From positions 22,863 to 86,862 of the forward strand of contig JBDKUN010000009.1 of the NCBI GenBank assembly GCA_039679675.1: a stretch of DNA of 64,000 bases, read 5' to 3'. Below are positions 1 through 64,000 of the stretch, in pieces. The stretch comes from Armatimonadota bacterium. Its GTDB lineage: Bacteria > Armatimonadota > UBA5829 > DTLH01. The position numbers were made by a program, and so were the translations under genes. Under the pieces are notes generated by a model. That model had not been told where the DNA came from, searched no databases, and saw only the letters and a list, made by a program, of their open reading frames with translations. Within the stretch, counting starts at the first letter, position 1. The number at the start of each line of letters is the position of its first letter.

Positions 1-25
1 GGAATGCGCGACCCGTTATGCAGGC

Positions 26-2668
26 TTAGTTAAGCTTCTTGTATTCGATCAGAAGCGAGCCGGGAGCCGCAGCCAGCTCCGCGTTGTACTTCAAGAGCTC
101 GCTTCCCTTCATTACCACTTCAGGCTTCGGGTCATAAGACTCGTAGACCGTCACTTTATATTTTGCGTCCGCATCTATCGCCTTCGGATGTATCTGCATG
201 CTCGAATATGGAGATGCCCCACGCCGGAAGACGAATATAGCCCCTTCACCCGTATCCGGCAGGTCGTACTGCCACGCGCACCATGCATCAGGGGCAAGGC
301 CGGGACTGAAGAGCGGGTAGAAGTCGCCGAGAATATATTTTCTCAGCCGTTTGCACTCCGCGATCCCCTGTTTCAGCTGCTCCTTGGGGAAACCGGGAAC
401 ACGGCTGTCGTCATTGAACGAAATCCCTCCGTTGAAGGCGCTCCGAATATAGTAAGGTTCGGCTCCCATCATACCGTTCACCGATAGAGGCACGTAGCGG
501 TTCAGGCTGAGGTTGATGATCTGGCTCAGTATCGCAGTCAGGTCTTTGCTGCGCTGGTTGATCGTCCACACAGCGCAATCTGTGCGCCAGAACGGGATAC
601 TGCGCGAGAGGCTTTCAAGGTCCAGCCTGGTCCCTCCGCCACAGCAGTTATCAATGATCAAGCCGGGGTTTCTTGCAATCAGGTCTTCGTAGAATTTATA
701 GAGTCCCTCGATGCAGCGGATCTCACTTATGCCCAGCCGGTTTGGGCCTGTGTCCACTGACTGCACCGCCTGCAGGTTCATACCTGAATCGACCCTGAAG
801 ATACTCAGCCCAAGCTCCTTTATGACCGAATCAAAGAAATTCGTTGCATATTCCCTCGCTTCAGGGTTTCCGAAATTGAACGAATAGCAGTATCCGTCAT
901 CCGCGCTTGGATTATGAACGACGTTTTTGTCCTTAAGACACCACTCTGGGTGTTCTTTCAGCATTGTCGTGCCGGACATCACCGCTTCTGGCGCAAACCA
1001 CATCAGGAATTCAGGTATTCCCAGGGAATGGGCATACTCTGCGACTGCTTTAGGGCCGTTTGGAAAGCGAGTCTCGTCCCACATGTTGTTTATGGGGAAC
1101 GTCCAGTTGCCCATTCCCTTTGGGAATCCGCGTTTCATATACCATGCGTCCAGCCAGTAATACTCGAACCCTAACCCCTTGGCGGAGTCGAGCCAGCCTT
1201 TTTCTATCTCCTCGTTCGTGCCGTTGCATTCGAACTCGGATGAAGTCATATGCGCTATAGGCGGCATGCAGGCTTTCCTTTGATACCTCGGAATTACATG
1301 GTTTGTCATCGCCCTGCGGAAGTAGTTGTAGCCACGGCTTATGTCGTCACCGCTCCAGAGCACCTGCATAATCCGTGGGCTTCTTATCTCCTCACCCGGA
1401 AGGAGGATTGTATGTAGATCAGTCATCCCTGCGGTCAATCGCACACTGCCGTCTTCCAGCGTGTCGGCTGCGGCGTCCCATTTGCCGGTCCAGCCGATGC
1501 CGTAGACCGCACCTCCGCCGTTCCAGGCAACATCGAAGAACGGACTGACCTCAAATGACGAATTGAGCCCGGTCTGTCCAAACTTGATGCTATTTCCCGG
1601 CTTAAGTCTATCGTTGACCGGCTGGAAATCGTCCCAGGTGAAGTTGATGCACCCCTTGCTGCCATGCATCCTGTGAAGTTCGGGGAGAAACATGTCGTCC
1701 GGGTTCACTGGGCCGCTGTCTGTAAACATTGCGCCAGTGAGGTCTTGCTCGGATTTCATCTTTCTATTTGCAGGCTTGAGTGTGACATCCAGCGCCCGCA
1801 CATTTTCGATGACCGGCGTCTCTTCCATGCCGGTATTCTTGAAATACAACGTCCATGCGACTGCATGACACTCAGAGTAAAGCTGCCCGACGAGCTTAAC
1901 CTGAAGGCCCGTGGCTGGATCGGTGAACTTGCGGGTGTACTGGGTTACATTTCCCGGCAGAGATTCCTTTTCTGTCTCGCTTTTCCAGCTGGAAAGAAAT
2001 TCACGCGAGCTTTTTCCTCCGTAAACAAAGGAAAATGGCATTTCCGTGCTGACTTTCGCCACTCCGGCGATTTCATCGAGCCACAAGGAGCTGCCGTCGG
2101 TAAATGTTATCTTTGCATCGCACCAGTCGGCTTGGTCGCAGTTCACGGTGTCGCCGCCGTCATCCACTTCCAGGGTAAACTCGGTTGCGCCAGCCAAATC
2201 GGCTTTGAATGGGTATGATTTGCCGTCAGCCTTTATCACATCAGTTGAAAAGAGGGTCTTGCCGGCCGTCCTTACGTAAAATCTGACGGAACCGTCCGTG
2301 TTATCTGCGTTGCGGTCCACGCCTATGACTGCGGTGAAGCTCGAAATGGGTTTCGTCATCTTTATCCTTAGCACAGACGGTGAATTGACCCCGATTCCGT
2401 GTTCGAATATCTTATCTCCCAGGCGAAGTTCCCTTCCGACTGCCGAAAGACCGGCTTTGGTGATTCCGGGGCTGTATTCTTTCTCGACGGTAAAGCTATC
2501 AGTCTGCACTACCGTATGTCCTTCCCAAACTGCATCCGCCCAGTTCTGTGCGGGCTGCTTTTCCGGGCCGCCGGAGACTGTAATGTACCCGGACGCACAT
2601 GTTGCGCAAGCGGTAGTGGCCAGAATAAGTATCGACAACAGCACTGTTTCCATCTCTATTCCCCTCAA
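26..2668 (-). CDS. Secreted alpha-galactosidase-like glycoside hydrolase (GH36/GH27 clan) with N-terminal NPCBM domain
   Basis: Signal peptide (true start probably ATG 2653). NPCBM-like segment (FEHGIGVNSPS...DQADWCDA). Catalytic barrel motifs YYWLDAWY, LMWFAPE, FRVD, IDNCCGGGTRLD. Confidence 0.8.
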   Translation of the reverse strand: MRGIEMETVLLSILILATTACATCASGYITVSGGPEKQPAQNWADAVWEGHTVVQTDSFTVEKEYSPGITKAGLSAVGRELRLGDKIFEHGIGVNSPSVLRIKMTKPISSFTAVIGVDRNADNTDGSVRFYVRTAGKTLFSTDVIKADGKSYPFKADLAGATEFTLEVDDGGDTVNCDQADWCDAKITFTDGSSLWLDEIAGVAKVSTEMPFSFVYGGKSSREFLSSWKSETEKESLPGNVTQYTRKFTDPATGLQVKLVGQLYSECHAVAWTLYFKNTGMEETPVIENVRALDVTLKPANRKMKSEQDLTGAMFTDSGPVNPDDMFLPELHRMHGSKGCINFTWDDFQPVNDRLKPGNSIKFGQTGLNSSFEVSPFFDVAWNGGGAVYGIGWTGKWDAAADTLEDGSVRLTAGMTDLHTILLPGEEIRSPRIMQVLWSGDDISRGYNYFRRAMTNHVIPRYQRKACMPPIAHMTSSEFECNGTNEEIEKGWLDSAKGLGFEYYWLDAWYMKRGFPKGMGNWTFPINNMWDETRFPNGPKAVAEYAHSLGIPEFLMWFAPEAVMSGTTMLKEHPEWCLKDKNVVHNPSADDGYCYSFNFGNPEAREYATNFFDSVIKELGLSIFRVDSGMNLQAVQSVDTGPNRLGISEIRCIEGLYKFYEDLIARNPGLIIDNCCGGGTRLDLESLSRSIPFWRTDCAVWTINQRSKDLTAILSQIINLSLNRYVPLSVNGMMGAEPYYIRSAFNGGISFNDDSRVPGFPKEQLKQGIAECKRLRKYILGDFYPLFSPGLAPDAWCAWQYDLPDTGEGAIFVFRRGASPYSSMQIHPKAIDADAKYKVTVYESYDPKPEVVMKGSELLKYNAELAAAPGSLLIEYKKLN

Positions 2669-2797
2669 TTAATACTATTTGCATAATAACCCCGCAGTAC
2701 CAGCCGGACAATGGAGATAATCATTGAGAATATGTCGTATATCATTGCCAATTACGGCTGATAGCTATATAATCGTCTCGTTATACTGGAGATAGTT

Positions 2798-3643
2798 ATG
2801 TCGGATATCACCTCTGGCATGCTCGACCTCATTGTCGAGTCGCTCACTTTTACCATACACGACTGCGGAGTTGTTGAAGTCGGACAGGGCCACGATACCG
2901 GCTGGCGCACGCTGCCCTGCCTGCTCACTGCCTCTACATCTTATGCCGGAACGATTCTGCTTTCCGGCAACCGGGCCATAGAGTACCAGCCGGATGAAGG
3001 AGTATGCATGCCAGCAGGGGTTTTTCACAGGCTTTTTCCGACGGGCGGAATGCGGGGTGTCAGCCGCTGGTCGCACATAGAGTACCGGATGCTTGGCGGG
3101 CTGGATGTCTTTTCTCTTTTCTCTCCGCCGTGTAGATTGGACCGCCATACATCCGAATGCATCGGGGCAATAAACGCGCAGTTGGTTGCTCTGAATACTG
3201 ATAACCTCTCCGTACACAATCACATTAAGAAGGCTTCACTTGTTTTCGATCTCCTGGCGCTTGTAGCGAATATCTCGGAAGAACGCTCCGATTATCAGGA
3301 CATAATATCGGGGGTAAAGCGCCTGTACCCAGCACTGAATTTCATCAACAAAAATTTCCTGGACTGTGTAGACATAAGTGATCTAGCCGCGATGTGCAAC
3401 CTGTCCCGGTCCCGGTTCGATTTTATATTTACAAAGACGGTCGGGACCGCACCCGGCAGATATATTCAGAACCTGAAGCTCAGACGGTCGCAGGTACTCT
3501 TGGCCACATCCGATCTTGCGATTTATGAAGTCGCAAAGCAGTCCGGTTTTCAGGATGTCTTTCACTTCAGCCGGTTGTTCAAGGCACATACGAGCCTGAG
3601 CCCCAGTGCGTATCGGAATCAGATAAGAAACATGATTATGTAG
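2798..3643 (+). CDS. AraC family transcriptional regulator
   Basis: C-terminal double HTH (LAAMCNLSRSRF...GFQDVFHFSRLFKAHTSLSPSAYR). Divergent from the glycosidase. Confidence 0.9.
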   Translation: MSDITSGMLDLIVESLTFTIHDCGVVEVGQGHDTGWRTLPCLLTASTSYAGTILLSGNRAIEYQPDEGVCMPAGVFHRLFPTGGMRGVSRWSHIEYRMLGGLDVFSLFSPPCRLDRHTSECIGAINAQLVALNTDNLSVHNHIKKASLVFDLLALVANISEERSDYQDIISGVKRLYPALNFINKNFLDCVDISDLAAMCNLSRSRFDFIFTKTVGTAPGRYIQNLKLRRSQVLLATSDLAIYEVAKQSGFQDVFHFSRLFKAHTSLSPSAYRNQIRNMIM

Positions 3644-3737
3644 GCCTCCCAAAATATTTTGAAGGTTTACGACAGCAGCAGGGTCTAAAATAACAGGCAT
3701 AAACCTCGTCGTATTAGTGTGAAACGGAGGCTTGATA

Positions 3738-4511
3738 ATGAAAGTAGCTCCAGTCAAGAAATATATTGATCCAAAATATCCCACCAGCCGAATTTTGGAG
3801 GAACATCCTGAACTGCTGAAGCTCGTTCCGAAAAGATGGCAGGGAAATGCAGTGGTGCTCACCGCGCTTGCCAGTGCCTGCATCCTGTCCGCATGCCTGC
3901 AAAAGGGATCTGCTGCAAAACAAGTTTCTAGAACAGACCTGGAGTTCCGACATAGTGAAAAACGGGCAGTATTCCTAGGAGGCAGGGTTATGACCCCACC
4001 CGTTTTTCTCTCAGAGGATGAAGCCAGGGCGGTCATTGTGGACGAAGCAAAACGTGCGAGTATTACATTCAAAGCTGATGGGCAGAAGCTCAGCAAGTCC
4101 AGTGTTCCAGAGTTGAAGCCTTTCCTGCCACTCGTGTTCGACGGATATGATAAGAAACACAAAATATCCTATGAGGTCGTCTCTATGTCGGATTTTAAAA
4201 ACTGGAACAAAAAGATCCAGCCCGCTATACAGTCGTCCTACGGCACAAAAGAAATGGCTAAGCGGCTTAAAGGCGCACTTGTTAAGGTCAAATCAGGGGG
4301 CTACTACGCAGTCTTCTATAGCCCCGGCGAATCTCGTGAAGCTGCAAAGAAGCACTATGGTTACAAGCAACCGGCCTATGACGCAAAGGATGTGGACTGG
4401 CAAGCGGAGAACGCCAAAATTTTGGAAATGACAAAGGACCTGGCAAGAAAAGACCTGCGTAAACAGGTCAAAGACTTCATAAGCTGGCTGAAGGCTGAGG
4501 GAGTTATCTGA
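3738..4511 (+). CDS. Radical SAM-associated exported protein, paralog 1 (putative lipoprotein)
   Basis: GGAGG RBS before ATG 3738. Leader MKVAPVKKYIDPKYPT, hydrophobic stretch ending LSAC, PPVFLSEDEA, and C-terminus QVKDFISWLKAEGVI, all shared with the next two ORFs. Confidence 0.75.
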   Translation: MKVAPVKKYIDPKYPTSRILEEHPELLKLVPKRWQGNAVVLTALASACILSACLQKGSAAKQVSRTDLEFRHSEKRAVFLGGRVMTPPVFLSEDEARAVIVDEAKRASITFKADGQKLSKSSVPELKPFLPLVFDGYDKKHKISYEVVSMSDFKNWNKKIQPAIQSSYGTKEMAKRLKGALVKVKSGGYYAVFYSPGESREAAKKHYGYKQPAYDAKDVDWQAENAKILEMTKDLARKDLRKQVKDFISWLKAEGVI

Positions 4512-4576
4512 TACGAACATTTCTGTCAACAGATGCGTCATAAATCTATGGCATGTTTCGTGATGGAGGCATATTT

Positions 4577-5437
4577 ATGAGAGTTTCTCCTGTCAAAAGC
4601 TATATCGAACCCAAATACCCCACCAGCCGGATTTTGGAAGAACATCCTGAACTGCTGAAGCTGGTTCCGAAGAGGTGGCAGAGGAACGCTGTAGTGCTGA
4701 CAGCTCTTGCGGGTGTCTGCTTTCTTTCGACCGGCTTGAAGGCTCAAACGGATGCGAAATCCTCAAAACAGGCAGTACCAGATAAAAAGCCTGCGGCATC
4801 GAAAGCTATGATAGCTCCCATATTCAAGCATGGCGACGGATTCGGAGCGTTTGGATGTATAGCGGTGAACCCGCCGGTATTTCTTTCGGAAGAGGAAGCC
4901 CGCCAGGTCATTGTTGAAGAAGCCAAGCGTGCAGGGATTATATTCAAAGCCGATGGGCGCGAAGTACGTAACATAAAAATGGAAGTTGTGGACACTGAAA
5001 CCCTTGATGACAGTTACCGCCCAAAGCCAAAGCCCAAGAATCTGAATCTTGTGCTCGATGGTTATGATCAAAAGCACAACATTTCCTATGAATACCTCTC
5101 TGAATCGGATCATAAAGCCTGGAACCTCGATACATCGTGTGGAACCGTGATCGACTACGATATGAAGGGAAATGCGGTAAATCTTGTATCCGCATTAGCA
5201 GCAGCGAAACCCGCTGGGACATTTGCTGTTTTCTACGATCCTTGCATGGGCCGTGTCGAAGTCAAACAGCAACTTAATGGGAAGAGCGATAAGGAAATTG
5301 ACCCCTGGGATTTCAGTAATGAAGGTCCCGAATTTTGGAAAACTGTTGATGTTAAGGCCAAAGATCTTGCACGTGAAGCACTTCGCAATCAGGTCAAAGA
5401 CTTCATAAGCTGGCTAAAGGCTGAGGGAGTTATTTAG
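4577..5437 (+). CDS. Radical SAM-associated exported protein, paralog 2
   Basis: GGAGG RBS before ATG 4577. Same leader and C-terminus as paralog 1; carries HGDGFGAFGCIAVNPPVFLSEEEA. Confidence 0.75.
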   Translation: MRVSPVKSYIEPKYPTSRILEEHPELLKLVPKRWQRNAVVLTALAGVCFLSTGLKAQTDAKSSKQAVPDKKPAASKAMIAPIFKHGDGFGAFGCIAVNPPVFLSEEEARQVIVEEAKRAGIIFKADGREVRNIKMEVVDTETLDDSYRPKPKPKNLNLVLDGYDQKHNISYEYLSESDHKAWNLDTSCGTVIDYDMKGNAVNLVSALAAAKPAGTFAVFYDPCMGRVEVKQQLNGKSDKEIDPWDFSNEGPEFWKTVDVKAKDLAREALRNQVKDFISWLKAEGVI

Positions 5438-5457
5438 ACATCAAGGGAGGCATACCA

Positions 5458-6231
5458 ATGAAAGTAGCTCCAGTCAAGAAATATATCGAACCGAGATATC
5501 CTACCAGTCAGATATTAGAGGAGCATCCTGAATTACTGAAGATTATCCCGAAGAGGTGGCAGGGAAATACAATGGTCTTAACTACCCTTGCGGGGCTCTG
5601 CATCCTGTCCTCATGCCTGCAAAAGGAGTCTGCTGCAAAACAGGCTCCCGGGACAACTCCAGCGTCTCAGCAAGGTAAGAAACGTGCAAGGCTCATGGGC
5701 TTGCCTGCGATACCACCCGTCTTTCTTTCAGAAGATGAAGCCAGAGAGGTCATTGTGGACGAAGCAAAACGCGCAGGAATTACGTTCAAAGCCGATGGAC
5801 ACGAGTTCATCGAGTCCAATACCCCGGAACTAAAACCTTACCTGCCTCTCGTATTCGACGGATATGATGAGAAATACAAAATATCCTATGAGGTCGTCTC
5901 TATGTCGGACTTCAAAAACTGGAATACCATAAAGATCCAACCTGCTATACAGTCGTCCTACGATACGAAAGAAATGGCTAAGCGGCTTAAGGACGCACTT
6001 GTTAAAGCTAAATCGGGAGGCTACTATGTAGTTTTCTATAGTCCCGGCGAATACCGTGAAGCTGCAAAGAAGCACTACGGTTACAAGCAACCGGCCTATG
6101 ACGCAAAGGATGTGGACTGGCAAGCGGAGAACGCCAAAATCTTGGAAATGACAAAGGACCTGGCAAGAGAAGACCTTCGCAATCAGGTCAAAGACTTCAT
6201 AAGCTGGCTTAAGGCTGAGGGAGTTATCTGA
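5458..6231 (+). CDS. Radical SAM-associated exported protein, paralog 3 (putative lipoprotein)
   Basis: Close copy of paralog 1 at both DNA and protein level. LSSC lipobox-like motif. Stop codon 1 nt before the rSAM start. Confidence 0.75.
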   Translation: MKVAPVKKYIEPRYPTSQILEEHPELLKIIPKRWQGNTMVLTTLAGLCILSSCLQKESAAKQAPGTTPASQQGKKRARLMGLPAIPPVFLSEDEAREVIVDEAKRAGITFKADGHEFIESNTPELKPYLPLVFDGYDEKYKISYEVVSMSDFKNWNTIKIQPAIQSSYDTKEMAKRLKDALVKAKSGGYYVVFYSPGEYREAAKKHYGYKQPAYDAKDVDWQAENAKILEMTKDLAREDLRNQVKDFISWLKAEGVI

Positions 6232-6232
6232 C

Positions 6233-7369
6233 ATGCATCTGACACTGCACTTAACGGCGCGATGTAACCTCCGTTGCCGCTACTGCTACGCCGAGCCTCA
6301 TAGCGGCGGCGACATGACGCTCGATACCATAAAATCGGCCATTTCGATGGCCATGAACGATAAAAAGACGCCTGATGAGAGCCTGGGAGTCATATTCTTC
6401 GGCGGTGAGCCGCTCTTGAAGCGCGACCTCATAGCCGAGACCGTCCGGCACTGCCGCCGGATTGAAGCCGAAACAGGCCAGATGTTCCATTTCAAGATGA
6501 CGACGAACGGAACGCTGCTCGATGAGGAGTTTTTGACCAATCCTGACACTTCCGGCATATTCGTCGCCTTGAGCCATGACGGAATACGTTCAGCTCACGA
6601 TATGAACAGGCTGGATGCCGAAGGAAAAGGCTCTTTCGACGCGCTGGAGCCGAAGATCAACCTGCTGCTCTCCCGCAGGCCTTACGCGCCGGTCATGATG
6701 GTCATCACCCCGGATACTGTGCGCTGGTATGCCGATTCGGTGAAGTATCTTTACGGGCGGGGGTTCAAGTATCTCATTTGCTCGCTCAATTATGGCGCGG
6801 AGTGGACCGAGAGACATGTTGCGGAGCTTGGCAGGCAGTATAACAAGCTCGCTGGCTGGTACTATGAGGAGATACTGAAAGAAGAAAAGTTCTATTTCAG
6901 CCCGTTCGAAGTGAAAATAGCCTCGCATGTCTATCCCGGAAGCTGCAAAGCGGAGCGCTGCGAACTCGGAAAGACCCAGATTTCGGTCGCACCGAACGGC
7001 AGGCTGTATCCATGCGTGCAGTTTGTCGGAGATGGCTCTGACGAAAAGTATGCCATCGGCCATGTGAAGCTGGGAGTTGACGAAGAAGCCCGCGCGAGAC
7101 TTTATGCGTGGAACGGGGAGGAAAAATCGACCTGCGCCGAGTGCGCCATACGTGAGAGGTGCAACCACTACTGCGGATGTCTGAACAAGCAGGCCACAGG
7201 GAGTATCGACCAGGTCTCCCCGATGCTCTGCGTCCACGAAAGGACTATTCTCCCGATAGCGGACCGCCTGGCAGAACGGCTGTTCAAGCGGCGAGACCCT
7301 CTCTTCATCCAGAAGCACTACAACGACATGTTCCCGCTGATCTCGCTGGTCGAGGACAGGACGGGGTAA
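6233..7369 (+). CDS. Radical SAM/SPASM domain protein (maturase-like)
   Basis: CNLRCRYC, FFGGEPLL and MTTNGTLL motifs. SPASM cysteines CELG...YPC...CAECAIRERCNHYCGC...C. Confidence 0.9.
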   Translation: MHLTLHLTARCNLRCRYCYAEPHSGGDMTLDTIKSAISMAMNDKKTPDESLGVIFFGGEPLLKRDLIAETVRHCRRIEAETGQMFHFKMTTNGTLLDEEFLTNPDTSGIFVALSHDGIRSAHDMNRLDAEGKGSFDALEPKINLLLSRRPYAPVMMVITPDTVRWYADSVKYLYGRGFKYLICSLNYGAEWTERHVAELGRQYNKLAGWYYEEILKEEKFYFSPFEVKIASHVYPGSCKAERCELGKTQISVAPNGRLYPCVQFVGDGSDEKYAIGHVKLGVDEEARARLYAWNGEEKSTCAECAIRERCNHYCGCLNKQATGSIDQVSPMLCVHERTILPIADRLAERLFKRRDPLFIQKHYNDMFPLISLVEDRTG

Positions 7370-7412
7370 GAGTTCGGAGTTGATGAGTATAACATCATGT
7401 TGAACTACCACA

Positions 7413-7478
7413 ACGTCATTCCGAGCTTGACTCGGAATCCAGGAAAAACTGGACCCTGAATCAAGTTCAGGGTGACGT
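7413..7478. repeat. Palindromic MITE/REP-like element (GTCATTCC...GGAATCCAG...CTGGAC...GGGTGAC type)
   Basis: ACGTCA...TGACGT outer arms. Inner hairpins ATTCCGAG-cttga-CTCGGAAT and CCCTGAA-tcaag-TTCAGGG. Confidence 0.7.
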
Positions 7479-7596
7479 GCTGGTTGTTCAGGGTGATGTC
7501 TTTCCATGATGACAGCTTGATGTACAATCTCTCATTAAGAGTGAACTCCTTACGGTACAAGTTGAACAATGCTCCTGACTTGGGTAAACTGTAGCT

Positions 7597-8682
7597 ATGA
7601 AGCACATCGAACACCGAGATTTTATCCCTAGGCTTGTCTTCTGGGAGACCACTGCTGCATGTAACCTGAAATGTATCCACTGCCGGGCATCGGCTGTCGG
7701 TTCCCGTCCCCCAGGCGAGCTCACGGCTGGGGAATCATTCGCGCTGCTGGACTCCATAGCATCGTTTGCCAGACCTGTCGTAGTCCTTTCGGGCGGAGAG
7801 CCGCTTGTGCGGGAAGACATCTTCGAGATCGCCAATTACGGCGCGTCACTTGGGCTAAGGATGGTGCTCGCGACGAATGGGACGCTCGTGACCCGCGAGA
7901 CCGCGCACCGGATGAAAGAGTCGGGAGTCCAGCGGATAAGCGTGAGCATAGACGGCGCATCGGCTGCAAGTCATGACAGGTTCCGCCGCCAGAGCGGGGC
8001 GTTCGATGCAGCACTGAGAGGTATCGGGCACATCAAGGCCGAAGGCATCCAGTTTCAGATAAACACATCGGTCACAAGGCAGAACCTTGCCGAACTGCCG
8101 GATGTTCTGGACCTGGCGGTAGGTCTGGGCGCGGTCGCACTCCATATATTTCTCCTCGTCCCGACCGGGTGCGGCAAGGAGATAGCAAATGAAGAGATGA
8201 TAACTCCCGGCCAGTATGAAGAGACGCTTAACTGGTTTTATGACAGGTCCAAGGACTCGCCGGTCAAGCTCAAAGCGACCTGCGCCCCTCATTACTTCCG
8301 TATTATGCGCCAGCGCGCGGCGGAAGAAGGGATTAAAATCACTCCTGAGACTCATGGGTTCGAAGCGATGACCAAAGGCTGCCTTGCTGGCACGGCTGTC
8401 TGCTTTGTCTCGCATAGAGGGGATGTATACCCATGCGGCTACCTCCCCGCACTTGCCGGAAATATTCGCGAGACTCCTTTCCCGGAAATCTGGAAGGATT
8501 CGGAGCTGTTCCAGGAGCTGAGGGATGAATCGCTGCTTGAAGGGAAGTGCGGGCTGTGCGAGTTCAAACCAGTCTGCGGCGGATGCAGGGCGCGCGCTTA
8601 CGCTGAGGCAGGCAATTACCGCGCAGAGGAACCTTACTGCCAATATATTCCTTACCAGACCAAAAATGGAGCCGAAAACTGA
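7597..8682 (+). CDS. ahbD: Heme b synthase (AhbD/NirJ-like radical SAM)
   Basis: RLVFWETTAACNLKCIHCRASA, KATCAPHYFR, KGCLAG, CGLCEFKPVCGGCRARAYA. Confidence 0.8.
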   Translation: MKHIEHRDFIPRLVFWETTAACNLKCIHCRASAVGSRPPGELTAGESFALLDSIASFARPVVVLSGGEPLVREDIFEIANYGASLGLRMVLATNGTLVTRETAHRMKESGVQRISVSIDGASAASHDRFRRQSGAFDAALRGIGHIKAEGIQFQINTSVTRQNLAELPDVLDLAVGLGAVALHIFLLVPTGCGKEIANEEMITPGQYEETLNWFYDRSKDSPVKLKATCAPHYFRIMRQRAAEEGIKITPETHGFEAMTKGCLAGTAVCFVSHRGDVYPCGYLPALAGNIRETPFPEIWKDSELFQELRDESLLEGKCGLCEFKPVCGGCRARAYAEAGNYRAEEPYCQYIPYQTKNGAEN

Positions 8683-8924
8683 GCTGCAATACGTGAAAAA
8701 GGCTCTATTTTTATAAAATTTGAAGTTTTTTCTTTTGAAACTCGGTTTCATGCGGTATAATACACCTGACTGCTGGATGTCCTGGAAGGTACGGTCGATT
8801 GGCCCCAGGCTCAGACACAAGAATTGGAAGGTAAAGACGTCCCTGAGGGTACACTAACCATCCCCCATTCTGAACCAGTCTGAGATCCACAGTTATTTAT
8901 TAAAACGTATTGGGGGGTAAGCAA

Positions 8925-9119
8925 GTGGCCCAGGACAAGACACTGGTTTGTCGCGACTGTGGTGGTGAATTCGTATTTACTGCCGGTGAGCAGGAATTCT
9001 TCACAGAGCGCGGTTTCAGTGAGCCGATCCGATGTAAGTCGTGCCGCGATGTTCGCAAAGCGCAGAAGAATGAGCGCGGTGGTGGATTCGGCGGTGGCGA
9101 CCGACGAGATCGCTGGTAA
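8925..9119 (+). CDS. Small CxxC-x17-CxxC zinc-ribbon protein
   Basis: DKTLVCRDCGGEFVFTAGEQEFF...PIRCKSCR. GTG start after a G-rich RBS. Confidence 0.85.
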   Translation: MAQDKTLVCRDCGGEFVFTAGEQEFFTERGFSEPIRCKSCRDVRKAQKNERGGGFGGGDRRDRW

Positions 9120-9131
9120 GCTTATGAAACC

Positions 9132-9162
9132 AAAGGGCGGGGAGATTTCTCCCTGCCCTTAA
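9132..9162. terminator. Rho-independent terminator between convergent genes
   Basis: AAGGGCGGGGAG-attt-CTCCCTGCCCTT hairpin. Confidence 0.7.
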
Positions 9163-9177
9163 TTTATGTACGGATGT

Positions 9178-9915
9178 TTATTTGTGGGGCTTCTTTTTGA
9201 TGGTCAGCATATTGGTCATCGGCAGAAGCGGTCTGGAGAGGAATTTGCCGTCTTTGTAGAGAGCGCAGGCTCCTCCTCCATCCAGGTTCATGGCTTCCAC
9301 TGCTCCCAACTCCAGCATAATGTCGGCAAACTGCTTCAATGTTATCGATTTTTCAGCTACCACCAGCAGCAGTTTGTTATCAGCGGTCTTTCCGACACCC
9401 GCGCGCCACGCTGTGACAGTAAGGCTACTTTTTGTGAACCCGTCGGCGACAGGATCGAGCGCAATCTTGCCTTCATGCACGAGTCTTGGCCCTGCGGCAA
9501 GGCCCGCACTGTAGCCGGACCATTTAAACCGCGATTTTCCCTTGTGAATGAACTCCACCCTACCGCTTTTTGTAACCGCTATCGCATTCCGCTGGCATCC
9601 ACGGTTGACCAGCTTGCCGCCGATGACTATATCGCCAAGCGGCTTCATCCGCTTATCGTAATAAGTCCCGTTGATGGCAGCGAGTGGGCGCATCCGCTTT
9701 ATTGCTGAGTCGAATGATTCCTGTCCGTTTGCCGCAAGCGCGGGTCTGATCTCGATTTTGCCGTTAAGATCGAACTTGACGATCTTTATGCGGCTGTCAT
9801 GGGCCGGGCCGGACTTACCAGCATACGTGACAACGACTGCCGCTGCTGCAACGAGCAGCAAAAGCACAAATTTGACCGAGCCGGTATTGGATCGATGATT
9901 GGTTCGTAAGATCAA
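9178..9915 (-). CDS. Phosphodiester glycosidase (NAGPA/DUF2233) family protein
   Basis: AAINGTYY, AGPRLV, RAGVG and AMNLDGGGA motifs. Start moved to TTG 9915, which follows GGAGGG. Confidence 0.8.
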   Translation of the reverse strand: MILRTNHRSNTGSVKFVLLLLVAAAAVVVTYAGKSGPAHDSRIKIVKFDLNGKIEIRPALAANGQESFDSAIKRMRPLAAINGTYYDKRMKPLGDIVIGGKLVNRGCQRNAIAVTKSGRVEFIHKGKSRFKWSGYSAGLAAGPRLVHEGKIALDPVADGFTKSSLTVTAWRAGVGKTADNKLLLVVAEKSITLKQFADIMLELGAVEAMNLDGGGACALYKDGKFLSRPLLPMTNMLTIKKKPHK

Positions 9916-10051
9916 GAAATCCCTCCCGCGGAAACAATGCCACTGAAAGTTTAGCATTCTGCCGAAGCTGAGTAAAGAGAGCAGAAAAGTACATTTGGGG
10001 TAATCGTCGAGGAAGCAGGCGCATAAATATTTAATAATATCTAATAATAGC

Positions 10052-10080
10052 TTGACAATCAACCACTGTAATGGTATAAA
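10052..10080 (+). promoter_or_regulatory. Sigma70 promoter
   Basis: TTGACA-17 bp-TATAAA. Confidence 0.65.
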
Positions 10081-10426
10081 TTCACTAGTTGACAATGTTG
10101 TAAATATAGTGTATGCACATGGCCGCGCATTAATATAAACGCACGGCCATATTTTTTTGGAACTATAGATTTTCGGCTGTTTTCTTAACAGTAATCGGAT
10201 ATCAACTATAGCCTAAACTCTGTAGATTGGTCTCTTTGGGCAATTGATAAGCATTAACGAGAAAGTAAATACAAGTATTCCGCAAGACGTAGTGGCCGGA
10301 CGGAATTAAATACCTGAGGCTGACCGTAACCTGAACCTCTCATGAAGAGGAAAGGAAGAGGCTGCCTCAGGTATGAATATTGAAGCTGCAGATTGATACC
10401 AGAAAGAAGATACGAAAGGAGATATA

Positions 10427-13400
10427 ATGCGTAGAAACCCACGTACCATATCAGCGTACAAGCTTACGCTGATCGCATCGATGATGATCCTGGTCCTCTG
10501 TGCAGGGGTTTCATTTGCACAGACAGAGTGGACACAGTGGCATTACTATGTCGATGTCAATGTCAACACCGGACCATATGCTAGAACAGCTACTCCGGTG
10601 GAACTTCAGATCAACTTCACCAATTACCTGAATGGTGCAACTCTGGACACAAACTCAGTAAGAGTAGCAGAGTTTGCAGACAGTGGTAGAAATGGCACAC
10701 CGCTAGAGGTAGTTAGCCAGTTTGACCAGGGCTCCGGGTTTAATGCAGTCACAAATGCATCTGGAGAGGTAGTTTGGATCTTAAGGGGTAATAATACTGA
10801 TCCTAATGCTCTCGGAGCAGTCGTCGATCCAACCCCTGCGAATACGACCAGATACTACAGGGTCTATTTCGACGATACCAATAACGGAAAGTCAGCTCCG
10901 AATTATACCACCGATTTTGCCAATGCTACACTTGAGGTATCTCCTGCTGCTGATTGGACTACAGCTACAACTGGATCGACTCCGCATATACAGTCGATAG
11001 GCAACTATGAGGTCTGGTTTAGATCCAGCAATGGAAGTATGTGGCAGATGGACAACAGACGTGTCACCCCGAGCGACCTGAAGTTGGTCAGTGGCTCTTC
11101 CACAGGAGGTATATATACTGCAGGAACATACTATGGTTCAAGTGATAATGGAGGTGAGGCTGATTCATACTATGGATCAAAGAACTATTTTACAAGGTCT
11201 GCGAACACAGCAGTTCGCTGCACAGTCGTTGTAAACAGGACAGCCACAGCAAGTGTCGCCAGCCTGAATCATAACATAACCATAGAACGTAAGTTTTATG
11301 CAGGAGTTCCCTATTTCAAAAATCACGTGACTATTGCCAGGAACTCAGGCGGCAATGGCTTTTTCAATTATGCAATGTTCCGCACTACCTGGAGCACTAC
11401 AGCCCCGTCAAGAACATTAGTAGCGCTGGACCCTGTAGCTGACCCTGTTACAGGAGGCGATTTGCCTTACAGCGCGTACTTCGACTGGAGCGATGATAGA
11501 GCAGGATTCGCCGTACTCGGATCTGCCAGCTTTATGCCGAACTCTACTAACGATCTTGCTAGCGGAACGAATGGCTATCGTGGATATTATGCTACCACTA
11601 GCCTCAACCGTTACTGGAGATTCATGCAGAGTCCGTACTACCCTATAGTTATGGATAGTGCCATAGCGATTCACACTGGAAAGACTGTGGAAACTGCCAG
11701 AGAGAGCACCCTGGAATCCCTTGAGGATTACGGCTGTCCGGTTGGTATATCGATAGTGGGAAGTAATACTGCTGCTGTAGCCTACGGCTCTATCAAAGGC
11801 AAAATAACTGATGCCCTTGATAATACCAAGCCAGTCAGAGGCGCTATGGTAAAAGTATGGGTGGACGATGTATTCTTTACCAAGACCTATACTTCTATGC
11901 TTGGTGATTTTACACTTTCCGACGTGCCTGCAGGAGCTGTGAAAGTCAGCGTCAAGTGCGATGAGTATGAGAACAAGGCAGAGACTATCGGAACACTCAC
12001 TGCAGGGAGTGTTATGGATGCTAATATCTCTCTGCAGCCTATTATCGTAGCTGGTGCTGCAGTGCCTAATTGGCGGTGGCTTACTTCGAGTGGCATTAAT
12101 GGCGGAACTCAGGTTTGGAAGCTTGCTACAGATTCAGCAGTAGCTGGAGTTGGATTCGACAATGATGTTGCGACATTCTCCGATCCGAACTACAATGACT
12201 CTGGACTTTCGACTGTAGACGTTCCTCGGGTGGATTCTCCTGCAGATAAGGTTACTACTTTAGATTGGGATGATCTTCAGACCAACCCTACAGACAATTG
12301 CTACGGCTGGTATCGCACAACAATCAATATCCCTCAAGAATGGGCTGGAAAGAACCTGAGGCTCAGGAACTTCTACATCGACGATGTGGCAGCATTTTAT
12401 TTCGACGGTCATTACATCGGCCAAACGGGATCATTCCCGAATGCATCCGATCCGCGTAATACGGCAGCAGCAAACGGATATGTCGGACACGCAAATTTCC
12501 CCAATGACTTTATCATTCCGGGAGATTGGTTAAAAGAGTCCGGAGATAAAGTGCTTGCAATCAAGGTATTTGATGCTACTGGTAACGGCGGAATAACTGG
12601 AACTGCTCCGCTTCTTGAGGTCGCGCCTTCCATGGCCACAGTGACAGTGAATGTCACAGGACCTCACAACTACGGTGAAACTCCACTTCCCATAGAGGGA
12701 GCAACAGTTCAGGTTGTCGGCTTTACATCCGGCACGACTGATGCAGATGGTAATTGCACGTTCAACACACTTCCTGGCGACAGCTATACCATAACAGTCA
12801 CCCATCCCAACCATGGGACAAAGACAATTACAAACGTCGAAATCCCGGATGCCGGATCAATTACTATTCCGGTTACATATGATGCTATATACCCGGTCGT
12901 GACGGTGAATGTCACAGGGTCTCAGACCTACAACGGGCCCAAGCTTCCTGTCGAGGGAGCGAAGGTATCGTTCGGCGGATCATCGGGTACGACGGATGCA
13001 GATGGTAACTGCACATATGACAAGACGATTGCCCCCGGCTTCTACACCGTAACAGTCAACCATCCCAACTATGGGACAAAGACTCTTACGAATGTCGAAG
13101 TCCCGGCAACCCCATCAGTCACTATTCCTGTTGTGTATGATAATGTCCTCTGCAAGGTGACAGGCACAGTCACGAAGAATGGCTTGCCGCTTGCCAGCGC
13201 TCGTGTAGTGGTTGCTAATGGCAGCAGCTCCTTTACAGGTATTACGAACTCCAGCGGCGCATATACCATTACAGGCGTCATAGCTGGAGACTACAAGCTC
13301 ACTGTTAACGCATTGAAGGCTATGCCGGTAATAGATAAACCGGTTCAGGTATATGCAATGCAGGTAGCGGTGGATAATGTAGACCTGCAATATGGAGTCA

Positions 13401-15211
13401 CTCCTATATATGATGACTTCTCGGGAGCCGCTCTCGATGAGAGCAAGTGGGGATTCTACAATACATCGGAGCAGGGGTTAGGCAATTCTACAGCTACACT
13501 GGTCGATGGTGTACTCAATCTCTATCCTATACCAGGACGAGGCGGTATCTTAAGTAAGACAGTTGTCCCCAAATATGGGACGTCTGAAGTATTATTCACT
13601 CGAGCAGCCACTGGGACAAACCAGGGGTTTGCCATCATAGACCCGACCTATACAGGCGGAGACATATATAACCATGGCGTCTGCTTTGAGCAGGAAGGCT
13701 ACTTCATAAAGGTCTTCCTTTGCGGCGCTTGCAATTGGCAGGTTTCGAATAGCACTTATCCTGTAAGAGTGTCTATCCTTAGAACAGGCGACTACTACGA
13801 TGCCTATGTGAACGGCGGATGGTCCGGATACTTGGGCAAAATGTCTGTAGACTCGGCCACAGGTAAGGCATATCTTGCAGATAATGCACAGATCTACCTT
13901 AACGGATACAGGTTAGCCATGACTAACACAACGATCGGCTATTTTGATGAGGTGAAAGCAGGCGAAACAATACCTGTAACACCATCAACAGTTGCCGGAG
14001 CAAGAACCGCAGCAGGTGGTTCGATGCTTAGCGTCTCAGGCGCAGTTGTAACAGCAAGCTATGACAACTACTTCTTTATAGAGAACACAGACCGCTCTGC
14101 AGGTATAAAGGTTATCTCAACAGCCAAGCCTGCAGTAGGCAAGGTTGTGTCCATAGCAGGAAGCATAGTTAAAGCTGACAATGAAGTAGCCATCAAGCCG
14201 ATCGATGCTACATACTCTGATGATCCTAATAAAGCAGTTCCCCCACCTGTAGCAATAACAGGCAAGGTAGCAGGAGAGCTCGACAAGGCCGGAGCTGCTG
14301 CACAGGGAATGATTGTCAAGGTTGCAGGGACCGTAACCGGTCTCCACACCAACACTGACAACAATGTAGACGGTTACTTCCTCGATGACGGAAGCGGAAT
14401 CGTTGGAGACGGGACCCACAAGGGAATCTTCGTTGAGATGGATCCTACATGGGGAACAAACAGCAGCGTAATAGGCAAGTTCAAGACAATAGTGAGCCCG
14501 CTTACAGTAAAGAAGATAAGTGATACTGTTGTCCTTCCTGCAGTGAAGGGTGAGCTGGAAGCAATCCCGACATTCACTGCATATAACGACTGCTGCTGGT
14601 CAGATGGCCAGACAAGCGGCAACATTACTACTTATGGAACAGGTACAGGCTCTACAGGAGCCTCAACCGGATTCCTTAAAGACTATGTAACAGGAGTTTC
14701 ATTCCCTGTTACAGCGACATTCACACCGTCCGGTGATGTATCTTGTGTAACTGCCGGAGGAGCTAACTGTATAGACGGCTCAGATGCAGCCAATGTCTTT
14801 GGCGGCAAGGTAGACTTCACCGGATACATCAACTGCAATACGGCTGCTGCATATGTAGAACTTACCTTCAGCGGGCTCGACCCCAATGGAAGCTATGAGT
14901 TTACAACTACAGCAAATGCAGGTGGCAGCTTAATGACACCTATGAGATATACCATCTCAGGAGCCCTGAGCTTTACCAACGCAAGCTCCAGCGACGCCAT
15001 AATAAGCACAGATGGTACATACACAGAGTTCGATACGGGCAGCAACACTGGTTATTCCATGGGTTCGGTCTATGGCGGCTATATAGCCAAATGGACCGGC
15101 ATCAAGCCATCTGCAGCAGGCACGTTCACCATAAAGGCGAGCCTGGGGGATAACAACTCAAATCTGTCCGGAGCAGTATTCAGTGGCTTCATGCTGAAGA
15201 AAGCTCAATAA
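10427..15211 (+). CDS. Large secreted multidomain protein (sugar-binding jelly-roll, carboxypeptidase-regulatory-like repeats, tandem C-terminal domain)
   Basis: Signal peptide and AAAGGAG RBS. WYRTTINIPQEWAGKNLRL...IDD motif of GH2-type sugar-binding domains. Duplicated TVNVTG...EGA...GTTDADGNCT...HPNxGTKT modules. Confidence 0.75.
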   Translation: MRRNPRTISAYKLTLIASMMILVLCAGVSFAQTEWTQWHYYVDVNVNTGPYARTATPVELQINFTNYLNGATLDTNSVRVAEFADSGRNGTPLEVVSQFDQGSGFNAVTNASGEVVWILRGNNTDPNALGAVVDPTPANTTRYYRVYFDDTNNGKSAPNYTTDFANATLEVSPAADWTTATTGSTPHIQSIGNYEVWFRSSNGSMWQMDNRRVTPSDLKLVSGSSTGGIYTAGTYYGSSDNGGEADSYYGSKNYFTRSANTAVRCTVVVNRTATASVASLNHNITIERKFYAGVPYFKNHVTIARNSGGNGFFNYAMFRTTWSTTAPSRTLVALDPVADPVTGGDLPYSAYFDWSDDRAGFAVLGSASFMPNSTNDLASGTNGYRGYYATTSLNRYWRFMQSPYYPIVMDSAIAIHTGKTVETARESTLESLEDYGCPVGISIVGSNTAAVAYGSIKGKITDALDNTKPVRGAMVKVWVDDVFFTKTYTSMLGDFTLSDVPAGAVKVSVKCDEYENKAETIGTLTAGSVMDANISLQPIIVAGAAVPNWRWLTSSGINGGTQVWKLATDSAVAGVGFDNDVATFSDPNYNDSGLSTVDVPRVDSPADKVTTLDWDDLQTNPTDNCYGWYRTTINIPQEWAGKNLRLRNFYIDDVAAFYFDGHYIGQTGSFPNASDPRNTAAANGYVGHANFPNDFIIPGDWLKESGDKVLAIKVFDATGNGGITGTAPLLEVAPSMATVTVNVTGPHNYGETPLPIEGATVQVVGFTSGTTDADGNCTFNTLPGDSYTITVTHPNHGTKTITNVEIPDAGSITIPVTYDAIYPVVTVNVTGSQTYNGPKLPVEGAKVSFGGSSGTTDADGNCTYDKTIAPGFYTVTVNHPNYGTKTLTNVEVPATPSVTIPVVYDNVLCKVTGTVTKNGLPLASARVVVANGSSSFTGITNSSGAYTITGVIAGDYKLTVNALKAMPVIDKPVQVYAMQVAVDNVDLQYGVTPIYDDFSGAALDESKWGFYNTSEQGLGNSTATLVDGVLNLYPIPGRGGILSKTVVPKYGTSEVLFTRAATGTNQGFAIIDPTYTGGDIYNHGVCFEQEGYFIKVFLCGACNWQVSNSTYPVRVSILRTGDYYDAYVNGGWSGYLGKMSVDSATGKAYLADNAQIYLNGYRLAMTNTTIGYFDEVKAGETIPVTPSTVAGARTAAGGSMLSVSGAVVTASYDNYFFIENTDRSAGIKVISTAKPAVGKVVSIAGSIVKADNEVAIKPIDATYSDDPNKAVPPPVAITGKVAGELDKAGAAAQGMIVKVAGTVTGLHTNTDNNVDGYFLDDGSGIVGDGTHKGIFVEMDPTWGTNSSVIGKFKTIVSPLTVKKISDTVVLPAVKGELEAIPTFTAYNDCCWSDGQTSGNITTYGTGTGSTGASTGFLKDYVTGVSFPVTATFTPSGDVSCVTAGGANCIDGSDAANVFGGKVDFTGYINCNTAAAYVELTFSGLDPNGSYEFTTTANAGGSLMTPMRYTISGALSFTNASSSDAIISTDGTYTEFDTGSNTGYSMGSVYGGYIAKWTGIKPSAAGTFTIKASLGDNNSNLSGAVFSGFMLKKAQ

Positions 15212-15255
15212 CTACATTAAATGATGCCCTAACAAAGCATCTATCTGTCTAAAAC

Positions 15256-15287
15256 GAGCCGCCTGAGGAGACTTGGGCGGCTCTTCT
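15256..15287 (+). terminator. Putative terminator hairpin
   Basis: GAGCCGCCTGAG-gaga-CTTGGGCGGCTC followed by TTCT. Confidence 0.6.
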
Positions 15288-15419
15288 GCATGTGCATTAT
15301 CAATTGACATATTTCCTTTACCAATGCTACGATAATCTAGAAATCAGGCGCTAAATTGCACAAGAACAGGCTCTGCCGTCGATTGGCGGAGCTTGTTTTG
15401 GATCAGGACGGGGGAAGCC

Positions 15420-16652
15420 GTGAAAGAGCTGTCTATAGAAGAGCAACTGGAGATAATCAAGCGGGGTACTGCGGATATAGTCCCCGAAGAAGAGCTTGTA
15501 GAGAAGTTAAAGAAGTCAAAAGCGGAAAAACGGCCGCTCAGGGTCAAGCTGGGGATCGATCCGACTGCGCCGGATGTCCATCTGGGGTTTGCAGTTGTCC
15601 TCAGAAAGATGCGGCAGTTCCAGGACCTAGGCCATCAGGTAATATTGATAGTCGGCGACTTCACAGCAAGCATCGGTGACCCGTCCGGCAAGTCCGAGAC
15701 CAGGCCGATGTTAAGCGCAGAGCAGATCAAGGCTAATGCGGAGACATTTACATCCCAGTTCTGGAAAATTCTCGACCGCGAAAAGACCACCCTCACATTT
15801 AACGGCGATTGGCTCAGGAAAATGACCTTCAGTGATGTCGTAAGAGAGACATCCAGAGTCACGGTCGCCCGGATACTCGAACGCGACGACTTTCAGAAGC
15901 GTTTTACCGAAGAACGGCCGATAGGGCTTCACGAACTGCTCTACCCGATTGCCCAGGCACTCGATTCCGTTGAAATTAAGTCCGACATAGAGATGGGCGG
16001 GACTGACCAGCGGTTCAACATCCTGATGGGCCGCGACCTCCAGGAAGCGCACGGGCAGGAAGCCCAGGTGGGGCTATTCATGCCGCTTCTGCCGGGGCTG
16101 GACGGCGTTCAGAAGATGTCCAAGTCGCTCGGAAACTACATCGGTATCACCGAAAATCCCAAGGATATGTTCGGTAAAGCTATGTCGATACCTGACAATA
16201 TCATGCCGATGTATTTCGAACTTGCAACGGACGTCCCTATGGATGAAGTCCGTAAGATGGAAGAGGACATCAAGAACGGCACATTACACCCGATGGAAGC
16301 CAAAAAGCGTCTGGCTTACGAAATAACGAAGATTTACCACTCAGCAGAAGAAGCGCAGGCGGCAAAAGAGGAGTTCGAGCGGGTGTTCAGCCAGCATGAG
16401 CTGCCTTCGGACATCCCGGAAGTTGAGATCCCCAAGTCCTCAATGACTGAAGAGGGTATTTGGGCCCCGACTCTTCTTGTGACCGCCAAAATGGCAAGCT
16501 CGAACAGTGAAGCAAGGCGGCTCATACAGCAGGGTGCGGTCACATTGGACGGCGAGCGTATCACGAACCCAACCGGCAGTGTTCAGATAAAGGACGGCCA
16601 GATTTTGAAAGCCGGAAAGCTCAGGTTTGGCAAGCTGAAGATCGTGGTATAG
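15420..16652 (+). CDS. tyrS: Tyrosine--tRNA ligase
   Basis: KLGIDPTAPDVHLG, KMSKS, C-terminal S4-like domain. GTG start likely. Confidence 0.97.
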   Translation: MKELSIEEQLEIIKRGTADIVPEEELVEKLKKSKAEKRPLRVKLGIDPTAPDVHLGFAVVLRKMRQFQDLGHQVILIVGDFTASIGDPSGKSETRPMLSAEQIKANAETFTSQFWKILDREKTTLTFNGDWLRKMTFSDVVRETSRVTVARILERDDFQKRFTEERPIGLHELLYPIAQALDSVEIKSDIEMGGTDQRFNILMGRDLQEAHGQEAQVGLFMPLLPGLDGVQKMSKSLGNYIGITENPKDMFGKAMSIPDNIMPMYFELATDVPMDEVRKMEEDIKNGTLHPMEAKKRLAYEITKIYHSAEEAQAAKEEFERVFSQHELPSDIPEVEIPKSSMTEEGIWAPTLLVTAKMASSNSEARRLIQQGAVTLDGERITNPTGSVQIKDGQILKAGKLRFGKLKIVV

Positions 16653-16689
16653 ATGAGATAGATAAGTACTACACTTGAAGGGGGAAAAG

Positions 16690-17211
16690 ATGCTCAGTTT
16701 CAGCGCAAAGGACATAATGGAACGTGATGTCATCACCATACGCAAAGGAGCATCCATAGAAGAAGCCCTCCGCCTGATGGCGGAGAACAATATAAGCGGT
16801 CTGCCCGTTGTGGACACTGAAGGCAAGATCGAGGGGATAATTACCGAGACGGATGTGCTTCTGAAAGGCCAGGGGAGCACGTCCGCACCAAGAATGGCGC
16901 TTTACGGGCTTTGGGTGATGCCGGACGAGCTGGTAGAGGAGATATACCGCAGGTCGCGCGGCAAGCTGGTAGAGGATGCAATGACCCCGAAGGTGATTAC
17001 TTTCACGGAAGAGTCTGCCGTAACGGATATAGCGCGTGTGATGATCGAGCATGACATCAACAGGGTCCCGATAGTGCGGGACGGCAAGATTGTCGGAATC
17101 GTAAGCCGGAGCGACATAGTCCGCGCAATGTCGAGGCTGATAAACGGCCCCATGCCGGAGTCATGCGACTCTAATGACGATGGAAAACGGAAAGTCATCG
17201 AGCTGACGTAG
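16690..17211 (+). CDS. CBS domain pair protein
   Basis: ISGLPVVD...GIITETD and INRVPIV...GIVSRSD. Confidence 0.9.
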   Translation: MLSFSAKDIMERDVITIRKGASIEEALRLMAENNISGLPVVDTEGKIEGIITETDVLLKGQGSTSAPRMALYGLWVMPDELVEEIYRRSRGKLVEDAMTPKVITFTEESAVTDIARVMIEHDINRVPIVRDGKIVGIVSRSDIVRAMSRLINGPMPESCDSNDDGKRKVIELT

Positions 17212-17275
17212 GGAATATTTCCCAAACGAGATCGTTTAAGGCTCCGGTGCAGGTATCATGTGCCGGAGCTTTTGA

Positions 17276-18283
17276 TTATTTAGGAACACCGATAAAAACA
17301 CTGCTCCCTGCTGCTGCAAATACTCTCCCCTTTGAGTCAATGGAAATGCTGTCGATGTTCGGCCTGTAAAATCCGCATATTGTGGTGTTGAGTTTCTTCC
17401 AGCTTTTACCTTTATCTGTGGAGATATAAGCTCCGTCACTGGTTCCAATGATGATATGTCCATTCGGAGCGGCAGTTACTGTATTGCATCTGATTTTCTC
17501 CCCAATGATGTTGGAACCGAGATCAATTCTGTCACAATTCCCTTGCCCATCGCTCGTGTATAGTGAACTGTAATCACTAATATAAAGCTGATTATCATCC
17601 ACCGCGAATATAGCTATAATATCATAATCGGCTTTCAGTTTCAGATTTATCCAATGTTTGCCGCCATCATCAGACTTAAATATCGAGCCATAAGCAACGG
17701 CAAAGATGTGCCCCTCAGGAGTAATACATAGTGCATTAATGTGAGGATCATATATTATATTTTGTCCAATCCCGATTTTCTTCCAGCTATTACCGCCGTC
17801 ATCTGAACGATATACTGCGTTTTTGTCTCCACCAGCGTATATTCGTCCTTCGGAGTCAAGCGCGAATGCATCTATGATGTATGACCACATGCCTTTTGTG
17901 CACCTAGTCCAGGTAGCTCCTTTGTCGGTCGATCTATATAGCCCGCTACTTGTCCCTGCAAATACGCGGTTATTGCGGTCTACAATGAGCGCTGTGACGA
18001 GATCGGCATCAGGCTTGGAGTCCAGCTGAACCCAGTTTTCACCTCTGTCCGTGCTCCTGTATGTGTATCCACCGTGTTCTTCGACAGCATAGGCATCCAC
18101 CCCTGATGGGCTGACAGCTACCAACCGTTTGCCATTGGAACCGATATTGCGGAGAGACACACGAGACCATACATAGAAGTCATCTGATGCAAGGCGTTTC
18201 AAGCCAGCCCTTGCAGAGACAAAGAGTATTATGGACAGCGCCGCTATGAGCGCAATTGCGATGATAATTGTTTTCTTTTTCAT
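17276..18283 (-). CDS. Exported BNR/Asp-box repeat beta-propeller protein
   Basis: Repeated YRSTDxGxxW/SDDGGxxW motifs. N-terminal signal or anchor. Confidence 0.85.
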   Translation of the reverse strand: MKKKTIIIAIALIAALSIILFVSARAGLKRLASDDFYVWSRVSLRNIGSNGKRLVAVSPSGVDAYAVEEHGGYTYRSTDRGENWVQLDSKPDADLVTALIVDRNNRVFAGTSSGLYRSTDKGATWTRCTKGMWSYIIDAFALDSEGRIYAGGDKNAVYRSDDGGNSWKKIGIGQNIIYDPHINALCITPEGHIFAVAYGSIFKSDDGGKHWINLKLKADYDIIAIFAVDDNQLYISDYSSLYTSDGQGNCDRIDLGSNIIGEKIRCNTVTAAPNGHIIIGTSDGAYISTDKGKSWKKLNTTICGFYRPNIDSISIDSKGRVFAAAGSSVFIGVPK

Positions 18284-18335
18284 ACTGATCCTTTGAAGGA
18301 CAGATTTGGATGCGCTGCTTTTGGCCGTCTTGAAA

Positions 18336-18393
18336 CAAAAAGCCCGTCGAACTACCTATCCTGCCAAAGCAGCCCAAGTACTACGACGGGCTT
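18336..18393 (-). terminator. Terminator downstream of the ROK gene
   Basis: AAGCCCGTCG...CGACGGGCTT stem with a T-run on the minus strand. Confidence 0.55.
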
Positions 18394-18434
18394 AATTTTC
18401 ATTAGAAATATATCACATTATGCCAGGTTGTCAA

Positions 18435-19634
18435 CTAATCTGATGGGTCGAACACCTTGTTCAGCGCGAGGAAACCAGCGCCGAGGACGGCTGCATCTTC
18501 ATTTAGTACACTTGGCTCCAGTTTTATCTGCCCCGGCCAGTATTCATACTTCGCCACAGCTTCATGGAGTGAGTTCCAGAAGACATCGCCGGATTTCGAG
18601 ACGCCTCCACTAATTGCAAAGAAGGTAATTCCGAACAGGTTCGTTATATTGACTATTGCGAGTCCAAGATAGTTGGTTGCACAGGCAAATATATCGAGTG
18701 CAAGCTTATCACCTTTCTTTGCTGCTTCCGCCACATCCTTAGCCGTTATGTTCGCGGTAGAAAGTTCAGTAAGCAGGCTCTTTGTACCGGACTCTATGGC
18801 TCTCCTTGCGGCTGCGGCTATACCTTGTCCTGACGCTATCGATTCCAGATACGACCTGCCCCCGAATCTGTCCGGGTCGCCTTCCGGCCCGACTATCATC
18901 ATACCGAACTGGGATATGGCCGCAAGCGGATAAAGCTCCCGGTTTATGACAAAGCTGCCGCCCACGCCGACTCCGATGGCTATGTAGGCAAAACTGTCGT
19001 TCGTTCTCCCATGCCCAAGTTTGGCCTCGGCAAGTGTTGATGAGATTATGTTGTCATAAACTGTAGCCGGGATATTGCACACCTGCCGCGCTATTCTAGC
19101 TATTGGGAAGTTGTTCAGATCAAGGTTGAAACTGAGCTTGACGATACCGAGGTTCGAGTCGACCATTCCGGTGCAGCTGATGCCCATCGCGAGCGGTTTG
19201 CCACGCTTAGGTTCACATTCCTTTAGGAGCCGGTTCATCGTAGATACAATGGCCTGCGCGACTGGCTCCTCTCCACGAACATTATCCAGCGACTGCTCAA
19301 CTGACTCATGTAGGTTTCCGGCGAGGTCCATAGCTGCAGCTTTTATGTGGCTCCCGCCGATCTCCAGCGCAAGAACCCAACATCCGCCTGGCTCTATGTC
19401 CAGAAGCACGGTCCTTCGCTTGGCATTCCCGGTCTTCACGAAGCCGGCCTCCGTCAGGATAGACTCACTCATCAGCTCATCTACAATTCGGCAAACCGTA
19501 GGAAATGATAGCTTGGTCAGCTCGGAGATTTCTTTCCGGCTCATCCGGCCATGAGTTCTCAACGCAGACAGAACCGTCCTGCTATTCTCTTTTTTTAGGA
19601 CCAGATAATTGAAATTCTTTTTAGCTGTTCGCAT
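18435..19634 (-). CDS. ROK family transcriptional repressor
   Basis: N-terminal HTH (MSRKEISELTKLSFPTV), ROK fold, LESIASG. Divergent from a glycosidase-like gene. Confidence 0.9.
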   Translation of the reverse strand: MRTAKKNFNYLVLKKENSRTVLSALRTHGRMSRKEISELTKLSFPTVCRIVDELMSESILTEAGFVKTGNAKRRTVLLDIEPGGCWVLALEIGGSHIKAAAMDLAGNLHESVEQSLDNVRGEEPVAQAIVSTMNRLLKECEPKRGKPLAMGISCTGMVDSNLGIVKLSFNLDLNNFPIARIARQVCNIPATVYDNIISSTLAEAKLGHGRTNDSFAYIAIGVGVGGSFVINRELYPLAAISQFGMMIVGPEGDPDRFGGRSYLESIASGQGIAAAARRAIESGTKSLLTELSTANITAKDVAEAAKKGDKLALDIFACATNYLGLAIVNITNLFGITFFAISGGVSKSGDVFWNSLHEAVAKYEYWPGQIKLEPSVLNEDAAVLGAGFLALNKVFDPSD

Positions 19635-19774
19635 TCTGCAATCTCTTCAGAAATGTTAGAACATTTTAATTATAAACTGCTGGGATGTCAAAAAGTATCA
19701 GTGTGAAACTTATTCTTTAGCTGATAGCTGACTACTGACAGCTAAAGATTAATTCTCACTGTGAATATTAATCT

Positions 19775-19803
19775 TGACAAGCAAACTGGCGCATGATACA
19801 ACA
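19775..19803 (+). promoter_or_regulatory. Sigma70 promoter
   Basis: TTGACA-17 bp-TACAAC with an extended -10 TG. Confidence 0.5.
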
Positions 19804-19847
19804 CTCTTGGTTAAGCTTTAAAATGAGCGTATCAGGAGGAATTAGTA

Positions 19848-22409
19848 GTGGTAATTCGCTCACGTCATTTATATAGGACTATCCTGTTTTTATTCTTGGT
19901 TGTAATAATGGAGGTAATACCATCAATGTCGATGTCGAAGCAGGCTGGCGATGCATCCGCGAAGCTTACGATGAGTTCAAACAGCATTCTCATCAATGAG
20001 CAGGGCTGGGTACTTCCGGTCTCGCTCACATGCCCGGAGTTCGTTTTTGAAGGTAAAACAGTGGGAGTGGGGATAACTCCTGCCGACATTAGGGGAGATA
20101 TTGCACGTAAGCTCGTTACAGCATCTTTTTCTCCAATCGATCTTGATAGCTCAGCAAAACTGGAAGTAAAGCTCCATGTTGAGTGGTCCAAAAAGGAACA
20201 GATTTTACGCAAATGGGCCGAATACAGGATCACTGGAACAGATAGGCCTCTTCTTCTTAAAGAAATAGTGCTCGAACGGCTGGAGACTCCCGGGCAAACG
20301 GCTACAGTTACCATGAAACCTGGGCAGTTCCAGAGCTACCCTGTCTTTGTGCAAGCCTTCTACACCGGAATAGAGTTTCCGGTTGCTGCTGTTCGGTCGG
20401 AAAACGGCAGATTACTCCTTGCGCATCGCCCCGGCATCTACATTCAACCGAACAAATGGTATGAGAGCAAAAAAGCGATATTCGGAGCGGCTCCGGTAGG
20501 TCAGGAAAAACAGAATTTCAAGAACTATATAGCTGCCCACCGCACCAACCCTAAAGGATTCCACATCGACTACAACAGTTGGTGGACAACGAAAGTCCCC
20601 TATTCGGAGGAAGAGATTCTGGACCTGATGCATACATTCAAAGTAAAGATGTTCGAGCCCTGCAAGGAGTGCTTCGACTCTTTCTGCATAGACATGGGCT
20701 GGTCTGAGCCAAAATCCTTCTGGGACATTAACACGAAGCTGTTTCCTGATAAGTTCACCCCGATTATGAAAAAAGCGAAGGAGATGAAGTCGAATCTTGG
20801 CCTATGGATTTCCCCCAGCAATGCCTATACACCGAGCTCGATGGACAACGAGTGGGCGAAGGATAACGGATATGAAACCTTCCCAGTGGATTGGCACGCA
20901 GGCAGGCTGTGCTGCCTGGGCGGAAATAAGTATCAGACAGGATTCAGAGACAGACTTGTTGAGATGGTCACCAAATACGGCATCCGGCAGATAAAGTTCG
21001 ACGGCTATAACGGCCAGTGCCAGGAATCGAACCATGGTCATGCACCTGGTGAATACTCTGCTGAGGCTGTAGCAGAGGGTTTGATCAAATCTTTCGTCGC
21101 AATTCGTCAGGCTGCACCGGACACATGGATGGAAACGACCTGCATGACTTGGAACCCGAGCCCGTGGTGGCTTTTCTATGTGGATTCCGTCATCGGAACA
21201 TACGGCGACGATTCACCTGCAGGCCGAATACCGTGTCCGGTCTACCGGGAGAGCTACACAACAGCAAGAGACTATTACAACCTTCAAGGCGCGGCACTCC
21301 TGCCGATACCGGTAGTCGCACAAGAAGTGCTTGGGATTATTCACCAGACCCCGGAACCGTTTATGGACGACGCTGTGACCACTATTATGCGCGGGCACAT
21401 GTTCCTTCCGGTCTATCTCAATCCGTTATATATGACCGATGCGCGCTGGAAGACTTTTGCAGAGATCCTGACCTGGGCCAGAAAAAATGAGAGTGTCCTG
21501 GAAGAGACTCAGCCGATACTTCCTGATTCATGGCAAAACGGCGCCGTTCCTGAGTTCGAGGAAAACGCAGAAATGCCGCGTGAACCATACGGTTATGCAC
21601 ATTTCAAAGGGAATAGCGGCCTTGTAGAGCTCAGAAACCCCTGGATTACCGGATGCAACTATCTGCTCAAGCTGGACGAAAAGCTCGGACTTGCTTCGGA
21701 TGCAAAAGGGCTTACTGTAGTGAGCCTGTACCCGGAAATCCGCGTTTACGGGCAGAATTTGAGCCCTGGGCAGTCTCTGGATGTTCCGCTTGCTCCCTAT
21801 GAGACCGTGGTGCTCTCCGTAGCTCCGAATCAGCTAGTTAAGGGCATTCCATCCGCAGTCGATGCGCTTAAAGGATGCGGAAAAGTGGAGATCAAGCAGG
21901 TAGAGAAGACCCGCGTAGAGTTTTTGGATGCCAAAGACTACCTTCCAGGAGGTGCGAAGACGGCTGTTAAGCTGAATTTGGGGGCAAATGTGGAAGTTAC
22001 CGCACCGAGTGCCGAGCTTCTGGTCCTTGTAGAAGGAGAAACCCCGGCTGTCACGCCTATCGGCTCTATTGAAGTGAACGGTGTCGAGAAGAAACCCATG
22101 GTCACTGGTTCCGCAACCGGCTGGACAGCAACACAGCTTCCCCCGCACGGACATTGGACATTCCTTTCTGTGCCACTCGAAAAGGGAGAGAATACTATAG
22201 CACTCGATCTCTATGCAGGTATCGGCGTGTACAAGATGTCCGCATGGGTCTGGGCCAAAAAGCCAGGTCTGACGAATGTGCCAAACTACAAGAACGCGCT
22301 TCCTGAGCCGGAGCAGATTTCGCTCCAGTCGGTGGCGCTTGTAGAGCCATTCGATCTCAATTCTGTGACTGTGCCGGTTGCTAAAGAAGATTACCCGCTT
22401 CACAGATAA
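19848..22409 (+). CDS. Secreted alpha-galactosidase-like (GH36-clan) protein
   Basis: YNSWW, FCIDMGW, GLWISP and IKFDG TIM-barrel motifs. Confidence 0.65.
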   Translation: MVIRSRHLYRTILFLFLVVIMEVIPSMSMSKQAGDASAKLTMSSNSILINEQGWVLPVSLTCPEFVFEGKTVGVGITPADIRGDIARKLVTASFSPIDLDSSAKLEVKLHVEWSKKEQILRKWAEYRITGTDRPLLLKEIVLERLETPGQTATVTMKPGQFQSYPVFVQAFYTGIEFPVAAVRSENGRLLLAHRPGIYIQPNKWYESKKAIFGAAPVGQEKQNFKNYIAAHRTNPKGFHIDYNSWWTTKVPYSEEEILDLMHTFKVKMFEPCKECFDSFCIDMGWSEPKSFWDINTKLFPDKFTPIMKKAKEMKSNLGLWISPSNAYTPSSMDNEWAKDNGYETFPVDWHAGRLCCLGGNKYQTGFRDRLVEMVTKYGIRQIKFDGYNGQCQESNHGHAPGEYSAEAVAEGLIKSFVAIRQAAPDTWMETTCMTWNPSPWWLFYVDSVIGTYGDDSPAGRIPCPVYRESYTTARDYYNLQGAALLPIPVVAQEVLGIIHQTPEPFMDDAVTTIMRGHMFLPVYLNPLYMTDARWKTFAEILTWARKNESVLEETQPILPDSWQNGAVPEFEENAEMPREPYGYAHFKGNSGLVELRNPWITGCNYLLKLDEKLGLASDAKGLTVVSLYPEIRVYGQNLSPGQSLDVPLAPYETVVLSVAPNQLVKGIPSAVDALKGCGKVEIKQVEKTRVEFLDAKDYLPGGAKTAVKLNLGANVEVTAPSAELLVLVEGETPAVTPIGSIEVNGVEKKPMVTGSATGWTATQLPPHGHWTFLSVPLEKGENTIALDLYAGIGVYKMSAWVWAKKPGLTNVPNYKNALPEPEQISLQSVALVEPFDLNSVTVPVAKEDYPLHR

Positions 22410-22607
22410 AATGCAGCTTGGACGATTGCAAGAAATCAAATGTTACCAGGCTCGACTATTGCTTACACAGCTTCATCGATAATGTAATGCTTGCAGAACA
22501 ACATACCAAGTAAAGTGGATTATTATTCAAAGCCTATTGACATATTAGAAGGAGCTGAGCGATAATAGGTTGCTTCTTTTTCTCCTTTCACTACCTCAAT
22601 GGAGGGG

Positions 22608-22642
22608 GCTTGGCTGAACGCCCAACAGCCAAGCTATTTTTT
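22608..22642 (+). terminator. Rho-independent terminator
   Basis: GCTTGGCTG-loop-CAGCCAAGC followed by TATTTTTT. Confidence 0.7.
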
Positions 22643-22761
22643 GGAGGAGGCAGCTGCTGTTGGCTGCTCCGAACCCTCTGACGCCTCTTAAACGTAAGAA
22701 AAATGCCTCATTAATCGCTCAAAATATATCGTAATCACTAAGACAAAAGCGATTAACATTC

Positions 22762-22790
22762 TTGACATCTGTGTGTCTGGATGCTAGTAT
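22762..22790 (+). promoter_or_regulatory. Sigma70 promoter for the ncRNA-RT transcript
   Basis: TTGACA (22762-67), 17 bp spacer, TAGTAT (22785-90) with extended -10 TG. Confidence 0.8.
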
Positions 22791-22796
22791 TAATAT

Positions 22797-23110
22797 GCTC
22801 TTCCGTTAAGCGCGAAGAGGTATGGCGTTCACTTTGTCAACCACCCACTGAACAGCTGCATTAAGCTGAACAGTGACCGTGATATGGCACACTGCCTGAA
22901 GAACAGTGGCAACCACAGTCGCTGTCCAGGTAAGCACGAACTGTACGTCATAGTCATTATAGCTCGGAATGTTTCCTTGCGGGCTTCTGGTCTTTCAGAA
23001 GGACAATGTCTCACGCTAACAGCATGGGCGTTGAGTGTGCGCGGGGGGAGGATGCAGTCGGATACCGCAAGTCCGCTTCCCCTCGCTTTGCTTTTAACCT
23101 ATAGCGAGGA
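22797..23110 (+). ncRNA. DRT2-associated ncRNA (template ~22827-22970 plus 3' scaffold)
   Basis: Lies between a strong promoter and a DRT2-like RT. Many hairpins (CTCTTC/GAAGAG; CACTG-aa-CAGCT/AGCTG-aa-CAGTG; CTTCTG/CAGAAG; GCGGGGGGA/TCCCCTCGC). Contains antisense -35 (TGTCAA 22835-40) and -10 (ATTATA 22956-61). Confidence 0.85.
22827..22970 (-). other. neo: Cryptic Neo-like repeat unit (144 nt, 48 codons), complete only in concatemeric cDNA
   Basis: Stop-free frame IPSYNDYDVQFVLTWTATVVATVLQAVCHITVTVQLNAAVQWVVDKVN. The head-to-tail junction rebuilds TTGACA-aagtgaacattccgagc-TATAAT. Confidence 0.75.
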
Positions 23111-23112
23111 CC

Positions 23113-24372
23113 ATGTGTAGTATGGAAACACCGCAGTGGTATAAGAATCGCGAGTACCCACATTTCGATAAACCCCTATCAATAGCAGCAGCCATTAAGC
23201 TTGTAGAAAATAAGCAAGAGGTTGAAAAGCACGCTTTCCTCCCTTTTATAAAGTGGCAGATAACTGAACGTAGATATAAGCGCAAGTTACACAGAACTGG
23301 ATTAAAGTGTCGCAGTATTGCTTGCGCTGCACATACAGACTCTCACATATTTGCCTATTATGCATCTTTATTGAATGCCTTGTATGAAGAAAAATTAGCT
23401 ACTCTGGATATTGGCGATTGTGTTCTAGCCTACAGGCGCTTTGGAGGTAAATGCAATATTCACTTTGCACAAGAAGCATTTGAGCACATAAAGAGCTTAA
23501 AATCTTGTCGTGTCATGGCGCTTGATGTAAAGGGGTTTTTTGATAATATTGATCATCTATTGCTAAAGAAAGCATGGTGCCAATTGCTCGGCGTTAGTCG
23601 ATTACCGAAAGATCATTATGTTGTTTATAAAGCGATGACCCGTTATGCTTATGTGAATAAAGACGCACTATACAAGGAATTTGAGATTGGACGTCGACGT
23701 GCAGCTAAACTGAAGGGTTCCATATGTTCACCTCTTGAATTTAGAACAAAGGTCAGAGCTGGAAACCTGATTAACGTTCATACTGATACTTATGGGATTC
23801 CACAAGGATCACCTATCAGCGCCGTCTTATCAAACTTGTATCTTTTGTCTTTTGATATTGCACTGTCTGACAAAGTCAAAGAGTGTGGCGGCTTGTATAG
23901 ACGCTACAGCGATGACATTCTCGTTGTATGTCCCCTCTTCAAGGACTGCTGTTTAGATTTTATCAAAGAACACCTGCATAAACTGAAACTCGACCTTAGT
24001 GAAGACAAAACTACCATCACAAATCTAGGTAAAGATGAGAGCGTTACAAAAAACACTAGTATACAATACCTTGGATTGGAATTGATAAATGGTCAAATTC
24101 TCATTCGTCATAAAGCTATTGCCAGATATCAGCGGAGAATGAAAGAATCTGTTCGTTCAACAATTAGAGCAGCAAATAAAGCCAAAAGAAAGGGGTCAAC
24201 CGGGGAGGCATATAAGCGCAAACTATACGAACGCTTTACTCATCTTAGTAAAAACAGCAGTTATCCTCAATATATCAAGCGGGCCTCTAGGATAACGAGT
24301 TCAGAAGCCATTACGAAGCAGCATCGAAATCATTGGCAGCAGTTACACGACTTACTTAAGCATAGACGCTAA
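23113..24372 (+). CDS. drt2: Antiviral reverse transcriptase, DRT type 2 (UG2)
   Basis: N-terminus WYKNREYPHFDKP...HAFLPFI, AAHTDSHIFAYY, KCNIHFA, LDVKGFFDNIDH, LPKDHYVVYK, GIPQGSPISAVLSNLYL, YRRYSDD, QYLG. This matches my recollection of DRT2 RTs along the full ~420 aa. AT-richer than its neighbours. Confidence 0.9.
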   Translation: MCSMETPQWYKNREYPHFDKPLSIAAAIKLVENKQEVEKHAFLPFIKWQITERRYKRKLHRTGLKCRSIACAAHTDSHIFAYYASLLNALYEEKLATLDIGDCVLAYRRFGGKCNIHFAQEAFEHIKSLKSCRVMALDVKGFFDNIDHLLLKKAWCQLLGVSRLPKDHYVVYKAMTRYAYVNKDALYKEFEIGRRRAAKLKGSICSPLEFRTKVRAGNLINVHTDTYGIPQGSPISAVLSNLYLLSFDIALSDKVKECGGLYRRYSDDILVVCPLFKDCCLDFIKEHLHKLKLDLSEDKTTITNLGKDESVTKNTSIQYLGLELINGQILIRHKAIARYQRRMKESVRSTIRAANKAKRKGSTGEAYKRKLYERFTHLSKNSSYPQYIKRASRITSSEAITKQHRNHWQQLHDLLKHRR

Positions 24373-24514
24373 CAGCCTGTCATTTATAATTGTAGCTAGA
24401 CACACTATTTAGAAATTCCTCTATGATCTCCAAGCATCGATAATACCCAATCTTTATGATTGCTACAAATTGTTGATTTGGCTTGCTCAATATGGTAAAC
24501 TAAAAAGGTTTGCA

Positions 24515-24600
24515 TCACGCACCGCATCCGGATCGGCTGCCGGGGTGCCTCTAAGAGGTCGGCGCCGGGGTGATGGAGCGGGAGGTAATAACTAACAAGG
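24515..24600 (+). ncRNA. rpsB 5' leader (t44/S2 autoregulatory RNA)
   Basis: CAC...CCGGGGTGCCTCTAAGAGGTCGG...GGAGGTAATAAC closely resembles the E. coli rpsB leader. Extended -10 TGGTAAACT upstream. Confidence 0.75.
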
Positions 24601-24613
24601 AGGAAATCAAAAC

Positions 24614-25429
24614 TTGGCATCGATCACAATGAAAGAACTGCTGGAGGCAGGGGTACACTTCGGCCACCAGACCCGCAGATGGAACCCTAAGATGAAAAGG
24701 TACATCTACGGAGGCCGGAACGGTATCTACATCATCGACCTGCATCAGACACTCAAGCTCTTTGAAGAGGCCCGGCAGTTCGTGCAGGACGTAGTCGCCG
24801 AAGGAGAAGTCGTTCTCTTCGTAGGGACAAAGAAACAGGCTCAGGACGCCGTCCAGGAAGCAGCAAAGCGCTGCGGTATGTATTATGTCGACCAGAGATG
24901 GCTCGGCGGCATGCTCACAAACTTCCGCACAATCCAGACCAGAATAGCCCGCTTGAACGAGCTCAAAAAGATGGCGGAGGACGGAGTATTCGAGCAGTTG
25001 CCCAAGAAGGAAGCAGCCCTTCTCCGTGAGGAGTCGGACAGGCTGGAGCGGTTCCTCGGCGGTATCAAGGATATGCCCAAGCTCCCCGGCGCTATGTTCA
25101 TCGTCGACCTGAAGAAGGAGCGCATAGCTCTTGCTGAGGCCAGAAAGCTCGACATTCCTGTTGTAGCCATCGTAGACACAAACTGCGACCCGGACGAAGT
25201 AGATTACGTAATTCCCGGCAATGATGACGCTATCCGCGCCATCAAGCTGATCTCGAATAAGATCGCCGACGCTATCCTTGAAGTCCGGCAGGTAGAGACT
25301 GAGGGCGAAGAGGTAGAGGCTGAGGCCGAGGGCGCTGAAGCTGAAGCGGAAAAACCTGAGGCAGAGGCTGAAGGCGAGACTTCGGAAGAGGCCGCAGCAT
25401 TCCTGAGCGAAGCTCCAGAAGCCGAATAA
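24614..25429 (+). CDS. rpsB: 30S ribosomal protein S2
   Basis: [22 protein letters not shown]; PGNDDAIRA. Confidence 0.99.
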
Positions 25430-25471
25430 GCCGGTACCCGGTCAACTCGACCGGCCTTAATAGTAGATTTA

Positions 25472-25502
25472 GTTTGCGCAGGGCACAAAGCCCTGCGCAA
25501 AC
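25472..25502. repeat. Strong hairpin between rpsB and tsf (attenuator/REP-like)
   Basis: GTTTGCGCAGGGC-acaaa-GCCCTGCGCAAAC. Confidence 0.6.
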
Positions 25503-25573
25503 CTGTACGTAGTGCGTTTGCACACCGGAAAATTTTAGTGTTTTGAATATAAGATTTTAACAGGAGGCATCAA

Positions 25574-26173
25574 GTGGCAATAACGGCCAATATGGTCAAA
25601 GAATTAAGGGAAAAAACCGGCGCCGGAATGATGGACTGCAAAAAGGCGCTCGAAGAGACCGGCGGCGATTTCGATAAAGCGGCAAATCTGCTCAGACAAA
25701 AGGGTATCGCAGTAGCCGCAAAGCGTGAGACCAAGGCAGCGACCGAAGGGACCATCGGTGCGTACGTCCACACCGGCGGAAAGATCGGCGTGCTTGTGGA
25801 GCTGGGATGCGAGACCGACTTCGTTGCGAAGACTGATGAGTTTCAGGTGCTTGCCAGAGACCTTGCCATGCAGATAGCCTGGGGGAACCCCAAGTATATC
25901 AAACGCGAGGAAGTTCCTGCAGATCAGGTCGAGCAGGAGAGGGAAGTCCACAAGCAGTGGGCCATCAAGGAAGGCAAGCCGGAAAAAGCGCTCGACAGTA
26001 TCGTTGCCGGACGTATGGAGAAGTTCTACGAGGACATAGTACTGCTTGACCAGCCGTTTATCCGCGATTCGGACGTCAAGATCAATGATCTGATCAACGA
26101 CACGATGGGCAGACTGGGCGAGAAGATCGTCGTGCAGAGGTTCGTGAGATATCGAGTAGGAGAGCAGGGGTAG
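25574..26173 (+). CDS. tsf: Elongation factor Ts (short form)
   Basis: [19 protein letters not shown]; CETDFVA. Confidence 0.98.
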
Positions 26174-26180
26174 TCGTAGC

Positions 26181-26909
26181 ATGCAGGACAAGCCGCGTTG
26201 GAACCGGGTACTCCTGAAGCTTTCGGGCCAGGTGTTCGCGGGCAAGGATAGTGTCGGTATATGCTACGATACGATTGCGTCTATCGCAGAGGATGTTAAA
26301 GAACTAAAGGACAGCGGCGTCGACATGGCCATTGTCATAGGCGGAGGAAATATCATCCGCGGACAGGCGGCGTCGCGCGCCGGGATGGACCGTGCAAGCG
26401 CCGACTACATGGGTATGCTTGCAACAGTCATAAACTGCCTCGCCCTGCAGGATGCGCTGGAGAAACTTGGGATCGAGACACGCGTGCAGTCCGCGATAAC
26501 TATGTCCGAAGTCGCTGAACCGTTTATCAGGCGGCGGGCCATAAGGCACCTTGAAAAAGGCCGCGTGGTCATATTCGCTGCCGGAACGGGCAACCCGTAT
26601 TTTACGACCGACTCTGCCGCGGCGCTTCGAGCGCTCGAAATCAAGGCTCAGGCGGTCTTGAAGGCAACGAATGTCGATGGAATATATGACCGCGACCCGC
26701 ACAAAGACGCGGATGCGGTAATGCTTACCCATATCGACTACATGGACGCCATCAACCAGGGCCTGGGCATTATGGACCTTACGGCCTTTACGCTTTGTAT
26801 GGACAACAAAATGCCGATCGTGGTATTTAACATAACCCAGCGCGGCAACATCAAGCGAGCCGTGTGGGGTGAACAGATAGGAACGCTTGTTGGGGGGAAG
26901 AACGAGTGA
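26181..26909 (+). CDS. pyrH: UMP kinase
   Basis: [24 protein letters not shown]. Confidence 0.98.
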
Positions 26910-27463
26910 TACCTGAGTTAATTAAGGATACAGAGCAAAGGATGACAAAGGCTGTGGAAGCTGCACAGCACGATTTCACTACTCTTCGTACAGGCCGGGC
27001 TAATCCGGTATTGCTTGACGGAATTCAGGTCGACTACTACGGCAGCAAGATGCCGTTGAACCAGCTTGCGGGAGTCTCCGCTCCGGAGCCCAGGCTGCTT
27101 GTAATAGCGCCATGGGACAAGGGCGCGCTTGCTCCAATCGAAAAAGCGATCATGAACTCGGAACTCGGCATGACTCCGCAGAATGACGGCAGCGTCATCA
27201 GGCTTCAGGTGCCGTACCTGACGGAAGAGCGGCGAAAAGAACTGACTAAAGTCCTGCATAAGAAGACCGAGGAGCACAAAATAGCGATTAGGAATATCCG
27301 CCGGGATGTAAATGAGCGGCTGAAAGAACAGGAAAAGAAACATGAGATCTCTGAAGATGAGAACAAGAGAGCTCAGGAGCAGGTTCAGAAGCTGACTGAT
27401 AAGTACATAGACCGGGTAGACGACCTGTCCAAGGCTAAAGAAGTCGAGTTGATGGAAGTTTAA
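26906..27463 (+). CDS. frr: Ribosome recycling factor
   Basis: [24 protein letters not shown]. Confidence 0.98.
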
Positions 27464-27583
27464 TCCATCGCAGATACGGAAGTGGCAATCAGCCGTCAGC
27501 CGCACAGCTTTCAAGCCGGAAACAGTTGCTGACGGCTGATTTGTTTTTATAGCTATCAGATCCTCATAGAAGAAAGACAAATA

Positions 27584-28318
27584 ATGACCAATATCGACCC
27601 AGACCGCGTGCCCAAGCACGTTGCTATAGTGATGGACGGCAATGGCCGGTGGGCTACCAGGCAGGGGCTTACCCGGGCAGAGGGACATGTGCAGGGGTAC
27701 ATAGCGCTCCGCAATATTGTCGAAGCTGCCTCAGACCTTGGTATCAAAGCCCTGACCGTATATGCGTTTTCGACCGAAAACTGGCGCAGGCCCAAAGATG
27801 AGGTGGAAGCGCTTATGCATCTCTTCGCCAGGGCAGCTCATCAGGAGATGGAAAACCTCCAGCAGAACAGTGTTCGGATGATGGTCAGCGGCCGGTTTCA
27901 TGAGCTGCCGAAAGAAGTGCAGGACAGCCTTAACGCAGACATAAAGGCCACAAAAAACAATACGCGGCTCATTCTCAACCTTGCCATAAACTATGGCGGG
28001 CGGAGCGAGATAGCAGACGCCGCGAGAGCGCTCGCGCGAAAAGCTGCGGCAGGGGAGATTTCACCGGAAGAGATCGACGAAAAGACTTTTTCTCAGTATA
28101 TGTATGCTCCTGAACTTCCTGACCCGGACCTTTTGATCCGAACCGCAGGTGAGATGAGGATAAGCAACTTTCTGATGTGGGAAATCGCCTACGCGGAGTT
28201 CTATGTGACTCAGGTGCTCTGGCCGGACTTCAACAGGGAAGAGCTCATTAAGGCTATACTGGACTATCAGGGGCGGACTCGCCGGTTCGGCGCAGTGGTA
28301 GAAGAGACGAAACAATAA
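27584..28318 (+). CDS. uppS: Undecaprenyl diphosphate synthase
   Basis: PKHVAIVMDGNGRWA, FSTENWRRP, RISNFLMW. Confidence 0.97.
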   Translation: MTNIDPDRVPKHVAIVMDGNGRWATRQGLTRAEGHVQGYIALRNIVEAASDLGIKALTVYAFSTENWRRPKDEVEALMHLFARAAHQEMENLQQNSVRMMVSGRFHELPKEVQDSLNADIKATKNNTRLILNLAINYGGRSEIADAARALARKAAAGEISPEEIDEKTFSQYMYAPELPDPDLLIRTAGEMRISNFLMWEIAYAEFYVTQVLWPDFNREELIKAILDYQGRTRRFGAVVEETKQ

Positions 28319-28321
28319 TTT

Positions 28322-29479
28322 ATGACTAAAAGGATTTCGATACTGGGTTCGACCGGCTCCATAGGCACTCAGGTGCTGGATGTGGCCGAACGGCTCCCGG
28401 AACAGATAGAAATAGTTGCCATCGCGGCCCACTCGAATGTGGAACTCCTGGCAAAACAGGCCCGGCATTTCAGGCCGAAGCTCGTTTCCATCGGTAAAGT
28501 CGAGCTGGAACAGGATCTCAAGCGGCTGATCGACGATCCTAATATAGAAGTGACCTCCGGTGACGGCGGCTGGAATGCAGTTGCGACTTTACCTTCAGCC
28601 GGCCAGGTAGTCGTCTCCGTCGCAGGCACTCCGGGGCTAATTCCGACTCTCGCCGCGATAGATGCGGGCAAGGAAATTGCTCTTGCAAGCAAGGAAGTGC
28701 TGGTCTGTGCCGGTGAGATCGTCACCCGCCGTGCGGAAGAGATGGGCGTAAAAATTGTCCCGATAGACAGCGAACACTCAGCCATCTTCCAGTGTCTGAA
28801 CGGAGAAGACAAAAAATCCGTAGAGAAGATATATCTCACAGCGTCGGGAGGAGCATTCCGGGACGCAAGCGTTGAAGATATGCGGGATGTGACGCCGGAC
28901 CAGGCGCTTGCCCACCCGACATGGCGGATGGGCAAAAAGGTCACAATTGATTCCGCCTCGCTTATGAACAAGGGGCTGGAAATCATCGAGGCGAGGTGGC
29001 TTTTCGGGGTCGATCCCCAAAATATCGAGGTAGTAATTCATCCGCAGAGTATAATACACTCTATGGTGATGTACAAAGACGGTTCGGTCATAGCGCAGAT
29101 TGGGCTTCCTGACATGCGGCTTCCGATACAGTATGCCTTGTTGTACCCTCTCAGGTATGACTCAGGGCTTCCGAGGGTAGATATACTTCAGGTGGGGAGC
29201 CTCGACTTCAGGGTACCGGATGCAGTGAAGTTTCCTGCGCTCAGGATTGCCCGCGAGGCGATCTGTACCGGCGGTACGATGCCTGCAGTAATGAACGCCG
29301 CCGACGAGGTTGCCGTTCAGATGTTTTTAGATAAAAAGATTGGTTTTCTTGACATAGCGAGGCTTGTGGAACGCGTGATGCAGTCACACAGTCCCATACT
29401 TCATCCGGCACTCGATGATATTCTTGCTTCGGACGGATGGGCAAGAGAGATGACCACAGACCTCGCAGGAGGAAATTAA
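28322..29479 (+). CDS. dxr: 1-deoxy-D-xylulose-5-phosphate reductoisomerase
   Basis: ILGSTGSIG, PIDSEHSA, HPTWRMGKKVTIDSA. Confidence 0.98.
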   Translation: MTKRISILGSTGSIGTQVLDVAERLPEQIEIVAIAAHSNVELLAKQARHFRPKLVSIGKVELEQDLKRLIDDPNIEVTSGDGGWNAVATLPSAGQVVVSVAGTPGLIPTLAAIDAGKEIALASKEVLVCAGEIVTRRAEEMGVKIVPIDSEHSAIFQCLNGEDKKSVEKIYLTASGGAFRDASVEDMRDVTPDQALAHPTWRMGKKVTIDSASLMNKGLEIIEARWLFGVDPQNIEVVIHPQSIIHSMVMYKDGSVIAQIGLPDMRLPIQYALLYPLRYDSGLPRVDILQVGSLDFRVPDAVKFPALRIAREAICTGGTMPAVMNAADEVAVQMFLDKKIGFLDIARLVERVMQSHSPILHPALDDILASDGWAREMTTDLAGGN

Positions 29480-31027
29480 GTGCACTTTTTGATAAGCACA
29501 GTCGTGTTTTTTATCGTGCTCGGCGTGCTCGTGCTCGTCCATGAGTTCGGCCACTTCATTGTAGCCAAACTCACCGGGATGAAGGTGCATGAGTTCGCGT
29601 TCGGGTTCGGTCCGATACTTCTCAGGCTGTTCAAGCGCGGCGGCACTGAATATACAATCCATGCCATCCCTGCAGGCGGTTTTGTCCGCATTGCCGGTAT
29701 GGACCCGGGCGAAGATATGGCTGTCGAAGGCGGGTTCAACACAAAACCCATCTGGAAGCGCGCGCTGGTTATCTTTGCAGGGCCGTTTATGAGCCTGGTG
29801 CTGGGTTATATCGTGCTCCTTATGATGGGGTTTGTGTGGGGAATCGGAGTCACCGGAACGGCTATATACAAATTGCCGGAAGCCTCACCTGCTGCGGTAG
29901 CAGGGATGCAAAAAGGTGATGTAATTGTTTCCGTAGACGGAAAGCGTGTATACGACGGTTACGAACTGAGAAAAACTATCAACGGCGGCACAGGCAAGAT
30001 AACGACGGTCGTTGCGGAACGAAAAGGCGAGCAGAAGACATTTAGAATCAAGCCGATAATCGTCAGCATAAGGAAAATCGGAGTCATGCTTGATGACTCC
30101 AAACAAGTTATCAGGCAGGTAGCGGACGGCTCCGTCGCCGCGAAAGCCGGTTTGCGAAAAGGCGATGTAATATCATCTGTAGAAAACGCCAAGGGCGGCG
30201 GGACGAATGTCATCGTCAAGCGGAATGGCAAAGGCAAAGACCAGAAACTCAATGTCAAGTCGGAAATCACCGACCTTGACAGCTTCAAGAGGATCGGTGT
30301 TGTGCTTTGCGACCTTAAAACGACCGTAACTCAAGTGCAAGCTGGCTCCCCGGCTGCCAAAGCCGGACTTCTTAAAGGTGATGTGTTAGTCTCGGTGGAC
30401 GGGAAGAAGACTCCCACCAGCGACGACTTTGAGCAAGTCCTCAGCACCAGTGAAAAACCGGTTTCTACATTGGTAGTTGATCGCAGGGGAAAACAGATAA
30501 CGTTCGAAGTAAGGCCCAAGTTGTTCCAGCGGTCCATTGCAAGGCAAATAGGGATAATTCTCAACCAGAAGATGGTTTATACAAGGTTATTCAAGCAAAA
30601 GACCAAAGAAACCGGCAACACTGTATATACCAACTTGTTCGGCGGGATCAAAATCGGTACTGTCGAGACATATAGATTTACAGCTGATACCATTCAGGGG
30701 TTGTTCAGCAAGCAGATAAAGAACGCCGGCGGCATAGTCGCAATCGGTGTAGTGACCGGGCAGGCTGTAAAAAGTGGTATTCAGAGCATTTTCTTCCTCT
30801 TGGCGATGCTTTCTATCAGCCTTGCAGTCATTAACCTGGTACCGTTGATGGTACTCGACGGAGGACACCTGCTCCTTCTCCTCATAGAGAAGATCAGGGG
30901 CAAACCGCTCGATCCCCAAAAATGGTATTTAGTTCAATCTGTCGGGCTTTTCATCATCATCGGACTTGCAGTATTTATGGTAGGTTACGATTTGTCGAGA
31001 CTCGACATGTGGTCTAATTTTAAGTGA
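29480..31027 (+). CDS. rseP: RIP metalloprotease RseP with multiple PDZ domains
   Basis: HEFGH, NLVPLMVLDGG; three SPAA/SVAAKAG-L..GD PDZ-like segments. Confidence 0.93.
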   Translation: MHFLISTVVFFIVLGVLVLVHEFGHFIVAKLTGMKVHEFAFGFGPILLRLFKRGGTEYTIHAIPAGGFVRIAGMDPGEDMAVEGGFNTKPIWKRALVIFAGPFMSLVLGYIVLLMMGFVWGIGVTGTAIYKLPEASPAAVAGMQKGDVIVSVDGKRVYDGYELRKTINGGTGKITTVVAERKGEQKTFRIKPIIVSIRKIGVMLDDSKQVIRQVADGSVAAKAGLRKGDVISSVENAKGGGTNVIVKRNGKGKDQKLNVKSEITDLDSFKRIGVVLCDLKTTVTQVQAGSPAAKAGLLKGDVLVSVDGKKTPTSDDFEQVLSTSEKPVSTLVVDRRGKQITFEVRPKLFQRSIARQIGIILNQKMVYTRLFKQKTKETGNTVYTNLFGGIKIGTVETYRFTADTIQGLFSKQIKNAGGIVAIGVVTGQAVKSGIQSIFFLLAMLSISLAVINLVPLMVLDGGHLLLLLIEKIRGKPLDPQKWYLVQSVGLFIIIGLAVFMVGYDLSRLDMWSNFK

Positions 31028-32088
31028 TGATAGAGAGAAGAAAAACAAAAACAGTTAATGTCGGGGGCGTTGCTATCGGTGGTGACGCTCCCGTTTCCAT
31101 CCAGTCTATGACTACGACGGATACGCGCGACGCTAAAGCGACCATAGAGCAGATTAAGCGTCTGGAAGATGCCGGGTGCGACATTGTAAGAGTCGCAGTG
31201 CCTGATAAGGAAGCTGCTTCTGCCTTATCTGAAATTAAAAAAGGCATTGAAATCCCTCTTGTCGCCGATATACACTTCGACTACCGGCTCGCGCTAATGG
31301 CGCTTGAGGCCGGGGTCGATAAGCTCCGCATCAATCCGGGGAATATCGGCTCCCGCGAGCGCGTGGAGGCAGTTGCAAGGGCTGCTAAGGAGCGCGGCGT
31401 GCCGATTCGGATCGGCGCAAACGTCGGATCGATAGACAAAGAGCGTTACGGCCAGCCGACAGCCGAGACGCTTGCCCAGAGCGCGCTCGATCAGGTCAAA
31501 GTCCTCGAAGGACTGGATTTTACGGATATAGTTATCTCTCTGAAGTCGTTCGATGTGCCGATGTCTGTAGGAGCTTATAGAATCGTATCGAAAACCGTGC
31601 CTTACCCGCTTCACCTTGGGATTACCGAGGCAGGGCTGCCCTGGGAAGGGACAATACGCTCGGCGGTAGGAATCGGGGCTATGCTTGCAGAAGGTATCGG
31701 TGATACTTTGCGTGTATCGCTTACCGGCGACCCGGTGGAAGAGGTTGCAGTCGGGATAGAAATCCTGTCGGCGCTGAACTTAAGGAAAAAGCCGTATACT
31801 ATAGTCTCCTGCCCGACCTGCGGGAGATGCAATATAAACCTTGCCGGTATAGCGGGCGAAGTCCGGCGCCGTTTGGCGGAGAACCCGCCGTCCAGGCCCT
31901 TGAAAATAGCTGTAATGGGCTGCACAGTGAACGGCCCAGGCGAGGCTTCAATGGCCGATGTCGGAATAGCGGGCGGAGCTGGTATCGGGCTGCTGTTTTC
32001 CCGTGGAAAAATACTCCGCAGAGTCGATGAAAATCAGCTCGTGGATGAACTTATGAAGGAAATAGAGGGACTTGAGCGAAATACGTAA
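31024..32088 (+). CDS. ispG: 4-hydroxy-3-methylbut-2-en-1-yl diphosphate synthase
   Basis: PLVADIHFD, RINPGN, SCPTCGR, VMGCTVNGPGE. Confidence 0.98.
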   Translation: MMIERRKTKTVNVGGVAIGGDAPVSIQSMTTTDTRDAKATIEQIKRLEDAGCDIVRVAVPDKEAASALSEIKKGIEIPLVADIHFDYRLALMALEAGVDKLRINPGNIGSRERVEAVARAAKERGVPIRIGANVGSIDKERYGQPTAETLAQSALDQVKVLEGLDFTDIVISLKSFDVPMSVGAYRIVSKTVPYPLHLGITEAGLPWEGTIRSAVGIGAMLAEGIGDTLRVSLTGDPVEEVAVGIEILSALNLRKKPYTIVSCPTCGRCNINLAGIAGEVRRRLAENPPSRPLKIAVMGCTVNGPGEASMADVGIAGGAGIGLLFSRGKILRRVDENQLVDELMKEIEGLERNT

Positions 32089-32527
32089 AGCAAAGATTAC
32101 CGATGTATCTGCCATGCAGAAGTTGATAAACGACTTCGCGGACCGGGGCGATATGCTGCACAGGTCGTTGAACGATCTGTACGAGAATATCAGAGATTTT
32201 TATGTGCTCGAAACCGGCGGGCAGGTGAAGGGCTGCTGCGCGCTTCACGTCAGTTGGGGCGACTTGGCGGAAGTCAAGGCGCTGGTCGTAGCCGATGAGC
32301 TCCAAGGCCAGGGCTGGGGCAGACGGCTCGTGGAGAAGTGCGTTGCGGACGCCCGTGAACTCAGCATCCCGAAGGTATTTACGCTCACTTATAAGCCAGG
32401 GTTCTTCGTGAAGGTCGGCTTTGCGAAGATAGACATGGACAATCTGCCGAGAAAAATCTGGTCCGAGTGCATCAATTGTCCGAAATACCCGGACTGCGGC
32501 GAAGAAGCGCTGGTCAGAGAAGCATAG
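32072..32527 (+). CDS. GNAT N-acetyltransferase (short ArgA-like)
   Basis: LYENIRDF, LAEVKALVV..QGQGWG, LPRKIWSECINCPK. Confidence 0.85.
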   Translation: MSEIRKAKITDVSAMQKLINDFADRGDMLHRSLNDLYENIRDFYVLETGGQVKGCCALHVSWGDLAEVKALVVADELQGQGWGRRLVEKCVADARELSIPKVFTLTYKPGFFVKVGFAKIDMDNLPRKIWSECINCPKYPDCGEEALVREA

Positions 32528-32533
32528 TTAATT

Positions 32534-32863
32534 ATGAAGCAGAATATCCAACTCGATGCATCTGTGCTCAATGATCTGGTGGAACGAATATTGGATGTAT
32601 CTCATCCATCGAAGATCATTCTCTTCGGCTCGGCTGCGCGCGGCGAGTTAAAGACGGAAAGCGATCTTGATGTGCTGGTAATAATGCCTGATGGCAACAA
32701 CCGAAATGAGACTGCAAAGAAGATATATCGCAACCTGATCGGCTTCAGTATTGCTGTGGATGTAGTTGTTGCTACTGAGACCGATGTACGCCGGTTTGGG
32801 GACAAACGAAGTCTGGTTTATTATCCTGCACTGCGTGAAGGAAGGGAACTTTATGCCGCCTGA
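32534..32863 (+). CDS. Minimal nucleotidyltransferase (MNT) antitoxin-like protein
   Basis: KIILFGSAARG...SDLDVLV; ALREGRELY. Confidence 0.88.
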   Translation: MKQNIQLDASVLNDLVERILDVSHPSKIILFGSAARGELKTESDLDVLVIMPDGNNRNETAKKIYRNLIGFSIAVDVVVATETDVRRFGDKRSLVYYPALREGRELYAA

Positions 32864-33017
32864 GCAAATTGAGCCGGGAAGTGCTGCCGAACTGACCAGC
32901 TATGCTGTGCATATGCGTTATCCCAGCACTGCCGAAGAGGCAACTGAAGGTGATTATAAACAGGCTATCAAGATCGCCAAAGCGGTGTTGAGGTGGGCTG
33001 AACAAATTATTAAGTAA
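32853..33017 (+). pseudogene. Internally deleted HEPN-domain gene (54 aa)
   Basis: Overlaps the MNT stop. N-terminus MPPEQIEPGS is fused directly to the HEPN C-terminal helix AAELTSYAVHMRYP...AIKIAKAVLRWA. Confidence 0.65.
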
Positions 33018-33090
33018 CATATAGAGTTAGTGAATGGAGGAATAGCCGCCAGATTTGCTGATTGCTGACGGCTGATAACTGATAGCTAAA

Positions 33091-34827
33091 ATGAGAGCAA
33101 CGCAATTATTTTTTCCGACACTGAGAGAAGTCCCTGCCGAGGCGGAAATCGCAAGCCACAGGCTGCTTCTGCGCGGCGGATTCATTCGAAAACTTGCTGC
33201 AGGCGTTTACTCGTACCTGCCGCTCGGCTATAAGGTCATAAAAAAGATAGAGGGCATAATCCGTGAAGAGACGGATGCAGCAGGCGGACAGGAACTGCTC
33301 ATGCCTGCGCTTCAGCCTGCCGAACTCTGGCAGGAGTCCGGCAGGTGGGACGTGGATGTCCTCTACAAGCTGGAAGACCGGTCAAACCGCTGGCATGGGC
33401 TCGGCATGACGCATGAAGAGGTCGTAACCGATATAGCGCGCCACGATATACGGTCATACCGCCAGCTCCCACTCAATCTCTACCAGATTCAGACTAAGTT
33501 CAGGGACGAGCCTAGGCCGAGGGGCGGGGTCATCCGGGGCCGCGAGTTCATAATGCTCGATTCCTACACATTCGACCGGACTGATGAAGAACTCGACCTG
33601 TCTTATCATAAGATGTATGTCGCTTTCTCCCGCGCGTATGCGAGGTGCGGGGTCGATTTCCTCGTTGTGGAGGCAGAATCAGGCGCAATCGGCGGCAAGG
33701 ACAACCAGGAGTTTACCGTTCCGGCTTCGGCAGGCGAGGATATAATCCTGCACTGCAAAAATTGCAACTATGCAGCCAACTCCGAACGTGCGGAGATTGC
33801 CGACAGGGGTTATGCGCCCTCGACGGATGCCCAAAAGCCACTGACAGCGCTCGATACACCCGGCGCAAAGACCATAGAGCAGGTGACAGGGTTCCTGAAG
33901 GCGTCGCCGAAGAAACTCGTCAAGACGCTTCTCTACCTGGCTGACGGAAAGCCGGTCGCGGCGCTTATAAGAGGCGACAGAGAGCTTAACGAAGCCAAAT
34001 TCAGCCGCGCAATCGGAGCCGAAAAGCTCGAAATGGCTGATCCGGAGACGATCCAAAGAGTGACAAAAGCGGAAGTCAGGTTTTCCGGCCCTGTCGGGCT
34101 GTCCGGTGTTGCCATATACGCAGATTATGAGATCCGCGCGATGGCGAATTTCATCACGGGGGCCAACAAGACGGATACTCATTATGTCAATGTCAACATC
34201 GACCGCGATTTCAAGGTGGACCAGTGGGCTGATCTGCGGGTGGCGTCGGAAGGCGATCCATGTCCGAGGTGCGAAGGCACGCTCGACGCAGTGAGGGGAA
34301 TAGAGATCGGGCATATCTTCAAGCTTGGAACCAAATACTCCAAGACGCTCGATGCTACCTTCATTGACGAGGACGGACAGGAAAAGAACTTCATAATGGG
34401 ATGCTACGGGCTTGGCGTCTCAAGGCTCCTTGCAGCTATTCCTGAAGCAAATCATGACAAAGACGGTATCGTCTGGCCGATTTCCATCGCGCCGTTCGAA
34501 GCTGTAGTGCTGCTTCTGAACCCAGAGGACGAAACGCAGGCGCAGGCAGCCGCGCGGGTTTATGAGGAGCTTGAGGGGCGAGGCGTAGACGTGCTTCTGG
34601 ATGACCGCGACGAGCGCTCAGGAGTGAAATTCAAGGACTCAGATCTCATCGGAATCCCGGTGCAGATAGTCGTCGGCAGGCTCGCATCTGAAGGCAAGGT
34701 AGAAGTAAGACTGCGGCGCAATAAGGAAAGCCGGGAATTGACGCTCGATCAGGCGACAGATGAGATTACGGCTTTGATTGAATCCGAAAAGCGCCTACTT
34801 CTCGACGTAGCGGATAAATATAGATAG
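33091..34827 (+). CDS. proS: Proline--tRNA ligase
   Basis: LYQIQTKFRDEPRPRGG, editing insertion, GIEIGHIFKLG, MGCYGLG. Confidence 0.98.
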   Translation: MRATQLFFPTLREVPAEAEIASHRLLLRGGFIRKLAAGVYSYLPLGYKVIKKIEGIIREETDAAGGQELLMPALQPAELWQESGRWDVDVLYKLEDRSNRWHGLGMTHEEVVTDIARHDIRSYRQLPLNLYQIQTKFRDEPRPRGGVIRGREFIMLDSYTFDRTDEELDLSYHKMYVAFSRAYARCGVDFLVVEAESGAIGGKDNQEFTVPASAGEDIILHCKNCNYAANSERAEIADRGYAPSTDAQKPLTALDTPGAKTIEQVTGFLKASPKKLVKTLLYLADGKPVAALIRGDRELNEAKFSRAIGAEKLEMADPETIQRVTKAEVRFSGPVGLSGVAIYADYEIRAMANFITGANKTDTHYVNVNIDRDFKVDQWADLRVASEGDPCPRCEGTLDAVRGIEIGHIFKLGTKYSKTLDATFIDEDGQEKNFIMGCYGLGVSRLLAAIPEANHDKDGIVWPISIAPFEAVVLLLNPEDETQAQAAARVYEELEGRGVDVLLDDRDERSGVKFKDSDLIGIPVQIVVGRLASEGKVEVRLRRNKESRELTLDQATDEITALIESEKRLLLDVADKYR

Positions 34828-34831
34828 CTAC

Positions 34832-35491
34832 ATGACGAACAATGAACTGATCACAATGGTGCTCAGACTGCTTTTAGCGGTTGTGCTCGGCGGGCTGATC
34901 GGGCTGGAGCGGGAGGCTCACGGCAGGCCTGCGGGGCTCCGCACGCATATACTTGTCTCGCTTGGGGCGGCGCTCTTTACGATAATCTCGCAGTCATATA
35001 CGGGCGCAAGATCAGACCCAAGCCGGATTGCAAGCCAGATTGTAAGCGGAATAGGTTTTCTGGGAGCCGGGACGATTATCCGGCAGGGGAGCATCATCCG
35101 TGGCCTGACGACAGCCGCAAGCCTTTGGACAACAGCCGCCATCGGGATGGCCGTAGGCGCGGGCGGTTCACTTATCTATCTTGCGATTGTTTCGAGCGTC
35201 ATCGTATTCCTGACCTTGAGCATAATAAGCCGTCTTGAGAACGCAATGATCAGCAGGCAGAGTGTAAGGGATCTGGTTGTTGTTTTTTCGCAGGGCAGAG
35301 CCGGTGTAATGAGTGTACTGGAGGCCTTCAGCAGATACGGAGTAACGGTCACAGGAGTCCGAAGTGAGGAAACGGAATCTGAGGCTGTCGAAACCCGGTT
35401 CAGCGTGAGGCTTCCTGCGGGGATCGATATATCGGCCATTAACCATGATCTGGTCGCGCTTTCCGAGATCAGATCGTTTACGTGGGACTAA
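34832..35491 (+). CDS. MgtC/SapB family protein
   Basis: IGLERE...AGLRTH; RIASQIVSGIGFLGAG; GLTTAASLW. Confidence 0.93.
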   Translation: MTNNELITMVLRLLLAVVLGGLIGLEREAHGRPAGLRTHILVSLGAALFTIISQSYTGARSDPSRIASQIVSGIGFLGAGTIIRQGSIIRGLTTAASLWTTAAIGMAVGAGGSLIYLAIVSSVIVFLTLSIISRLENAMISRQSVRDLVVVFSQGRAGVMSVLEAFSRYGVTVTGVRSEETESEAVETRFSVRLPAGIDISAINHDLVALSEIRSFTWD

Positions 35492-35536
35492 TAAAGCGCA
35501 ATCGAATGCAGCATCCCAGACGTATATAGAAGTAAT

Positions 35537-36031
35537 ATGAAACTCTATTACACGATTGTTGAAACGCCTTTCGGCTGGTTACTGGCGGTGTGGAGGGACG
35601 GTAAACTGATCAAAATCAACCTCCCGAAGCCGACAAGAGAGGCAGCCCTGGCAGAAGCGCCTGATGGGGCAGCCGAATCTTCGGATGGGTTTGGCGACTT
35701 CGTCGAACGTCTGCGTCTCTATTTCAATGGAGAAGCGGTCGATTTTTCCGATGTTCCTGTCGAATTCGATGCGCTTGGGGAATTCGAAGAAAAAGTGCTT
35801 CTGGAAGCGATGAAAACGCCGTTCGGCAGGCTCATAAGCTATGGCGACCTTGCAGCGCTGGCCGGATCGCCCCGCGCAGCGCGCGCCGTCGGAAACGCGA
35901 TGAGAAAGAACCCCCTGCCGATTGTAGTGCCGTGCCACCGGGTGGTGCACAGCGACGGCAGCCTTGGAGGTTACATGGGAGGGCTCGATCTCAAGCGCAA
36001 GCTCCTGGCTTTGGAGGGAATTACATTATGA
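35537..36031 (+). CDS. ogt: Methylated-DNA--protein-cysteine methyltransferase
   Basis: AARAVG...NPLPIVVPCHRVV...GGY. Confidence 0.95.
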   Translation: MKLYYTIVETPFGWLLAVWRDGKLIKINLPKPTREAALAEAPDGAAESSDGFGDFVERLRLYFNGEAVDFSDVPVEFDALGEFEEKVLLEAMKTPFGRLISYGDLAALAGSPRAARAVGNAMRKNPLPIVVPCHRVVHSDGSLGGYMGGLDLKRKLLALEGITL

Positions 36032-36396
36032 ACTTCATTATCCGTTGGTTGGGCGGGGTGCTGGCTGCATGGCTTACGATCCAGATCGGTCAAGCGCTTG
36101 GTATCGGGTTAAGATGGGGCGGGTTTGTGAAAGCACTGCTCTTTGTGCTGGTGCTGGGCATCGTGAACGCGGTCATCCGTCCGATAGTCAAGCTATTTAC
36201 TCTGCCGCTCACCTGTCTCACATTCGGGCTGTTCGCATTCGTGCTGAACGCGCTTTTCTTCTGGATCGCGGCGGTATTAACCGGAGGGGTCGAGGTCGAA
36301 AATTTCCTGGCTGCGCTTTTCGGCTCGGTGGTGCTCAGTATATTGAGCGGCATAATCAACAGTTTCGTGAAGTTGAGGCCCAATAGACGGGATTAA
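36028..36396 (+). CDS. Phage holin family (YvlD-like) membrane protein
   Basis: VNAVIRPIVKLFTLPLTCLTFGLF..VLNA. Confidence 0.88.
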   Translation: MNFIIRWLGGVLAAWLTIQIGQALGIGLRWGGFVKALLFVLVLGIVNAVIRPIVKLFTLPLTCLTFGLFAFVLNALFFWIAAVLTGGVEVENFLAALFGSVVLSILSGIINSFVKLRPNRRD

Positions 36397-36415
36397 AGAT
36401 AGTGAGGAATGTAAG

Positions 36416-37303
36416 TTGCATAAACCGCACAAACAGCTTGTTGTAGTGACCGGAATGTCCGGGGCAGGAAAAACGCTCGCCATACGGACATTCGAGGATC
36501 TCAACTATTTCTGTATAGATAACCTGCCTCCTGATCTTTTGGCGAACCTGGTCAACCTGTGGAAAGAATCGGGAGCGCGGTCCGAGGACCTGGCGATAGT
36601 CGTCGATGTCCGCACGGGCCAGTTCTTCGGCGATTTTCTTCAGGCTTACAAAGAGCTGGCGACCACGCGTGTTGAAGGCTACGGTAAGGCAAAGATACTT
36701 TTCCTTGACGCATCCGACCCGGTGCTGGTCCGGCGGTTCAAGGAGACTCGCAGAAAACACCCGTTGGTGACCGGGGACCGCGGCATTCTTGAAAGCATAA
36801 AAGAAGAGCGGAGGCTCCTGGCCGACATCAAGGAGCAGGCCGATAAGATCGTCGATACCTCCAACCTGGAACCGGAGAGTCTGCGCAGGGAGATCCGCCA
36901 GTATTTCGGCTCCAAAAATGCGGGCGAGGGCATGGTGATAACCGTAGCTTCGTTCGGATACAAGCACGGTATCCCGCTGGATGCCGATCTGGTGTTCGAC
37001 GTGCGGTTTCTTGCCAACCCATACTGGGTGAAGAGTCTATCCGGGCTCGATGGAACGCATGAGGAAGTGCGCCATTACGTACTTTCCGACCCCATGACGG
37101 AACCTCTCATGGAGCGGCTTTGCGGGCTGGTTGAGTTCTCCATACCGCAATACGAGCAGGAAGGCAAGGCATATCTGACTATCGCCATCGGCTGCACGGG
37201 CGGCAGGCACAGGTCGGTTGTAATTGCCAATGAGCTCGCGCAGTACCTGGCCGCGAGAGGGTCGAATGTTGTCGTAGAACACAGAGATTGCCCGAAAGGC
37301 TGA
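36416..37303 (+). CDS. rapZ: RNase adapter RapZ/YvcJ
   Basis: VTGMSGAGK, CIDNLP, SFGYKHG, IGCTGGRHRSV. Confidence 0.95.
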   Translation: MHKPHKQLVVVTGMSGAGKTLAIRTFEDLNYFCIDNLPPDLLANLVNLWKESGARSEDLAIVVDVRTGQFFGDFLQAYKELATTRVEGYGKAKILFLDASDPVLVRRFKETRRKHPLVTGDRGILESIKEERRLLADIKEQADKIVDTSNLEPESLRREIRQYFGSKNAGEGMVITVASFGYKHGIPLDADLVFDVRFLANPYWVKSLSGLDGTHEEVRHYVLSDPMTEPLMERLCGLVEFSIPQYEQEGKAYLTIAIGCTGGRHRSVVIANELAQYLAARGSNVVVEHRDCPKG

Positions 37304-37306
37304 CGA

Positions 37307-38602
37307 ATGAAAGGCTTTTGGAGCTCGTTTAAATGGTTATATCCGGGGATGAAGGTCAAGCGCTGGCTGATGCTGGTGCCCATCGGCGCGTTTGCGATAG
37401 TTGTGGGAGTCGCTCTCCTGGCTAATGTCGCCGTCTTCGATTACCTCCAGATTATAGCCCACTTCTGCATGGTGCGGTTCGGAATAGACTTGGAACAGCC
37501 GGTAACTCTCATTACAGTCAGCACCAGCTTGATGGTCTTTGGCCTTGCGCTCATATTTGTGGCGATCAGGCAGGTGATCCGCTCCATAATCAGTGTGGTA
37601 GACCCGGCAGCGCAGAATAAGCTCGCGGATGTGATATTTCAGAAACGCTACCTCGCGCAGGGGAACAGAATAGTCGTTATAGGCGGCGGCACCGGCCTTT
37701 CCACGATGCTCAGAGGTTTGAAGCAGTATTCCAGCAACATCGTAGCCATAGTAACCGTGACCGACGACGGGGGAAGCTCCGGCGTTCTCCACAGAGAGCT
37801 TGGAATGCTGCCTCCGGGGGATATTCGGAACTGTCTTGTCGCTCTGGCCGATGAAGAACCTCTCATGACGGAGCTTTTTCAATACCGGTTCGACAGCGGA
37901 AACAGCTGGCTGCAGGGCCATTCCTTCGGCAACCTGCTTATCGCCGCTATGACGAACATCACAGGAGATTTTGAGCGGGCTGTCAAAGAGACAAGCAACA
38001 TTCTGGCCATTCGCGGCCAGGTTCTTCCATCGACGATAGATGATGTTTCGCTCCATGCAGAGTTGGAAGACGGCACTCTGGCCGATGGGGAGACGAACAT
38101 CGTCACATCCGGGCAGCCAATCAAGCATATTTTCCTTACTCCGGCTGAGGTCAAGCCGCTCGAAGAGACGATACAGGCGATAAAGCTGGCTGATGCCATC
38201 GTAATCGGGCCGGGAAGTGTCTACACGAGCATTATCCCGAACCTTCTGGTTGACGGAATAGCCGATGCGATAGCCGAATCGAATGCTGTGAAGGTTTACG
38301 TATGTAATGTGATGACCCAGCCGGGAGAAACGGATGGTTTTACGGCATCTGAACACGTCTGTGCGCTGGAAAAGCATGTAGGCAGGAAGATATTTAACTA
38401 TGTCCTGGTCAACCGGCAGGTACCGCACCTCGAACTGCTCGAAAAATACCGGGGAAAAGGCGCGGAACTCGTCCTGCCGGACGTAGACAAGATCCGCGAG
38501 ATGGGCTATCGTGCTGTTGTCGGCGATTTTATGAGCCAGACGGAAGTCGTCCGTCACGACCCGCAGCAGCTCGCCGATGCGATTATGCGGTTGATGTATT
38601 AG
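37307..38602 (+). CDS. yvcK: Gluconeogenesis factor YvcK/GlmR with N-terminal TM segments
   Basis: GGGTGL, DDGGSSG, PPGDIRN, GPGSVYTS. Confidence 0.92.
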   Translation: MKGFWSSFKWLYPGMKVKRWLMLVPIGAFAIVVGVALLANVAVFDYLQIIAHFCMVRFGIDLEQPVTLITVSTSLMVFGLALIFVAIRQVIRSIISVVDPAAQNKLADVIFQKRYLAQGNRIVVIGGGTGLSTMLRGLKQYSSNIVAIVTVTDDGGSSGVLHRELGMLPPGDIRNCLVALADEEPLMTELFQYRFDSGNSWLQGHSFGNLLIAAMTNITGDFERAVKETSNILAIRGQVLPSTIDDVSLHAELEDGTLADGETNIVTSGQPIKHIFLTPAEVKPLEETIQAIKLADAIVIGPGSVYTSIIPNLLVDGIADAIAESNAVKVYVCNVMTQPGETDGFTASEHVCALEKHVGRKIFNYVLVNRQVPHLELLEKYRGKGAELVLPDVDKIREMGYRAVVGDFMSQTEVVRHDPQQLADAIMRLMY

Positions 38603-38645
38603 CCGGATAGGATTTAGGGATACAGAGATTTGTGACTGTCGATAG

Positions 38646-38674
38646 AAAAGCGGCGTCAAGCTGCCGCACTCCAA
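38646..38674. repeat. Short REP-like element AAAGCGGCGTCAAGCTGCCGCACTCCAAA
   Basis: GCGGC...GCCGC hairpin with an ACTCCAAA tail, intergenic. Confidence 0.5.
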
Positions 38675-38680
38675 AGAAAA

Positions 38681-39292
38681 TTGGTAGGATTTGTGATCTC
38701 GCATAGATTAATACTGGCTTCTGCGTCGCCCAGGCGGCGGGAACTGCTTTCGCTTATATGTCCGGACTTCGAAGTTGTACCGTCCGGTTTTGACGAATCG
38801 AATATGCCGTCCGACCTTTCACCGAAGGATCATGTTATTATGTCAGCAAAGGAAAAAGCTCAGGACGTGACGGCAAAAGTGACGGATGGGATTGTTATAG
38901 GGTCAGATACGGTAGTCTCTGTCGATGAGCAGATTCTCGGCAAGCCTCAGGATGAATGCGATGCGGCCCGCATGCTTCGGATGCTCTCCGGCAGGACGCA
39001 CCATGTCTATACGGGGATACACGTCATAGATATCCGGAAGGATGAGCGGCGGGAAAGAAGCGATTTTGAGTGCACGGATGTCCGTTTTCGAGAGCTTACC
39101 GATAGGATGATCGAACGTTACATCGCAACAGGCGAGCCGATGGACAAGGCTGGGGCGTATGCGATACAGGGGCGCGGTTCGGTGCTCATAAAAGGCATAT
39201 CAGGCTGCTATTTTAACGTAGTAGGGCTGCCGGTCTATAAGCTTGGACTGATTCTGGAAGAGTTCGGATTGGAGGCGCTTACCTGTAGATGA
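38681..39292 (+). CDS. maf: Maf nucleotide pyrophosphatase
   Basis: LILASASPRRRELL, LGKP, DKAGAYAIQG, NVVGLP. Confidence 0.95.
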   Translation: MVGFVISHRLILASASPRRRELLSLICPDFEVVPSGFDESNMPSDLSPKDHVIMSAKEKAQDVTAKVTDGIVIGSDTVVSVDEQILGKPQDECDAARMLRMLSGRTHHVYTGIHVIDIRKDERRERSDFECTDVRFRELTDRMIERYIATGEPMDKAGAYAIQGRGSVLIKGISGCYFNVVGLPVYKLGLILEEFGLEALTCR

Positions 39293-39711
39293 AAATAGCT
39301 GTTATTGATGGCATGGGCGGCGGAATAGGCGCGCAGATCGTGTCCCGGCTCAGGCAGATAGTATCGGGCTCGCATCAGCTGATCGCGCTCGGCACGAATG
39401 CGGCAGCTACGACAGGGATGATCAAAGCCGGGGCGGACATCGGTGCAACCGGAGAGAACGCCATTGTTGTGACTGTTCCCAGGATGGATGTCATCGTCGG
39501 ACCGATAGGGATAATCATCCCGAACTCGCTTATGGGTGAGATCACGCCGGCAGTTGCCGAAACGGTAGCATCAGCCGGAGCGGTCAAGGTTCTGATACCG
39601 GTTCAACAGCCGCATGTGGAGATTGTCGGGTTCGAATCCAGGCCGCTTTCGGCTGCGCTGGATGATGTGGCAGCACGGGTTTCAGAACTTGTATGCAATA
39701 TGCCAAACTGA
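39289..39711 (+). CDS. DUF3842 family protein
   Basis: VIDGMGGGIG...GTNAAAT...ATGENA...GEITP. Confidence 0.85.
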   Translation: MKIAVIDGMGGGIGAQIVSRLRQIVSGSHQLIALGTNAAATTGMIKAGADIGATGENAIVVTVPRMDVIVGPIGIIIPNSLMGEITPAVAETVASAGAVKVLIPVQQPHVEIVGFESRPLSAALDDVAARVSELVCNMPN

Positions 39712-39783
39712 TATAATGTCGGGTAAGTTTATTAGATCTGGTCGAGCTTAATTACCCAGCCGGCCGAGAGAGGAGAGTTTGCA

Positions 39784-41274
39784 ATGATTATACAGAAACG
39801 GGCGTGCGGATTCGTCATACTTCTGGTTCTGGCACTCATCGCTCCAGCCGTCGCGGCTCCGTCGGACGCCAACTTCAAGAAAGGTATCGAGTATTATAAG
39901 GGCGGCAATAACGCTGCCGCAATTACCGAACTTGAAAAGGCTGTGCAGGCTGATCCTAAGAACGCACCAGCTATGAGCTGGTTGGGTTATCTGCTGCTCA
40001 AGGAGCAGCGTGCTGCAGATGCAGTAACCTACCTTCAGACCGCTTCGGAATTGTCTCCGAAAGACCCCGAGGTATGGAATAATCTTGGAACTGCCTACTA
40101 CAACATAGGCGAAAATGAAAAAGCCATAGATGCATACTCCCAGGTAGTCAAACTGCGCCCGGCTTCGGCTGATTCCATCTACAACCTCGCCAACGCACAG
40201 CTCAAACTAAACAATCTGGCGGAGGCTGAGAAGCAGTTCCGAAATGCAGCGACTCTAAAGCCGAAAGATGTGAATGTTCTGAACAACCTGGGGCTGACAC
40301 TCCAGCGGGAAAATAAGCTCGATGATGCGATTGTCACTTTCAAAAAGGCTATCGAGATAGAACCTGAAAACGCCACGCTGCTTTTGAATCTCGGCACAGC
40401 CCTCAAGTCCAGCGGAGACACAGCCGGCGCTGTGCAGGCATTCGAACACCTGGTCAAACTGAACAAGAACCTTTATTATGCTCACGTAGCGCTGGGTGAA
40501 CTTATCTCCTCGGATGAGAGTAAGACCGATTCCGCTATTGAGCACTACAGGCAGGCTGCAAAACTGCAGCCGGGTGAGTTCGCACCGAACTACAACCTGG
40601 GTGTGCTGCTTGCGAAACAGGGTAAACACAAAGCCGCCATCGATGCATATAACGCCGCACTGCAGGTAAAACCGACCGATGTCGAGACCATGACCAACAT
40701 CGGCTGGTCTCTCTACAAGACCGGCCGCACTGCGGACGCAATCAAACAGCTTAAGGTTGCCATCGATCAGGACCCATCTTTTATGACTGCACGGAAACGC
40801 CTTGCGATGATTTATACGTATGAGAAAGATGGCACGTCGGACCAGACCTTGAAGCAGAGCTATATGGACAGCGGTATCGCCGAGTGGCGCGAGATAGTCA
40901 AGCTGGACGGAAAAGATGTAGCTGCCAGAGTCAATCTTGCCAACTTCTATCTGGACGCGAAAGATGCCGGGAATGCTCAGGAGCAGTATCAAAAGGCGCT
41001 GGAGATGGATGCCGGTAACTCGTCGGCACGGCTTGGCCTGGGGCTTTCTCTGGTCGAACTGAATAAGATCGATGAAGCCATAGAGCAGTTCAGAAGCCTG
41101 GTAAAGTCGAATCCCAAACTCCCGTCGGCGTATAATAATCTAGGCGTCGCATTGGAGAAAAAAGGGCTTGCAGAGGAGGCGAAAGCGCAATACAAGAAGG
41201 CTCTTGAGCTCGATCCGGGATATTCCGACGCCAAGTTCAATCTTGACCGGCTGGCGAATGTCCCTAAACATTGA
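39784..41274 (+). CDS. Exported tetratricopeptide repeat protein
   Basis: Signal peptide followed by many 34-aa TPR repeats (NNLG...A...Y..AL). Confidence 0.92.
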   Translation: MIIQKRACGFVILLVLALIAPAVAAPSDANFKKGIEYYKGGNNAAAITELEKAVQADPKNAPAMSWLGYLLLKEQRAADAVTYLQTASELSPKDPEVWNNLGTAYYNIGENEKAIDAYSQVVKLRPASADSIYNLANAQLKLNNLAEAEKQFRNAATLKPKDVNVLNNLGLTLQRENKLDDAIVTFKKAIEIEPENATLLLNLGTALKSSGDTAGAVQAFEHLVKLNKNLYYAHVALGELISSDESKTDSAIEHYRQAAKLQPGEFAPNYNLGVLLAKQGKHKAAIDAYNAALQVKPTDVETMTNIGWSLYKTGRTADAIKQLKVAIDQDPSFMTARKRLAMIYTYEKDGTSDQTLKQSYMDSGIAEWREIVKLDGKDVAARVNLANFYLDAKDAGNAQEQYQKALEMDAGNSSARLGLGLSLVELNKIDEAIEQFRSLVKSNPKLPSAYNNLGVALEKKGLAEEAKAQYKKALELDPGYSDAKFNLDRLANVPKH

Positions 41275-42173
41275 TAAATGACGAGCGGATTGCGCAAAAC
41301 TTGAAAACAATAGGTCTTGTCGCCAACCCACAGAAACCGGAAGCTCTGCGCCTTGCAGCAGAGCTGGCCGATTGGCTTGCGGACAGGCATGTTAAAACAC
41401 TCATCGAACCCAAACCGGCTGAATTAATAGGCCGCGAGGATATTGCTGTGGATACCGATACCGTCTACGGTGCGGATATGGTGGTCGTGCTCGGCGGTGA
41501 CGGCACATTACTTCGGGCCGCGCGCCTGGCGGGGCCGAAAGGCACTCCCATCCTCGGCGTACATTTGGGCAAGTATGGGTTTATCACTGAAATTCATCCG
41601 CCGGACGTAAAATCCGCCCTCGAACGAGTGATCGAGGGCGATTTTCAGATCAGCGAGCGGCTGATGCTTTCCGCGAACCTCATCAGGGGCGGAAAAACGG
41701 TCTTTTCGGCCTCAGCGCTCAATGATATAGTGGTGTCCAAAGGCCCACTCGCAAGGCTCCTCAGCTTGCGGCTCTTCGCCAACGAAAGATCGATCGCAAC
41801 CTACGCTGCAGACGGGATTATAGTCGCCAGCCCTACCGGATCGACGGCTTATTCACTCTCGGCGGGCGGCCCCGTGGTCGATCCCAATGTGAAGGTGATG
41901 ATAATCACGCCGATCTGTCCCCATACGCTGAATGCCCGGTCGCTCGTTGTCCCGGACGGCGAAACGGTGCAGATAGTCGGGGAGTGCGAGTCGGACGGCG
42001 AGGACGTTATGATGCTTACAGTGGACGGGCAGGTCGGCTGCGAAATGGAGCGCCGGGACAAGGTGGACATCAGGCGGGCCGGGTTTTGTGCCAGGATCGT
42101 TTACTGGAACAGTATGAGTTTCTACGACAAGCTTCAGCAGAGGCTGAAATGGGGAGAACGTTTTAGCTCATAA
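41271..42173 (+). CDS. nadK: NAD kinase
   Basis: LGGDGTLL, ALND, SPTGSTAYSLSAGGP. Confidence 0.96.
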   Translation: MINDERIAQNLKTIGLVANPQKPEALRLAAELADWLADRHVKTLIEPKPAELIGREDIAVDTDTVYGADMVVVLGGDGTLLRAARLAGPKGTPILGVHLGKYGFITEIHPPDVKSALERVIEGDFQISERLMLSANLIRGGKTVFSASALNDIVVSKGPLARLLSLRLFANERSIATYAADGIIVASPTGSTAYSLSAGGPVVDPNVKVMIITPICPHTLNARSLVVPDGETVQIVGECESDGEDVMMLTVDGQVGCEMERRDKVDIRRAGFCARIVYWNSMSFYDKLQQRLKWGERFSS

Positions 42174-42198
42174 TCAGTCACCGTCCCCGATATAAGCT

Positions 42199-43866
42199 AT
42201 GCTTACACAGATCCAGATTAAAAATTTTGCGCTTATCGACGACCTGAGCATCCGGCTCGGAAAAGGGTTCAATGTGCTCACAGGCGAGACAGGCGCGGGC
42301 AAGTCCATAATCATCGATGCGATAACGACGATACTCGGAGAGCGGGCATCGTCCGATTTTATACGTACCGGGACCGACCGGGCGCTCGTGGAAGTCGAGT
42401 TCGACCTGACGGAGAGTCCGAAAGCGCTGGAAAAGGCCGCCGAGCTTGGGTTCGACGTGGACGAAGGGGTGCTTTTGATCTCCCGCGAGCTGGCTTCCGG
42501 CGGTAAATCACAGAGCCGGATCAACGGCAGGCTTTCGACCCTTTCGATGCTGAAAGAAGTCACTTCCGGGCTGATAGATGTCCACGGGCAGCACGAGCAC
42601 CAGACGCTTCTTTCCGTAGAGAGCCATCTGGAGATTCTCGACCAATGGTGCGGCGAGAAAACGGTAGAACTCAGGGCAAAGGTCGCGGAGCATTATTGCG
42701 AACTTAACGGCCTCAGGTCCGAGCTTGAGGGATTAAGGCGGGACGAGCGTGAACGCGCCCGGATGCTTGATCTTTACGAGTTTCAGAAGTCCGAAATCGA
42801 GGCTGCGAATCTTTCTCCGGGTGAGGATGAAGAGCTTGCAGCCGAGCGTATCCGGTTGGCGAATGCAGAGAAGCTGCACGAGCTGGCTTCAGAGGCACAT
42901 GCGGCAATAAGCGGCGGCGGAGTGGAAAATGGCGCTGCTGATATGCTTTCGAGCGCCCTTGTCCAGATTCAGTCAATGGCGGCGCTGGATGAATCGATTG
43001 CGCCTGCTCTGCAGGACCTCGAAACGGCGCTTTACGCGGCTGAACAGGCACAGGCCGCGATACGCAATTATCGCGATGATGTCGAATTCAACCCGGAGAG
43101 GCTGGAAGCCGTCGAAGAGCGGTTGGACCTTATCAGGACACTGAAACGCAAGTACGGCGACTCTATCGAAGAGATTATAGCTTACGGCCGGGAGGTCGCG
43201 GGCAAGATGAACGACCTGACTCACAGCGAGGAGCGAGGAGCAGAGCTCAAGGAGTCCATAGAACGCGTTGAAGACGAGTTGATGGGTATCGCGCGGCGTC
43301 TCTCGGACCAGAGAAAAGCCGGAGCTGCGAAGTTCGCGAAAGCCGTAGAATCGGAATTGGCCGATCTCGCGATGGCAGGGACGAAATTCGATGTATTCTT
43401 TGCCGAAAGTGCGCCGGGGCCAAGGGGGATAGACCAGTTGGAGTTTGTAATATCCCCGAATCCCGGTGAGCCGATGAAACCGCTTACGAAAATAGCATCC
43501 GGCGGGGAGATTTCGAGGGTGATGCTCGCGCTCAAGACGGTAATGGCTGGAGCTGATAGAGTGCCGACGCTTATCTTCGACGAGGTGGACACAGGAATAG
43601 GCGGGCTCACAGCGCAGATACTCGGCCAGAAGCTCGCGGCGGTCGCGAAAACCGCCCAGGTGATGTGCGTGACCCACCTGGCACAGATCGCGAGCCGGGC
43701 CGATTACCATTTTTCGGTCGAAAAACTGGTCGAAGAAGACCGGACGGTTGTCCGGGTGCATCCAGTCGAGGGAGAAGCCCGTGTACAGGAGCTTGCACGG
43801 ATGATCGGAGGCACTGAGGACTCGAAAACCGCGCTGGAGCACGCGCGGGAGATGCTGAAGAGATAG
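42199..43866 (+). CDS. recN: DNA repair protein RecN
   Basis: TGETGAGKS, HGQHEHQ, ASGGEISR, IFDEVDTGIGG. Confidence 0.98.
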   Translation: MLTQIQIKNFALIDDLSIRLGKGFNVLTGETGAGKSIIIDAITTILGERASSDFIRTGTDRALVEVEFDLTESPKALEKAAELGFDVDEGVLLISRELASGGKSQSRINGRLSTLSMLKEVTSGLIDVHGQHEHQTLLSVESHLEILDQWCGEKTVELRAKVAEHYCELNGLRSELEGLRRDERERARMLDLYEFQKSEIEAANLSPGEDEELAAERIRLANAEKLHELASEAHAAISGGGVENGAADMLSSALVQIQSMAALDESIAPALQDLETALYAAEQAQAAIRNYRDDVEFNPERLEAVEERLDLIRTLKRKYGDSIEEIIAYGREVAGKMNDLTHSEERGAELKESIERVEDELMGIARRLSDQRKAGAAKFAKAVESELADLAMAGTKFDVFFAESAPGPRGIDQLEFVISPNPGEPMKPLTKIASGGEISRVMLALKTVMAGADRVPTLIFDEVDTGIGGLTAQILGQKLAAVAKTAQVMCVTHLAQIASRADYHFSVEKLVEEDRTVVRVHPVEGEARVQELARMIGGTEDSKTALEHAREMLKR

Positions 43867-43871
43867 CTAAT

Positions 43872-45032
43872 ATGCTTAAAATATCAGGTACAATCAAGCT
43901 GGACAAGCGGACCAAGAACCTTGCGCCGAGACTGCGCAGTGGGGAGATCGCCCTGATAGACCATCAGGACATCGACTCAGTGTCGGCTCAGATGCTGATC
44001 GACAGGCGAATTGCGGCAGTAGTGAACGCAGGGTTGTCGATTTCCGGCAGGTACCCTAACGCCGGGCCTAAAATGCTCCTCAATGCCGGAATTCCGATAC
44101 TGGACGGTGTCGGGCAGGAGCCGTTCGATCGGATTCATGAAGGCGACCAGGTAGAGATCTCCGGCTGCGAACTCAAGCTTAACGGTGATGTAATATGCCA
44201 GGGGACGCAGCTCACCCAGGCGGACATTGCACGCATGCTGGAGGAGTCCAAACTCAATCTGGACAGCGAGCTTGAGCGGTTCGCCGAGAACACGCTGACT
44301 TATGTCCTTCAGGAAAAATCGATCCTGCTCGATGCGACGAAGCTCCCGTCCGTAGACACCGGAATTGCAGGGAGGCAAGTCCTGATTGTCGTCCGCGGAG
44401 AGGGCTATAAGGACGATCTCGTAAGCCTGCGGGTGTATATAAACGAGGTCAAGCCTATCTTGATCGGCGTCGATGGCGGAGCGGACGCGCTTCTTGAAAT
44501 GGGCTACAAGCCGCATATGATCATCGGCGATATGGACAGTGTGAGCGACAAGGCTCTCCGGTGCGGGGCAGAGATCGTCGTCCATACATATACGGACAAA
44601 TCGCGTAAGGCTCCTGGGGTCACTCGGCTGCAGGAAATGGGTATCGAGACGAAACTCGCGGCTGTGCCAGGTACGAGTGAGGATGTGGCGATGCTTTTGG
44701 CCTATGAAAAAGGCGCGGAGTTGATCGTCGCTGTCGGAACTCATTCGAACTTGATAGATTTTCTGGACAAAGGCCGCAAGGGGATGTCGAGCACGTTTCT
44801 GGTGAGGCTCAAAGTCGGGCCGAAGCTGGTGGATGCGCGCGGAGCCAGCAAGCTGTATAATTCTTCTCCGAAGCTCCGCTACGCCGGAGTGTTGGTGCTT
44901 GCGGCAATGGCTGCCCTTATTGCTGTTATTGCATTATCGCCTGCAGTGCAGGACCAGATCAGAATGTTTATAATAGAGCAGAAATCCCGGTTGTGGGACC
45001 TTTGGGTCCAACTCAGGCTTTGGGAAAGGTAA
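43872..45032 (+). CDS. steA: SteA-like protein (thiamine pyrophosphokinase-like domain)
   Basis: DKRTKNL, SISGRYPN, GVDGGADA, IGDMDSV, DKGRKGMSSTFL. Follows recN. Confidence 0.88.
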   Translation: MLKISGTIKLDKRTKNLAPRLRSGEIALIDHQDIDSVSAQMLIDRRIAAVVNAGLSISGRYPNAGPKMLLNAGIPILDGVGQEPFDRIHEGDQVEISGCELKLNGDVICQGTQLTQADIARMLEESKLNLDSELERFAENTLTYVLQEKSILLDATKLPSVDTGIAGRQVLIVVRGEGYKDDLVSLRVYINEVKPILIGVDGGADALLEMGYKPHMIIGDMDSVSDKALRCGAEIVVHTYTDKSRKAPGVTRLQEMGIETKLAAVPGTSEDVAMLLAYEKGAELIVAVGTHSNLIDFLDKGRKGMSSTFLVRLKVGPKLVDARGASKLYNSSPKLRYAGVLVLAAMAALIAVIALSPAVQDQIRMFIIEQKSRLWDLWVQLRLWER

Positions 45033-45036
45033 TCAG

Positions 45037-45924
45037 GTGATAGATCTCCGTTATCATGTATATAGTTTGGCGGCTGTTTTCTTCGCACTTGCAATAGGCG
45101 TGGTTATCGGCACGTCGTTTGTCGGTAAACCGGCGGATAGAGCTCAGGTGCTGCGTATATCCGAAAGGTACGAGCACACGCTTTCCACGATGGATGACAG
45201 GCTGCGGGAGCAGGACCGCAATTTTCGGGCTGCAAAGGCCGACCTCGCTCGAAGCGAAAAGATGAACCATGCGCTCATGCCCGTGGCGCTTAAAGATAAG
45301 CTGCTTTACTACAACATCGCTATCGTCCAGACAGGAGATTACGATGATCTGGCTACCAGCCTGCGGTCGGTGATCCAATCGGCAGGGGGGCAGGTCACCA
45401 GCATCACCAAGATCTCTCCCAAATTCGATTTCGAAGATAAAGCCGCTCTCGCAGACGTAATGGGAGCCATAGGAGTAGTTCCGGCGCAGAACGAAAACGG
45501 ACGTACTGCTGTTATGAGACTCGTCGCGGAGGCGCTGGTCTCCGGTAAGCATACGGATAAACTCCCAATACTCGAAGAGAAGAAAATGCTGAACCTGTCC
45601 GGAGATTACGGGCGATGGAACAAGGGTGTGGTGATCATCGGCGGATCGACATCGGAAGATAATAATAGAGCCGAGGTGATCGATATCCCTCTGATCGATG
45701 AACTCCGCGGCCTCAACGCTGTGGTGGTAGCATGTGAACCACTGAACGCGGTTAGTTCGTATATACCAGTCTGGAAGCGTGTAGATGCGGCTACTGTCGA
45801 TAACGCCGACAGAGCAAGCGGTGAAAGCGCGCTCATCTGTGCCCTGACCGGCGAAAAAGCCCATTTTGGACAAAAACGGACTGCGGAGCGGTTCGTCCCC
45901 GAGACATTGGGGGCCAGTAAGTGA
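45037..45924 (+). CDS. SteB/MctB-like ('copper transporter') protein
   Basis: MIDLRYHVYSLAAVFFALAIG...TVDNAD. Follows steA. Confidence 0.85.
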   Translation: MIDLRYHVYSLAAVFFALAIGVVIGTSFVGKPADRAQVLRISERYEHTLSTMDDRLREQDRNFRAAKADLARSEKMNHALMPVALKDKLLYYNIAIVQTGDYDDLATSLRSVIQSAGGQVTSITKISPKFDFEDKAALADVMGAIGVVPAQNENGRTAVMRLVAEALVSGKHTDKLPILEEKKMLNLSGDYGRWNKGVVIIGGSTSEDNNRAEVIDIPLIDELRGLNAVVVACEPLNAVSSYIPVWKRVDAATVDNADRASGESALICALTGEKAHFGQKRTAERFVPETLGASK

Positions 45925-46607
45925 GCAGAGTAGCCGTGCTGATCCCGGCTTATAACGAAGCCGACAGGATCGCCGACACTATCAAAGCTGCGCGAGGCAT
46001 CGAAGGGATCGACGAGATCTTAGTCATCGACGACGGCTCTACAGATGACACCTCCGGCCAGGCTGAGGCAGCAAAAGCAGACAGAGTCGTTGTTCTGCCA
46101 TCGAACAAGGGCAAAGGTAAGGCGCTCGAAGCTGGAATTGCCGCAACTGACGCCGGTATAATCCTCATGCTGGACGCCGACCTGGCATCATCAGCCAAAG
46201 CCGCGGAAGCACTATTGGAACCTGTTACATCAGGACGGGCTGACATGACCATAGCAGTGCTTCCATCGGTCAAAAACTCCGGCGGATTCGGCTTTGCCGT
46301 CGGTCTCGCCCGTTGGGGCATCCAGAAGTTCACGGGAGAGACTATGTCCGCGCCGCTTTCCGGCCAAAGAGCCCTTAAAAAAGAGATTGTCGAGCGCATG
46401 GGCGGGTTTGACTACGGTTTTGGGGTCGAAACCGGGCTTACCATAGATGCCTTTAAGATGGGCTACAAAGTAGAGGAAGTCCCCGTCGGAATTTCGCACA
46501 GAACGACCGGACGGACTATGAAAGGGTTCATCCACAGGGGAGAACAGTTCAGAGACATAGCAAGAGCGCTTCTTGTGCGGGCTGTAGGGATCAGGAGATG
46601 CAAATGA
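45921..46607 (+). CDS. Glycosyltransferase family 2
   Basis: IPAYNE, IDDGSTD, LDAD, PLSGQRA. Confidence 0.92.
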   Translation: MSRVAVLIPAYNEADRIADTIKAARGIEGIDEILVIDDGSTDDTSGQAEAAKADRVVVLPSNKGKGKALEAGIAATDAGIILMLDADLASSAKAAEALLEPVTSGRADMTIAVLPSVKNSGGFGFAVGLARWGIQKFTGETMSAPLSGQRALKKEIVERMGGFDYGFGVETGLTIDAFKMGYKVEEVPVGISHRTTGRTMKGFIHRGEQFRDIARALLVRAVGIRRCK

Positions 46608-47041
46608 CGGAATCCAACGCTCGTATGATCGATAAAAATAGTCAGCCCGATGATACCAGCTTGGTTGATTGGCTGGGCGAAGAGAATTACGCCAGATGGA
46701 CTCACATAACCCGCTTTATTGAGACCAATTATCCGGGTATTTTCGAGCCGGAATGGCTTTTCGGCGGCAAACACGGCTGGAGCCTGCGTTATAAGAAGTC
46801 GAAATCGTTTTGCACATTGATTCCTGAGAAAAACAGGCTGCTGATCCAGATAGTGTTCGGCGGTAGCGAGCGAGAAAAAACCGAAACGATACTGCCCGAG
46901 CTGGTTTCTCATGCCAGAGAAGATTACGTATCCGCAACCACTTATCACGACGGAAAGTGGCTTGCGCTCGTGGTAGACAGCAACTTGGTGCTTTCAGACG
47001 TGGAGCGATTGTTGATTATCAAGCGGAAACCGAGAATTTAG
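46604..47041 (+). CDS. DUF3788 family protein
   Basis: GWSLRYKKSKSFCTLIP; YHDGKWL. Confidence 0.75.
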   Translation: MTESNARMIDKNSQPDDTSLVDWLGEENYARWTHITRFIETNYPGIFEPEWLFGGKHGWSLRYKKSKSFCTLIPEKNRLLIQIVFGGSEREKTETILPELVSHAREDYVSATTYHDGKWLALVVDSNLVLSDVERLLIIKRKPRI

Positions 47042-47048
47042 ACATTTT

Positions 47049-47864
47049 ATGCTTTATATATACGCAATAACTGCTGCAGCAGCCGTAGTCTGTCATGGGA
47101 TAATCTCCCTTGCGATCAGGCGGTTCGGCTGGCAGAAGGAAAACTTCAGAAAAGAGAAAATCCCCTACGTCTTCGGACTATATATTGTCTCCTATGGAGC
47201 AATCGGTGCAGTGCTCGCCAGATACACCCGGTACGGTTCGCATGATGCAAATCTCTACCTGATAGTGCTCCTTGGTTTCGGGATACTGGGCTTTATTGAC
47301 GATGTATTCGGTTCGAGAAATGTAGGAGGTTTCCGGGGACATTTCAAGAAGTTATTATTGGAAGGCAAATTGACGACCGGCGCGGCGAAAGCCCTGGGCG
47401 GCGGGATTATTGCCTTGTACCTGGCTTATCAGGCATCCGGCGGAAGAATTGGGATGTGGGCGCTTGATACGGTAGTTATCGCGCTTGCCGCAAACACTAT
47501 CAATCTCCTTGATCTGAGGCCTGGCCGGGCGATTTTCGCGTTTTTCGTTGGGCTTTTGGCTGCAGTTATTCTGGCATGGGGTTCGCTTTCCGCTCCACTT
47601 GCAGTCGCAGTCATCGCAGCTGCCGCAATAGTTGTTGCGCATTATGACCGGAGAGGGCTTGCGATGCTGGGGGATGTTGGTTCAAATACGCTTGGAGCTG
47701 TGCTTGGACTGACGCTTGCGCTGGATGCGCCGGTTGCCGGAAAGGCCGCTGCTGCTGCGTTTTTTTTTGTAATAAACCTTTTTTCCGAGCGACGCTCGAT
47801 TTCTGAGCTTATAGAGCACAATAATGTGCTTTCCCGCATAGATTCGAAGCTGGGGGTACGCTAG
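47049..47864 (+). CDS. MraY/WecA-like membrane glycosyl-phosphate transferase
   Basis: GFIDD, GFRGH, NLLDLRPGRA, MLGDVGSN. Confidence 0.8.
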   Translation: MLYIYAITAAAAVVCHGIISLAIRRFGWQKENFRKEKIPYVFGLYIVSYGAIGAVLARYTRYGSHDANLYLIVLLGFGILGFIDDVFGSRNVGGFRGHFKKLLLEGKLTTGAAKALGGGIIALYLAYQASGGRIGMWALDTVVIALAANTINLLDLRPGRAIFAFFVGLLAAVILAWGSLSAPLAVAVIAAAAIVVAHYDRRGLAMLGDVGSNTLGAVLGLTLALDAPVAGKAAAAAFFFVINLFSERRSISELIEHNNVLSRIDSKLGVR

Positions 47865-47868
47865 CAAA

Positions 47869-48075
47869 ATGGCATTTATTGAGATCAACAAAGAGTTGTG
47901 CAAGGGATGCGAGCTTTGCATCCACTTCTGTCCGAAAAAACTAATCGAAATGGCCGATGGGTTCAATTCCAAAGGGAACCGGTTCTCGCAGGTCAAGAAC
48001 AATGGCGAGTCGTGTACCGGCTGCGCTCTCTGCGCAAAGGTTTGTCCCGATGTAGCCATAGAAGTGTGGAGGTAA
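47869..48075 (+). CDS. 2-oxoacid:ferredoxin oxidoreductase delta (4Fe-4S) subunit
   Basis: CKGCELCIHFCP and CTGCALCAKVCP. Confidence 0.92.
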   Translation: MAFIEINKELCKGCELCIHFCPKKLIEMADGFNSKGNRFSQVKNNGESCTGCALCAKVCPDVAIEVWR

Positions 48076-48079
48076 ATCA

Positions 48080-49198
48080 GTGGCGGCTAAGACCTTGATG
48101 AAGGGAAATGAGGCGATAGTGCGCGGAGCCATCGCGGGAGGATGCCGCGGGTTCTTTGGTTATCCCATCACGCCTCAGAACGAGATTCCTGAATATATGT
48201 CTGCGCTCATGCCCGAAATAGGCGGCGCATTTGTCCAAGCTGAGAGCGAAGTCGCGTCGATCAACATGGTCTACGGTGCGGCAAGCACCGGCGCGAGGGT
48301 TATGACCACATCATCGAGCCCCGGAATCAGCCTGATGCAGGAAGGTATTTCCTACATCGCGACGGCTGAACTCCCGGCGGTCATAGTAAATATGCAGCGC
48401 GGAGGCCCAGGACTGGGTAACATTGCGGCGAGCCAGTCCGACTATTTCCAGGCAGTCAAAGGCGGCGGTCATGGCGACTACAAGCTGCTAACGCTGGCTC
48501 CGTGGTCGATAACCGAGTGCTATAACTTTGCGGCTATGGCGTTCGACCTTGCCGACAAATATCGGGCCCCTGTCATGATCCTTGCGGATGCCATCATCGG
48601 CCAGATGATCGAGCAGATAGAGGTCCCTGAAAAAGTCGAGAGCCATCCGGTCGAAAAACCGTGGGCGACTAACGGCTGCAAGGGCCGAAAGCATAACGTC
48701 ATCAACTCGCTCTACATCATCCCGAAGGACCTTGAAGAGATTAATTTGAAGCTCCAGGCGAAGTATGCCCTTATGGCAGAGAACGAAGTCAGGTTCGAGA
48801 AGACCCAGACAGACGACGCGGACCTCGTGGTCGTGGCATACGGCGCGACAGCGAGAATAAGTAAGACTGCTATCGACCTCGCGAGAAAAGAAGGCTTAAA
48901 AGTCGGCTTGTTCAGGCCGGTCAGCCTCTTCCCATACCCGTCCGCAGAGCTTCTTAAGATGGCAGAGCAGGGCAAGAAGTTCCTCGTAGTAGAGATGAGC
49001 CACGGACAGATGCTAGAAGACGTGAAACTTTCCGTCAACGGAAAGGCCGAAGTCTCGTTCTACGGCAGAAGCGGCGGCATGGTGCCGAACCCGCTCGAAG
49101 TGTTGGATAAGATCAGGGAACTCCTCGGAAAATCCAACGGCTCATGCGGCTGTGGCTGCTGCTGCGGCAAGACACAGAAGACGGAGGTCTCGAAATGA
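48080..49198 (+). CDS. vorB: 3-methyl-2-oxobutanoate/2-oxoacid:ferredoxin oxidoreductase alpha subunit
   Basis: GYPITPQNE, QAESE, TSSSPG, RGGPGLG. Confidence 0.9.
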   Translation: MAAKTLMKGNEAIVRGAIAGGCRGFFGYPITPQNEIPEYMSALMPEIGGAFVQAESEVASINMVYGAASTGARVMTTSSSPGISLMQEGISYIATAELPAVIVNMQRGGPGLGNIAASQSDYFQAVKGGGHGDYKLLTLAPWSITECYNFAAMAFDLADKYRAPVMILADAIIGQMIEQIEVPEKVESHPVEKPWATNGCKGRKHNVINSLYIIPKDLEEINLKLQAKYALMAENEVRFEKTQTDDADLVVVAYGATARISKTAIDLARKEGLKVGLFRPVSLFPYPSAELLKMAEQGKKFLVVEMSHGQMLEDVKLSVNGKAEVSFYGRSGGMVPNPLEVLDKIRELLGKSNGSCGCGCCCGKTQKTEVSK

Positions 49199-49935
49199 CA
49201 GGCACGAAAGTATTCGAACGGCCGAAGGCCTTAAGCGATATTCAGCATTCATACTGCGCTGGCTGCCTCCATGGCGTTATGCACAGGATCGTAGCAGAGG
49301 TCATCGACGAGATGGGGCTTCTGGAAAATACCGTAGGCGTATGCCCGGTAGGCTGCTCGGTCTTTATGTATGACTACATGAGCTGCGATATGATCGAAGC
49401 CTCGCACGGAAGAGCTCCTGCGGTTGCGACAGGCGTCAAGAGGATGCTTCCGGATAAGTTCGTATTCGCATACCAGGGCGACGGCGACCTTGCGGCAATC
49501 GGTACAGCCGAGACGGTGCATGCCGCAGCCCGTGGAGAGAACATCTCCGTTATATTCATCAATAACGGCACCTATGGAATGACCGGCGGGCAGATGGCCC
49601 CGACGACCATAGTCGGTGAGAAGAGAACCACCTGCCCGAAAGGAAGAGACCCGAAAACAGCCGGATATCCGATAAAGGTGTGCGAACTCCTCGCCACGCT
49701 GGACGGCCCGTCCTACATCACACGGGTTGCCCCTGTAAGCGCCGCTGGGATAAACCAGACAAAGATGGCCGTAAAGAAAGCCTTCCAGAATCAGCTTGAC
49801 GGTAAGGGATTCTCGTTTGTCGAGGTGCTCTCTAATTGCCCAACGCATTGGAAGATGAAGCCGATCGAGACATTCAAGTGGATCGAAGAGACGGCTACTG
49901 TCCATTTCCCGCTGGGAGTCTTTGTGGATCGATAA
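49195..49935 (+). CDS. 2-oxoacid:ferredoxin oxidoreductase beta (TPP-binding) subunit
   Basis: YCAGC, HGRA, QGDGD, YGMTGGQ. Confidence 0.92.
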   Translation: MTGTKVFERPKALSDIQHSYCAGCLHGVMHRIVAEVIDEMGLLENTVGVCPVGCSVFMYDYMSCDMIEASHGRAPAVATGVKRMLPDKFVFAYQGDGDLAAIGTAETVHAAARGENISVIFINNGTYGMTGGQMAPTTIVGEKRTTCPKGRDPKTAGYPIKVCELLATLDGPSYITRVAPVSAAGINQTKMAVKKAFQNQLDGKGFSFVEVLSNCPTHWKMKPIETFKWIEETATVHFPLGVFVDR

Positions 49936-49946
49936 GGAGGGATACT

Positions 49947-50495
49947 ATGCATCAGGAAGTTATTATGGCTGGAACCGGCGGGCAGGGAATTATGGTCATT
50001 GGACAGCTGCTTGCCTACGGTGCAGTCGGTGAAGATAAAAATGTTGTGTGGTTCCCGTCCTACGGGCCGGAGACCAGAGGCGGAACGGCGGACTGCACGG
50101 TAATAGTCTCCGACGGCCAGATTGGTTCGCCGGTCACGGCCGTGCCGGATACGCTCCTTGCAATGAGCCAGATCCAGATCGGGCGGCATGCCTCGAAGAT
50201 CAAGAAAGACGGGTTTATTTTCTTTAACTCAACGCTCGTAGAAGATCCTTCAAAGGAGTGCCCGGACTGCAAGTCCGTCGGAGTTCCCGCGAGTGAGATC
50301 GCAGACGAGCTCGGCAATATGAGAGTTGCCAACATGGTTATGCTTGGCGCGTTCGTCGAGGTAACGAAGTCTATCAATCTGGACTCGGTCTGCAAGGCGC
50401 TGACGAAGGTCCTTCCTTCGCACAGGCAGGACCTTATCCCGCTGAACGAAGCAGCGCTTAGAAAAGGCGCAGAATACGCCGCAAAACTGAAATAG
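49947..50495 (+). CDS. 2-oxoacid:ferredoxin oxidoreductase gamma subunit
   Basis: AGTGGQG, PSYGPETRGG, NMVMLGA. AGGAGG RBS. Confidence 0.92.
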   Translation: MHQEVIMAGTGGQGIMVIGQLLAYGAVGEDKNVVWFPSYGPETRGGTADCTVIVSDGQIGSPVTAVPDTLLAMSQIQIGRHASKIKKDGFIFFNSTLVEDPSKECPDCKSVGVPASEIADELGNMRVANMVMLGAFVEVTKSINLDSVCKALTKVLPSHRQDLIPLNEAALRKGAEYAAKLK

Positions 50496-50514
50496 CGGTT
50501 ATTAAATAAAAAGT

Positions 50515-50551
50515 AAAAACGGCTGGTGGCTTTAGCTATCAGCCGTTTTTT
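50515..50551. terminator. Bidirectional terminator
   Basis: AAAAACGGCTGGTGGC-ttta-GCTATCAGCCGTTTTT. Confidence 0.8.
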
Positions 50552-50576
50552 AGTATAAGTGCGTCAAGGTGAAACT

Positions 50577-51026
50577 ATGAATAAGCGCTTATCGAAGATT
50601 ATAAAATGGGTGCTGTTGTCTTTGGGTGTTTGCGGTGTACTGTACGGGGCTTTTGTCTTGTATGCAATTCACATGATGCTGCAGCCGACGAACGATAGAG
50701 ATAACCATGACCCCGCAAAGCAAAAGGAGATGCTGAGAATAACCTTGGATGTGGGGGATTTGGCGCCGATTCCCAAAAACGCTGCCATCAAGACAATAAA
50801 GACCGATGGCAATATGTTTACCCGAAGTTTCCAAGTGATTTTTACTGCCGATCCAAAGACGATCAAGGAGTGGCTGCATGCATCGAACGGTATACAAAAA
50901 GCCAAGATAGAGAAGAGTGGCAGTGTATTGACCTATGTGCTCAAGCCCAGGCTGAGCTATAACTACGCGGAAGTTTTGGTCGACTACGCTGCTTCTACTG
51001 TGACTATAAACGTGGAATGGTCCTGA
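50577..51026 (+). CDS. Hypothetical membrane-anchored protein
   Basis: N-terminal TM helix and a soluble ~110-aa domain. Confidence 0.6.
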   Translation: MNKRLSKIIKWVLLSLGVCGVLYGAFVLYAIHMMLQPTNDRDNHDPAKQKEMLRITLDVGDLAPIPKNAAIKTIKTDGNMFTRSFQVIFTADPKTIKEWLHASNGIQKAKIEKSGSVLTYVLKPRLSYNYAEVLVDYAASTVTINVEWS

Positions 51027-51050
51027 ACTGGTTCAGAATTAGGAGAAAAG

Positions 51051-51650
51051 ATGCTTTCCAGACTACAATCCGAAATATTGGATGCTATCTTTGGCATTTG
51101 CGTAGGTGTGGTTGCGGTATGCGTCGCAGGAGCAGCATTTTACGGCCTGCCAATAGTTAATCCCATATGTTGGTGTATCGTACCAACAGCCATAATCCTG
51201 ATTGTTGGAAGTTTTATATCCGGCGGATTGCTAACTGGTATACTGCTCAGGAATAGCCGCAGGATTATACTGATATATGCATCAGTATCTATAATACTTG
51301 CATACTCTCTAACCTGGTTTCGTGATATATGGTCAAATTGGAGCTGGATGATTGCCATATTTCTCGCACTCGCGCCTGCCGGACTGTTCCTTTCCCAGAT
51401 TAACATCCGTCGCTGGCATGCTGTTAAAATTCCACGGGTAATTTCCATCATCTATCTTGTATTAGTTTTATCTATAGGGCTTTGCGGCGCTTATATAGCG
51501 GCCCCATTCTTTATAACTCAGCACGATAATGCGAGTATCCAATTCAGAACTTCTACCACTGCAGTATATGCGCTTGCTGCGTTGGTCGTTGTGCTGCGCT
51601 TGCGAAAACTAATAGATGGTTTCGCACTCGATGCAGCCATGATGGAGTGA
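51051..51650 (+). CDS. Hypothetical multi-pass membrane protein
   Basis: AGGAG RBS; about 6 hydrophobic segments; AT-rich. Confidence 0.6.
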   Translation: MLSRLQSEILDAIFGICVGVVAVCVAGAAFYGLPIVNPICWCIVPTAIILIVGSFISGGLLTGILLRNSRRIILIYASVSIILAYSLTWFRDIWSNWSWMIAIFLALAPAGLFLSQINIRRWHAVKIPRVISIIYLVLVLSIGLCGAYIAAPFFITQHDNASIQFRTSTTAVYALAALVVVLRLRKLIDGFALDAAMME

Positions 51651-51653
51651 AAA

Positions 51654-52094
51654 ATGTTAACTGTATTGGTAAGTCATATTCGCTGGTATACATTTTTAGT
51701 GGCTACCGCAGTTATTGTAAGCTGGATTACTGCTGGCGACTGTATAGTCAGTCGGTTAAATGTTCCTGCGGGGCTGTTAAAGGGTCCAGAATTCGACAAA
51801 TATTTACTCTGGGGTATGACTGCAACAGCTCTGAGTTATGTTGGCTGGCTTCTTATACAGAATCAACGCTGGGGAACTGAGTCTATTCGACGGTGGCAAA
51901 CTTATATTGGTATACTCATAGCTCTGGCCGGAGCGATTCCTGCATGCACAATTCTTCAGAATATTGCGCAGTTGAACCAAGGTTTATCTGCTCTGGTAAT
52001 AGCACTTACAATTGCGGGAATTATTGCCAAGATAGTAATCATTGGATATTGGGCGACTATTATGCTGCCTGCCGTATATAGAAGACTGCATTGA
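51654..52094 (+). CDS. Hypothetical multi-pass membrane protein
   Basis: About 4 hydrophobic segments; adjoins the previous ORF. Confidence 0.55.
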   Translation: MLTVLVSHIRWYTFLVATAVIVSWITAGDCIVSRLNVPAGLLKGPEFDKYLLWGMTATALSYVGWLLIQNQRWGTESIRRWQTYIGILIALAGAIPACTILQNIAQLNQGLSALVIALTIAGIIAKIVIIGYWATIMLPAVYRRLH

Positions 52095-52300
52095 GGCGAT
52101 ATATTATGAAAAGCTTGTATGATACCAATATGGGTAATTGATGGGGCAGAACCAGTTGGATGTGGCTCCGATTCCTAAAAGCGCTATCATTAAGACAATA
52201 AAGACCGATGGCAATATGTTTATATGTAGCATCTACATAGGAAGTGGACAAAGTATTGCTTCACAGGCGGCGAGATTATAGGTGAAAGGTATGATTTATT

Positions 52301-52831
52301 ATGATATTCAATCCAGTTCGCCTTCGTATAGAAATAGCTGTGATTATCATTGGAGTATTATTTTGGTCGATGTTGCTAGTTTATGGTGTGTATGATGCAT
52401 ATCGTGGCATTAGCAGCGGTTTACCAAAATATACTGATACTTTATGGTGGCTATTTGTTTGGCTGCCTGCTTTATGCACAACTGCTTTAACTGAAATAGC
52501 ATTACTCTGGGCTATGAAAGCAATGTGGTTGTATATGTACGGGTATAAGCTAATCAATTCTACACTTGAGGCTTTCGATCCAGTTTCTCGTAGACGATGG
52601 TCAGTTGATCTTAAGTCCGTGTGCAAGATTCGAGTCTACTATATCCCAAATGGCACACGTATAGTTGGAGCAGAAACAGGTTGTACACTTATAGATAATC
52701 GAGGGAGAAGTTTGAATATTACGAAGGCACTACCAATTTGGTCTGCTATATTAAACCAATGTAAAGGTATCAATGTTATGAAATGTAGAAAACCTTGGTG
52801 GATCAAAGGCAATGGTGAGGTTTCTATCTGA
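52301..52831 (+). CDS. Hypothetical membrane protein (2 TM + soluble domain)
   Basis: 176-aa ORF in AT-rich DNA. Confidence 0.55.
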   Translation: MIFNPVRLRIEIAVIIIGVLFWSMLLVYGVYDAYRGISSGLPKYTDTLWWLFVWLPALCTTALTEIALLWAMKAMWLYMYGYKLINSTLEAFDPVSRRRWSVDLKSVCKIRVYYIPNGTRIVGAETGCTLIDNRGRSLNITKALPIWSAILNQCKGINVMKCRKPWWIKGNGEVSI

Positions 52832-52840
52832 AATATAGAA

Positions 52841-53060
52841 ATACTTCGATGCAAAAAAGCTCGCGCCGAAGCTAATCTACCGGGCATGATGCGTAGACAT
52901 TAAAGACCCAGATTGTGGATGTTTATGAGAGAATATTAGTGCAAATTGCGCTAAAATGCGATGCAAAAGTATAAAATGGCTGCTGTGCAGCCATATCAAC
53001 GACTAACCAGCGCCCGGTCCGTTCAAAATCGGACCGGGCAGCCACTACAATACAGGTGAC
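52841..53060 (+). repeat. Cassette-associated repeated element, copy 1
   Basis: Shared with 55925-56144 and partly with 54491-54590. Includes GCCCGGTCCG-ttcaaaat-CGGACCGGGC at 53012-53039. Confidence 0.9.
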
Positions 53061-53110
53061 CTATATGTGAAGGAAGGATCAACCCCGACTCGAGCGGCAA
53101 TGAGACACCT

Positions 53111-53713
53111 TTGATGAAGTATGATGCCTATGGAGCCATCCGAAACACGGATTCAAGCACTTCCGGCAGCAACAAGTTCTGCGGCGGACTTGGCCACACA
53201 GTGGAAGACTCCACCGGACTTACCTACATGCGCGCCAGATACTACGACCCCAACTTGGGCAGGTTTATCTCCCAAGATTCTGAAGGGAATGGAATAAACT
53301 GGTTTGTATACTGTGGAAATAATCCTGTAAACAAGATTGATTGTGATGGAAAGAAGGCATTAGACCCCGATCAATGGACGTCTTACGAGAAGTTTATGTT
53401 AGGAAGTGCAGGGATGTTCGCTATAAGTCTAGTGCTTGTTAAAGCTCCACTTACTGGTCTGGGCTTCGCAGCTTTTGGGATTCCTTTTATTGCTAGCGCT
53501 TCGCTTGCTATGTCTGGTGCAACTGGCTTGAAATTTGGTGAAACATATGACATGGTAACGTCGTTAGGAGGAACAGCAATTGCATATTATATGGTAATAC
53601 TGCCATCACTTGGAAAGCTAGATGCTATTCCTGGATTTGGGATGGGCGCAGCAGTTGCATCCACATGGGCTATGGTGGTAACAACCGCCACGCTATACGC
53701 ACTGTATTTCTAA
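53111..53713 (+). CDS. Orphan Rhs core C-terminus plus hydrophobic toxin tip 1
   Basis: YDAYG...GLTYMRARYYDPNLGRFISQD...YCGNNPVNKIDCDG, followed by a variable Gly/Ala-rich hydrophobic tip. Confidence 0.85.
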   Translation: MMKYDAYGAIRNTDSSTSGSNKFCGGLGHTVEDSTGLTYMRARYYDPNLGRFISQDSEGNGINWFVYCGNNPVNKIDCDGKKALDPDQWTSYEKFMLGSAGMFAISLVLVKAPLTGLGFAAFGIPFIASASLAMSGATGLKFGETYDMVTSLGGTAIAYYMVILPSLGKLDAIPGFGMGAAVASTWAMVVTTATLYALYF

Positions 53714-53826
53714 TGCAGTTGGATATTAGAATGAAAAGAGTGGTGCCGTTATTATAGATTCTTTCAGAATAATGTCGGTACCACTTTATTTAATAACACC
53801 ATTAAGATATATGAGAGTGGATATTT

Positions 53827-54471
53827 ATGTCACGTGTCTTCGACTTTGGAATATTTGTAATTGCGATTACATTGACTGTTTTCGTCAGCTATAAGCTTCA
53901 AGTAGCACCTGTAGGAGCATTTGCGTTTGATGATCGCGTTACTTGGGGTGCTAGATCCAGCTTATGGTATATACCAACACTTTGGCTTATTGTAGCTGCC
54001 GTTTCGCTCCCGTACACTCCAAAAGTCAGGTCTTTTGCTGCTGCGACTTTCTCATTGTTTCGAGTATGGGGTACTTCGTTACTCTGCCGTATTCTTCTAT
54101 TTGCCCCACTAGCAATCTATCTAAATCGGCACAATGACATGTTATCTGTGTATAGCTTCGGCAAAGCTGGTAGCAACATATACGATGCAAAATCCATATT
54201 AATCTTGGTTGCCACCTTGTTGGCTGGCCTATTAAGCTCGCTTGCGCCATTTATTATATTGGGAGTCTTCTCACGGCTGCGGTTTGTTGCCGTAATAGCT
54301 GCTTTCCTTCTTCATATGGCAGTTTTGCAACTGCTTATAATCAAGTTCGGTAATCTAGCTGTATTAGTTATTACACCATTTTATATTAACTTTGTAATTT
54401 TAATCTATCTGAAGCCTGCACAACGCGCTTGGAGTAAAATCACAGCTGTTCTTCGAGAACGGCAAGCTTAA
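53827..54471 (+). CDS. Multi-pass membrane protein, putative immunity protein
   Basis: Directly follows the Rhs tip; hydrophobic; AT-rich. Confidence 0.55.
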   Translation: MSRVFDFGIFVIAITLTVFVSYKLQVAPVGAFAFDDRVTWGARSSLWYIPTLWLIVAAVSLPYTPKVRSFAAATFSLFRVWGTSLLCRILLFAPLAIYLNRHNDMLSVYSFGKAGSNIYDAKSILILVATLLAGLLSSLAPFIILGVFSRLRFVAVIAAFLLHMAVLQLLIIKFGNLAVLVITPFYINFVILIYLKPAQRAWSKITAVLRERQA

Positions 54472-54490
54472 TGTAAGCGTTGTTGAATAT

Positions 54491-54590
54491 AAAAGTATAG
54501 AATGGCTGCTTTATAGCCATATCAACGACTAACCAGCGCCCGGTCCGTTCAAAATCGGACCGGGCATCTAATAAAAACACATGTGACCTA
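54491..54590 (+). repeat. Cassette-associated repeated element, copy 2 (5'-truncated)
   Basis: TAGAATGGCTGC...ATATCAACGACTAACCAGC plus the palindrome at 54538-54565. Confidence 0.9.
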
Positions 54591-54616
54591 TATGTGAAGG
54601 AAGGATCAACCCCGAC

Positions 54617-55213
54617 TTGAGCGGCAATGAGACGCCTTTGATGAAGTATGATGCCTATGGAGCCATCCGAAACACGGATTCAAGCACTTCCGGCAGCAAC
54701 AAGTTCTGCGGCGGCCTTGGCCACACAGCGGAAGACTCCACCGGACTTACCTACATGCGCGCCAGATACTACGACCCGGCGATTGGAAGGTTTATAAGCG
54801 AGGATCCTGCTGGGGATGGGGTGAACTGGTTTGTCTATTGTAGAAATAACCCGGTTAATTTACAAGATCAGGATGGCAAAAAGCCTTTGTCACCTGATCA
54901 AGCTACGGAACTTTTCCTTGGAGGTTATGCAATGGTTTGTGTGGGCAATTTTTTTGCCGTTGCATGTTTTGGGTGTTACTCGGCTACTGGAATCGGCATG
55001 TCCATTACAGGTTTGGCCTTAATGATAAAAGCCGCTACTATGGAGTCAAGTCTTAATCCTGGTGCATGGAGCCTCGCGCTTAGTATAGCTGCAGGCTGTG
55101 GAGCTACCATGTTTTTATCAAAAATAGATCCATATGCAACTGTATTTGAAACAGTGATATATGATTATGAGGCAGCGGTTACGGCATTTGTCGTAGCAGC
55201 CTTAATAGCGTAA
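54617..55213 (+). CDS. Orphan Rhs core C-terminus plus hydrophobic toxin tip 2
   Basis: Core nearly identical to copy 1 up to RYYDP. NPVNLQDQDG is followed by a different tip. Confidence 0.85.
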   Translation: MSGNETPLMKYDAYGAIRNTDSSTSGSNKFCGGLGHTAEDSTGLTYMRARYYDPAIGRFISEDPAGDGVNWFVYCRNNPVNLQDQDGKKPLSPDQATELFLGGYAMVCVGNFFAVACFGCYSATGIGMSITGLALMIKAATMESSLNPGAWSLALSIAAGCGATMFLSKIDPYATVFETVIYDYEAAVTAFVVAALIA

Positions 55214-55215
55214 AT

Positions 55216-55881
55216 GTGATGAGAATATTTGGCAGGTGCCTTTTGAGATTGACGACGCTATTCATTCTCTTGATAACTGCTGTGCTGGTATTTGTTGTCA
55301 GCAAGATGAGTGATGTAGTGCCCGCTGCATGGTTCGCCTATGGACGCAGCAATGATCTGGCTTTGCGTGTAATGTGGTGGATATGGCCTGTTCTTTACTG
55401 GGCCATGCTGTTGCATCACTTGCCAAGACATAGAGCTTCACGTTCATTTATGAGTTATTCTGCTTGGATAGGATTACTCATTATTGCTAGAGTGTTGATT
55501 CAATGGCCGATAATATGCGTACTGAAGTCAGATAATGCCATACTTCTAGTGCTAGATAAGAATCCTACAGGATTCCAATTCAATACACAGTTACTATGGG
55601 CATTAAGTTCATCTGGAGTGACCTTATCGGTTAGTATACTCACATTACTTGCATCATTGGTGTGCATTATAGCTATATGGTGGTTTTCCCGGTATTATAC
55701 CAGCTTACGTTCAATTACATTGTTTTTAATTATCATCGTAAATGTTCTGGTCCATCAATTAGCAACGATGATGCTGAGTCTAGGTTTAGTAGGTCTGACA
55801 GCTTTAGCGGCATTCCCAATCAGCGCCTTTTTGTTTCGGATACTCGAAGAGCCGAATGATTTTCAACCGCTGGAATGGTGA
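55216..55881 (+). CDS. Multi-pass membrane protein, putative immunity protein
   Basis: Starts 2 nt after the Rhs tip 2 stop; weakly resembles 53827-54471. Confidence 0.55.
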   Translation: MMRIFGRCLLRLTTLFILLITAVLVFVVSKMSDVVPAAWFAYGRSNDLALRVMWWIWPVLYWAMLLHHLPRHRASRSFMSYSAWIGLLIIARVLIQWPIICVLKSDNAILLVLDKNPTGFQFNTQLLWALSSSGVTLSVSILTLLASLVCIIAIWWFSRYYTSLRSITLFLIIIVNVLVHQLATMMLSLGLVGLTALAAFPISAFLFRILEEPNDFQPLEW

Positions 55882-55924
55882 TTTGCAAGTATAAAGTGTA
55901 TATGCTTCCTGCTTTAGTTTTGAG

Positions 55925-56144
55925 ATGCTTCGGTGCGCGATTTTTGCGCCGAAGCTAATCTACCGGGCATGATGCGTAGACATTAGAGAGCCATATTGTG
56001 GATGTTGATGAATGGATTTTAGTGCAAATCGCACTAAAGTGTGATGCAGAAGTGTAGAATGGCTGCTGTGCAGCCATATCAACGACTAACCAGCGCCCGG
56101 TCCGCTTTTGATGCGGACCGGGCAGCTACTAAAACACAGGTGAC
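55925..56144 (+). repeat. Cassette-associated repeated element, copy 3
   Basis: Full-length copy; palindrome at 56095-56123 with a different loop. Confidence 0.9.
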
Positions 56145-56152
56145 TTATCTAA

Positions 56153-56577
56153 ATGAACAAGTTGACAGCCTTCTTTCGTAAACCGATAGCTCTTGGGATA
56201 ATAGTAGCCCTCTTGGCAGGTGGTGGTCTGGTTCAATGTGGGGGCAAATAAAATCCAGAATTGCACCGTTTGCTGTTGGCGTATTGACTGCAAATTTTTT
56301 CGCAGGCACTGTAATCGCATTTTCCGCGAAAAATATTGAACATATACAGTCACTATCAGCTCTCAAACATGAGACATTGACCGCCATTTATATATCAGCC
56401 ACACTGTGTTCCCTGATCGGTGGACTCGTAGCTGCGTGGTGTGAACGCATTAATGCCAGAAGAAATGGCTATCCGCCACACATGCTAGTCTTGGCGATAA
56501 TAACTATATTGTTCCATGCATCATTTGTACTGCTAATTAACTGGCGAATAGGGTTATTGAGATTTGATAGCTTGTAA
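56153..56577 (+). pseudogene. Membrane protein gene, probably frameshifted (32-aa ORF from ATG 56153 overlapping the 113-aa ORF at 56236)
   Basis: AGGTG RBS leads to MNKLTAFFRKPIALGIIVALLAGGGLVQCGGK*. Hydrophobic coding continues in another frame. Confidence 0.4.
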
Positions 56578-56901
56578 TCAATCAAATGTGTTGAGGGCAG
56601 GCATAGATTACAGAAAAGACGCCTCTGGTGACATAAGGTGCCTGGGCAGTGTGCTTGGCGAGGTAGATTCGTTGCTTCGGACTGCTTGCTGCCGAAGCCG
56701 ACACCGTAGGTGTCGAGATCTGATTTCGAACCTTTCAGCCCGCTATGGGCGGCAAGCGATCCGCTGTAACTGCGGAAATCACGATCAACACTATAGGACC
56801 GTGGATGTCCAAAAACCAGCCTGCTATATGATATTCTGTATGGCACCTAATGCCTTTGATGGCTGGCGGAAAATATCAGGTCGGTAAGGAAGTATAGAGA
56901 A

Positions 56902-58872
56902 TTGAAACAGAATGAACATCAGGATGTTTGGTCTTTAGTTGGGGTGGATTTCGATGAAAAGCTGCCCCGGAGGACAGCAGTTGCCATAAAACACGATGAC
57001 TGGGACTTGCCTTTTGCTTATCCGACAGACTTCGGCAAGGTCGGTTATCAGATAGATACTGAAAAGGTGTCGGGTTATAATGAAGCCTCAGCTATCAGCC
57101 TGTCTTTTGCTGAGTATACCGTGAACAGGATTTATGGAACGCCCAACCTGCAGAAAAGCCAGTTCTTTTTCAAGAATATGCGGAGCTGCCCATCCGTCAT
57201 CGAACGGGAGATCGAGTCACCGGACACTCTGTTCAGCGTCGATGAGACATTTAGCCAGGCTTCGGACACGGGGTTTACCTGGAACCTCAGATGCAAAAAC
57301 CTGCACCGCTGGGACAGCCCGTTCAGAAGCGATGTTTTTACGATAGTGACCGTCCCGATAAAAGGGTGTACGGTAACATCCTCAGACAACACCGTAACCA
57401 TCAAATATGAAGGCGGGACCATCCATATAACGTCAAACCATGATAAAGTGGCCGTCTACAGGCATCTTGAGGGGTTCCTGGAAGACGCCGCTTCGGGCAA
57501 GATAGGTGAAGGTGATGGAGAAGGGCGATATGTGGTCTTTCATCACTTGCTTGAGATGGAACGCGGCCAGGAGCAGACGGTCAGGTTCGGCATCCATCTT
57601 GAAGACCCTGAAAAGGCACGTTCGGCTTTTGAACAGGACCCGCCGATAGGTAAGATCCGGCAAAAGTGGAACGAATGGTTTGCATCCCTATCAGCTCCGC
57701 ATTTTGACAGCGAAGACGAAATGAAGGCCTATTATAAGTGCTGGTGGGTCGTCCGGCTGAATTATTATCAGCATCCTGAGTGGGGAAAGACTGTCCTCGA
57801 AGCGTTTCCGGTCTATCGAGGCTATTGGCAGTGGGGTTTGACTGCTATGGAGACAATCAGCCGGTACAATCGGGAAATCGGCGAGACCTATATCAAGAAC
57901 CTGCTGGATTTGTTCCTGAAGTATCAGCGCGAAGACGGTTACGTAACCCATGCCATTCACCTTGATGAAGAGGTCCCCGGTGAGGGATGGAGCAAACTGA
58001 ACCTGGTGCAGACTCCTCATGTGCCGTGGCTGGCAGTCAGATATTTCAACAATACGGGAGATGTAGACAGCCTGAGGCAGTGGTACCCGGGGTTAAAGCG
58101 GTATTATGACTTCCTCGTCAGACAGCGTGACAAAAACTACAGGGATCTGCACATGTGGGCGATCAAAGCTTCTTACGATACCGGGCTTGATACCACATCA
58201 GCATTTGACAGGGTAACCTACAATGAGGATGGACTGAAGGAAAGCCACTGCTATCCTGCAATATTCGCAGCCGAACGTGCCAGATACGAACAAGCTATGG
58301 CAAAGATAGCTGCGGTTATAGAAAATGGTGAAGAAGATTTCTGGAAAGTGCAGGCTGAAGAGACTGTTGCCGCAATGAACGAGCACCTGTGGGACGGCAG
58401 CAAGAAGTGGTATGGCGTCCTGCATGAAGACGGCACGCTCGATACCAGAGTCGGAGTGGACGGTCTGTTCGCGCTTGCCTATGGACTTGTAGAAAAAGAC
58501 AAAGCCGGATCGATGAAAGACAACTTCTGCAAACTCATAGCGCCGTTCGGAGTGCGGACTATGGCTCCTGATGAGAAAGATTATGCTGCCGGAGTCTACT
58601 GGCGCGGCCCTTCCTGGCCTAAATCAATGGCTATGGCAGGAGCTGCCGCAACGAAATACTATCCTGATCTGGTGGATGCCATCCATCAGGGCGCTGTCCG
58701 GTTTGCACTCAGATACCCCAGCATTTGGGAATGTATGAATGCAACAACAGGAGAAATCGGCAAGGCTGACGTCGGTTTGATCGCAACCCCGATGATATCT
58801 TCGAACGTAGGCGCAGGAGAGTTGATCGGTCTGTTCATACATCTGGGCGGACATGATATGCTGGAATTGTAG
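56902..58872 (+). CDS. (alpha/alpha)6 glycoside hydrolase (GH63/trehalase/MGH1-like)
   Basis: YRGYWQW, DTGLD, HLWD, YWRGPSWP, IWECMN. Confidence 0.78.
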   Translation: MKQNEHQDVWSLVGVDFDEKLPRRTAVAIKHDDWDLPFAYPTDFGKVGYQIDTEKVSGYNEASAISLSFAEYTVNRIYGTPNLQKSQFFFKNMRSCPSVIEREIESPDTLFSVDETFSQASDTGFTWNLRCKNLHRWDSPFRSDVFTIVTVPIKGCTVTSSDNTVTIKYEGGTIHITSNHDKVAVYRHLEGFLEDAASGKIGEGDGEGRYVVFHHLLEMERGQEQTVRFGIHLEDPEKARSAFEQDPPIGKIRQKWNEWFASLSAPHFDSEDEMKAYYKCWWVVRLNYYQHPEWGKTVLEAFPVYRGYWQWGLTAMETISRYNREIGETYIKNLLDLFLKYQREDGYVTHAIHLDEEVPGEGWSKLNLVQTPHVPWLAVRYFNNTGDVDSLRQWYPGLKRYYDFLVRQRDKNYRDLHMWAIKASYDTGLDTTSAFDRVTYNEDGLKESHCYPAIFAAERARYEQAMAKIAAVIENGEEDFWKVQAEETVAAMNEHLWDGSKKWYGVLHEDGTLDTRVGVDGLFALAYGLVEKDKAGSMKDNFCKLIAPFGVRTMAPDEKDYAAGVYWRGPSWPKSMAMAGAAATKYYPDLVDAIHQGAVRFALRYPSIWECMNATTGEIGKADVGLIATPMISSNVGAGELIGLFIHLGGHDMLEL

Positions 58873-59046
58873 ATATAACCCGGCTGCAATTCTTGCCATT
58901 ATTGTAGTATGCACTGCCAAAGCACACAATCACAAATTTCTGAGGTATACTGTAGTTGGGATTGGGATTCAATTTTCGGCTGATTGTTTAATCAGATAGA
59001 GATGGCTGAGTCAGCCGAAAACCTTCAATTGAAAGGAGATTCCACT

Positions 59047-61053
59047 ATGGCTCTGTCAGCACATCGAAAATTATCCAGGTTGTCCATTCTATACATCATA
59101 GTATTGTTCCTTCTGCCGGTTGCCGCTATGGCCGAATATGTTCCTGACGAACTGATAGTCCGGCTGAAACCCGGCAGAGGTCTTTCTCAACTGTCCAGAC
59201 TGCAAGGGAACATCGGCGCTAAGGTGAAGCAGAACATCGAAAGGGAAAGGTTCTATACCTTGAAGCTCCCGGAAGGCTTAGATCTGGGCAAGGTGATAGC
59301 CCGGTTCCGCAGCCACCCAGCGGTCGAGTATGCCGGTCCGAACCACATATTCCGAATTGCGCTCGAACCGGATGATCCGCTGTTCAGAAACGATTACAGC
59401 GACGACCCGCCTCAGTGGGGGCTCTATAACGATGGCTATAACAACGATTTCTTCAGCATGCTGGGAGGGACCAGCGTGGAAGGGGCCGATATTCACGCGG
59501 AAGAGGCCTGGGACGTAACGACTGGCAGCAGCAGCGTTATCATAGCAAGCGTAGACACAGGCGTCGATTACACACATGAAGATCTCGCCGGTAATATATG
59601 GACTAATCCAGGTGAGATCGCGGGTAATGGCATAGACGACGACAAAAACGGCTATGTGGATGACATAATGGGCTGGAATTTCGTGGGCAAAAGCGCGGAT
59701 GTGCAGGATGACCACGGACATGGCACGTTTACCGCATCTGTTGCCGATGCCGAAGGCAATAATGGAGTCGGCATGGCCGGTGTGGCATGGAACTGCAGGA
59801 TCATGGCCCTGAAGGTACTCGACGAGAATGGGTATGGTCTCGAAGACGATGCAGCCAAAGCGGTAATGTATGCCGTCGATAACGGCGCTAAGGTCATAAA
59901 TATGAGCATGGAAGGTGATGATGCTCCCCTCCTCAAATACGCGGTAAATTACGCCTGGAATAAGGGTGCGATCTGCGTCTGCGCAAGCGGAAATGAAGAT
60001 CAGGGGCCGGACAAGCCGTCCTATCCGGCATCGTATACCAACGCGCTCTCAGTAGGGGCGAGTAACCAGTCGGATGAGAGATGCTCTGAATGGGACTGGT
60101 TCACCGGCGGCAGTAATTACGGTTACTATTTGGATGTAGTGGCTCCGGGAGCTTGGATAACGGGCGCCAGCCCCTACGACCAGTATACCATAGAAAACGG
60201 CACATCGGCTGCGGCTCCGTTCGTTTCCGGTATAGCGGCGCTTGTGTGGTCCGTCCACCCGGACTGGTCGAATGCCGAAGTGTTCTTCCATATACTCCAT
60301 ACGGCAGATGATGTAGATGCCAAGGGCTACGATATTTATACCGGCTGGGGACGTGTGAACGCCTGGAGAGCTGTGTCCGAACCGATCAATTATACCGGCA
60401 GTGTAGGGAATGCAAAAATCACTGCGTCCAACACACCTGTTGTGATGAAAGATATGGTGCTTTCTTGCTCGAGTACGGCTTTCACCGACAGGATCTACGT
60501 TCAGAATGAAGACAGATCGTCTGGCATCATGGTCTACTACGGCGACGGCAATGTGCCTCCAGATCTTGAGATCGGGGACAGGCTGACGGTCCTCGGTACC
60601 ACCGGTACCGTATCGGGTGAGTGCGCCATTTTGAACCCTGTAGTGCACATGTCTTCCAAAGGAAATCCACCCAGGCCGCTTGGCATGAGTAACCGCGCAG
60701 TCGGCGGCGGAGCTTTCGGGCTTCAGGGTACTGTTGTAGACCATTACCCCATAAAAAGGACCTACTCGAACGCTATGAACAACATCGGCCTCCTGGTCAC
60801 GGTTTTTGGCAGAGTTACAAAGGCGCAGGATGACTGGTTTTACATAGATGACGGTTCGAAATTGTTGGATAACAGCGGCTATACCGGCATACGGGTGGTC
60901 TACGACCCGGACATCCTTGCCCCGCCTTTGGAAGGCGACTACGCGGCGGTAACGGGTATCTCCACATGCGAGCTGGTACAGGGCAGTACCACAGTCCGGC
61001 GGAGGATTATCCGGCCAAGGATAGATGGCGATATATGGGTGATTTCCCAGTAG
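59047..61053 (+). CDS. Secreted S8 subtilisin-like serine protease with C-terminal extension
   Basis: Signal peptide, propeptide, catalytic triad VDTG / HGHGT / GTSAAAP. AAAGGAG RBS. Confidence 0.93.
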   Translation: MALSAHRKLSRLSILYIIVLFLLPVAAMAEYVPDELIVRLKPGRGLSQLSRLQGNIGAKVKQNIERERFYTLKLPEGLDLGKVIARFRSHPAVEYAGPNHIFRIALEPDDPLFRNDYSDDPPQWGLYNDGYNNDFFSMLGGTSVEGADIHAEEAWDVTTGSSSVIIASVDTGVDYTHEDLAGNIWTNPGEIAGNGIDDDKNGYVDDIMGWNFVGKSADVQDDHGHGTFTASVADAEGNNGVGMAGVAWNCRIMALKVLDENGYGLEDDAAKAVMYAVDNGAKVINMSMEGDDAPLLKYAVNYAWNKGAICVCASGNEDQGPDKPSYPASYTNALSVGASNQSDERCSEWDWFTGGSNYGYYLDVVAPGAWITGASPYDQYTIENGTSAAAPFVSGIAALVWSVHPDWSNAEVFFHILHTADDVDAKGYDIYTGWGRVNAWRAVSEPINYTGSVGNAKITASNTPVVMKDMVLSCSSTAFTDRIYVQNEDRSSGIMVYYGDGNVPPDLEIGDRLTVLGTTGTVSGECAILNPVVHMSSKGNPPRPLGMSNRAVGGGAFGLQGTVVDHYPIKRTYSNAMNNIGLLVTVFGRVTKAQDDWFYIDDGSKLLDNSGYTGIRVVYDPDILAPPLEGDYAAVTGISTCELVQGSTTVRRRIIRPRIDGDIWVISQ

Positions 61054-61062
61054 GTCAAGTGA

Positions 61063-61893
61063 CTATCCGGTCAGTCCGGTTAGAAATATGGTGATATACC
61101 AGAAGACGACGGGGCCGGTGTAGAGCAGGCTGTCTATCCGGTCCAGTACACCGCCGTGGCCGGGAAGCAGGGTCCCGAAGTCCTTGATTCCCACTTCCCG
61201 TTTGAACGCCGAACCCACGAAGTCTCCTATCTGCCCCACGATGCCTATCAGTGCTCCCAGAACCAGCCCGTGAAAGAGAGGAATGCCGATAAATACTGCG
61301 GCAATGGCGGCTGCGATTATGGCAAAAACGAAGCCGCCGATAGAACCCTCGATTGTCTTCCCTGGGCTGATGCTCGGCGCGATCTTGGTTTTTCCGAAGA
61401 ATTTGCCGACGAGATATGCCCCCGTATCAAGTGCCCAAGTTGTAATCAGCGCGAACATCACAAGCCACGCGCCCAGTTCTGAACCATTTGGGCCGGTTCC
61501 ATGGATATTCCTGAGCCAGACGAAGTGCATGAGCAAAAGGAACACGTAACATACGCCGAGAACCGTCACGCCGACGTTTATGAACGGCGCACGGGATTCG
61601 TTTTTTAACTCAAATGCAAGCGAAAGAAGGAGCAGTGCGGTAAATGCCGGAATAATCACATTCAGGCTATCGGCATAAGAGTTTCTTCCGAAGTAGAGAA
61701 TTACCAAACCTGCGGCAAGTCCGAGGGATAAATGAGGACGGGCCCCGCCCTTCCTCACAGCTCTGTAGAACTCGAAGAGAGCCAGGACCGCAGCAGCACC
61801 GGCTAGACCGGCGAATGGCATTCCGCCAGGCCAGAAGACAAGTGCCACAACAATCGGTACCGCTATAACGATGGTGATAAGCCTCGTTAACAT
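61063..61893 (-). CDS. cdsA: Phosphatidate cytidylyltransferase
   Basis: DTGAYLVG..FG, SPGKTIEG, KDFGTLLPGHGGVLDRIDS. Confidence 0.96.
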   Translation of the reverse strand: MLTRLITIVIAVPIVVALVFWPGGMPFAGLAGAAAVLALFEFYRAVRKGGARPHLSLGLAAGLVILYFGRNSYADSLNVIIPAFTALLLLSLAFELKNESRAPFINVGVTVLGVCYVFLLLMHFVWLRNIHGTGPNGSELGAWLVMFALITTWALDTGAYLVGKFFGKTKIAPSISPGKTIEGSIGGFVFAIIAAAIAAVFIGIPLFHGLVLGALIGIVGQIGDFVGSAFKREVGIKDFGTLLPGHGGVLDRIDSLLYTGPVVFWYITIFLTGLTG

Positions 61894-61902
61894 GGCTTTT
61901 TC

Positions 61903-63222
61903 TTATTTTCTCGAATCCAGATACTGTTCCACGACCTTCATGGCGCAGTAAGAACTGCACATGGAGCATGCTTCTTCCGCGTGTGTGCAGCGCTTTTCAC
62001 GGATTTCCCTGGCTTTGGCGGGATCGATTGCAAGCTCCAACTGCTTCTTCCAATCCAGCGCTTTGCGTGCAGTGGACATTTCTGCATCCCACTCACGCGC
62101 TCCCGGCACGCGCCTTACCAGATCTGCTGCATGGCCGGCAATTCGCGCAGCAATTACTCCCTCATGGACATCCTGAACCGTCGGAAGGCCGAGGTGTTCG
62201 CTCGGCGTCACATAGCAGATAAAGTCCGCACCTGACATAGCCGCAACTGCTCCTCCAATGGCCGATGTGATGTGGTCATACCCCGGAGCAATATCCGTTA
62301 CGAGCGGCCCGAGGACATAGAACGGCGCTCCGTCACAGAGCCGCTTCTGGAGAACGATATTGGCAGCTACCTGGTCGAGCGGAACATGCCCAGGCCCTTC
62401 GACCATTGCCTGGACTCCTGCTTCGCGCGCCCGCTGTACCAGCTCGCCAAGGATTATCAACTCCTGTACCTGGGCACGGTCGGTGGCATCAGCTGTCGAA
62501 CCCGGACGCAGACCGTCGCCGAGTGAAAGGGTGACATCATGCTTTTTTGCAATGTCGAGCAGGTCGTCATACCTGAGATAAAGCGGGTTTTCCTTTTCGT
62601 TTGCCAGCATCCAGCAGGTCAGGAACGCGCCTCCACGGCTGACTACGTCCGTCAGTCTGCCCTGCTTCTGAAGTCTTGATATGGACTCCCTTGTCACACC
62701 GCAGTGGACAGTGACGAAATCGACTCCCTGCTCCGCCTGGTGCTCAATAGCCGATAAGAGATCATCTTCGGTCATATCGACAATCGAGCCCTTGCGCTCG
62801 ATTGCTGAAACTGCTGCTTCATACATCGGTACTGTGCCTACAGGCACTGGGCAGCGTGCGAGAATCTCTTTACGGATGTTCAGTATATCGCCGCCTGTGC
62901 TGAGGTCCATCATGGCATCCGCACCCGCGTCGAGCGCGGTCTGAAGTTTTTCAAGCTCAGGAGCCATATCGGGAAAATCAGCTGATGTGCCAATATTCGC
63001 GTTTACTTTGACTTTGAGGCCTTCGCCGACACCTCTCGGAGAGTCCATCTCTCTGTTCACGTTTCGCGGAATGACGATTCTTCCCGCCTGAACACCCCTC
63101 AGAATTATGTCTGTATCAACATGTTCGCTCTCCGCGACAGCTTTCATCTCAGGGGTAATTATACCAGCTCTCGCCGACTCTAACTGTGTCAACTGTATAC
63201 CTCCAATGCTGCTTGCTTGCAA
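61903..63222 (-). CDS. thiC: Phosphomethylpyrimidine synthase
   Basis: [40 protein letters not shown]. Confidence 0.98.
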
Positions 63223-63229
63223 AGTCCGG

Positions 63230-63880
63230 TTAACAACCGGACCTGAATTCTTCTGATAAAGCCTTTACCGCTTCGGCCATGTCGGGCGCGCCGGTCACTG
63301 CCGATATGACTGCAGCAGAATCAGCTCCGGCCTGCGCTGTTTCACGTATATTTGAAACCGAAATGCCCCCGATAGCAACAACCTGCAGCGTTATGGCCTG
63401 TTTGATTGCTGTTATGGCTTTCGGCCCTACCACCGCGCCGGTGTCCAGCTTGGTCGTAGTAGAAAATATCGGCCCAATGCCGACATAGTCCGCGCCGTCC
63501 GCTTCGGCCTTTAATGACTCTTCGACGTTGCTCGTTGAAACTCCTATGATTGCATTCGGCCCCAGTATTTTCCTTACCACGCTTGCCGGAAGGTCATCCT
63601 GGCCTATATGGAGTCCGTCCGCATTGCAGGCGATTGCTATATCGAGCCTGTTATTGATGATAAATGCTATACCGGCATCCAGCGTAAGGGCTCTTATTTG
63701 CTGGGCAACTTCCAGAAGGTCTCGGTCGGGCAGCTTAGTCTCCCTGAGCTGTATGATGGATGCTCCTCCTGCGATAGCGGCTGCGGCAATTGCAACATGG
63801 CCTCTGTCAGGCTCGAGCCTACCGTCGGTTATGACGTAAAGACCATTTATAGCTTGTTTGGAAAATGAATTCGGTCTCAT
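63230..63880 (-). CDS. thiE: Thiamine phosphate synthase
   Basis: [36 protein letters not shown] 63880 is the likely start. Confidence 0.95.
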
Positions 63881-63897
63881 TTGCACCTGCAGTTCAC

Positions 63898-63938
63898 AAG
63901 AAAAAAGCCGCAAATCCGATTGGTGGGATTTGCGGCTC
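63898..63938 (-). terminator. Riboswitch expression-platform terminator
   Basis: Minus strand AGCCGCAAATCC-caccaatc-GGATTTGCGGCT-TTTTTCTT, upstream of thiE. Confidence 0.85.
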
Positions 63939-63952
63939 TAATAAACTTTTCC

Positions 63953-64000
63953 GCATTCCTCAACCGGAATATTCTCCGGTTCAGGTTGGAATGTTAGTCC
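63953..64000 (-). ncRNA. TPP riboswitch, 3' half (cut by the window edge)
   Basis: Minus strand CATTCC-AACCTGAACCGGAGAATATTCCGGTTGA-GGAATG resembles TPP P4/P5. Lies upstream of a terminator and thiE-thiC. Confidence 0.65.

Follow-up and report, generated by a model that had tools for sequence, protein, structure and literature searches.

A leader-bearing protein family coupled to an RRE-less radical SAM/SPASM enzyme: a candidate system for protein modification before export

Three tandem paralogous genes are followed immediately by a radical SAM/SPASM gene in the window (the whole 64,000-nucleotide stretch of Armatimonadota DNA analyzed here), raising the question of whether this enzyme modifies the products of its neighbors and, if so, where and by what chemistry. 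All four genes are on the + strand, and their open reading frame coordinates agree with the first-pass annotation, which had placed the start of the enzyme gene 1 nt after the third stop. Paralog 1 (3738..4511, 257 aa) comprises a leader, a lipoprotein-type signal, a Cys-less Gly motif and a PD-(D/E)xK-like domain; paralog 2 (4577..5437, 286 aa) is the canonical family member, without a lipobox but with the Gly-Cys core kept; and paralog 3 (5458..6231, 257 aa), which is 80% identical to paralog 1, has a leader, an LSSC lipobox, a Cys-less motif and the domain. The enzyme (6233..7369, 378 aa) has CxxxCxxC at C11/C15/C18. A GGAGG ribosome-binding site precedes the ATG of every paralog by 7-8 nt, and the EGVI codons at the end of paralog 3 read GAGGGAG, 9 nt before the enzyme start, which is likely the ribosome-binding site of the enzyme gene. 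A scan for promoters and terminators gave only chance-level results.

The paralogs belong to a large unnamed family of 1,961 clusters. A family gene lies within 6 kb of the enzyme at 79 of 80 GTDB enzyme loci, always on the enzyme's strand, and at 67 of the 80 it is ≤50 nt upstream. In metagenomes the enzyme is present at 66 of 78 family loci, the contigs at the other 12 stopping within 234 nt downstream. Among 301 genomes of the same phylum, 10 have a full-length member, with the enzyme adjoining it in 10/10, and two have a leaderless, Cys-less version with neither the enzyme (E<=1e-20) nor the leader. The enzyme and the leader-bearing proteins had been proposed to form a coupled system, and this co-occurrence supports the proposal; homologs independent of the enzyme were looked for, and no leader-bearing member was among them. 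A conserved leader that co-occurs only with the enzyme, as expected of a RiPP precursor, is thus what the genomes contain. Based on these distributions, we regard the pair as a coupled, uncharacterised module that is found in many bacterial phyla, among others in Hungatella of the human gut, and that by its sequence matches no curated family. No description of the module was found in the main texts of the accessible literature; the clade could be listed in Supplemental Data set 1 of PMC13692751 or in the rSAM compendium of PMC10288494.

The shared N-terminus of the paralogs had been described as about 33 aa long; it was recovered here, at 35 aa rather than 33, as MxIxPVxxYxxPxYP followed by HPELLxxxPxRW (residues 1-35; 3738..3842, +, in paralog 1 and 4577..4681, +, in paralog 2). 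A leader HMM matched the three paralogs at E values of about 1e-19 to 1e-20 among the 39,242 open frames of the genome, and beyond them nothing below E 0.15. The leader codons show 10-12 synonymous versus 4-7 non-synonymous differences of 35 among the paralogs, and the likeness of the three leaders is not chance. Five weak matches in other genomes (E 9e-4 to 9.5e-3) were partial, two of them with stops, and were taken as noise. Family-wide conservation is 81% for Y9, 95% for P12, 97% for P15 and 99% for both P31 and W34. The YxxP motif (Y9, P12) that had invited comparison with RiPP leaders is therefore present, but PxYP and PxRW (P15, P31, W34) are stronger marks of the leader, which weakens the analogy. 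We ruled out PxRW as a twin-arginine (Tat) signal because its first basic position is not fixed (K 37%, R 17%, E 13%).

Next to enzymes of this clade the leader also occurs on cargos of unrelated kinds: Cu_amine_oxidN1 proteins, a disordered lipoprotein of 132 aa and lipopeptide-like ORFs of 53-55 aa, the last (at loci L044 and L045) consisting of almost nothing but leader and signal. A search with the 55-aa L045 peptide returned two near-identical proteins among three candidates. Such ORFs would suit a reading in which the core is unmodified and the product is the leader or the released signal peptide, or in which the leader serves as an extended signal or a folding clasp, the enzyme has another substrate and the partner is its accessory. 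This would also be consistent with the monomer model, in which the leader is folded (pLDDT 72-86, pTM 0.75), and with a weak L27-V273 coupling, a hint of packing between the leader and the C-terminal helix. The direct-coupling analysis (306 sequences, effective 233) recovered plausible contacts within the domain, but its leader-domain pairs were only weak, and we gave it no weight. However, we consider this reading improbable, based on the facts that the L044 and L045 enzymes are outgroups (30-32% identical), that leader loss accompanies enzyme loss, that in most members the core motif equals the leader in conservation and occupies the usual RiPP position, and that no third conserved gene points to another substrate, a search of 3,459 flanking ORFs at the 80 loci having returned only lineage synteny (<=8 loci) and common families.

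Behind the leader, hydropathy peaks at about 2.1-2.3 (residues 38-54), confirming the hydrophobic signal-like segment reported previously, with LSAC or LSSC in paralogs 1 and 3, at residues about 38-53. The signal region of paralog 1 (3852..3896, +) ends in the lipobox-like LSAC (Cys53), and export and lipidation are predicted for this protein. A strict lipobox occurs in 129 of 362 signal regions of the family, for which export is predicted, and fusions to the envelope-type PF07833 also occur. The invariant end that the three paralogs were said to share is indeed an identical stretch of 15 aa; its 15 codons have only 1-2 silent differences among the paralogs, and the exact identity is partly recent homogenisation. 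Q272, F276 and W279 of this end are 99-100% conserved across the family.

The enzyme matches PF04055 at 52.7 bits (cut-off 29.5) and PF13186 at 18.3, below the cut-off of 21.5. C11/15/18 and eight near-invariant Cys in the SPASM region (243, 261, 301, 304, 310, 314, 316 and 333; 6959..7231, +) are conserved in 128-129 of 129 homologs, C316 in 128 of them, and on the basis of this three-cluster Cys set we assign the enzyme to the SPASM subclass of radical SAM enzymes. The nearest solved enzyme in both sequence and fold is CteB, the SCIFF ranthisynthase (PDB 5WGG, 5WHY; E 3.8e-49, TM 0.78), all seven SPASM ligand positions of which, as well as equivalents of its three auxiliary cluster I ligands, are present. 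The enzyme differs from CteB in an extra Cys316, a Val in place of His363 and an extra C-terminal helix. Thioether enzymes leave an auxiliary-cluster site open, following a seven-Cys logic (PMC13692751), and C316 could fill this site. At the catalytic-site-proximity positions of CteB taken from PMC10288494 (F112, F152, T186, S210, H363 and Q364), the enzyme has Y19, F56, T91, S114, V262 and Q263, four of the six being identical and one conservative. The position of His363 is Val/Thr/Ile among these enzymes. The first four of these residues are also matched by TigE (PDB 8VPO), a cyclopropane synthase that we compared alongside ChlB-type enzymes, and are therefore non-discriminating.

CteB has an N-terminal RRE and aligns only from its residue 99, whereas the enzyme has none. 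The earlier remark that no RRE/PqqD domain is visible holds for the whole clade, in which there is no fused RRE and no recurring PqqD neighbor: the structure model opens with a barrel strand at residue 2, and most homologs have too little open frame ahead of the match to hold an RRE. One PqqD-family match lies on another contig of the genome. We propose the C-terminal helices of the enzyme (7304..7360, +), with their YNxxYPLxSLxED tail, as a candidate for the part that would bind the leader instead of an RRE. This tail is lost in all five loci whose leader lacks PxRW, the joint loss having two origins on the enzyme tree. Since the helix is lost together with the PxRW half of the leader, it may replace the RRE, and this covariation from two events makes it a candidate docking site.

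A possible target for the enzyme lies just before PPVFLSE. The three Gly-containing motifs described there earlier are as stated, but the segment is not simply variable, because a strongly conserved Gly-Cys form, HGxGxGxFGCxxxxPP, exists in the family and only paralog 2 has kept it. In paralog 2 this canonical core (A80-P100, APxFxHGxGxGxFGCxxxxPP; 4814..4876, +) has a predicted hairpin and Gly93-Cys94 (Cys94 codon at 4856-4858, +), and is our best candidate for the modification site. Paralogs 1 and 3 have Cys-less Gly variants, LGGRVMTPP (3975..4001, +), itself a candidate modified segment, and LMGLPAIPP (5692-5718, +). The core Cys is present in 303 of 371 family segments and absent in 68. 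Within the Cys-type segments, Gly precedes the Cys in 300, Cys+3 is V/I/T/M in 293 and Cys+4 is N in 147, A in 75, S in 44 and T in 19; Asp and Glu are absent from the nine commonest residues at Cys+4, which account for 302 of the 303.

A leader-directed but Cys-independent chemistry stays in play because the partners in nine genomes lack the core Cys and the enzyme has an eighth conserved SPASM Cys. The enzyme would act on hydrophobic-x-Gly-x4-Pro, a segment common to all variants, and might for instance abstract a C-alpha hydrogen, with epimerisation, oxidation or a C-C link as the outcome; each of the three paralogs would then be a substrate, with Cys316 acting as a fourth cluster ligand or hydrogen donor. 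(Epimerisation would escape a mass-shift assay used alone.) Consistent with this, Gly is more universal than Cys, being found also in 63 of the 68 Cys-less segments; of these 68, 36 have Gly and one has Ser in place of the Cys. In the nine genomes (G301, G303-G307, G007, G023 and G083, mostly drafts) the enzyme is intact and adjacent, and a search of the whole genome turned up no partner with the Cys core; enzymes that are intact and 49-64% identical to that of the window stand beside Cys-less partners only, at several tree positions including the window's subclade. In the unrelated cargos of L040 and L042, Leu/Met-x-Gly-x4-Pro occurs as three to four repeats, and the L040 partner has no Cys at all. 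However, Gly may be conserved for the sake of structure (hairpin and turn), the enrichment of the short motif in linkers is only weak (31 versus 18.7 +/- 4.1 for shuffled sequences, maximum 34 of 1000) and mostly confined to one clade, a Cys-type partner is kept at 69 of 79 GTDB loci, and L064, an apparently Cys-less locus, proved to have a Cys-type partner elsewhere in its genome. We therefore hold this chemistry to be a tentative alternative, somewhat unlikely overall.

We lean instead toward a thioether, because CteB is the nearest structure, the best NCBIfam matches are the PapB, SCIFF and QhpD maturases, four of the six site residues match CteB, the core Cys, its Gly and the +3 position are conserved, and there is whole-protein precedent. 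The enzyme falls below the cut-off of every such family: 232.1 bits over residues 3-327 against 340 for the PapB/PapA freyrasin maturase (NF047865, the best score), 156 against 425 for SCIFF/CteB (TIGR03974), 147 against 453 for QhpD (TIGR03906) and 61 against 525 for CrpC (TIGR04463). The substrates also differ. SCIFF is a six-Cys peptide, while the partners here are 257-286 aa long, carry a predicted signal peptide and have a single core Cys; the ranthipeptide substrates of PapB have a CX3D acceptor (CX3D/E motif), while the partners have N/A/S/T at Cys+4, and the enzyme, unlike PapB, lacks an RRE. Leader-directed SPASM thioethers on whole proteins, including CPLV and CAGM motifs, are described for QhpD/QhpC and CrpC/CrpA (PMC13692751). 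CrpA and CrpB are tandem paralogs with a common N-terminus, like those in the window. However, QhpD and CrpC use an RRE and Cys-rich, multi-link substrates, and CrpC has seven SPASM Cys, whereas in the module the core has a single Cys or lacks it, the leader is joined to the front of a Sec/lipoprotein-type signal, and the RRE is missing. Counted against a thioether are the two Cys-less paralogs of the three in the window, C316, the replacement of His363 and the lack of Asp/Glu at Cys+4.

Other SPASM enzymes fit less well. The second-nearest structure is anSME (PDB 4K36-4K39; TM 0.75-0.77), likewise without an RRE, of similar size and fold and with a protein substrate. It acts on exported proteins, and an anSME-like oxidation of the core Cys to formylglycine could activate an exported enzyme here. 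We think this very unlikely, as the partners match no sulfatase or other Pfam family and lack the sulfatase motif CxPxR, Ser replaces the core Cys in one of 371 segments, the Asp-Phe after the first auxiliary Cys of anSME is Val-Gln (Val262 for the catalytic Asp), Phe takes the place of its GGEP-strand Gln, and the TIGR03942 score is 80 against a cut-off of 349. The triceptide maturase ChlB (PDB 9GM3, titled as bound to its precursor leader; 375 aa) aligns from its residue 12 and therefore also lacks an N-terminal RRE; it has a His in the GGEP strand where the enzyme has Phe56, and its aromatic cyclophane type contrasts with a first core residue that can be T, I, V or L rather than aromatic, as it is in 44 of 303 segments. 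The triceptide/cyclophane families (ChlB, FxsB, YhhB, DynA) score 64-107 bits against cut-offs of 370-450. For the rSAM/lipoprotein system (TIGR04133/TIGR04134), TIGR04133 was outside the enzyme's best 25 families and the paralogs had no NCBIfam match below E 0.089.

The folded domain of paralog 2 (residues 101-286; 4877..5434, +) appears to have a restriction-endonuclease-like (PD-(D/E)xK) topology and ends in a conserved amphipathic helix, QVxDFIxWLK. Residues 104-286 align over about 90-100 residues with Bax1, I-Bth0305I, VRR_NUC and NGO0050 (Z 5.0-5.8, rmsd 3.2-3.7), Z values in the range of common arrangements, and with Vsr at Z 4.5 and rmsd 5.5. Its named Atlas neighbors are mostly PD-(D/E)xK nucleases, at features of 0.76-0.79 and TM 0.37-0.40; like the Z values, these all lie below firm thresholds. 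No match was found by Foldseek for the domain (E<=0.001), by Pfam and NCBIfam for the paralogs (better than E 0.087) or by a PDB sequence search with the paralogs; these searches do not support the NCBI label "metalloprotease" on a Hungatella homolog. E105 (99%), D161 (95%), E172 (91%), D178 (89%) and S175 are conserved, and Lys at E+2 is absent from this set, the equivalence of residues being by sequence pattern rather than superposition. Vsr-type sites include a His in the catalytic set. The domain lacks both this His and the Lys of ExK and, unlike the nucleases, is predicted to be exported; these models weakly suggest that it is PD-(D/E)xK-like.

Taken together, leader-directed modification of the partners before export is probable, and we infer, at a probability of roughly 0.5, that the RRE-less enzyme reads the 35-residue leader and modifies the Gly/Cys segment before export, most likely by a Cys thioether in paralog 2. 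The translationally coupled enzyme would dock on the leader in the cytoplasm, its C-terminal helix gripping the PxRW half. A 5'-deoxyadenosyl radical would then take a hydrogen near Cys94, most plausibly from Val at +3 or Asn at +4, and the Cys94 sulfur would close a ranthionine or sactionine ring (-2 Da). Signal peptidase I would cut leader and signal off paralog 2, as would Lgt/Lsp for paralogs 1 and 3, and what is left would be a protein of the cell envelope whose domain is nuclease-like and possibly binds metal. Paralogs 1 and 3, as Cys-less copies, would be unmodified or modified otherwise.

Few whole-protein RiPP-type cross-links by radical SAM enzymes are validated; PMC13692751 names QhpC and CrpA, calls validation of this kind limited and describes both systems as using an RRE. 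The module, widespread and unannotated, consists of two genes and seems to put a RiPP leader ahead of an ordinary export signal, with RRE-less recognition, and genome mining based on RREs or small ORFs would overlook it. It is directly testable because it has only two genes, is present in a strain available in culture (Hungatella effluvii DSM 24995) and offers natural controls, namely Cys and Gly paralogs in one operon, short-leader variants and leaderless orphans. A transferable leader for modifying secreted proteins would be an engineering tool. A bolder reading, rather unlikely at present, is that a portable leader of 15-35 residues and an RRE-less enzyme docking by its C-terminal helix direct a new Cys-independent backbone modification at hydrophobic-x-Gly-x4-Pro of any fused exported protein. 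If true, the module would represent general "modify then export" tagging in >12 phyla, with substrates from 55-residue lipopeptide precursors to 400-residue envelope proteins.

The module lies on the + strand of the window, where paralogs 1, 2 and 3 (3738-4511, 4577-5437 and 5458-6231) stand in tandem ahead of a gene for a 378-residue radical SAM/SPASM enzyme (6233-7369) that begins 1 nt past paralog 3, as the first-pass annotation had described. Every paralog start has a GGAGG site 7-8 nt upstream. Paralog 1 is 80% identical to paralog 3 and 55% identical to paralog 2, and the differences between the paralog leaders are mainly silent at the codon level. The leader HMM matched just these three among the genome's 39,242 open frames, and a genome-wide search found no further family member. 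The 15-residue end reported to be common to all three paralogs is indeed identical in each; however, because its codons show just 1-2 silent differences among them, the exactness of this identity is partly recent homogenisation. At 6217-6231 the EGVI codons closing paralog 3 read GAGGGAG, 9 nt ahead of the enzyme's start codon, so that the conserved end of the protein may at the same time act as the enzyme's ribosome-binding site. A spacing of -1 or +1 nt was found at 38 of the 67 loci with a family gene within 50 nt upstream of the enzyme.

Neither flank of the module recurred in the neighborhoods of the other loci compared. Upstream is an AraC regulator, identified by family-profile match, and downstream (7597-8682) is a second radical SAM/SPASM gene, which we rejected as part of the module based on its identity as an ordinary heme b synthase, AhbD (TIGR04545, 534 bits, cut-off 500). 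Directly 3' of the enzyme gene (7406-7485) is a palindromic repeat of ~75 bp with two hairpins, dozens of copies of which (80-99% identical, on many contigs of the genome) were among the BLAST matches listed; it is a REP-like element. At 10427-15211 is a secreted-looking protein of 1,594 residues, with lower GC and repeated beta-rich segments.

The expectation that leader and radical SAM clade would co-occur in other genomes was confirmed. In an enzyme-first survey of GTDB, for which the best 80 loci of at least 554 confirmed relatives were kept, a family match was present within 6 kb of the enzyme at 79 of the 80 (at L064, to the leader only), and the lone exception, L075, carries a divergent ORF bearing the tag. 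The family gene was within 50 nt upstream at 67 of these 79 loci, farther upstream at 8 and downstream at 4, and at none was it on the strand opposite the enzyme. By record titles the hosts span more than a dozen phyla, and the closest relatives of the window's enzyme come from Armatimonadota. A family-first survey of metagenomes (244 matches, 78 loci kept, many of them near-copies and hence not independent) found the enzyme at 66 loci; the remaining 12 contigs end within 234 nt.

Among 301 genomes of the same phylum, the family was matched in 12 and the enzyme (E≤1e-60) in 18, and the enzyme adjoined a family gene in all ten genomes with a full-length member. In enzyme-bearing genomes a family gene can also stand apart from the enzyme, as in G236 and G302. 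The tag profile at E≤3e-4 matched exactly the 15 genomes with an enzyme score of ≥266 bits; since the query already contained most tags of those 15, the information lies in the 286 genomes that gave no such match, and five weaker matches were left outside this count. In two genomes of one genus (G054 and G271; 98% and 90% complete) the domain comes with neither tag nor core Cys, and genome searches found both enzyme and tag missing from them, which makes a single natural control event. Their versions of the domain (L013, 853-1872; L014, 826-1857) are lipoproteins that lack leader and Cys, and lie downstream of a gene that we take, from reading its sequence, to be RNase PH-like. Small Cys-rich ORFs at L046 (2762-3073) and L048 (1872-2375), also in this phylum, adjoin SPASM enzymes that are less closely related (214-226 bits) and are probably separate, ranthipeptide-like systems. 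The module was found in none of the four further genomes from the taxonomic family that the window belongs to, which suggests that its inheritance is patchy and mobile.

The paralogs had no match in Pfam, NCBIfam or PDB sequences. A search with paralog 2 retrieved 104 proteins among 7,999 scored candidates, and the family profile retrieved 1,961 clusters (50% identity), 935 of them at E≤1e-30. They keep a constant architecture, in which the tag is followed by a signal-like hydrophobic stretch, a variable linker, the Gly-Cys motif (APxFxHGxGxGx[FY]GCxxxxPP) and a folded domain closing with QVxDFIxWLKxEGVI. Weighted conservation is high in both the PxYP half of the tag (P5 87%, Y9 81%, P12 95%, P15 97%) and the PxRW half (P31 99%, R33 93%, W34 99%), and a strict lipobox follows the tag in 129 of 362 distinct signal regions. 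Several members have a Cu_amine_oxidN1 domain inserted ahead of the last helix. At L029 (1501-2259) and L057 (2650-3120 and 4034-4432) the nuclease-like core has been lost with tag and terminal QVxDFIxWLK helix kept, which suggests that this helix has a role of its own.

In the model of paralog 2 (pLDDT 87, pTM 0.75), a hairpin (77-92) precedes an alpha/beta domain (101-286) whose top structural matches are repeatedly PD-(D/E)xK folds (Bax1, Z 5.8; I-Bth0305I, 5.2; VRR_NUC and NGO0050, 5.0; Vsr, 4.5); folds unrelated to these reach similar Z. Comparison with the Atlas points to the same fold, below its thresholds. Residues E105, D161, E172 and D178 are conserved at 89-99%; however, the Lys included in the usual PD-(D/E)xK active-site pattern is missing. 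That the domain is exported and nuclease-like or metal-binding is a lead only.

The enzyme reached no cut-off among its best-scoring families (PapB, 232 of 340; SCIFF, 156 of 425; QhpD, 147 of 453). The closest solved sequence and fold is CteB, followed by anSME, ChlB and TigE. Across 129 distinct homologs the seven CteB-equivalent SPASM cysteines are invariant; C316, an additional eighth, is retained in 128, and C238 is not conserved. At the six site-proximity positions, as defined in PMC10288494, the enzyme has Y19, F56, T91, S114, V262 and Q263, compared with F, F, T, S, H and Q in CteB; TigE has the first four in common with our enzyme, and anSME and ChlB differ from it. By these comparisons its chemistry leans to thioether, indecisively. 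Formylglycine formation in the Gly/Cys segment we consider very improbable.

No RRE or PqqD domain had been visible at first reading, and this held: the enzyme model (pLDDT 92, pTM 0.90) opens with the barrel, with no RRE, and no PqqD-like gene recurred among neighbors of the loci compared. One PqqD-family match elsewhere in the genome (contig C38, 2791-2970) is unlinked to the module locus. At its C-terminus the enzyme has two helices and the tail motif YNxxYPLxSLxED, which is conserved. Of 77 loci, 57 have both this tail and the tag's PxxW part, and 5 have neither; no tag was called at 8, 3 were pattern misses with the tail retained on inspection, and 4 had the tail without PxxW (one frameshift and three Cloacimonadota with an altered tail). 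The five double losses arise at two positions on the enzyme tree, which is a quick tree with long branches at the outgroup. The joint loss of tail and PxxW amounts to two events, and from it we infer that the tail may bind the tag's PxRW half.

Anchoring succeeded for 442 of the 463 family sequences and gave 371 distinct segments ahead of the folded domain. Cys lies seven residues ahead of VFLSE in 303 of these, with Gly directly before it in 300, V/I/T/M at Cys+3 in 293 and N/A/S/T at Cys+4 in 285. The 68 Cys-less segments have Gly at the Cys position in 36 and Ser in 1, and a nearby Gly is kept in 63. Based on these counts, the motif first described as variable is not simply so, as paralog 2 keeps the canonical Gly-Cys form (Cys94); paralogs 1 and 3 do diverge, as derived Gly forms. 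The short hydrophobic-x-Gly-x4-Pro motif was only weakly enriched in linkers (31 vs. 18.7 ± 4.1 in shuffles).

In our estimate, the probability is about 0.8 that this Gly/Cys segment of the tagged proteins is the enzyme's target and that modification precedes export. That the product is a Cys thioether, with paralog 2 alone as substrate, has roughly even odds. Cys-independent chemistry, for which all three paralogs would be substrates, is a distinctly weaker candidate. Partners were all-Cys at 64 of the 79 GTDB loci, mixed at 5, as in the window, and without Cys at 10, three of which are disrupted or truncated and another of which has a Cys-type gene elsewhere in the genome. No Cys-core partner was found genome-wide in the remaining six or in G007, G023 and G083, most being draft assemblies, and the enzymes of these nine genomes keep their cluster cysteines. 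G304, a single chromosome, carries five Cys-less paralogs. Epimerisation would leave mass unchanged and hence be invisible to a mass-shift readout.

Tag residues 1-15 were also found on unrelated cargos adjoining the same enzyme clade. At L040 (2627-3892, - strand) and L042 (840-1481, + strand) the short tag is on Cu_amine_oxidN1 proteins with repeated Leu/Met-x-Gly-x4-Pro, one of which has no cysteine, and the enzymes lack the C-terminal tail; at L064 it is on a 132-residue low-complexity lipoprotein. Directly preceding an outgroup enzyme (30-32% identical) at L044 (2500-2661, - strand) and L045 (1269-1436, + strand) are ORFs of 53-55 residues in which the tag and a lipoprotein signal are followed by Cys and a tail of 4-6 residues; they may encode precursors of ribosomal lipopeptides that would be very short. 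That the tag or signal is itself the product, or that the partner serves as an accessory, seems to us rather improbable, and we favor modification in the Gly/Cys segment.

Membership in the QhpD/QhpC, CrpC/CrpA, PapB, SCIFF, anSME and triceptide families failed on score, RRE or motif; CX3D and CxPxR are the substrate motifs used in comparing PapB and anSME systems. By analogy, the module would work most like QhpD/QhpC and CrpC/CrpA, as these are described in PMC13692751. The examined passages of PMC8939145 cover other SPASM neighborhoods and not the pairing of a tag-bearing partner with its enzyme, and the tag-plus-enzyme module was not found described in the literature searched, mostly main texts outside subscription journals. 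The module is a real, widespread and uncharacterised system.

Follow-up and report, generated by a model that had tools for sequence, protein, structure and literature searches.

The window, meaning the whole 64,000-nt stretch of DNA analyzed here, carries a reverse transcriptase (RT) gene that is preceded on the same strand by a leader of ~316 nt, measured from a predicted start at ~22797 to the ATG (Table 1). The gene for ribosomal protein RpsB lies downstream, at 24614. Gene callers placed the RT start at 23122, yielding a 416-aa product.

Table 1. Features of the RT locus, in window coordinates
Feature	Position	Strand	Sequence or basis
Genome-specific segment (promoter, ncRNA, RT gene, 90-nt tail)	22681–24462		Homology break versus G001, and GC
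Predicted sigma-70 promoter of ncRNA and RT	22762–22790	+	TTGACA-17-TAGTAT, TG-extended −10, 10/12 matches
Predicted DRT2 ncRNA (5' handle, template, 3' scaffold)	22797–23112	+	5' end inferred from promoter
5' handle hairpin (CUCUUCCGU...GCG.GAAGAG)	22798–22819	+	Single-sequence folds
GGC, left half of short basal stem (SL2-like), can pair with jump site 2	22824–22826	+	Register test
Predicted template and neo repeat unit	22827–22970	−	144 nt, 48 aa per repeat; antisense frame 0 stop-free across junction
Predicted jump site 1, GTT, first 3 nt of template, counterpart of ACA-1	22827–22829	+	Clade-conserved GTT-N5-TGTCAA
−35 half of junction promoter, TTGACA	22835–22840	−	Sense TGTCAA
First in-frame neo start candidate, GTG, unit index 33	22935–22937	−	No GGAG before
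−10 half of junction promoter, TATAAT	22956–22961	−	Sense ATTATA
Predicted jump site 2, GTT, directly 3' of template, counterpart of ACA-2	22971–22973	+	Clade-conserved ATTATA-N9-GTT
Possible pseudoknot strand UUGCGG	22977–22982	+	Complementary to CCGCAA 23065–23070 in tower loop
3' scaffold, tower hairpin	23022–23099	+	Stem 23041–23048 with 23079–23086; loop CCGCAA 23065–23070; UUUGCU 23087–23092
Drt2 reverse transcriptase ORF	23113–24372	+	419 aa, catalytic YSDD, motif RRYSDDILVV

The RT belongs to the Drt2 family, an assignment on which two independent profile libraries and an end-to-end alignment with the Klebsiella enzyme agree. The 419-aa sequence scored 480.6 bits against the NCBIfam Drt2 equivalog NF041746 (curated cut-off 390), and matched PADLOC Drt2 profiles at E 1.2e-146 and 1.4e-136, with the next class at 1.5e-23. 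The solved Klebsiella Drt2 9c0i_A (425 aa) aligned end to end (E 6.6e-91; RT residues 8–411 against 7–419), and chain 9lje_A, also the Klebsiella Drt2 RT, gave the same 7–419 match. Pfam returned RVT_1 alone, with no maturase, endonuclease or other extra domain. Y265, D267 and D268 are invariant in our Drt2 alignment A1, and the RT retains all 40 invariant columns of that alignment, in which it is itself one row. The first-pass annotation had described a DRT2-type RT free of an intron-type C-terminal endonuclease and had proposed a profile search; PADLOC answered Drt2, NCBIfam and the 9c0i_A alignment concurred, and the Pfam result bore out the domain claim. It had also set the catalytic YSDD of this enzyme against YCDD in Klebsiella. 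That difference is seen in the alignment and in both papers on the Klebsiella system, but YSDD is the majority state in 30 aligned Drt2 RTs and in a separate set of 19. As the consensus of aligned Drt2 RTs, it is therefore no marker of the window's lineage.

A retron, a group II intron remnant or an RT of another DRT class would share the RVT_1 core, which is common to all these enzymes, and weak matches to them exist. However, the group II intron RT/maturase model TIGR04416 reached 82.9 bits against a cut-off of 300, the retron St85 RT profile 54.7 bits against 235, and the best retron-type PADLOC profile E 1e-15 versus 1e-146 for Drt2. Profiles for retrons, group II introns and the remaining DRT classes all scored at least 20 orders of magnitude worse than Drt2 and fell below their cut-offs. 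Rfam group II intron and retron RNA families gave no match at E ≤ 1 in 22300–24700. The lack of a maturase or endonuclease domain also speaks against such an identity, and the profile scores, the RNA-family search and the 9c0i_A alignment refute it; we regard it as exceedingly improbable.

The unit was probably acquired horizontally, as had been proposed from the sequence at first pass; this is supported by its absence from the same-genus genome G001 (96% complete), by a break in homology and by a drop in GC inside the unit. Homology to G001 stops at ~22680 (contig C86, 80% identity) and restarts at ~24463 (contig C4), and the genome-specific segment so bounded contains one gene. GC is 0.39–0.41 in the RT versus 0.52–0.57 in the flanks, in line with the earlier remark that the DNA is AT-richer than its surroundings; it also sits just upstream of rpsB, as noted at first pass. 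The suggested search of related genomes for an empty site yielded no clean one, because G001 is rearranged at this point. Its rpsB-bearing contig breaks off 282 nt before the start of that gene, only the last ~150 nt of that upstream end match the window, and the other flank runs on into phosphofructokinase and further housekeeping genes. In G002–G005, the 7 kb upstream of rpsB matched nothing in the window. A 24-nt imperfect inverted repeat around the unit (22771–22794 / 24382–24405) was taken as chance, since the best of 30 shuffles also reached 18/24 matches and the repeat was absent from 12 other loci.

PADLOC returned no defense genes among the 6 ORFs of ≥150 aa in 9–19.6 kb, and no defense match in the 853-aa upstream neighbor or in the 2 small ORFs overlapping the leader, bearing out the view that no effector gene adjoins the RT. 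The neighbor had been labeled a glycosidase. By language-model and structural similarity it resembles alpha-galactosidase-like clusters, but it had no Pfam, NCBIfam or PDB sequence match; the label is a plausible lead.

Ahead of the leader, the predicted promoter TTGACA-17-TAGTAT was present and well placed, as claimed at first pass. The search of 22300–24700 found 5 promoter-like sites versus 5.0 expected from shuffles, so the sigma-70 consensus match alone is within chance. The weight that we give to this predicted promoter rests on its position, ~7 nt upstream of the 5' hairpin; a similar promoter precedes the hairpin in the related locus L002. The description of the leader as hairpin-rich held for its individual elements, which are conserved, but folding of the whole leader was modest (MFE z = −1.8, with 5/100 shuffles folding equally well).

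The leader also contains the two halves of a second, perfect promoter, placed out of genomic order on the opposite strand. TTGACA-17-TATAAT (12/12) is reconstituted solely across the junction of a 144-nt repeat. TGTCAA at 22835 and ATTATA at 22956 were the sole perfect pair giving a 60–240-nt unit in 128 kb (L = 144), and 1274 tiles held 3 further sites with a relaxed version of the signature. The unit length is a multiple of 3; frame 0 is open, and stops close both frame 1 and frame 2. By itself, an open antisense circular frame is uninformative, as 5657 candidate units in the leader pass; the split promoter, the length divisible by 3 and the single open frame are established here. A template 24 nt longer than that of Klebsiella had been anticipated at first pass, and the lengths are indeed 144 versus 120 nt.

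The jump triplet of the Klebsiella system, ACA, occurs at 7 places in the leader, none of them bounding a promoter-rebuilding unit. One ACA/ACA unit (22889–23002, 114 nt) is open but was rejected because it leaves the −35 outside and the −10 without an internal partner. The 144-nt unit is bounded by GTT at its first position and directly 3' of its end. A jump in the same DRT2 at CTT/CTT (22832–34 and 22976–78) would define a unit of equal length (22832–22975, 144 nt) with an identical 17-bp junction promoter. Frames 0 and 2 of the CTT unit are open, and the endless frame would be the ATG-containing one (…AIMTMTYSSCLPGQRLWLPLFF…), in which two ATGs lie beside the −10, one of them a possible start for a near-leaderless mRNA. 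With the GTT junction instead, this ATG-containing frame, frame 1, is interrupted by a single stop (22831–22829). However, matching triplets (CTT or CTA) at offset 3 relative to the −35 turned up in just two further leaders, L168 and L178, whose promoter pairs are ambiguous and whose unit lengths are not multiples of 3. Against this stand 14 loci with (G/A)TT at offset 8, both sites changing together, and 1 to 5 stops in frame 1 of the remaining 12 class loci. By our estimate, about one case in four would show a 3-nt match at one of ~17 offsets by chance. We consider the CTT/CTT junction quite unlikely and retain GTT/GTT.

The (G/A)TT rule was kept in 14/14 loci found, comprising the window and 13 relatives, which were picked by the very triplet identity that is counted here and include several close kin; its retention in relatives is established here. 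Exactly one frame was open, always frame 0, in 13/13 loci with GTT/GTT or ATT/ATT at offset 8 and also in L002. Unit lengths across the 14 class loci took ten different values, from 81 to 144 nt. L109 and L130 carry ATT at both jump sites; the two sites switch from GTT to ATT in concert, and in frame 0 the switch is synonymous, retaining Asn. In the basal stem, 36/42 cells over the 14 loci pair at this register versus 12–24/42 when it is slid, the window contributing C-G, G.U and G.U pairs. Among 71 leaders with an unambiguous best −35/−10 pair, 63 have both L divisible by 3 and a 17-bp junction spacer, against ~24 expected by chance. Leaders scored as open numbered at least 48, a lower bound set by a fixed offset that fits the GTT class alone.

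In the RT tree, 6 GTT loci fell into one 17-row clade (SH-aLRT 95) and 16 ACA loci into the other, of 59 rows. This phylogeny, suggested as a check at first pass, sets the window's GTT clade apart from the ACA DRT2 loci. The real differences are GTT/GTT jump sites, a shifted register, a miss by Rfam RT-12/RT-13 and a missing Shine-Dalgarno site. On balance we favor a distinct DRT2 lineage in which the jump would proceed via GUU/GUU (or AUU/AUU) microhomology at a shifted register, replacing ACA/ACA. The family is known and the variant is undescribed in the literature searched, as had been surmised: the full-text search, which covered Tang et al. in its preprint form, found no description of non-ACA DRT2 jump sites. 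Hosts of the GTT/ATT lineage found were Armatimonadota, Planctomycetota, Alphaproteobacteria, Melainabacteria and metagenomes.

RNA elements on both sides of the template are conserved in the class. The 5' handle was folded in single sequences. A hairpin lies within 36 nt before jump site 1 in 12/16 folded class leaders, with differing stem sequences; in those 12 the 3' strand ends 0–7 nt before jump site 1, and the fold is better than that of shuffles (z from −1.5 to −3.7). The 5' hairpins of L068, L126 and L150 gave z of −0.5 to +0.5, and that of L065 is further upstream. RNAalifold returned 0 pairs on the MAFFT alignment of the handle because MAFFT set the hairpins out of register. At the 3' scaffold, the tower stem showed compensatory changes at 8/8 pairs. 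A covariance model, R1, was built from 14 other loci with the window left out. On the 64 kb it gave a single match at 23022–23099 (37.2 bits, E 2.3e-7; next best E 1.8), and it also matched 6/13 canonical-clade DRT2 loci tested. These conserved RNA elements are established here.

The Rfam families RT-12 (RF03016) and RT-13 (RF03017), which are likewise sited just upstream of Drt2 genes, gave nothing at E ≤ 1 in 22300–24700. RT-12, run as a control, recognized the 3' scaffold of 3/4 canonical loci (L028, L014 and L030). RT-13 matched the GTT-class locus L150, at the tower, and 8/9 GTT-class loci tested were matched by neither family. The covariance-model check proposed at first pass was thus silent with the Rfam models but positive with R1. 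The leader is probably a DRT2-type ncRNA, a reading supported by the 3' scaffold, the 5' hairpin and the template with its split promoter and stop-free antisense frame. Within it, UUGCGG may form a pseudoknot with CCGCAA in the tower loop. The same two motifs pair in L018, L033, L065, L062 and L110, and L011 has GCAGC x GCUGC. Tests of the helix per sequence against 200 shuffles each were not significant, and we therefore keep the pseudoknot (22977–22982 x 23065–23070) as a tentative element.

Presence of the leader sequence in an RNA library is established. A 159-nt metatranscriptome contig covers 22810–22967 with no mismatch, at a depth of 5.6 and unstranded; it derives from the study to which the likely source sample belongs. 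RNA runs were examined as assembled contigs; none displayed a repeat junction, which contigs of this kind cannot show. No contig of run X3 reached the 3' scaffold or the RT gene, and assembled contigs are uninformative on expression and on concatemers.

Frame 0 of the GTT unit encodes a predicted 48-residue repeat with 26/48 hydrophobic residues, 12 of them Val, and without a Pfam match. It contains no ATG but has five in-frame GTG codons. Of the 13 class loci, the window alone lacks GGAG in the interval from the −10 to the start; the other 12 have GGAG and a start codon at index 27–42. Nucleotide differences between related units showed no third-codon-position enrichment (15, 14, 18 over two pairs), so purifying selection on the peptide sequence is not visible.

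The missing ATG and Shine-Dalgarno site, in a host that employs such sites (AAGGAGG before rpsB and GAGG before the RT), would fit a locus that is DRT2 by descent but whose effector arm has decayed or is weakly expressed, with RT and scaffold intact, little or no Neo and no defense. Decay does occur in this group, since the same-order genome G031 carries a broken Drt2 gene. In contrast, the junction promoter of the window is still perfect at 12/12, frame 0 stays open for 48 codons where both other frames are closed, and five GTG codons lie in frame. The RT also keeps the 40 invariant columns of A1, the window being one row of it, and the leader sequence is found in the RNA library. We rate a decayed effector arm as unlikely and return to a functional GTT-bounded unit.

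DRT2 is among the most unusual of gene-expression mechanisms, as its gene exists only after reverse transcription. For the window, the single promoter would give rise to the ~316-nt ncRNA and the Drt2 RT gene. The RT would hold the ncRNA via the 5' hairpin and the 3' tower scaffold and copy the 144-nt template from 22970 to 22827. After copying of GUU-1 (22827–29), the nascent 3' end would re-pair with the identical GUU-2 (22971–73), otherwise kept in a weak basal stem with GGC 22824–26. Copying would then restart, amounting to rolling-circle reverse transcription. Double-stranded head-to-tail cDNA would unite TTGACA and TATAAT with a 17-bp spacer, and mRNA from the concatemer, read in frame 0 without a stop, would yield a Val-rich hydrophobic 48-residue repeat (Neo) that would arrest the infected cell. 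The scheme is taken from the Tang et al. preprint (10.1101/2024.05.08.593200) and from Wilkinson et al. (PMC12039810). For the window locus, cDNA synthesis, jumping, phage triggering, toxicity and defense are what we infer from the Klebsiella work. That the locus is complete and acts by abortive infection, as the first-pass annotation had it, we likewise infer. All considered, the locus is likely to be a stand-alone DRT2 with a GTT-bounded template and a 144-nt, 48-residue neo repeat that works as proposed.

The locus and its 13 relatives suggest the same mechanism with a different jump triplet and register. If this is true, the (G/A)TT rule would recover never-ending ORFs in clades that the published pipeline scored as Neo-negative, and any matched triplet together with a weak basal stem would set the jump, with no requirement for ACA itself. 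In that case Neo synthesis would be a general property of DRT2, with no 'alternative mechanisms' needed for divergent clades. Hosts with a predictable Neo would extend to phyla such as Armatimonadota and Planctomycetota, and Rfam RT-12/RT-13 and the ACA-based pipeline would be seen to under-call these DRT2 systems. The GTT class offers a direct test of what programs template jumping, and a perfect junction promoter without Shine-Dalgarno site or ATG is a small natural experiment on the start of Neo translation.

The closest point of comparison is the Klebsiella pneumoniae DRT2 (KpnDRT2). Both systems have a single RT-only protein of ~420 aa, aligned end to end at ~40% identity as estimated by eye from the alignment. 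Both also have a same-strand upstream ncRNA behind one promoter, with 5' hairpin, template and 3' tower scaffold, and two identical template-flanking triplets of which the second lies in a short basal stem. In both, a split −35/−10 meets at 17 bp across the repeat junction, and the unit length is a multiple of 3, with a single antisense frame that is free of stops and encodes a hydrophobic repeat peptide. The triplets differ (GTT/GTT in the window versus ACA/ACA), as do the register (8 nt after the −35 and 9 nt before the −10 versus 6 and 11) and the unit (144 nt, 48 aa versus 120 nt, 40 aa). Unlike KpnDRT2, the window has a neo without ATG or Shine-Dalgarno site, an ncRNA unrecognized by Rfam RT-12 and a host in Armatimonadota. 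DRT10 and telomerase-like repeat synthesis resemble it in that an RT and an ncRNA make tandem-repeat DNA. In abstracts, DRT10 is described as protein-primed and as having a separate SLATT effector, whereas no effector gene is present at this locus and the predicted gene is the repeat.

A term search of Table S1 of the Tang et al. preprint (10.1101/2024.05.08.593200) found no occurrence of the window locus or the GTT-class loci. Among the rows of that table examined, no Neo is recorded for those from Agrobacterium, Sphingomonas, Ancylobacter and Devosia ('Neo identified' = 0), and by eye these share the GTT-N5-(−35) … (−10)-N9-GTT layout. In three such rows the printed cDNA is 125 nt by hand count, 4 nt shorter than the GTT-to-GTT unit of 129 nt.

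The reverse transcriptase (RT) scored 480.6 bits against the NCBI Drt2 equivalog model (curated cut-off 390) and matched both PADLOC Drt2 models (E 1.2e-146 and 1.4e-136; runner-up RT class, E 1.5e-23). Residues 8–411 aligned with residues 7–419 of the 425-aa Klebsiella Drt2 (9c0i_A, E 6.6e-91), and RVT_1 was the sole Pfam domain. The first-pass annotation of a DRT2 RT lacking an intron-type endonuclease was thus confirmed. Group II intron and retron RTs were rejected, both NCBI profiles falling far under their cut-offs, and an RNA family search of the RT locus returned no intron or retron family at E <= 1. Protein search gave 1261 relatives among 4396 candidates; among the matches listed, the closest was 51% identical and others 39–47%, and several carry the NCBI name Drt2. 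The YSDD motif had been set apart from YCDD in Klebsiella. This difference is real but not a special feature, as two alignments (30 and 19 Drt2 RTs) have RRYSDD as their consensus and YCDD as a minority state.

As described in 10.1101/2024.05.08.593200 and PMC12039810, the ~280-nt Klebsiella DRT2 ncRNA serves as a yardstick: it has a 120-nt template bounded by two ACA triplets, and the antisense repeat (neo) has a length divisible by 3 and a frame without stops. Across the repeat junction, and nowhere else, the -35 and -10 elements come together as a promoter (17-bp spacer), and the RBS and start codon sit after the -10. The TGTCAA/ATTATA halves in the leader are the sole perfect pair of their kind on both strands of the 64-kb window; the relaxed whole signature was found at three other places (1274 tiles scanned). 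A 17-bp spacing of TTGACA and TATAAT requires a unit of 144 nt, which is divisible by 3, so the template indeed exceeds that of Klebsiella by 24 nt, as first guessed. Antisense frame 0 is the sole open frame and is predicted to encode a 48-residue repeat that includes 26 hydrophobic residues and 12 Val.

Features of the DRT2 locus and its surroundings (window positions)
Feature	Position	Strand	Basis or remark
ROK-family regulator + 853-aa gene	18435-22409		absent at matching place in same-genus genome G001
5' hairpin	22798-22819	+	fold of leader before site 1
Predicted jump sites GTT	22827-29 and 22971-73	+	flank template
Predicted template and neo unit, 144 nt	22827-22970	-	GTT-bounded, split promoter
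Antisense ORF over leader, 61 aa	22829-23014	-	ATG-containing frame 1
-35 half, sense TGTCAA = antisense TTGACA	22835	-	sequence match
-10 half, sense ATTATA = antisense TATAAT	22956	-	sequence match
3' scaffold	23022-23099	+	covariance model, 37.2 bits, E 2.3e-7
Drt2 RT ORF, intact, 419 aa	23113-24372	+	motif RRYSDDILVV
rpsB-tsf-pyrH-frr-uppS	downstream of Drt2 gene		gene order

Drt2 loci were retrieved with upstream DNA from genomes (80) and metagenomes (80). The canonical layout is ACA-N3-TGTCAA … ATTATA-N11-ACA, and 17 of 22 matches to the ACA pattern, in 16 loci, combined one open frame with a unit length divisible by 3. The layout GTT-N5-TGTCAA … ATTATA-N9-GTT was found in the window, L018, L031, L033, L068 and L069, all six with frame 0 open and a unit divisible by 3; L069 has an additional, weaker match of 166 nt. 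When the best -35/-10 pair per leader was picked regardless of length, 63 of the 71 leaders with an unambiguous pair gave units divisible by 3 (~24 expected). This unbiased pass added further GTT loci at the same register (L112, L126, L139, L142, L144 and L150) and two with ATT at both sites (L109 and L130). Exactly one frame, always frame 0, was open in 13/13 GTT/ATT-class loci, and in 14/14 with L002 from the same-order genome G031; these loci were selected for their matched triplets, and several are closely related. Their units have ten different lengths (81 to 144 nt), so indels have repeatedly preserved the frame. Between GTT and ATT both sites change together, which in frame 0 is a synonymous switch of Asn codons (AAC/AAT). 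Site 2 can pair with the three bases just 5' of site 1 in 36/42 cells, compared with 12–24/42 when the register was slid, which fits a weak basal stem (SL2) that, as in Klebsiella, would melt for the jump. In a quick maximum-likelihood tree (76 RTs), the six GTT loci fell within a 17-row clade (SH-aLRT 95) and the 16 ACA loci all within the other, of 59 rows; the window RT lies on a long branch (1.25), closest to two Phycisphaerales loci. Judged from these sequences, non-ACA boundaries are a property of the clade.

Other DRT2 groups appear to have different matched boundaries at different registers: ATTG ~5 nt from the -35, with units of 138–153 nt, in gut-metagenome and Gemmiger-type loci; CAA or CAG in Pseudomonas-type loci; and (A)TCT in Acinetobacter-type loci. 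Loci with other boundaries are, in group 1, L088, L143, L152–L162, L165, L166, L169, L184 and L186, and in groups 2 and 3, L022, L026, L027, L050, L111 and L113, and L044, L055 and L060.

Frame 0 of the window lacks an ATG; the earliest candidate start, at unit index 33 (22937-22935), is a GTG that no GGAG precedes. In the remaining 12 class loci GGAG is present and a start codon falls at index 27–42. Frame 1 has ATGs adjoining the -10, but a TGA at 22831-22829 closes it, ending the 61-aa antisense ORF (no PADLOC match) two codons short of the predicted junction. Frame 1 would be endless only under a CTT/CTT junction (22832 and 22976), and apart from the window just two leaders had an identical triplet at that offset; in both the promoter pair was ambiguous and the unit length was no multiple of 3. 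Third codon positions showed no excess of differences among related units (15, 14 and 18 by position). The case for coding in frame 0 therefore lies in frame maintenance, stop absence and start signals, not in peptide conservation; for Klebsiella relatives the cited papers describe the same situation.

A covariance model trained on 14 loci, window excluded, was searched against both strands of the window, and the 3' scaffold was the sole significant match (next best E 1.8). The model also matches further clade members and, more weakly, 6/13 canonical-clade loci tested, making the scaffold homologous across DRT2. All eight pairs of its 8-bp tower stem are maintained through changes on both sides in an alignment of 15 scaffolds. 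Most class leaders, the window's included, have a hairpin of variable stem sequence within 36 nt before site 1. The Rfam motif RT-12 matches 3/4 canonical loci and RT-13 the GTT-class L150; neither matches the window at E <= 1, nor 8/9 GTT-class loci tested. A pseudoknot of UUGCGG (22977-82) with CCGCAA (23065-70) is plausible from complementarity, the pairing being no better than in shuffles. Two DNA runs contain the full locus and may be its source. A metatranscriptome from the same study yielded just one contig (159 nt), which matches 22810-22967 exactly and spans the 5' hairpin's 3' strand and 141/144 template bases. Because it reaches left of site 1, its source is a linear leader rather than a concatemer. 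Strand, level and ends cannot be read from such contigs, and the support for the leader being present as RNA is therefore weak.

Neighbouring EF-Ts shares 95% identity with its counterpart in an Armatimonadota MAG. A Drt2-level match was found in 2/41 related genomes, this one (E 4.6e-148) and G031 (E 2.2e-99, broken gene), and none in G001 (96% complete). Homology to G001 ends at 22680 and restarts at ~24463, delimiting a 1.78-kb unit specific to this genome, with GC of 0.39–0.41 versus 0.52–0.57 outside. The proposals of AT-richer, horizontally acquired DNA just upstream of rpsB agree with these data. The suggested search for a clean empty site found none in G001, as its left flank continues into phosphofructokinase and other housekeeping genes; four family-level genomes share no sequence upstream of rpsB. 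The 13 kb upstream of DRT2 contain no defence genes, in keeping with the reported lack of a neighbouring effector. In G001 the flanks of the ROK regulator and 853-aa gene are only about 100 bp apart, and this segment resembles a second insertion specific to the strain, next to the DRT2 unit. A glycosidase label had been given to the 853-aa protein; its look-alikes are alpha-galactosidase-like, but no Pfam, NCBIfam or PDB sequence match backs the name.

By every protein criterion and by template logic this is a DRT2 system, predicted to work as KpnDRT2 does; it departs from the narrow definition in ACA identity and Rfam motif. The system is real, horizontally acquired and probably functional. 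In the available part of 10.1101/2024.05.08.593200, Neo annotation in divergent clades is termed 'more challenging' and Table S1 flags divergent-clade rows 'Neo identified' = 0. The GTT layout was seen by eye in four alphaproteobacterial rows there; in three, the printed cDNA is 125 nt by hand count, 4 nt shorter than the GTT-to-GTT unit. Armatimonadota and the loci studied here are absent from that table. Full-text literature searches, with Tang et al. covered as the preprint, turned up no description of non-ACA jump sites. The family is known and the variant jump rule is absent from the literature searched, much as first supposed.

L002 (G031:C53, about 1080-2640) is a GTT-class DRT2 with a seemingly intact leader (unit 132 nt, frame 0 open, 47.7 bits with the scaffold model); its RT gene is spread across three reading frames and contains an internal stop, through either decay or assembly error. 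On the metagenome contig of L112, a tRNA gene (36-108) lies ~300 nt upstream of the GTT-class unit and may mark an integration hotspot. The intergenic segment 22397-22680, 80% identical to G001 (C86:894-1175), contains a promoter-like TTGACA-18-GATAAT at 22537-22566. At about 22609-22645 a GC-rich hairpin precedes a T-run, and the segment may represent a small RNA or a small ORF, either with a terminator of its own. The rpsB 5' region 24463-24613 is nearly identical to G001, with a sub-threshold t44 match (RF00127) at 24500-24592 (29.6 bits, gathering score 44), and probably represents an Armatimonadota regulatory leader of rpsB.

Follow-up and report, generated by a model that had tools for sequence, protein, structure and literature searches.

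Does the short stretch of DNA ahead of the reverse transcriptase (RT) gene in this Armatimonadota genome hold a gene that comes into being only when the stretch is copied head to tail? A sequence-only reading of the window (the whole stretch of DNA analyzed, 64,000 nucleotides) proposed that it does, and that its product is a homolog of Neo, the protein encoded by DRT2 of Klebsiella pneumoniae through a mechanism set out in the parts of Tang et al. 2024 (PMC11100668) and Wilkinson et al. 2024 (PMC12039810) on which we draw. We conclude, with a probability of roughly 80%, that this locus is an anti-phage DRT2 retroelement of Neo type. The proposed homology with Neo finds support in an RT that matches the Drt2 equivalog, in predicted noncoding RNA (ncRNA) elements that match two covariance models, and in a rule of promoter, unit length and reading frame that other DRT2 loci follow. 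As such, it adds one more case to a mechanism first described in 2024.

On profile and structure matches, the RT is a full-length, intact Drt2. PADLOC identified it as Drt2 (E 1.2e-146), with far weaker scores for the other class 2 DRT families (DRT9 and DRT10) and for retrons, and the NCBIfam equivalog NF041746 matched at 480.6 bits, above its cut-off of 390. Comparison with the solved Klebsiella Drt2 (PDB 9c0i; E 6.6e-91) aligned residues 8 to 411 of 419, placed the YSDD of the active site opposite YCDD in the Klebsiella enzyme, and indicated an identity of ~40%, as estimated by eye from the alignment. RVT_1 was the only Pfam domain in the protein. Relatives were collected in a survey set of 81 DRT2 loci (L-numbers below are locus labels) through an alignment-based query of metagenome and viral contigs; this query replaced a single-RT search of genome contigs, which had returned mostly distant non-DRT2 RTs (best 32%). 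In a quick tree that left out RT open reading frames shorter than 330 aa (e.g., L095), the duplicate L175, and L176, the RT grouped in the clade of AAC(G)-type loci L082, L084, L170, and L121 (SH-aLRT 85). It is nevertheless an isolated branch, with its nearest homolog at 51% identity. No DRT2 system was found in five other genomes of the same family, and one was found among 52 other genomes of the same class, where the only relative found is L176, at 38%.

Ahead of this gene, on the minus strand, lie a perfect -10 and a perfect -35 hexamer in reversed genomic order, with the starts of TATAAT and TTGACA 121 nt apart. Concatenation of a 144-nt unit would leave a spacer of 17 bp between TTGACA and TATAAT, and a direct check confirmed every coordinate that the sequence-only reading had given for this arrangement. 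The -10 sits 151 nt from the RT start; among DRT2 loci that combine a well-matched pair with a unit length that is a multiple of 3, this distance is mostly 97 to 168 nt. When the unit 22827-22970 was repeated in silico on the minus strand, one frame was free of stops, namely that which reads TAT AAT as codons, and the claimed 48-codon frame at the GTT junction was thereby reproduced. The ATG frame is closed by a TGA at this junction, and the third minus-strand frame has five stops per unit. One ncRNA-sense frame of the same unit is likewise stop-free, which the earlier reading had overlooked. Of 18 junction placements tested, all 18 kept the TAT-AAT frame open. The further claim that the unit is missed by linear gene calling, as a stop-free unit behind a permuted promoter, is upheld by the sequence analysis.

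Could an ordinary RT leader contain these hexamers, this spacing, and this open frame by mere chance, with no hidden gene at all? Perfect permuted pairs that define a 17-bp-spacer unit of 90 to 200 nt occur 58 times on the two strands of the whole 3.14-Mb genome, and shuffling the 144-nt unit produced a stop-free frame in 154 of 2,000 cases (7.7%); a stop-free frame by itself is weak evidence. The full combination is another matter: in 20 of the 58 pairs the unit length is a multiple of 3, and in 7 of these 20 (this locus included) the TAT-AAT frame is open as well, which gives a chance of ~4 in 10,000 for any given 370-nt stretch of one strand. Here the combination also stands at the position, on the strand, and in the frame conserved in the family, beside a Drt2 RT, and we consider a coincidence extremely improbable.

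This conservation was evident in the survey set. The sequence-only reading had held that homologous ncRNAs should conserve the permuted pair and an open frame. A permuted pair with at most one mismatch was present in 35 of the 81 DRT2 loci; the unit was divisible by 3 in 27 of these 35, and the TAT-AAT frame was open in 22. Two controls yielded 12 and 5 pairs, of which 5 and 1, respectively, had a unit divisible by 3. With near-duplicates collapsed, the unit was divisible by 3 in 22 of 28 groups. Among 24 loci, 21 had the TAT-AAT frame open and the other 3 the frame one base downstream.

The RT is directly preceded, on the same strand, by a predicted structured ncRNA that is homologous to those of other DRT2 loci (Table 1). 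Covariance model R2, which describes the 5' handle and boundary (20 homologs, this locus excluded; 8 of 8 pairs covarying), had its sole match in the 64-kb window at 22789-22840 on the plus strand (24.6 bits; E 0.012, roughly calibrated). The same model matched eight other DRT2 loci with similar scores, always on the RT strand, and upstream of the RT start in all five of those in which that start was mapped. Model R1, which describes the tower hairpin of the 3' scaffold, was built from 14 homologs, again excluding this locus, after L107 and L128 were dropped from the alignment as misaligned; 12 of its 15 pairs covary. Across both strands of the window, its sole match was the plus-strand segment 23034-23097, a weak one at 14.1 bits (E 0.076, roughly calibrated). 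The scaffold motifs UUGCGG, GAGUGUGC, the CCGCA loop, and UUUGCU were recognized by eye. A MAFFT alignment of whole 3' scaffolds was too poor for model building. The candidate ncRNA promoter implies a start near 22797, 30 nt ahead of the template. No template-closing stem appeared in minimum free energy folds of 22700-23115 and 22797-23097; one picked by eye has seven pairs, three of them G-U. A permissive Rfam search of 22300-24700 returned no family for the ncRNA. The only match in that search was a sub-threshold one to t44, upstream of rpsB.

Table 1. Features of the DRT2 locus, in window coordinates.
Feature	Position	Strand	Basis
Candidate ncRNA promoter: TTGACA, 17-nt spacer, TAGTAT with TG extension	22762-22790	+	10/12 consensus matches
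DRT2 ncRNA, about 300 nt: 5' handle, template, 3' scaffold	22797-23097	+	R2 and R1 models; both ends predicted
5' handle hairpin, 6-bp stem CUCUUC/GAAGAG	22798-22819	+	Covariance model R2
Template region, 144 nt; reverse complement is the predicted cDNA unit of 48 codons	22827-22970	+	GUU repeats, and positions homologous to those in L084, L095, L170, L121, L176
GUU-1, within CGUUC, 5 nt past the handle and 4 nt ahead of UGUCAA	22827-22829	+	Layout as in relatives
Candidate start codon GTG, codon just ahead of junction AAC	22832-22830	-	Predicted
-35 hexamer TTGACA, perfect, downstream of the -10 in the genome	22840-22835	-	Direct sequence check
SD-like GTGGGTGG upstream of the candidate GTG	22848-22841	-	Predicted
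-10 hexamer TATAAT, perfect	22961-22956	-	Direct sequence check
GUU-2, predicted re-priming site just 3' of the template, analog of ACA-2	22971-22973	+	Positional homology
3' scaffold tower hairpin, CCGCA loop, UUUGCU tail	23034-23097	+	Covariance model R1
Drt2 reverse transcriptase, 419 aa, YSDD active site	23113-24372	+	Profile and structure matches

Where one unit would join the next depends on short repeats at the template boundaries. The plus-strand trinucleotides GTT (22827-29 and 22971-73) and CTT (22832-34 and 22976-78) each recur exactly 144 nt apart, and we prefer the GTT (RNA GUU) junction because of its positional homology with relatives. The order of handle, 5 nt, CGUUC, 4 nt, and UGUCAA at one boundary, and of AUUAUA, 8 nt, and UGUUU at the other, matches L084, L095, L170, L121, and L176. 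The counterpart of GUU-1 lies within CGUUC in L084 and L176 and within CGUUG in L095, L170, and L121. GUU-2 precedes the conserved UUGCGG, and GCGG lies 23 nt from AUUAUA at this locus, in L168, and in L084. The five loci that share the layout have microhomologies of 4 to 6 nt at positions equivalent to the GUU repeats; the microhomology here is just 3 nt, and further 3-nt repeats at offsets of 143 to 145 were found by eye. The ACA trinucleotides of the Klebsiella clade, whose conservation is described in sections of Tang et al. (PMC11100668) for homologs related to the Klebsiella system, are absent at both template boundaries. [quoted passage not shown]

An alternative hypothesis is that the RT jumps between the CUU repeats, in which case the ATG frame would also be endless and would be the real product, starting at ATG 22957 or 22951. 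The CTT microhomology is real, two frames are open with it, and the ATG frame contains ATG codons where the TAT-AAT frame has none. The AAGGAA stretch retained by such a jump is SD-like, but lies 14 to 20 nt from the ATGs. These ATGs are 0 and 4 nt after the -10, and therefore upstream of a normal transcription start. CUU-2 lies 1 nt ahead of the conserved GCGG, whereas the repeat ends 4 to 5 nt before GCGG in ACA-type and CGUU-type relatives, and CUU-1 adjoins the -35, whereas the longest repeat starts 2 to 9 nt after the -35 in most relatives. Furthermore, the ATG-type frame is the one that is open in only 3 of 24 loci against 21 for the TAT-AAT frame, and the +1 frame has scattered stops in 10 translated relatives. 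We therefore regard a CUU jump as very unlikely. What the sequence-only reading had said of the CTT junction holds insofar as both frames are open, the ATG frame included; the CTT placement and the ATG frame are disfavored by positional homology.

With the preferred GUU junction, and by analogy with the Klebsiella system, the RT would copy the 144-nt template 22827-22970 into cDNA. The cDNA 3' end AAC, templated by GUU-1, would re-anneal to GUU-2 and the template would be recopied, so that repeated template jumping would generate head-to-tail 144-nt cDNA repeats. Second-strand synthesis would then bring TTGACA and TATAAT together at each junction, separated by a 17-bp spacer. A transcript antisense to the ncRNA would carry the 48-codon stop-free frame (with TAT-AAT as Tyr-Asn), and the product of this endless frame would be a hydrophobic repeat protein by which the infected cell is arrested. 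Contigs of four sequencing runs over the locus contained no joints and no loose ends, although assembled contigs cannot show absence. Those from runs X1 and X2, the probable sources of this DNA, were colinear with the locus. Run X3, an RNA library of the same study, contributed one 159-nt contig on 22810-22967 with no differences and nothing else in 22500-23500, and contigs from run X4 touched 22500-22676 only.

Translation of such a transcript may begin in an unusual place. The TAT-AAT frame of the 144-nt unit contains no ATG, and the ATG and Shine-Dalgarno (SD) sequence that follow the -10 in 19 of 20 comparable DRT2 loci are missing here. An in-frame GTG at offset 24 has an SD energy of -0.4 kcal/mol, compared to -5 to -13 in homologs. 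Among in-frame starts, only the GTG at 22832-22830 has an SD-like match, at -7.9 kcal/mol, or -11.0 with a longer anti-SD; generic anti-SD strings were used because the genome yielded no 16S 3' end. This GTG and its SD-like stretch were equaled in 110 of 1,000 shuffles and are not significant alone. Our best guess for the start is nonetheless this GTG, which would lie inside the spacer of the rebuilt promoter. L176, which belongs to the same order, also lacks an ATG after the -10, and has an in-frame ATG at the position equivalent to the GTG, with an SD energy of -14.0 and an open frame.

The missing start signals might instead mean that the coding function has decayed or is unused: concatemeric cDNA would be made now, or would have been made once, without any Neo-type protein, and the locus would be inactive or would act solely through nucleic acid. 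The departure from 19 of 20 comparable loci is consistent with this, as are the rate at which shuffles equal the candidate GTG, the isolation of the RT, and the scarcity of the system in the family and class. Against decay stand the intact RT, the two perfect hexamers, and the 48-codon frame, which is open in the register used by the family. L176, with no ATG after its -10 but a strong SD and an ATG at the unit end of an open frame, suggests a lineage variant rather than decay, and we consider decay unlikely. Tentatively, at less than even odds, we propose that the lineage comprising this locus and L176 is a DRT2 variant in which GUU-type instead of ACA repeats guide the template jump, and in which the Neo start (GTG here, ATG in L176) and an SD-like stretch lie at the end of the unit, in the rebuilt spacer just before the junction. 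If this is true, both the promoter and the continuity of start codon and reading frame would exist only after concatenation, and a transcript would have to reach a second unit before translation could begin.

The predicted 48-aa unit is hydrophobic (GRAVY 0.67, 8% charged), as proposed and like other DRT2 units. The proposal that it is plausibly helical finds no support in a comparison of 21 units, among which it is the richest in beta-branched and aromatic residues and, together with L148, the poorest in helix formers. It was also described as a longer unit, which is correct relative to the 40 aa of Klebsiella but falls within the 38 to 53 aa of other loci. Pfam had no match in the unit translation and none in two small genomic open reading frames. 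The ATG frame, considered as a finite peptide of 43 to 44 aa per unit, had no counterpart in 10 relatives.

Like this locus, Klebsiella DRT2 comprises a single Drt2 RT with an upstream same-strand ncRNA that has a 5' handle, template, and 3' scaffold; a permuted TATAAT/TTGACA pair that acquires a 17-bp spacer on concatenation; and a hydrophobic unit whose length is a multiple of 3 and which has a stop-free frame antisense to the ncRNA. In the Klebsiella ncRNA, the template starts at nt 29 (PMC12039810). The Klebsiella unit is 120 nt, compared to 144 nt (48 codons) here, and in the portions of the two papers used here 42 close homologs have units of 111 to 129 nt (PMC11100668, PMC12039810). The flanking repeat is ACA in Klebsiella and GUU at this locus, where, unlike in Klebsiella DRT2, neither a ribosome-binding site nor an ATG follows the -10. 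The sequence-only reading placed the locus in a distant phylum, which is plausible; the uS2 protein is closest to ribosome entries of the PDB from Bacillus, Listeria, and Staphylococcus. Closer in layout are L082, L084, L095, L170, L121, and L176, which share the handle, a CGUU-type repeat, UGUCAA, and AUUAUA followed after 8 nt by the repeat, and have the same frame open. Unlike this locus, all of these except L176 carry both a GGAG-type SD and an ATG 18 to 30 nt after the -10 start. Loci with AAC(G)/CGUU junctions have repeats of 4 to 6 nt, compared to 3 nt here, and units of 114 to 132 nt, compared to 144 nt.

Other defense systems also combine an RT with a cognate ncRNA template to make defensive cDNA, among them DRT9, DRT10, and retrons. 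Retrons produce a single branched msDNA. DRT9 is described, in the parts of the literature used here, as producing homopolymers and DRT10 short tandem repeats, both protein-primed. [quoted passage not shown] Passages of both DRT2 papers liken the system to these junction promoters (PMC11100668, PMC12039810).

Broad conservation of DRT2 has already been reported in sections of Tang et al. (PMC11100668), with divergent clades harder to annotate, and non-ACA junctions, unit lengths, and start-codon variants may already be present in fig. S6 and Table S1 of that paper or in figs S3-S4 of Wilkinson et al. A preprint (10.64898/2026.09.22.753630) reports roughly 13,000 DRT2 loci in IMG. A literature search of limited scope found no later paper on DRT2 diversity. 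Neither a 48-codon unit nor the CGUU/GUU group changes the published picture. What the locus shows is that raw sequence is enough to recognize the hidden gene of DRT2 in a divergent lineage of the RT, in a genome from a wastewater metagenome, and the set of predicted Neo units is extended to 48 codons. A group of DRT2 loci is documented in which the predicted template jump uses CGUU/GUU, not ACA, and in two loci of this group the start signals normally found after the -10 are missing. Annotation pipelines that require "ACA" or an "ATG after the -10" would apply rules that are too narrow.

The focal locus is a genuine DRT2 system and, judged from comparison of its sequence with that of relatives, its ncRNA carries a putative Neo-type permuted promoter and endless reading frame. 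As outlined in two reports (PMC11100668; PMC12039810), the DRT2 ncRNA lies upstream of the reverse transcriptase (RT) and is built of a template between a 5′ handle and a 3′ scaffold; concatenation brings permuted TATAAT and TTGACA hexamers to a 17-bp spacer; unit lengths are multiples of 3 (in Klebsiella, 120 nt; among 42 close homologues, 117, 111 or 129 nt); and a single stop-free frame antisense to the ncRNA encodes Neo, a toxic hydrophobic repeat protein. The focal RT matched the PADLOC Drt2 model (E = 1.2e-146), the NCBIfam Drt2 equivalog (480.6 bits; cut-off, 390) and, over residues 8-411, the solved Klebsiella Drt2 (PDB model 9c0i; E = 6.6e-91), with YSDD where 9c0i has YCDD. It is the only Drt2 copy in the 3.14-Mb genome, and its closest relative among 5.8 billion proteins searched is 51% identical, followed by others at 43-47%. 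With a Drt2 RT, an ncRNA that can be modeled and a family rule that is obeyed, the sequence-only reading of a Neo-type hidden gene in the RT-associated ncRNA was right as far as sequence comparison can show.

Features of the DRT2 locus and its neighbors (window positions)
Feature	Position	Strand	Evidence or description
853-aa ORF and ROK-family regulator, upstream neighbors of DRT2	19848-22409 and 18435-19634	+ and -, respectively	Pfam for ROK
Promoter-like site TTGACA, 18 nt, GATAAT	22537-22566	+	A strong hairpin and a U-run mark the short element that comes next (22537-22690 with the site)
Promoter-like site of the ncRNA: TTGACA, 17 nt, TAGTAT with TG extension	22762-22790	+	Sequence match
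-35 TTGACA	22840-22835	-	Perfect hexamer, sequence inspection
-10 TATAAT	22961-22956	-	Perfect hexamer, sequence inspection
Drt2 RT ORF, 419 aa	23113-24372	+	PADLOC, NCBIfam and PDB matches
Rfam t44, sub-threshold match	24500-24592	+	29.6 bits (gathering score, 44), E = 0.0012; directly upstream of rpsB

On the minus strand the -10 hexamer comes first, its start 121 nt ahead of that of the -35, as had been claimed, and recomputation agrees that a 144-nt unit places 17 bp between -35 and -10. Both proposed junction microhomologies were located on the plus strand (GTT at 22827-29 and 22971-73; CTT at 22832-34 and 22976-78). Repeating the reverse complement of 22827-22970 in silico reproduced the single stop-free frame proposed for the GTT junction, with TAT AAT read as codons; in this concatemer a junction TGA closes the ATG-containing frame, one base downstream, and each unit carries 5 stops in the third frame. 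The second open frame, containing ATG, that had been predicted for the CTT junction was likewise reproduced in silico. At L = 144 the TAT-AAT frame is open at all 18 possible junction placements. Shuffling the unit left a frame open in 154 of 2,000 cases, and the template read in the ncRNA sense (+) also has one stop-free frame across the junction, as in several homologues, probably a side effect of coding on the antisense strand. Because the ncRNA-sense frame is open too, openness alone is weak evidence. Across the genome, counted as 6.27 Mb over both strands, 58 perfect permuted pairs occur; the unit is divisible by 3 in 20 of them, the share expected by chance, and 7, the focal locus included, combine divisibility with an open frame; from this count, the chance of the whole combination is ~4 in 10,000 per 370-nt stretch.

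Whether homologues keep the permuted -10/-35 and a stop-free frame was a test set beforehand. Metagenome and viral contigs yielded 93 DRT2-like loci, 81 of them with a mapped RT start and at least 300 nt upstream, and we counted pairs with at most one mismatch and a -10 at 90-200 nt from the RT start. A permuted pair is present in 35 of the 81 loci, with a unit divisible by 3 at 17-bp spacing in 27 of the 35 and an open TAT-AAT frame in 22, compared with 12 pairs (5 divisible by 3) in the sense-strand control and 5 (1 divisible by 3) in the reversed control. Collapsing near-duplicates left 22 of 28 groups divisible by 3, and in a first pass the frame was open in 21 of 24 such loci, with units of 114 to 159 nt. 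The focal unit is thus longer than that of Klebsiella (144 versus 120 nt), as had been noted, but it is not exceptional. Klebsiella-like loci (L163, L165-L168) have 117-nt units, a TGT junction, a ribosome-binding site and an ATG, all published features, and therefore serve as a positive control. Across the surveyed loci (L082-L174), the junctions are of at least two types distributed in line with the RT tree, TGT (RNA ACA) and AAC(G) (RNA CGUU); in three loci (L114, L160, L171) the open frame stands in another register to the -10, and many divergent loci have no recognizable permuted promoter. Tang et al. describe conservation as broad but Neo annotation as harder in divergent clades (PMC11100668), and a 2026 preprint mentions 13,034 DRT2 loci in IMG and takes the hidden ORF as established (10.64898/2026.09.22.753630). 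By sequence, the focal locus obeys a family rule recovered here independently of the papers.

Which microhomology the RT would use can be weighed from relatives. In L084, L095, L170 and L121, the handle is followed by 5 nt, CGUUC or CGUUG, 4 nt and UGUCAA, while on the other side an AUUAUA-type hexamer is followed by 8 nt and the same CGUU motif, giving 4-5 nt of microhomology. In the focal locus the handle is likewise followed by 5 nt, CGUUC, 4 nt and UGUCAA, and at the other end 8 nt separate AUUAUA from UGUUU, with GUU as the common core; and L176, a DRT2 locus in a same-order genome, has CGUUC and UGUUC at matching places as a 6-nt repeat. Since this layout and the distance from AUUAUA to a conserved GCGG (23 nt in the focal locus, L168 and L084) agree, the GUU repeat sits where relatives have theirs. 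A jump via the CUU repeats would be the alternative, but one CUU abuts the -35 and the other lies merely 1 nt from GCGG. In a quick tree of 89 RTs, the focal RT groups with L082 within a clade that includes L084, L170, L121 and L107/L128 (SH-aLRT support, 85), sister to the clade holding TGT-type loci. Because the GUU position matches relatives, the CUU sites are misplaced and the RT groups with CGUU-type loci, we favor the GTT junction by about three to one, and the second, ATG-containing frame was therefore dropped.

The start of translation is unusual. Of 20 other frame-open loci, 19 have an in-frame ATG 12-42 nt beyond the first base of the -10, and the best-supported ATG has a Shine-Dalgarno (SD) match of -5 to -13 kcal/mol in the 14 loci computed, except L148, which has no ATG. 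The focal open frame has no in-frame ATG anywhere. A GTG at offset 24 is without an SD (-0.4 kcal/mol); the sole in-frame start with an SD-like stretch is the GTG at 22832-22830 (-), whose next codon is the junction AAC (-7.9 kcal/mol, or -11.0 with a longer anti-SD), a combination not significant alone, being equaled by 110 of 1,000 shuffles. L176, likewise without an ATG downstream of its -10, has an in-frame ATG at exactly this position (SD match, -14.0), which makes a lineage-specific placement of the start at the unit end plausible, if unproven. This second DRT2 of the class (L176:1075-2640, genome G029) has a 132-nt unit, an intact-looking template and an open TAT-AAT frame; its RT is split over three frames, through either decay or assembly error.

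Rfam has no family for the ncRNA, and we built covariance models from homologous loci, leaving the focal locus out. R2, the 5′ handle up to UGUCAA (20 sequences; 8 of 8 pairs covary), has a single match in the 64-kb window at 22789-22840 (+) (24.6 bits; E = 0.012), and R1, the tower hairpin and tail (14 sequences; 12 of 15 pairs covary), has one at 23034-23097 (+) (14.1 bits; E = 0.076); both E values are modest and roughly calibrated. These matches lie exactly at the expected beginning and end of the ncRNA. Eight further DRT2 loci are matched by R2 at similar scores, each on the RT strand and, wherever the RT start was mapped, upstream of it. RNA from the promoter-like site would begin ~30 nt ahead of the template. 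In an RNA library of the same study, a 159-nt contig matches 22810-22967 without differences; it spans 17 nt of 5′ flank and 141 of the 144 template bases and therefore represents a genome-colinear molecule of either strand. A single letter, at the 22968 end, is unmatched, and the contig has no other match in the 1,001 nt compared. Contigs of two DNA runs, the probable source, are colinear here, and no head-to-tail joint occurs in the DNA- or RNA-run contigs, which cannot reveal rare junctions.

The 48-aa unit, described beforehand as hydrophobic and plausibly helical, is hydrophobic (GRAVY, 0.67; 8% charged), inside the range of other units. Its share of V, I, Y, F, W and T is the highest of 21 units (52%) and its share of helix formers the lowest (27%, tied with L148), so the term helical is not adopted here. 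A Pfam search gave no match to the unit.

The downstream neighbor is rpsB with its leader, probably the t44-like match, in a genome that is not enterobacterial-looking; the uS2 protein is nearest to PDB ribosome entries that we take to be Bacillus, Listeria and Staphylococcus (340-357 bits, versus ~260 against presumed E. coli entries). The 853-aa protein has no Pfam, PADLOC or NCBIfam match and falls beside alpha-galactosidase-like clusters in the ESM Atlas (score, 0.98; Melibiase on 30-52% of members). With such neighbors, the surroundings are not a defense island. A same-genus genome has the two flanks (22397-22680 and 24466-26500), each at the end of a contig and with no sequence in between, which fits the DRT2 module being a 1.8-kb insertion but does not prove it; there, the 4-kb stretch of the 853-aa ORF and ROK regulator is apparently replaced by ~105 nt. 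The DRT2 module starts right after the single-copy element at 22537-22690, which is not a tRNA, has no Rfam match and may be a small RNA or leader; each of three further genera of the family has one site that shares 83-84% identity with 22571-22641.

Within the Neo mechanism, what sets this locus apart is the GUU junction, together with a start signal that is either unusual or absent. The principle is already known, and the interest of the locus lies in these details.
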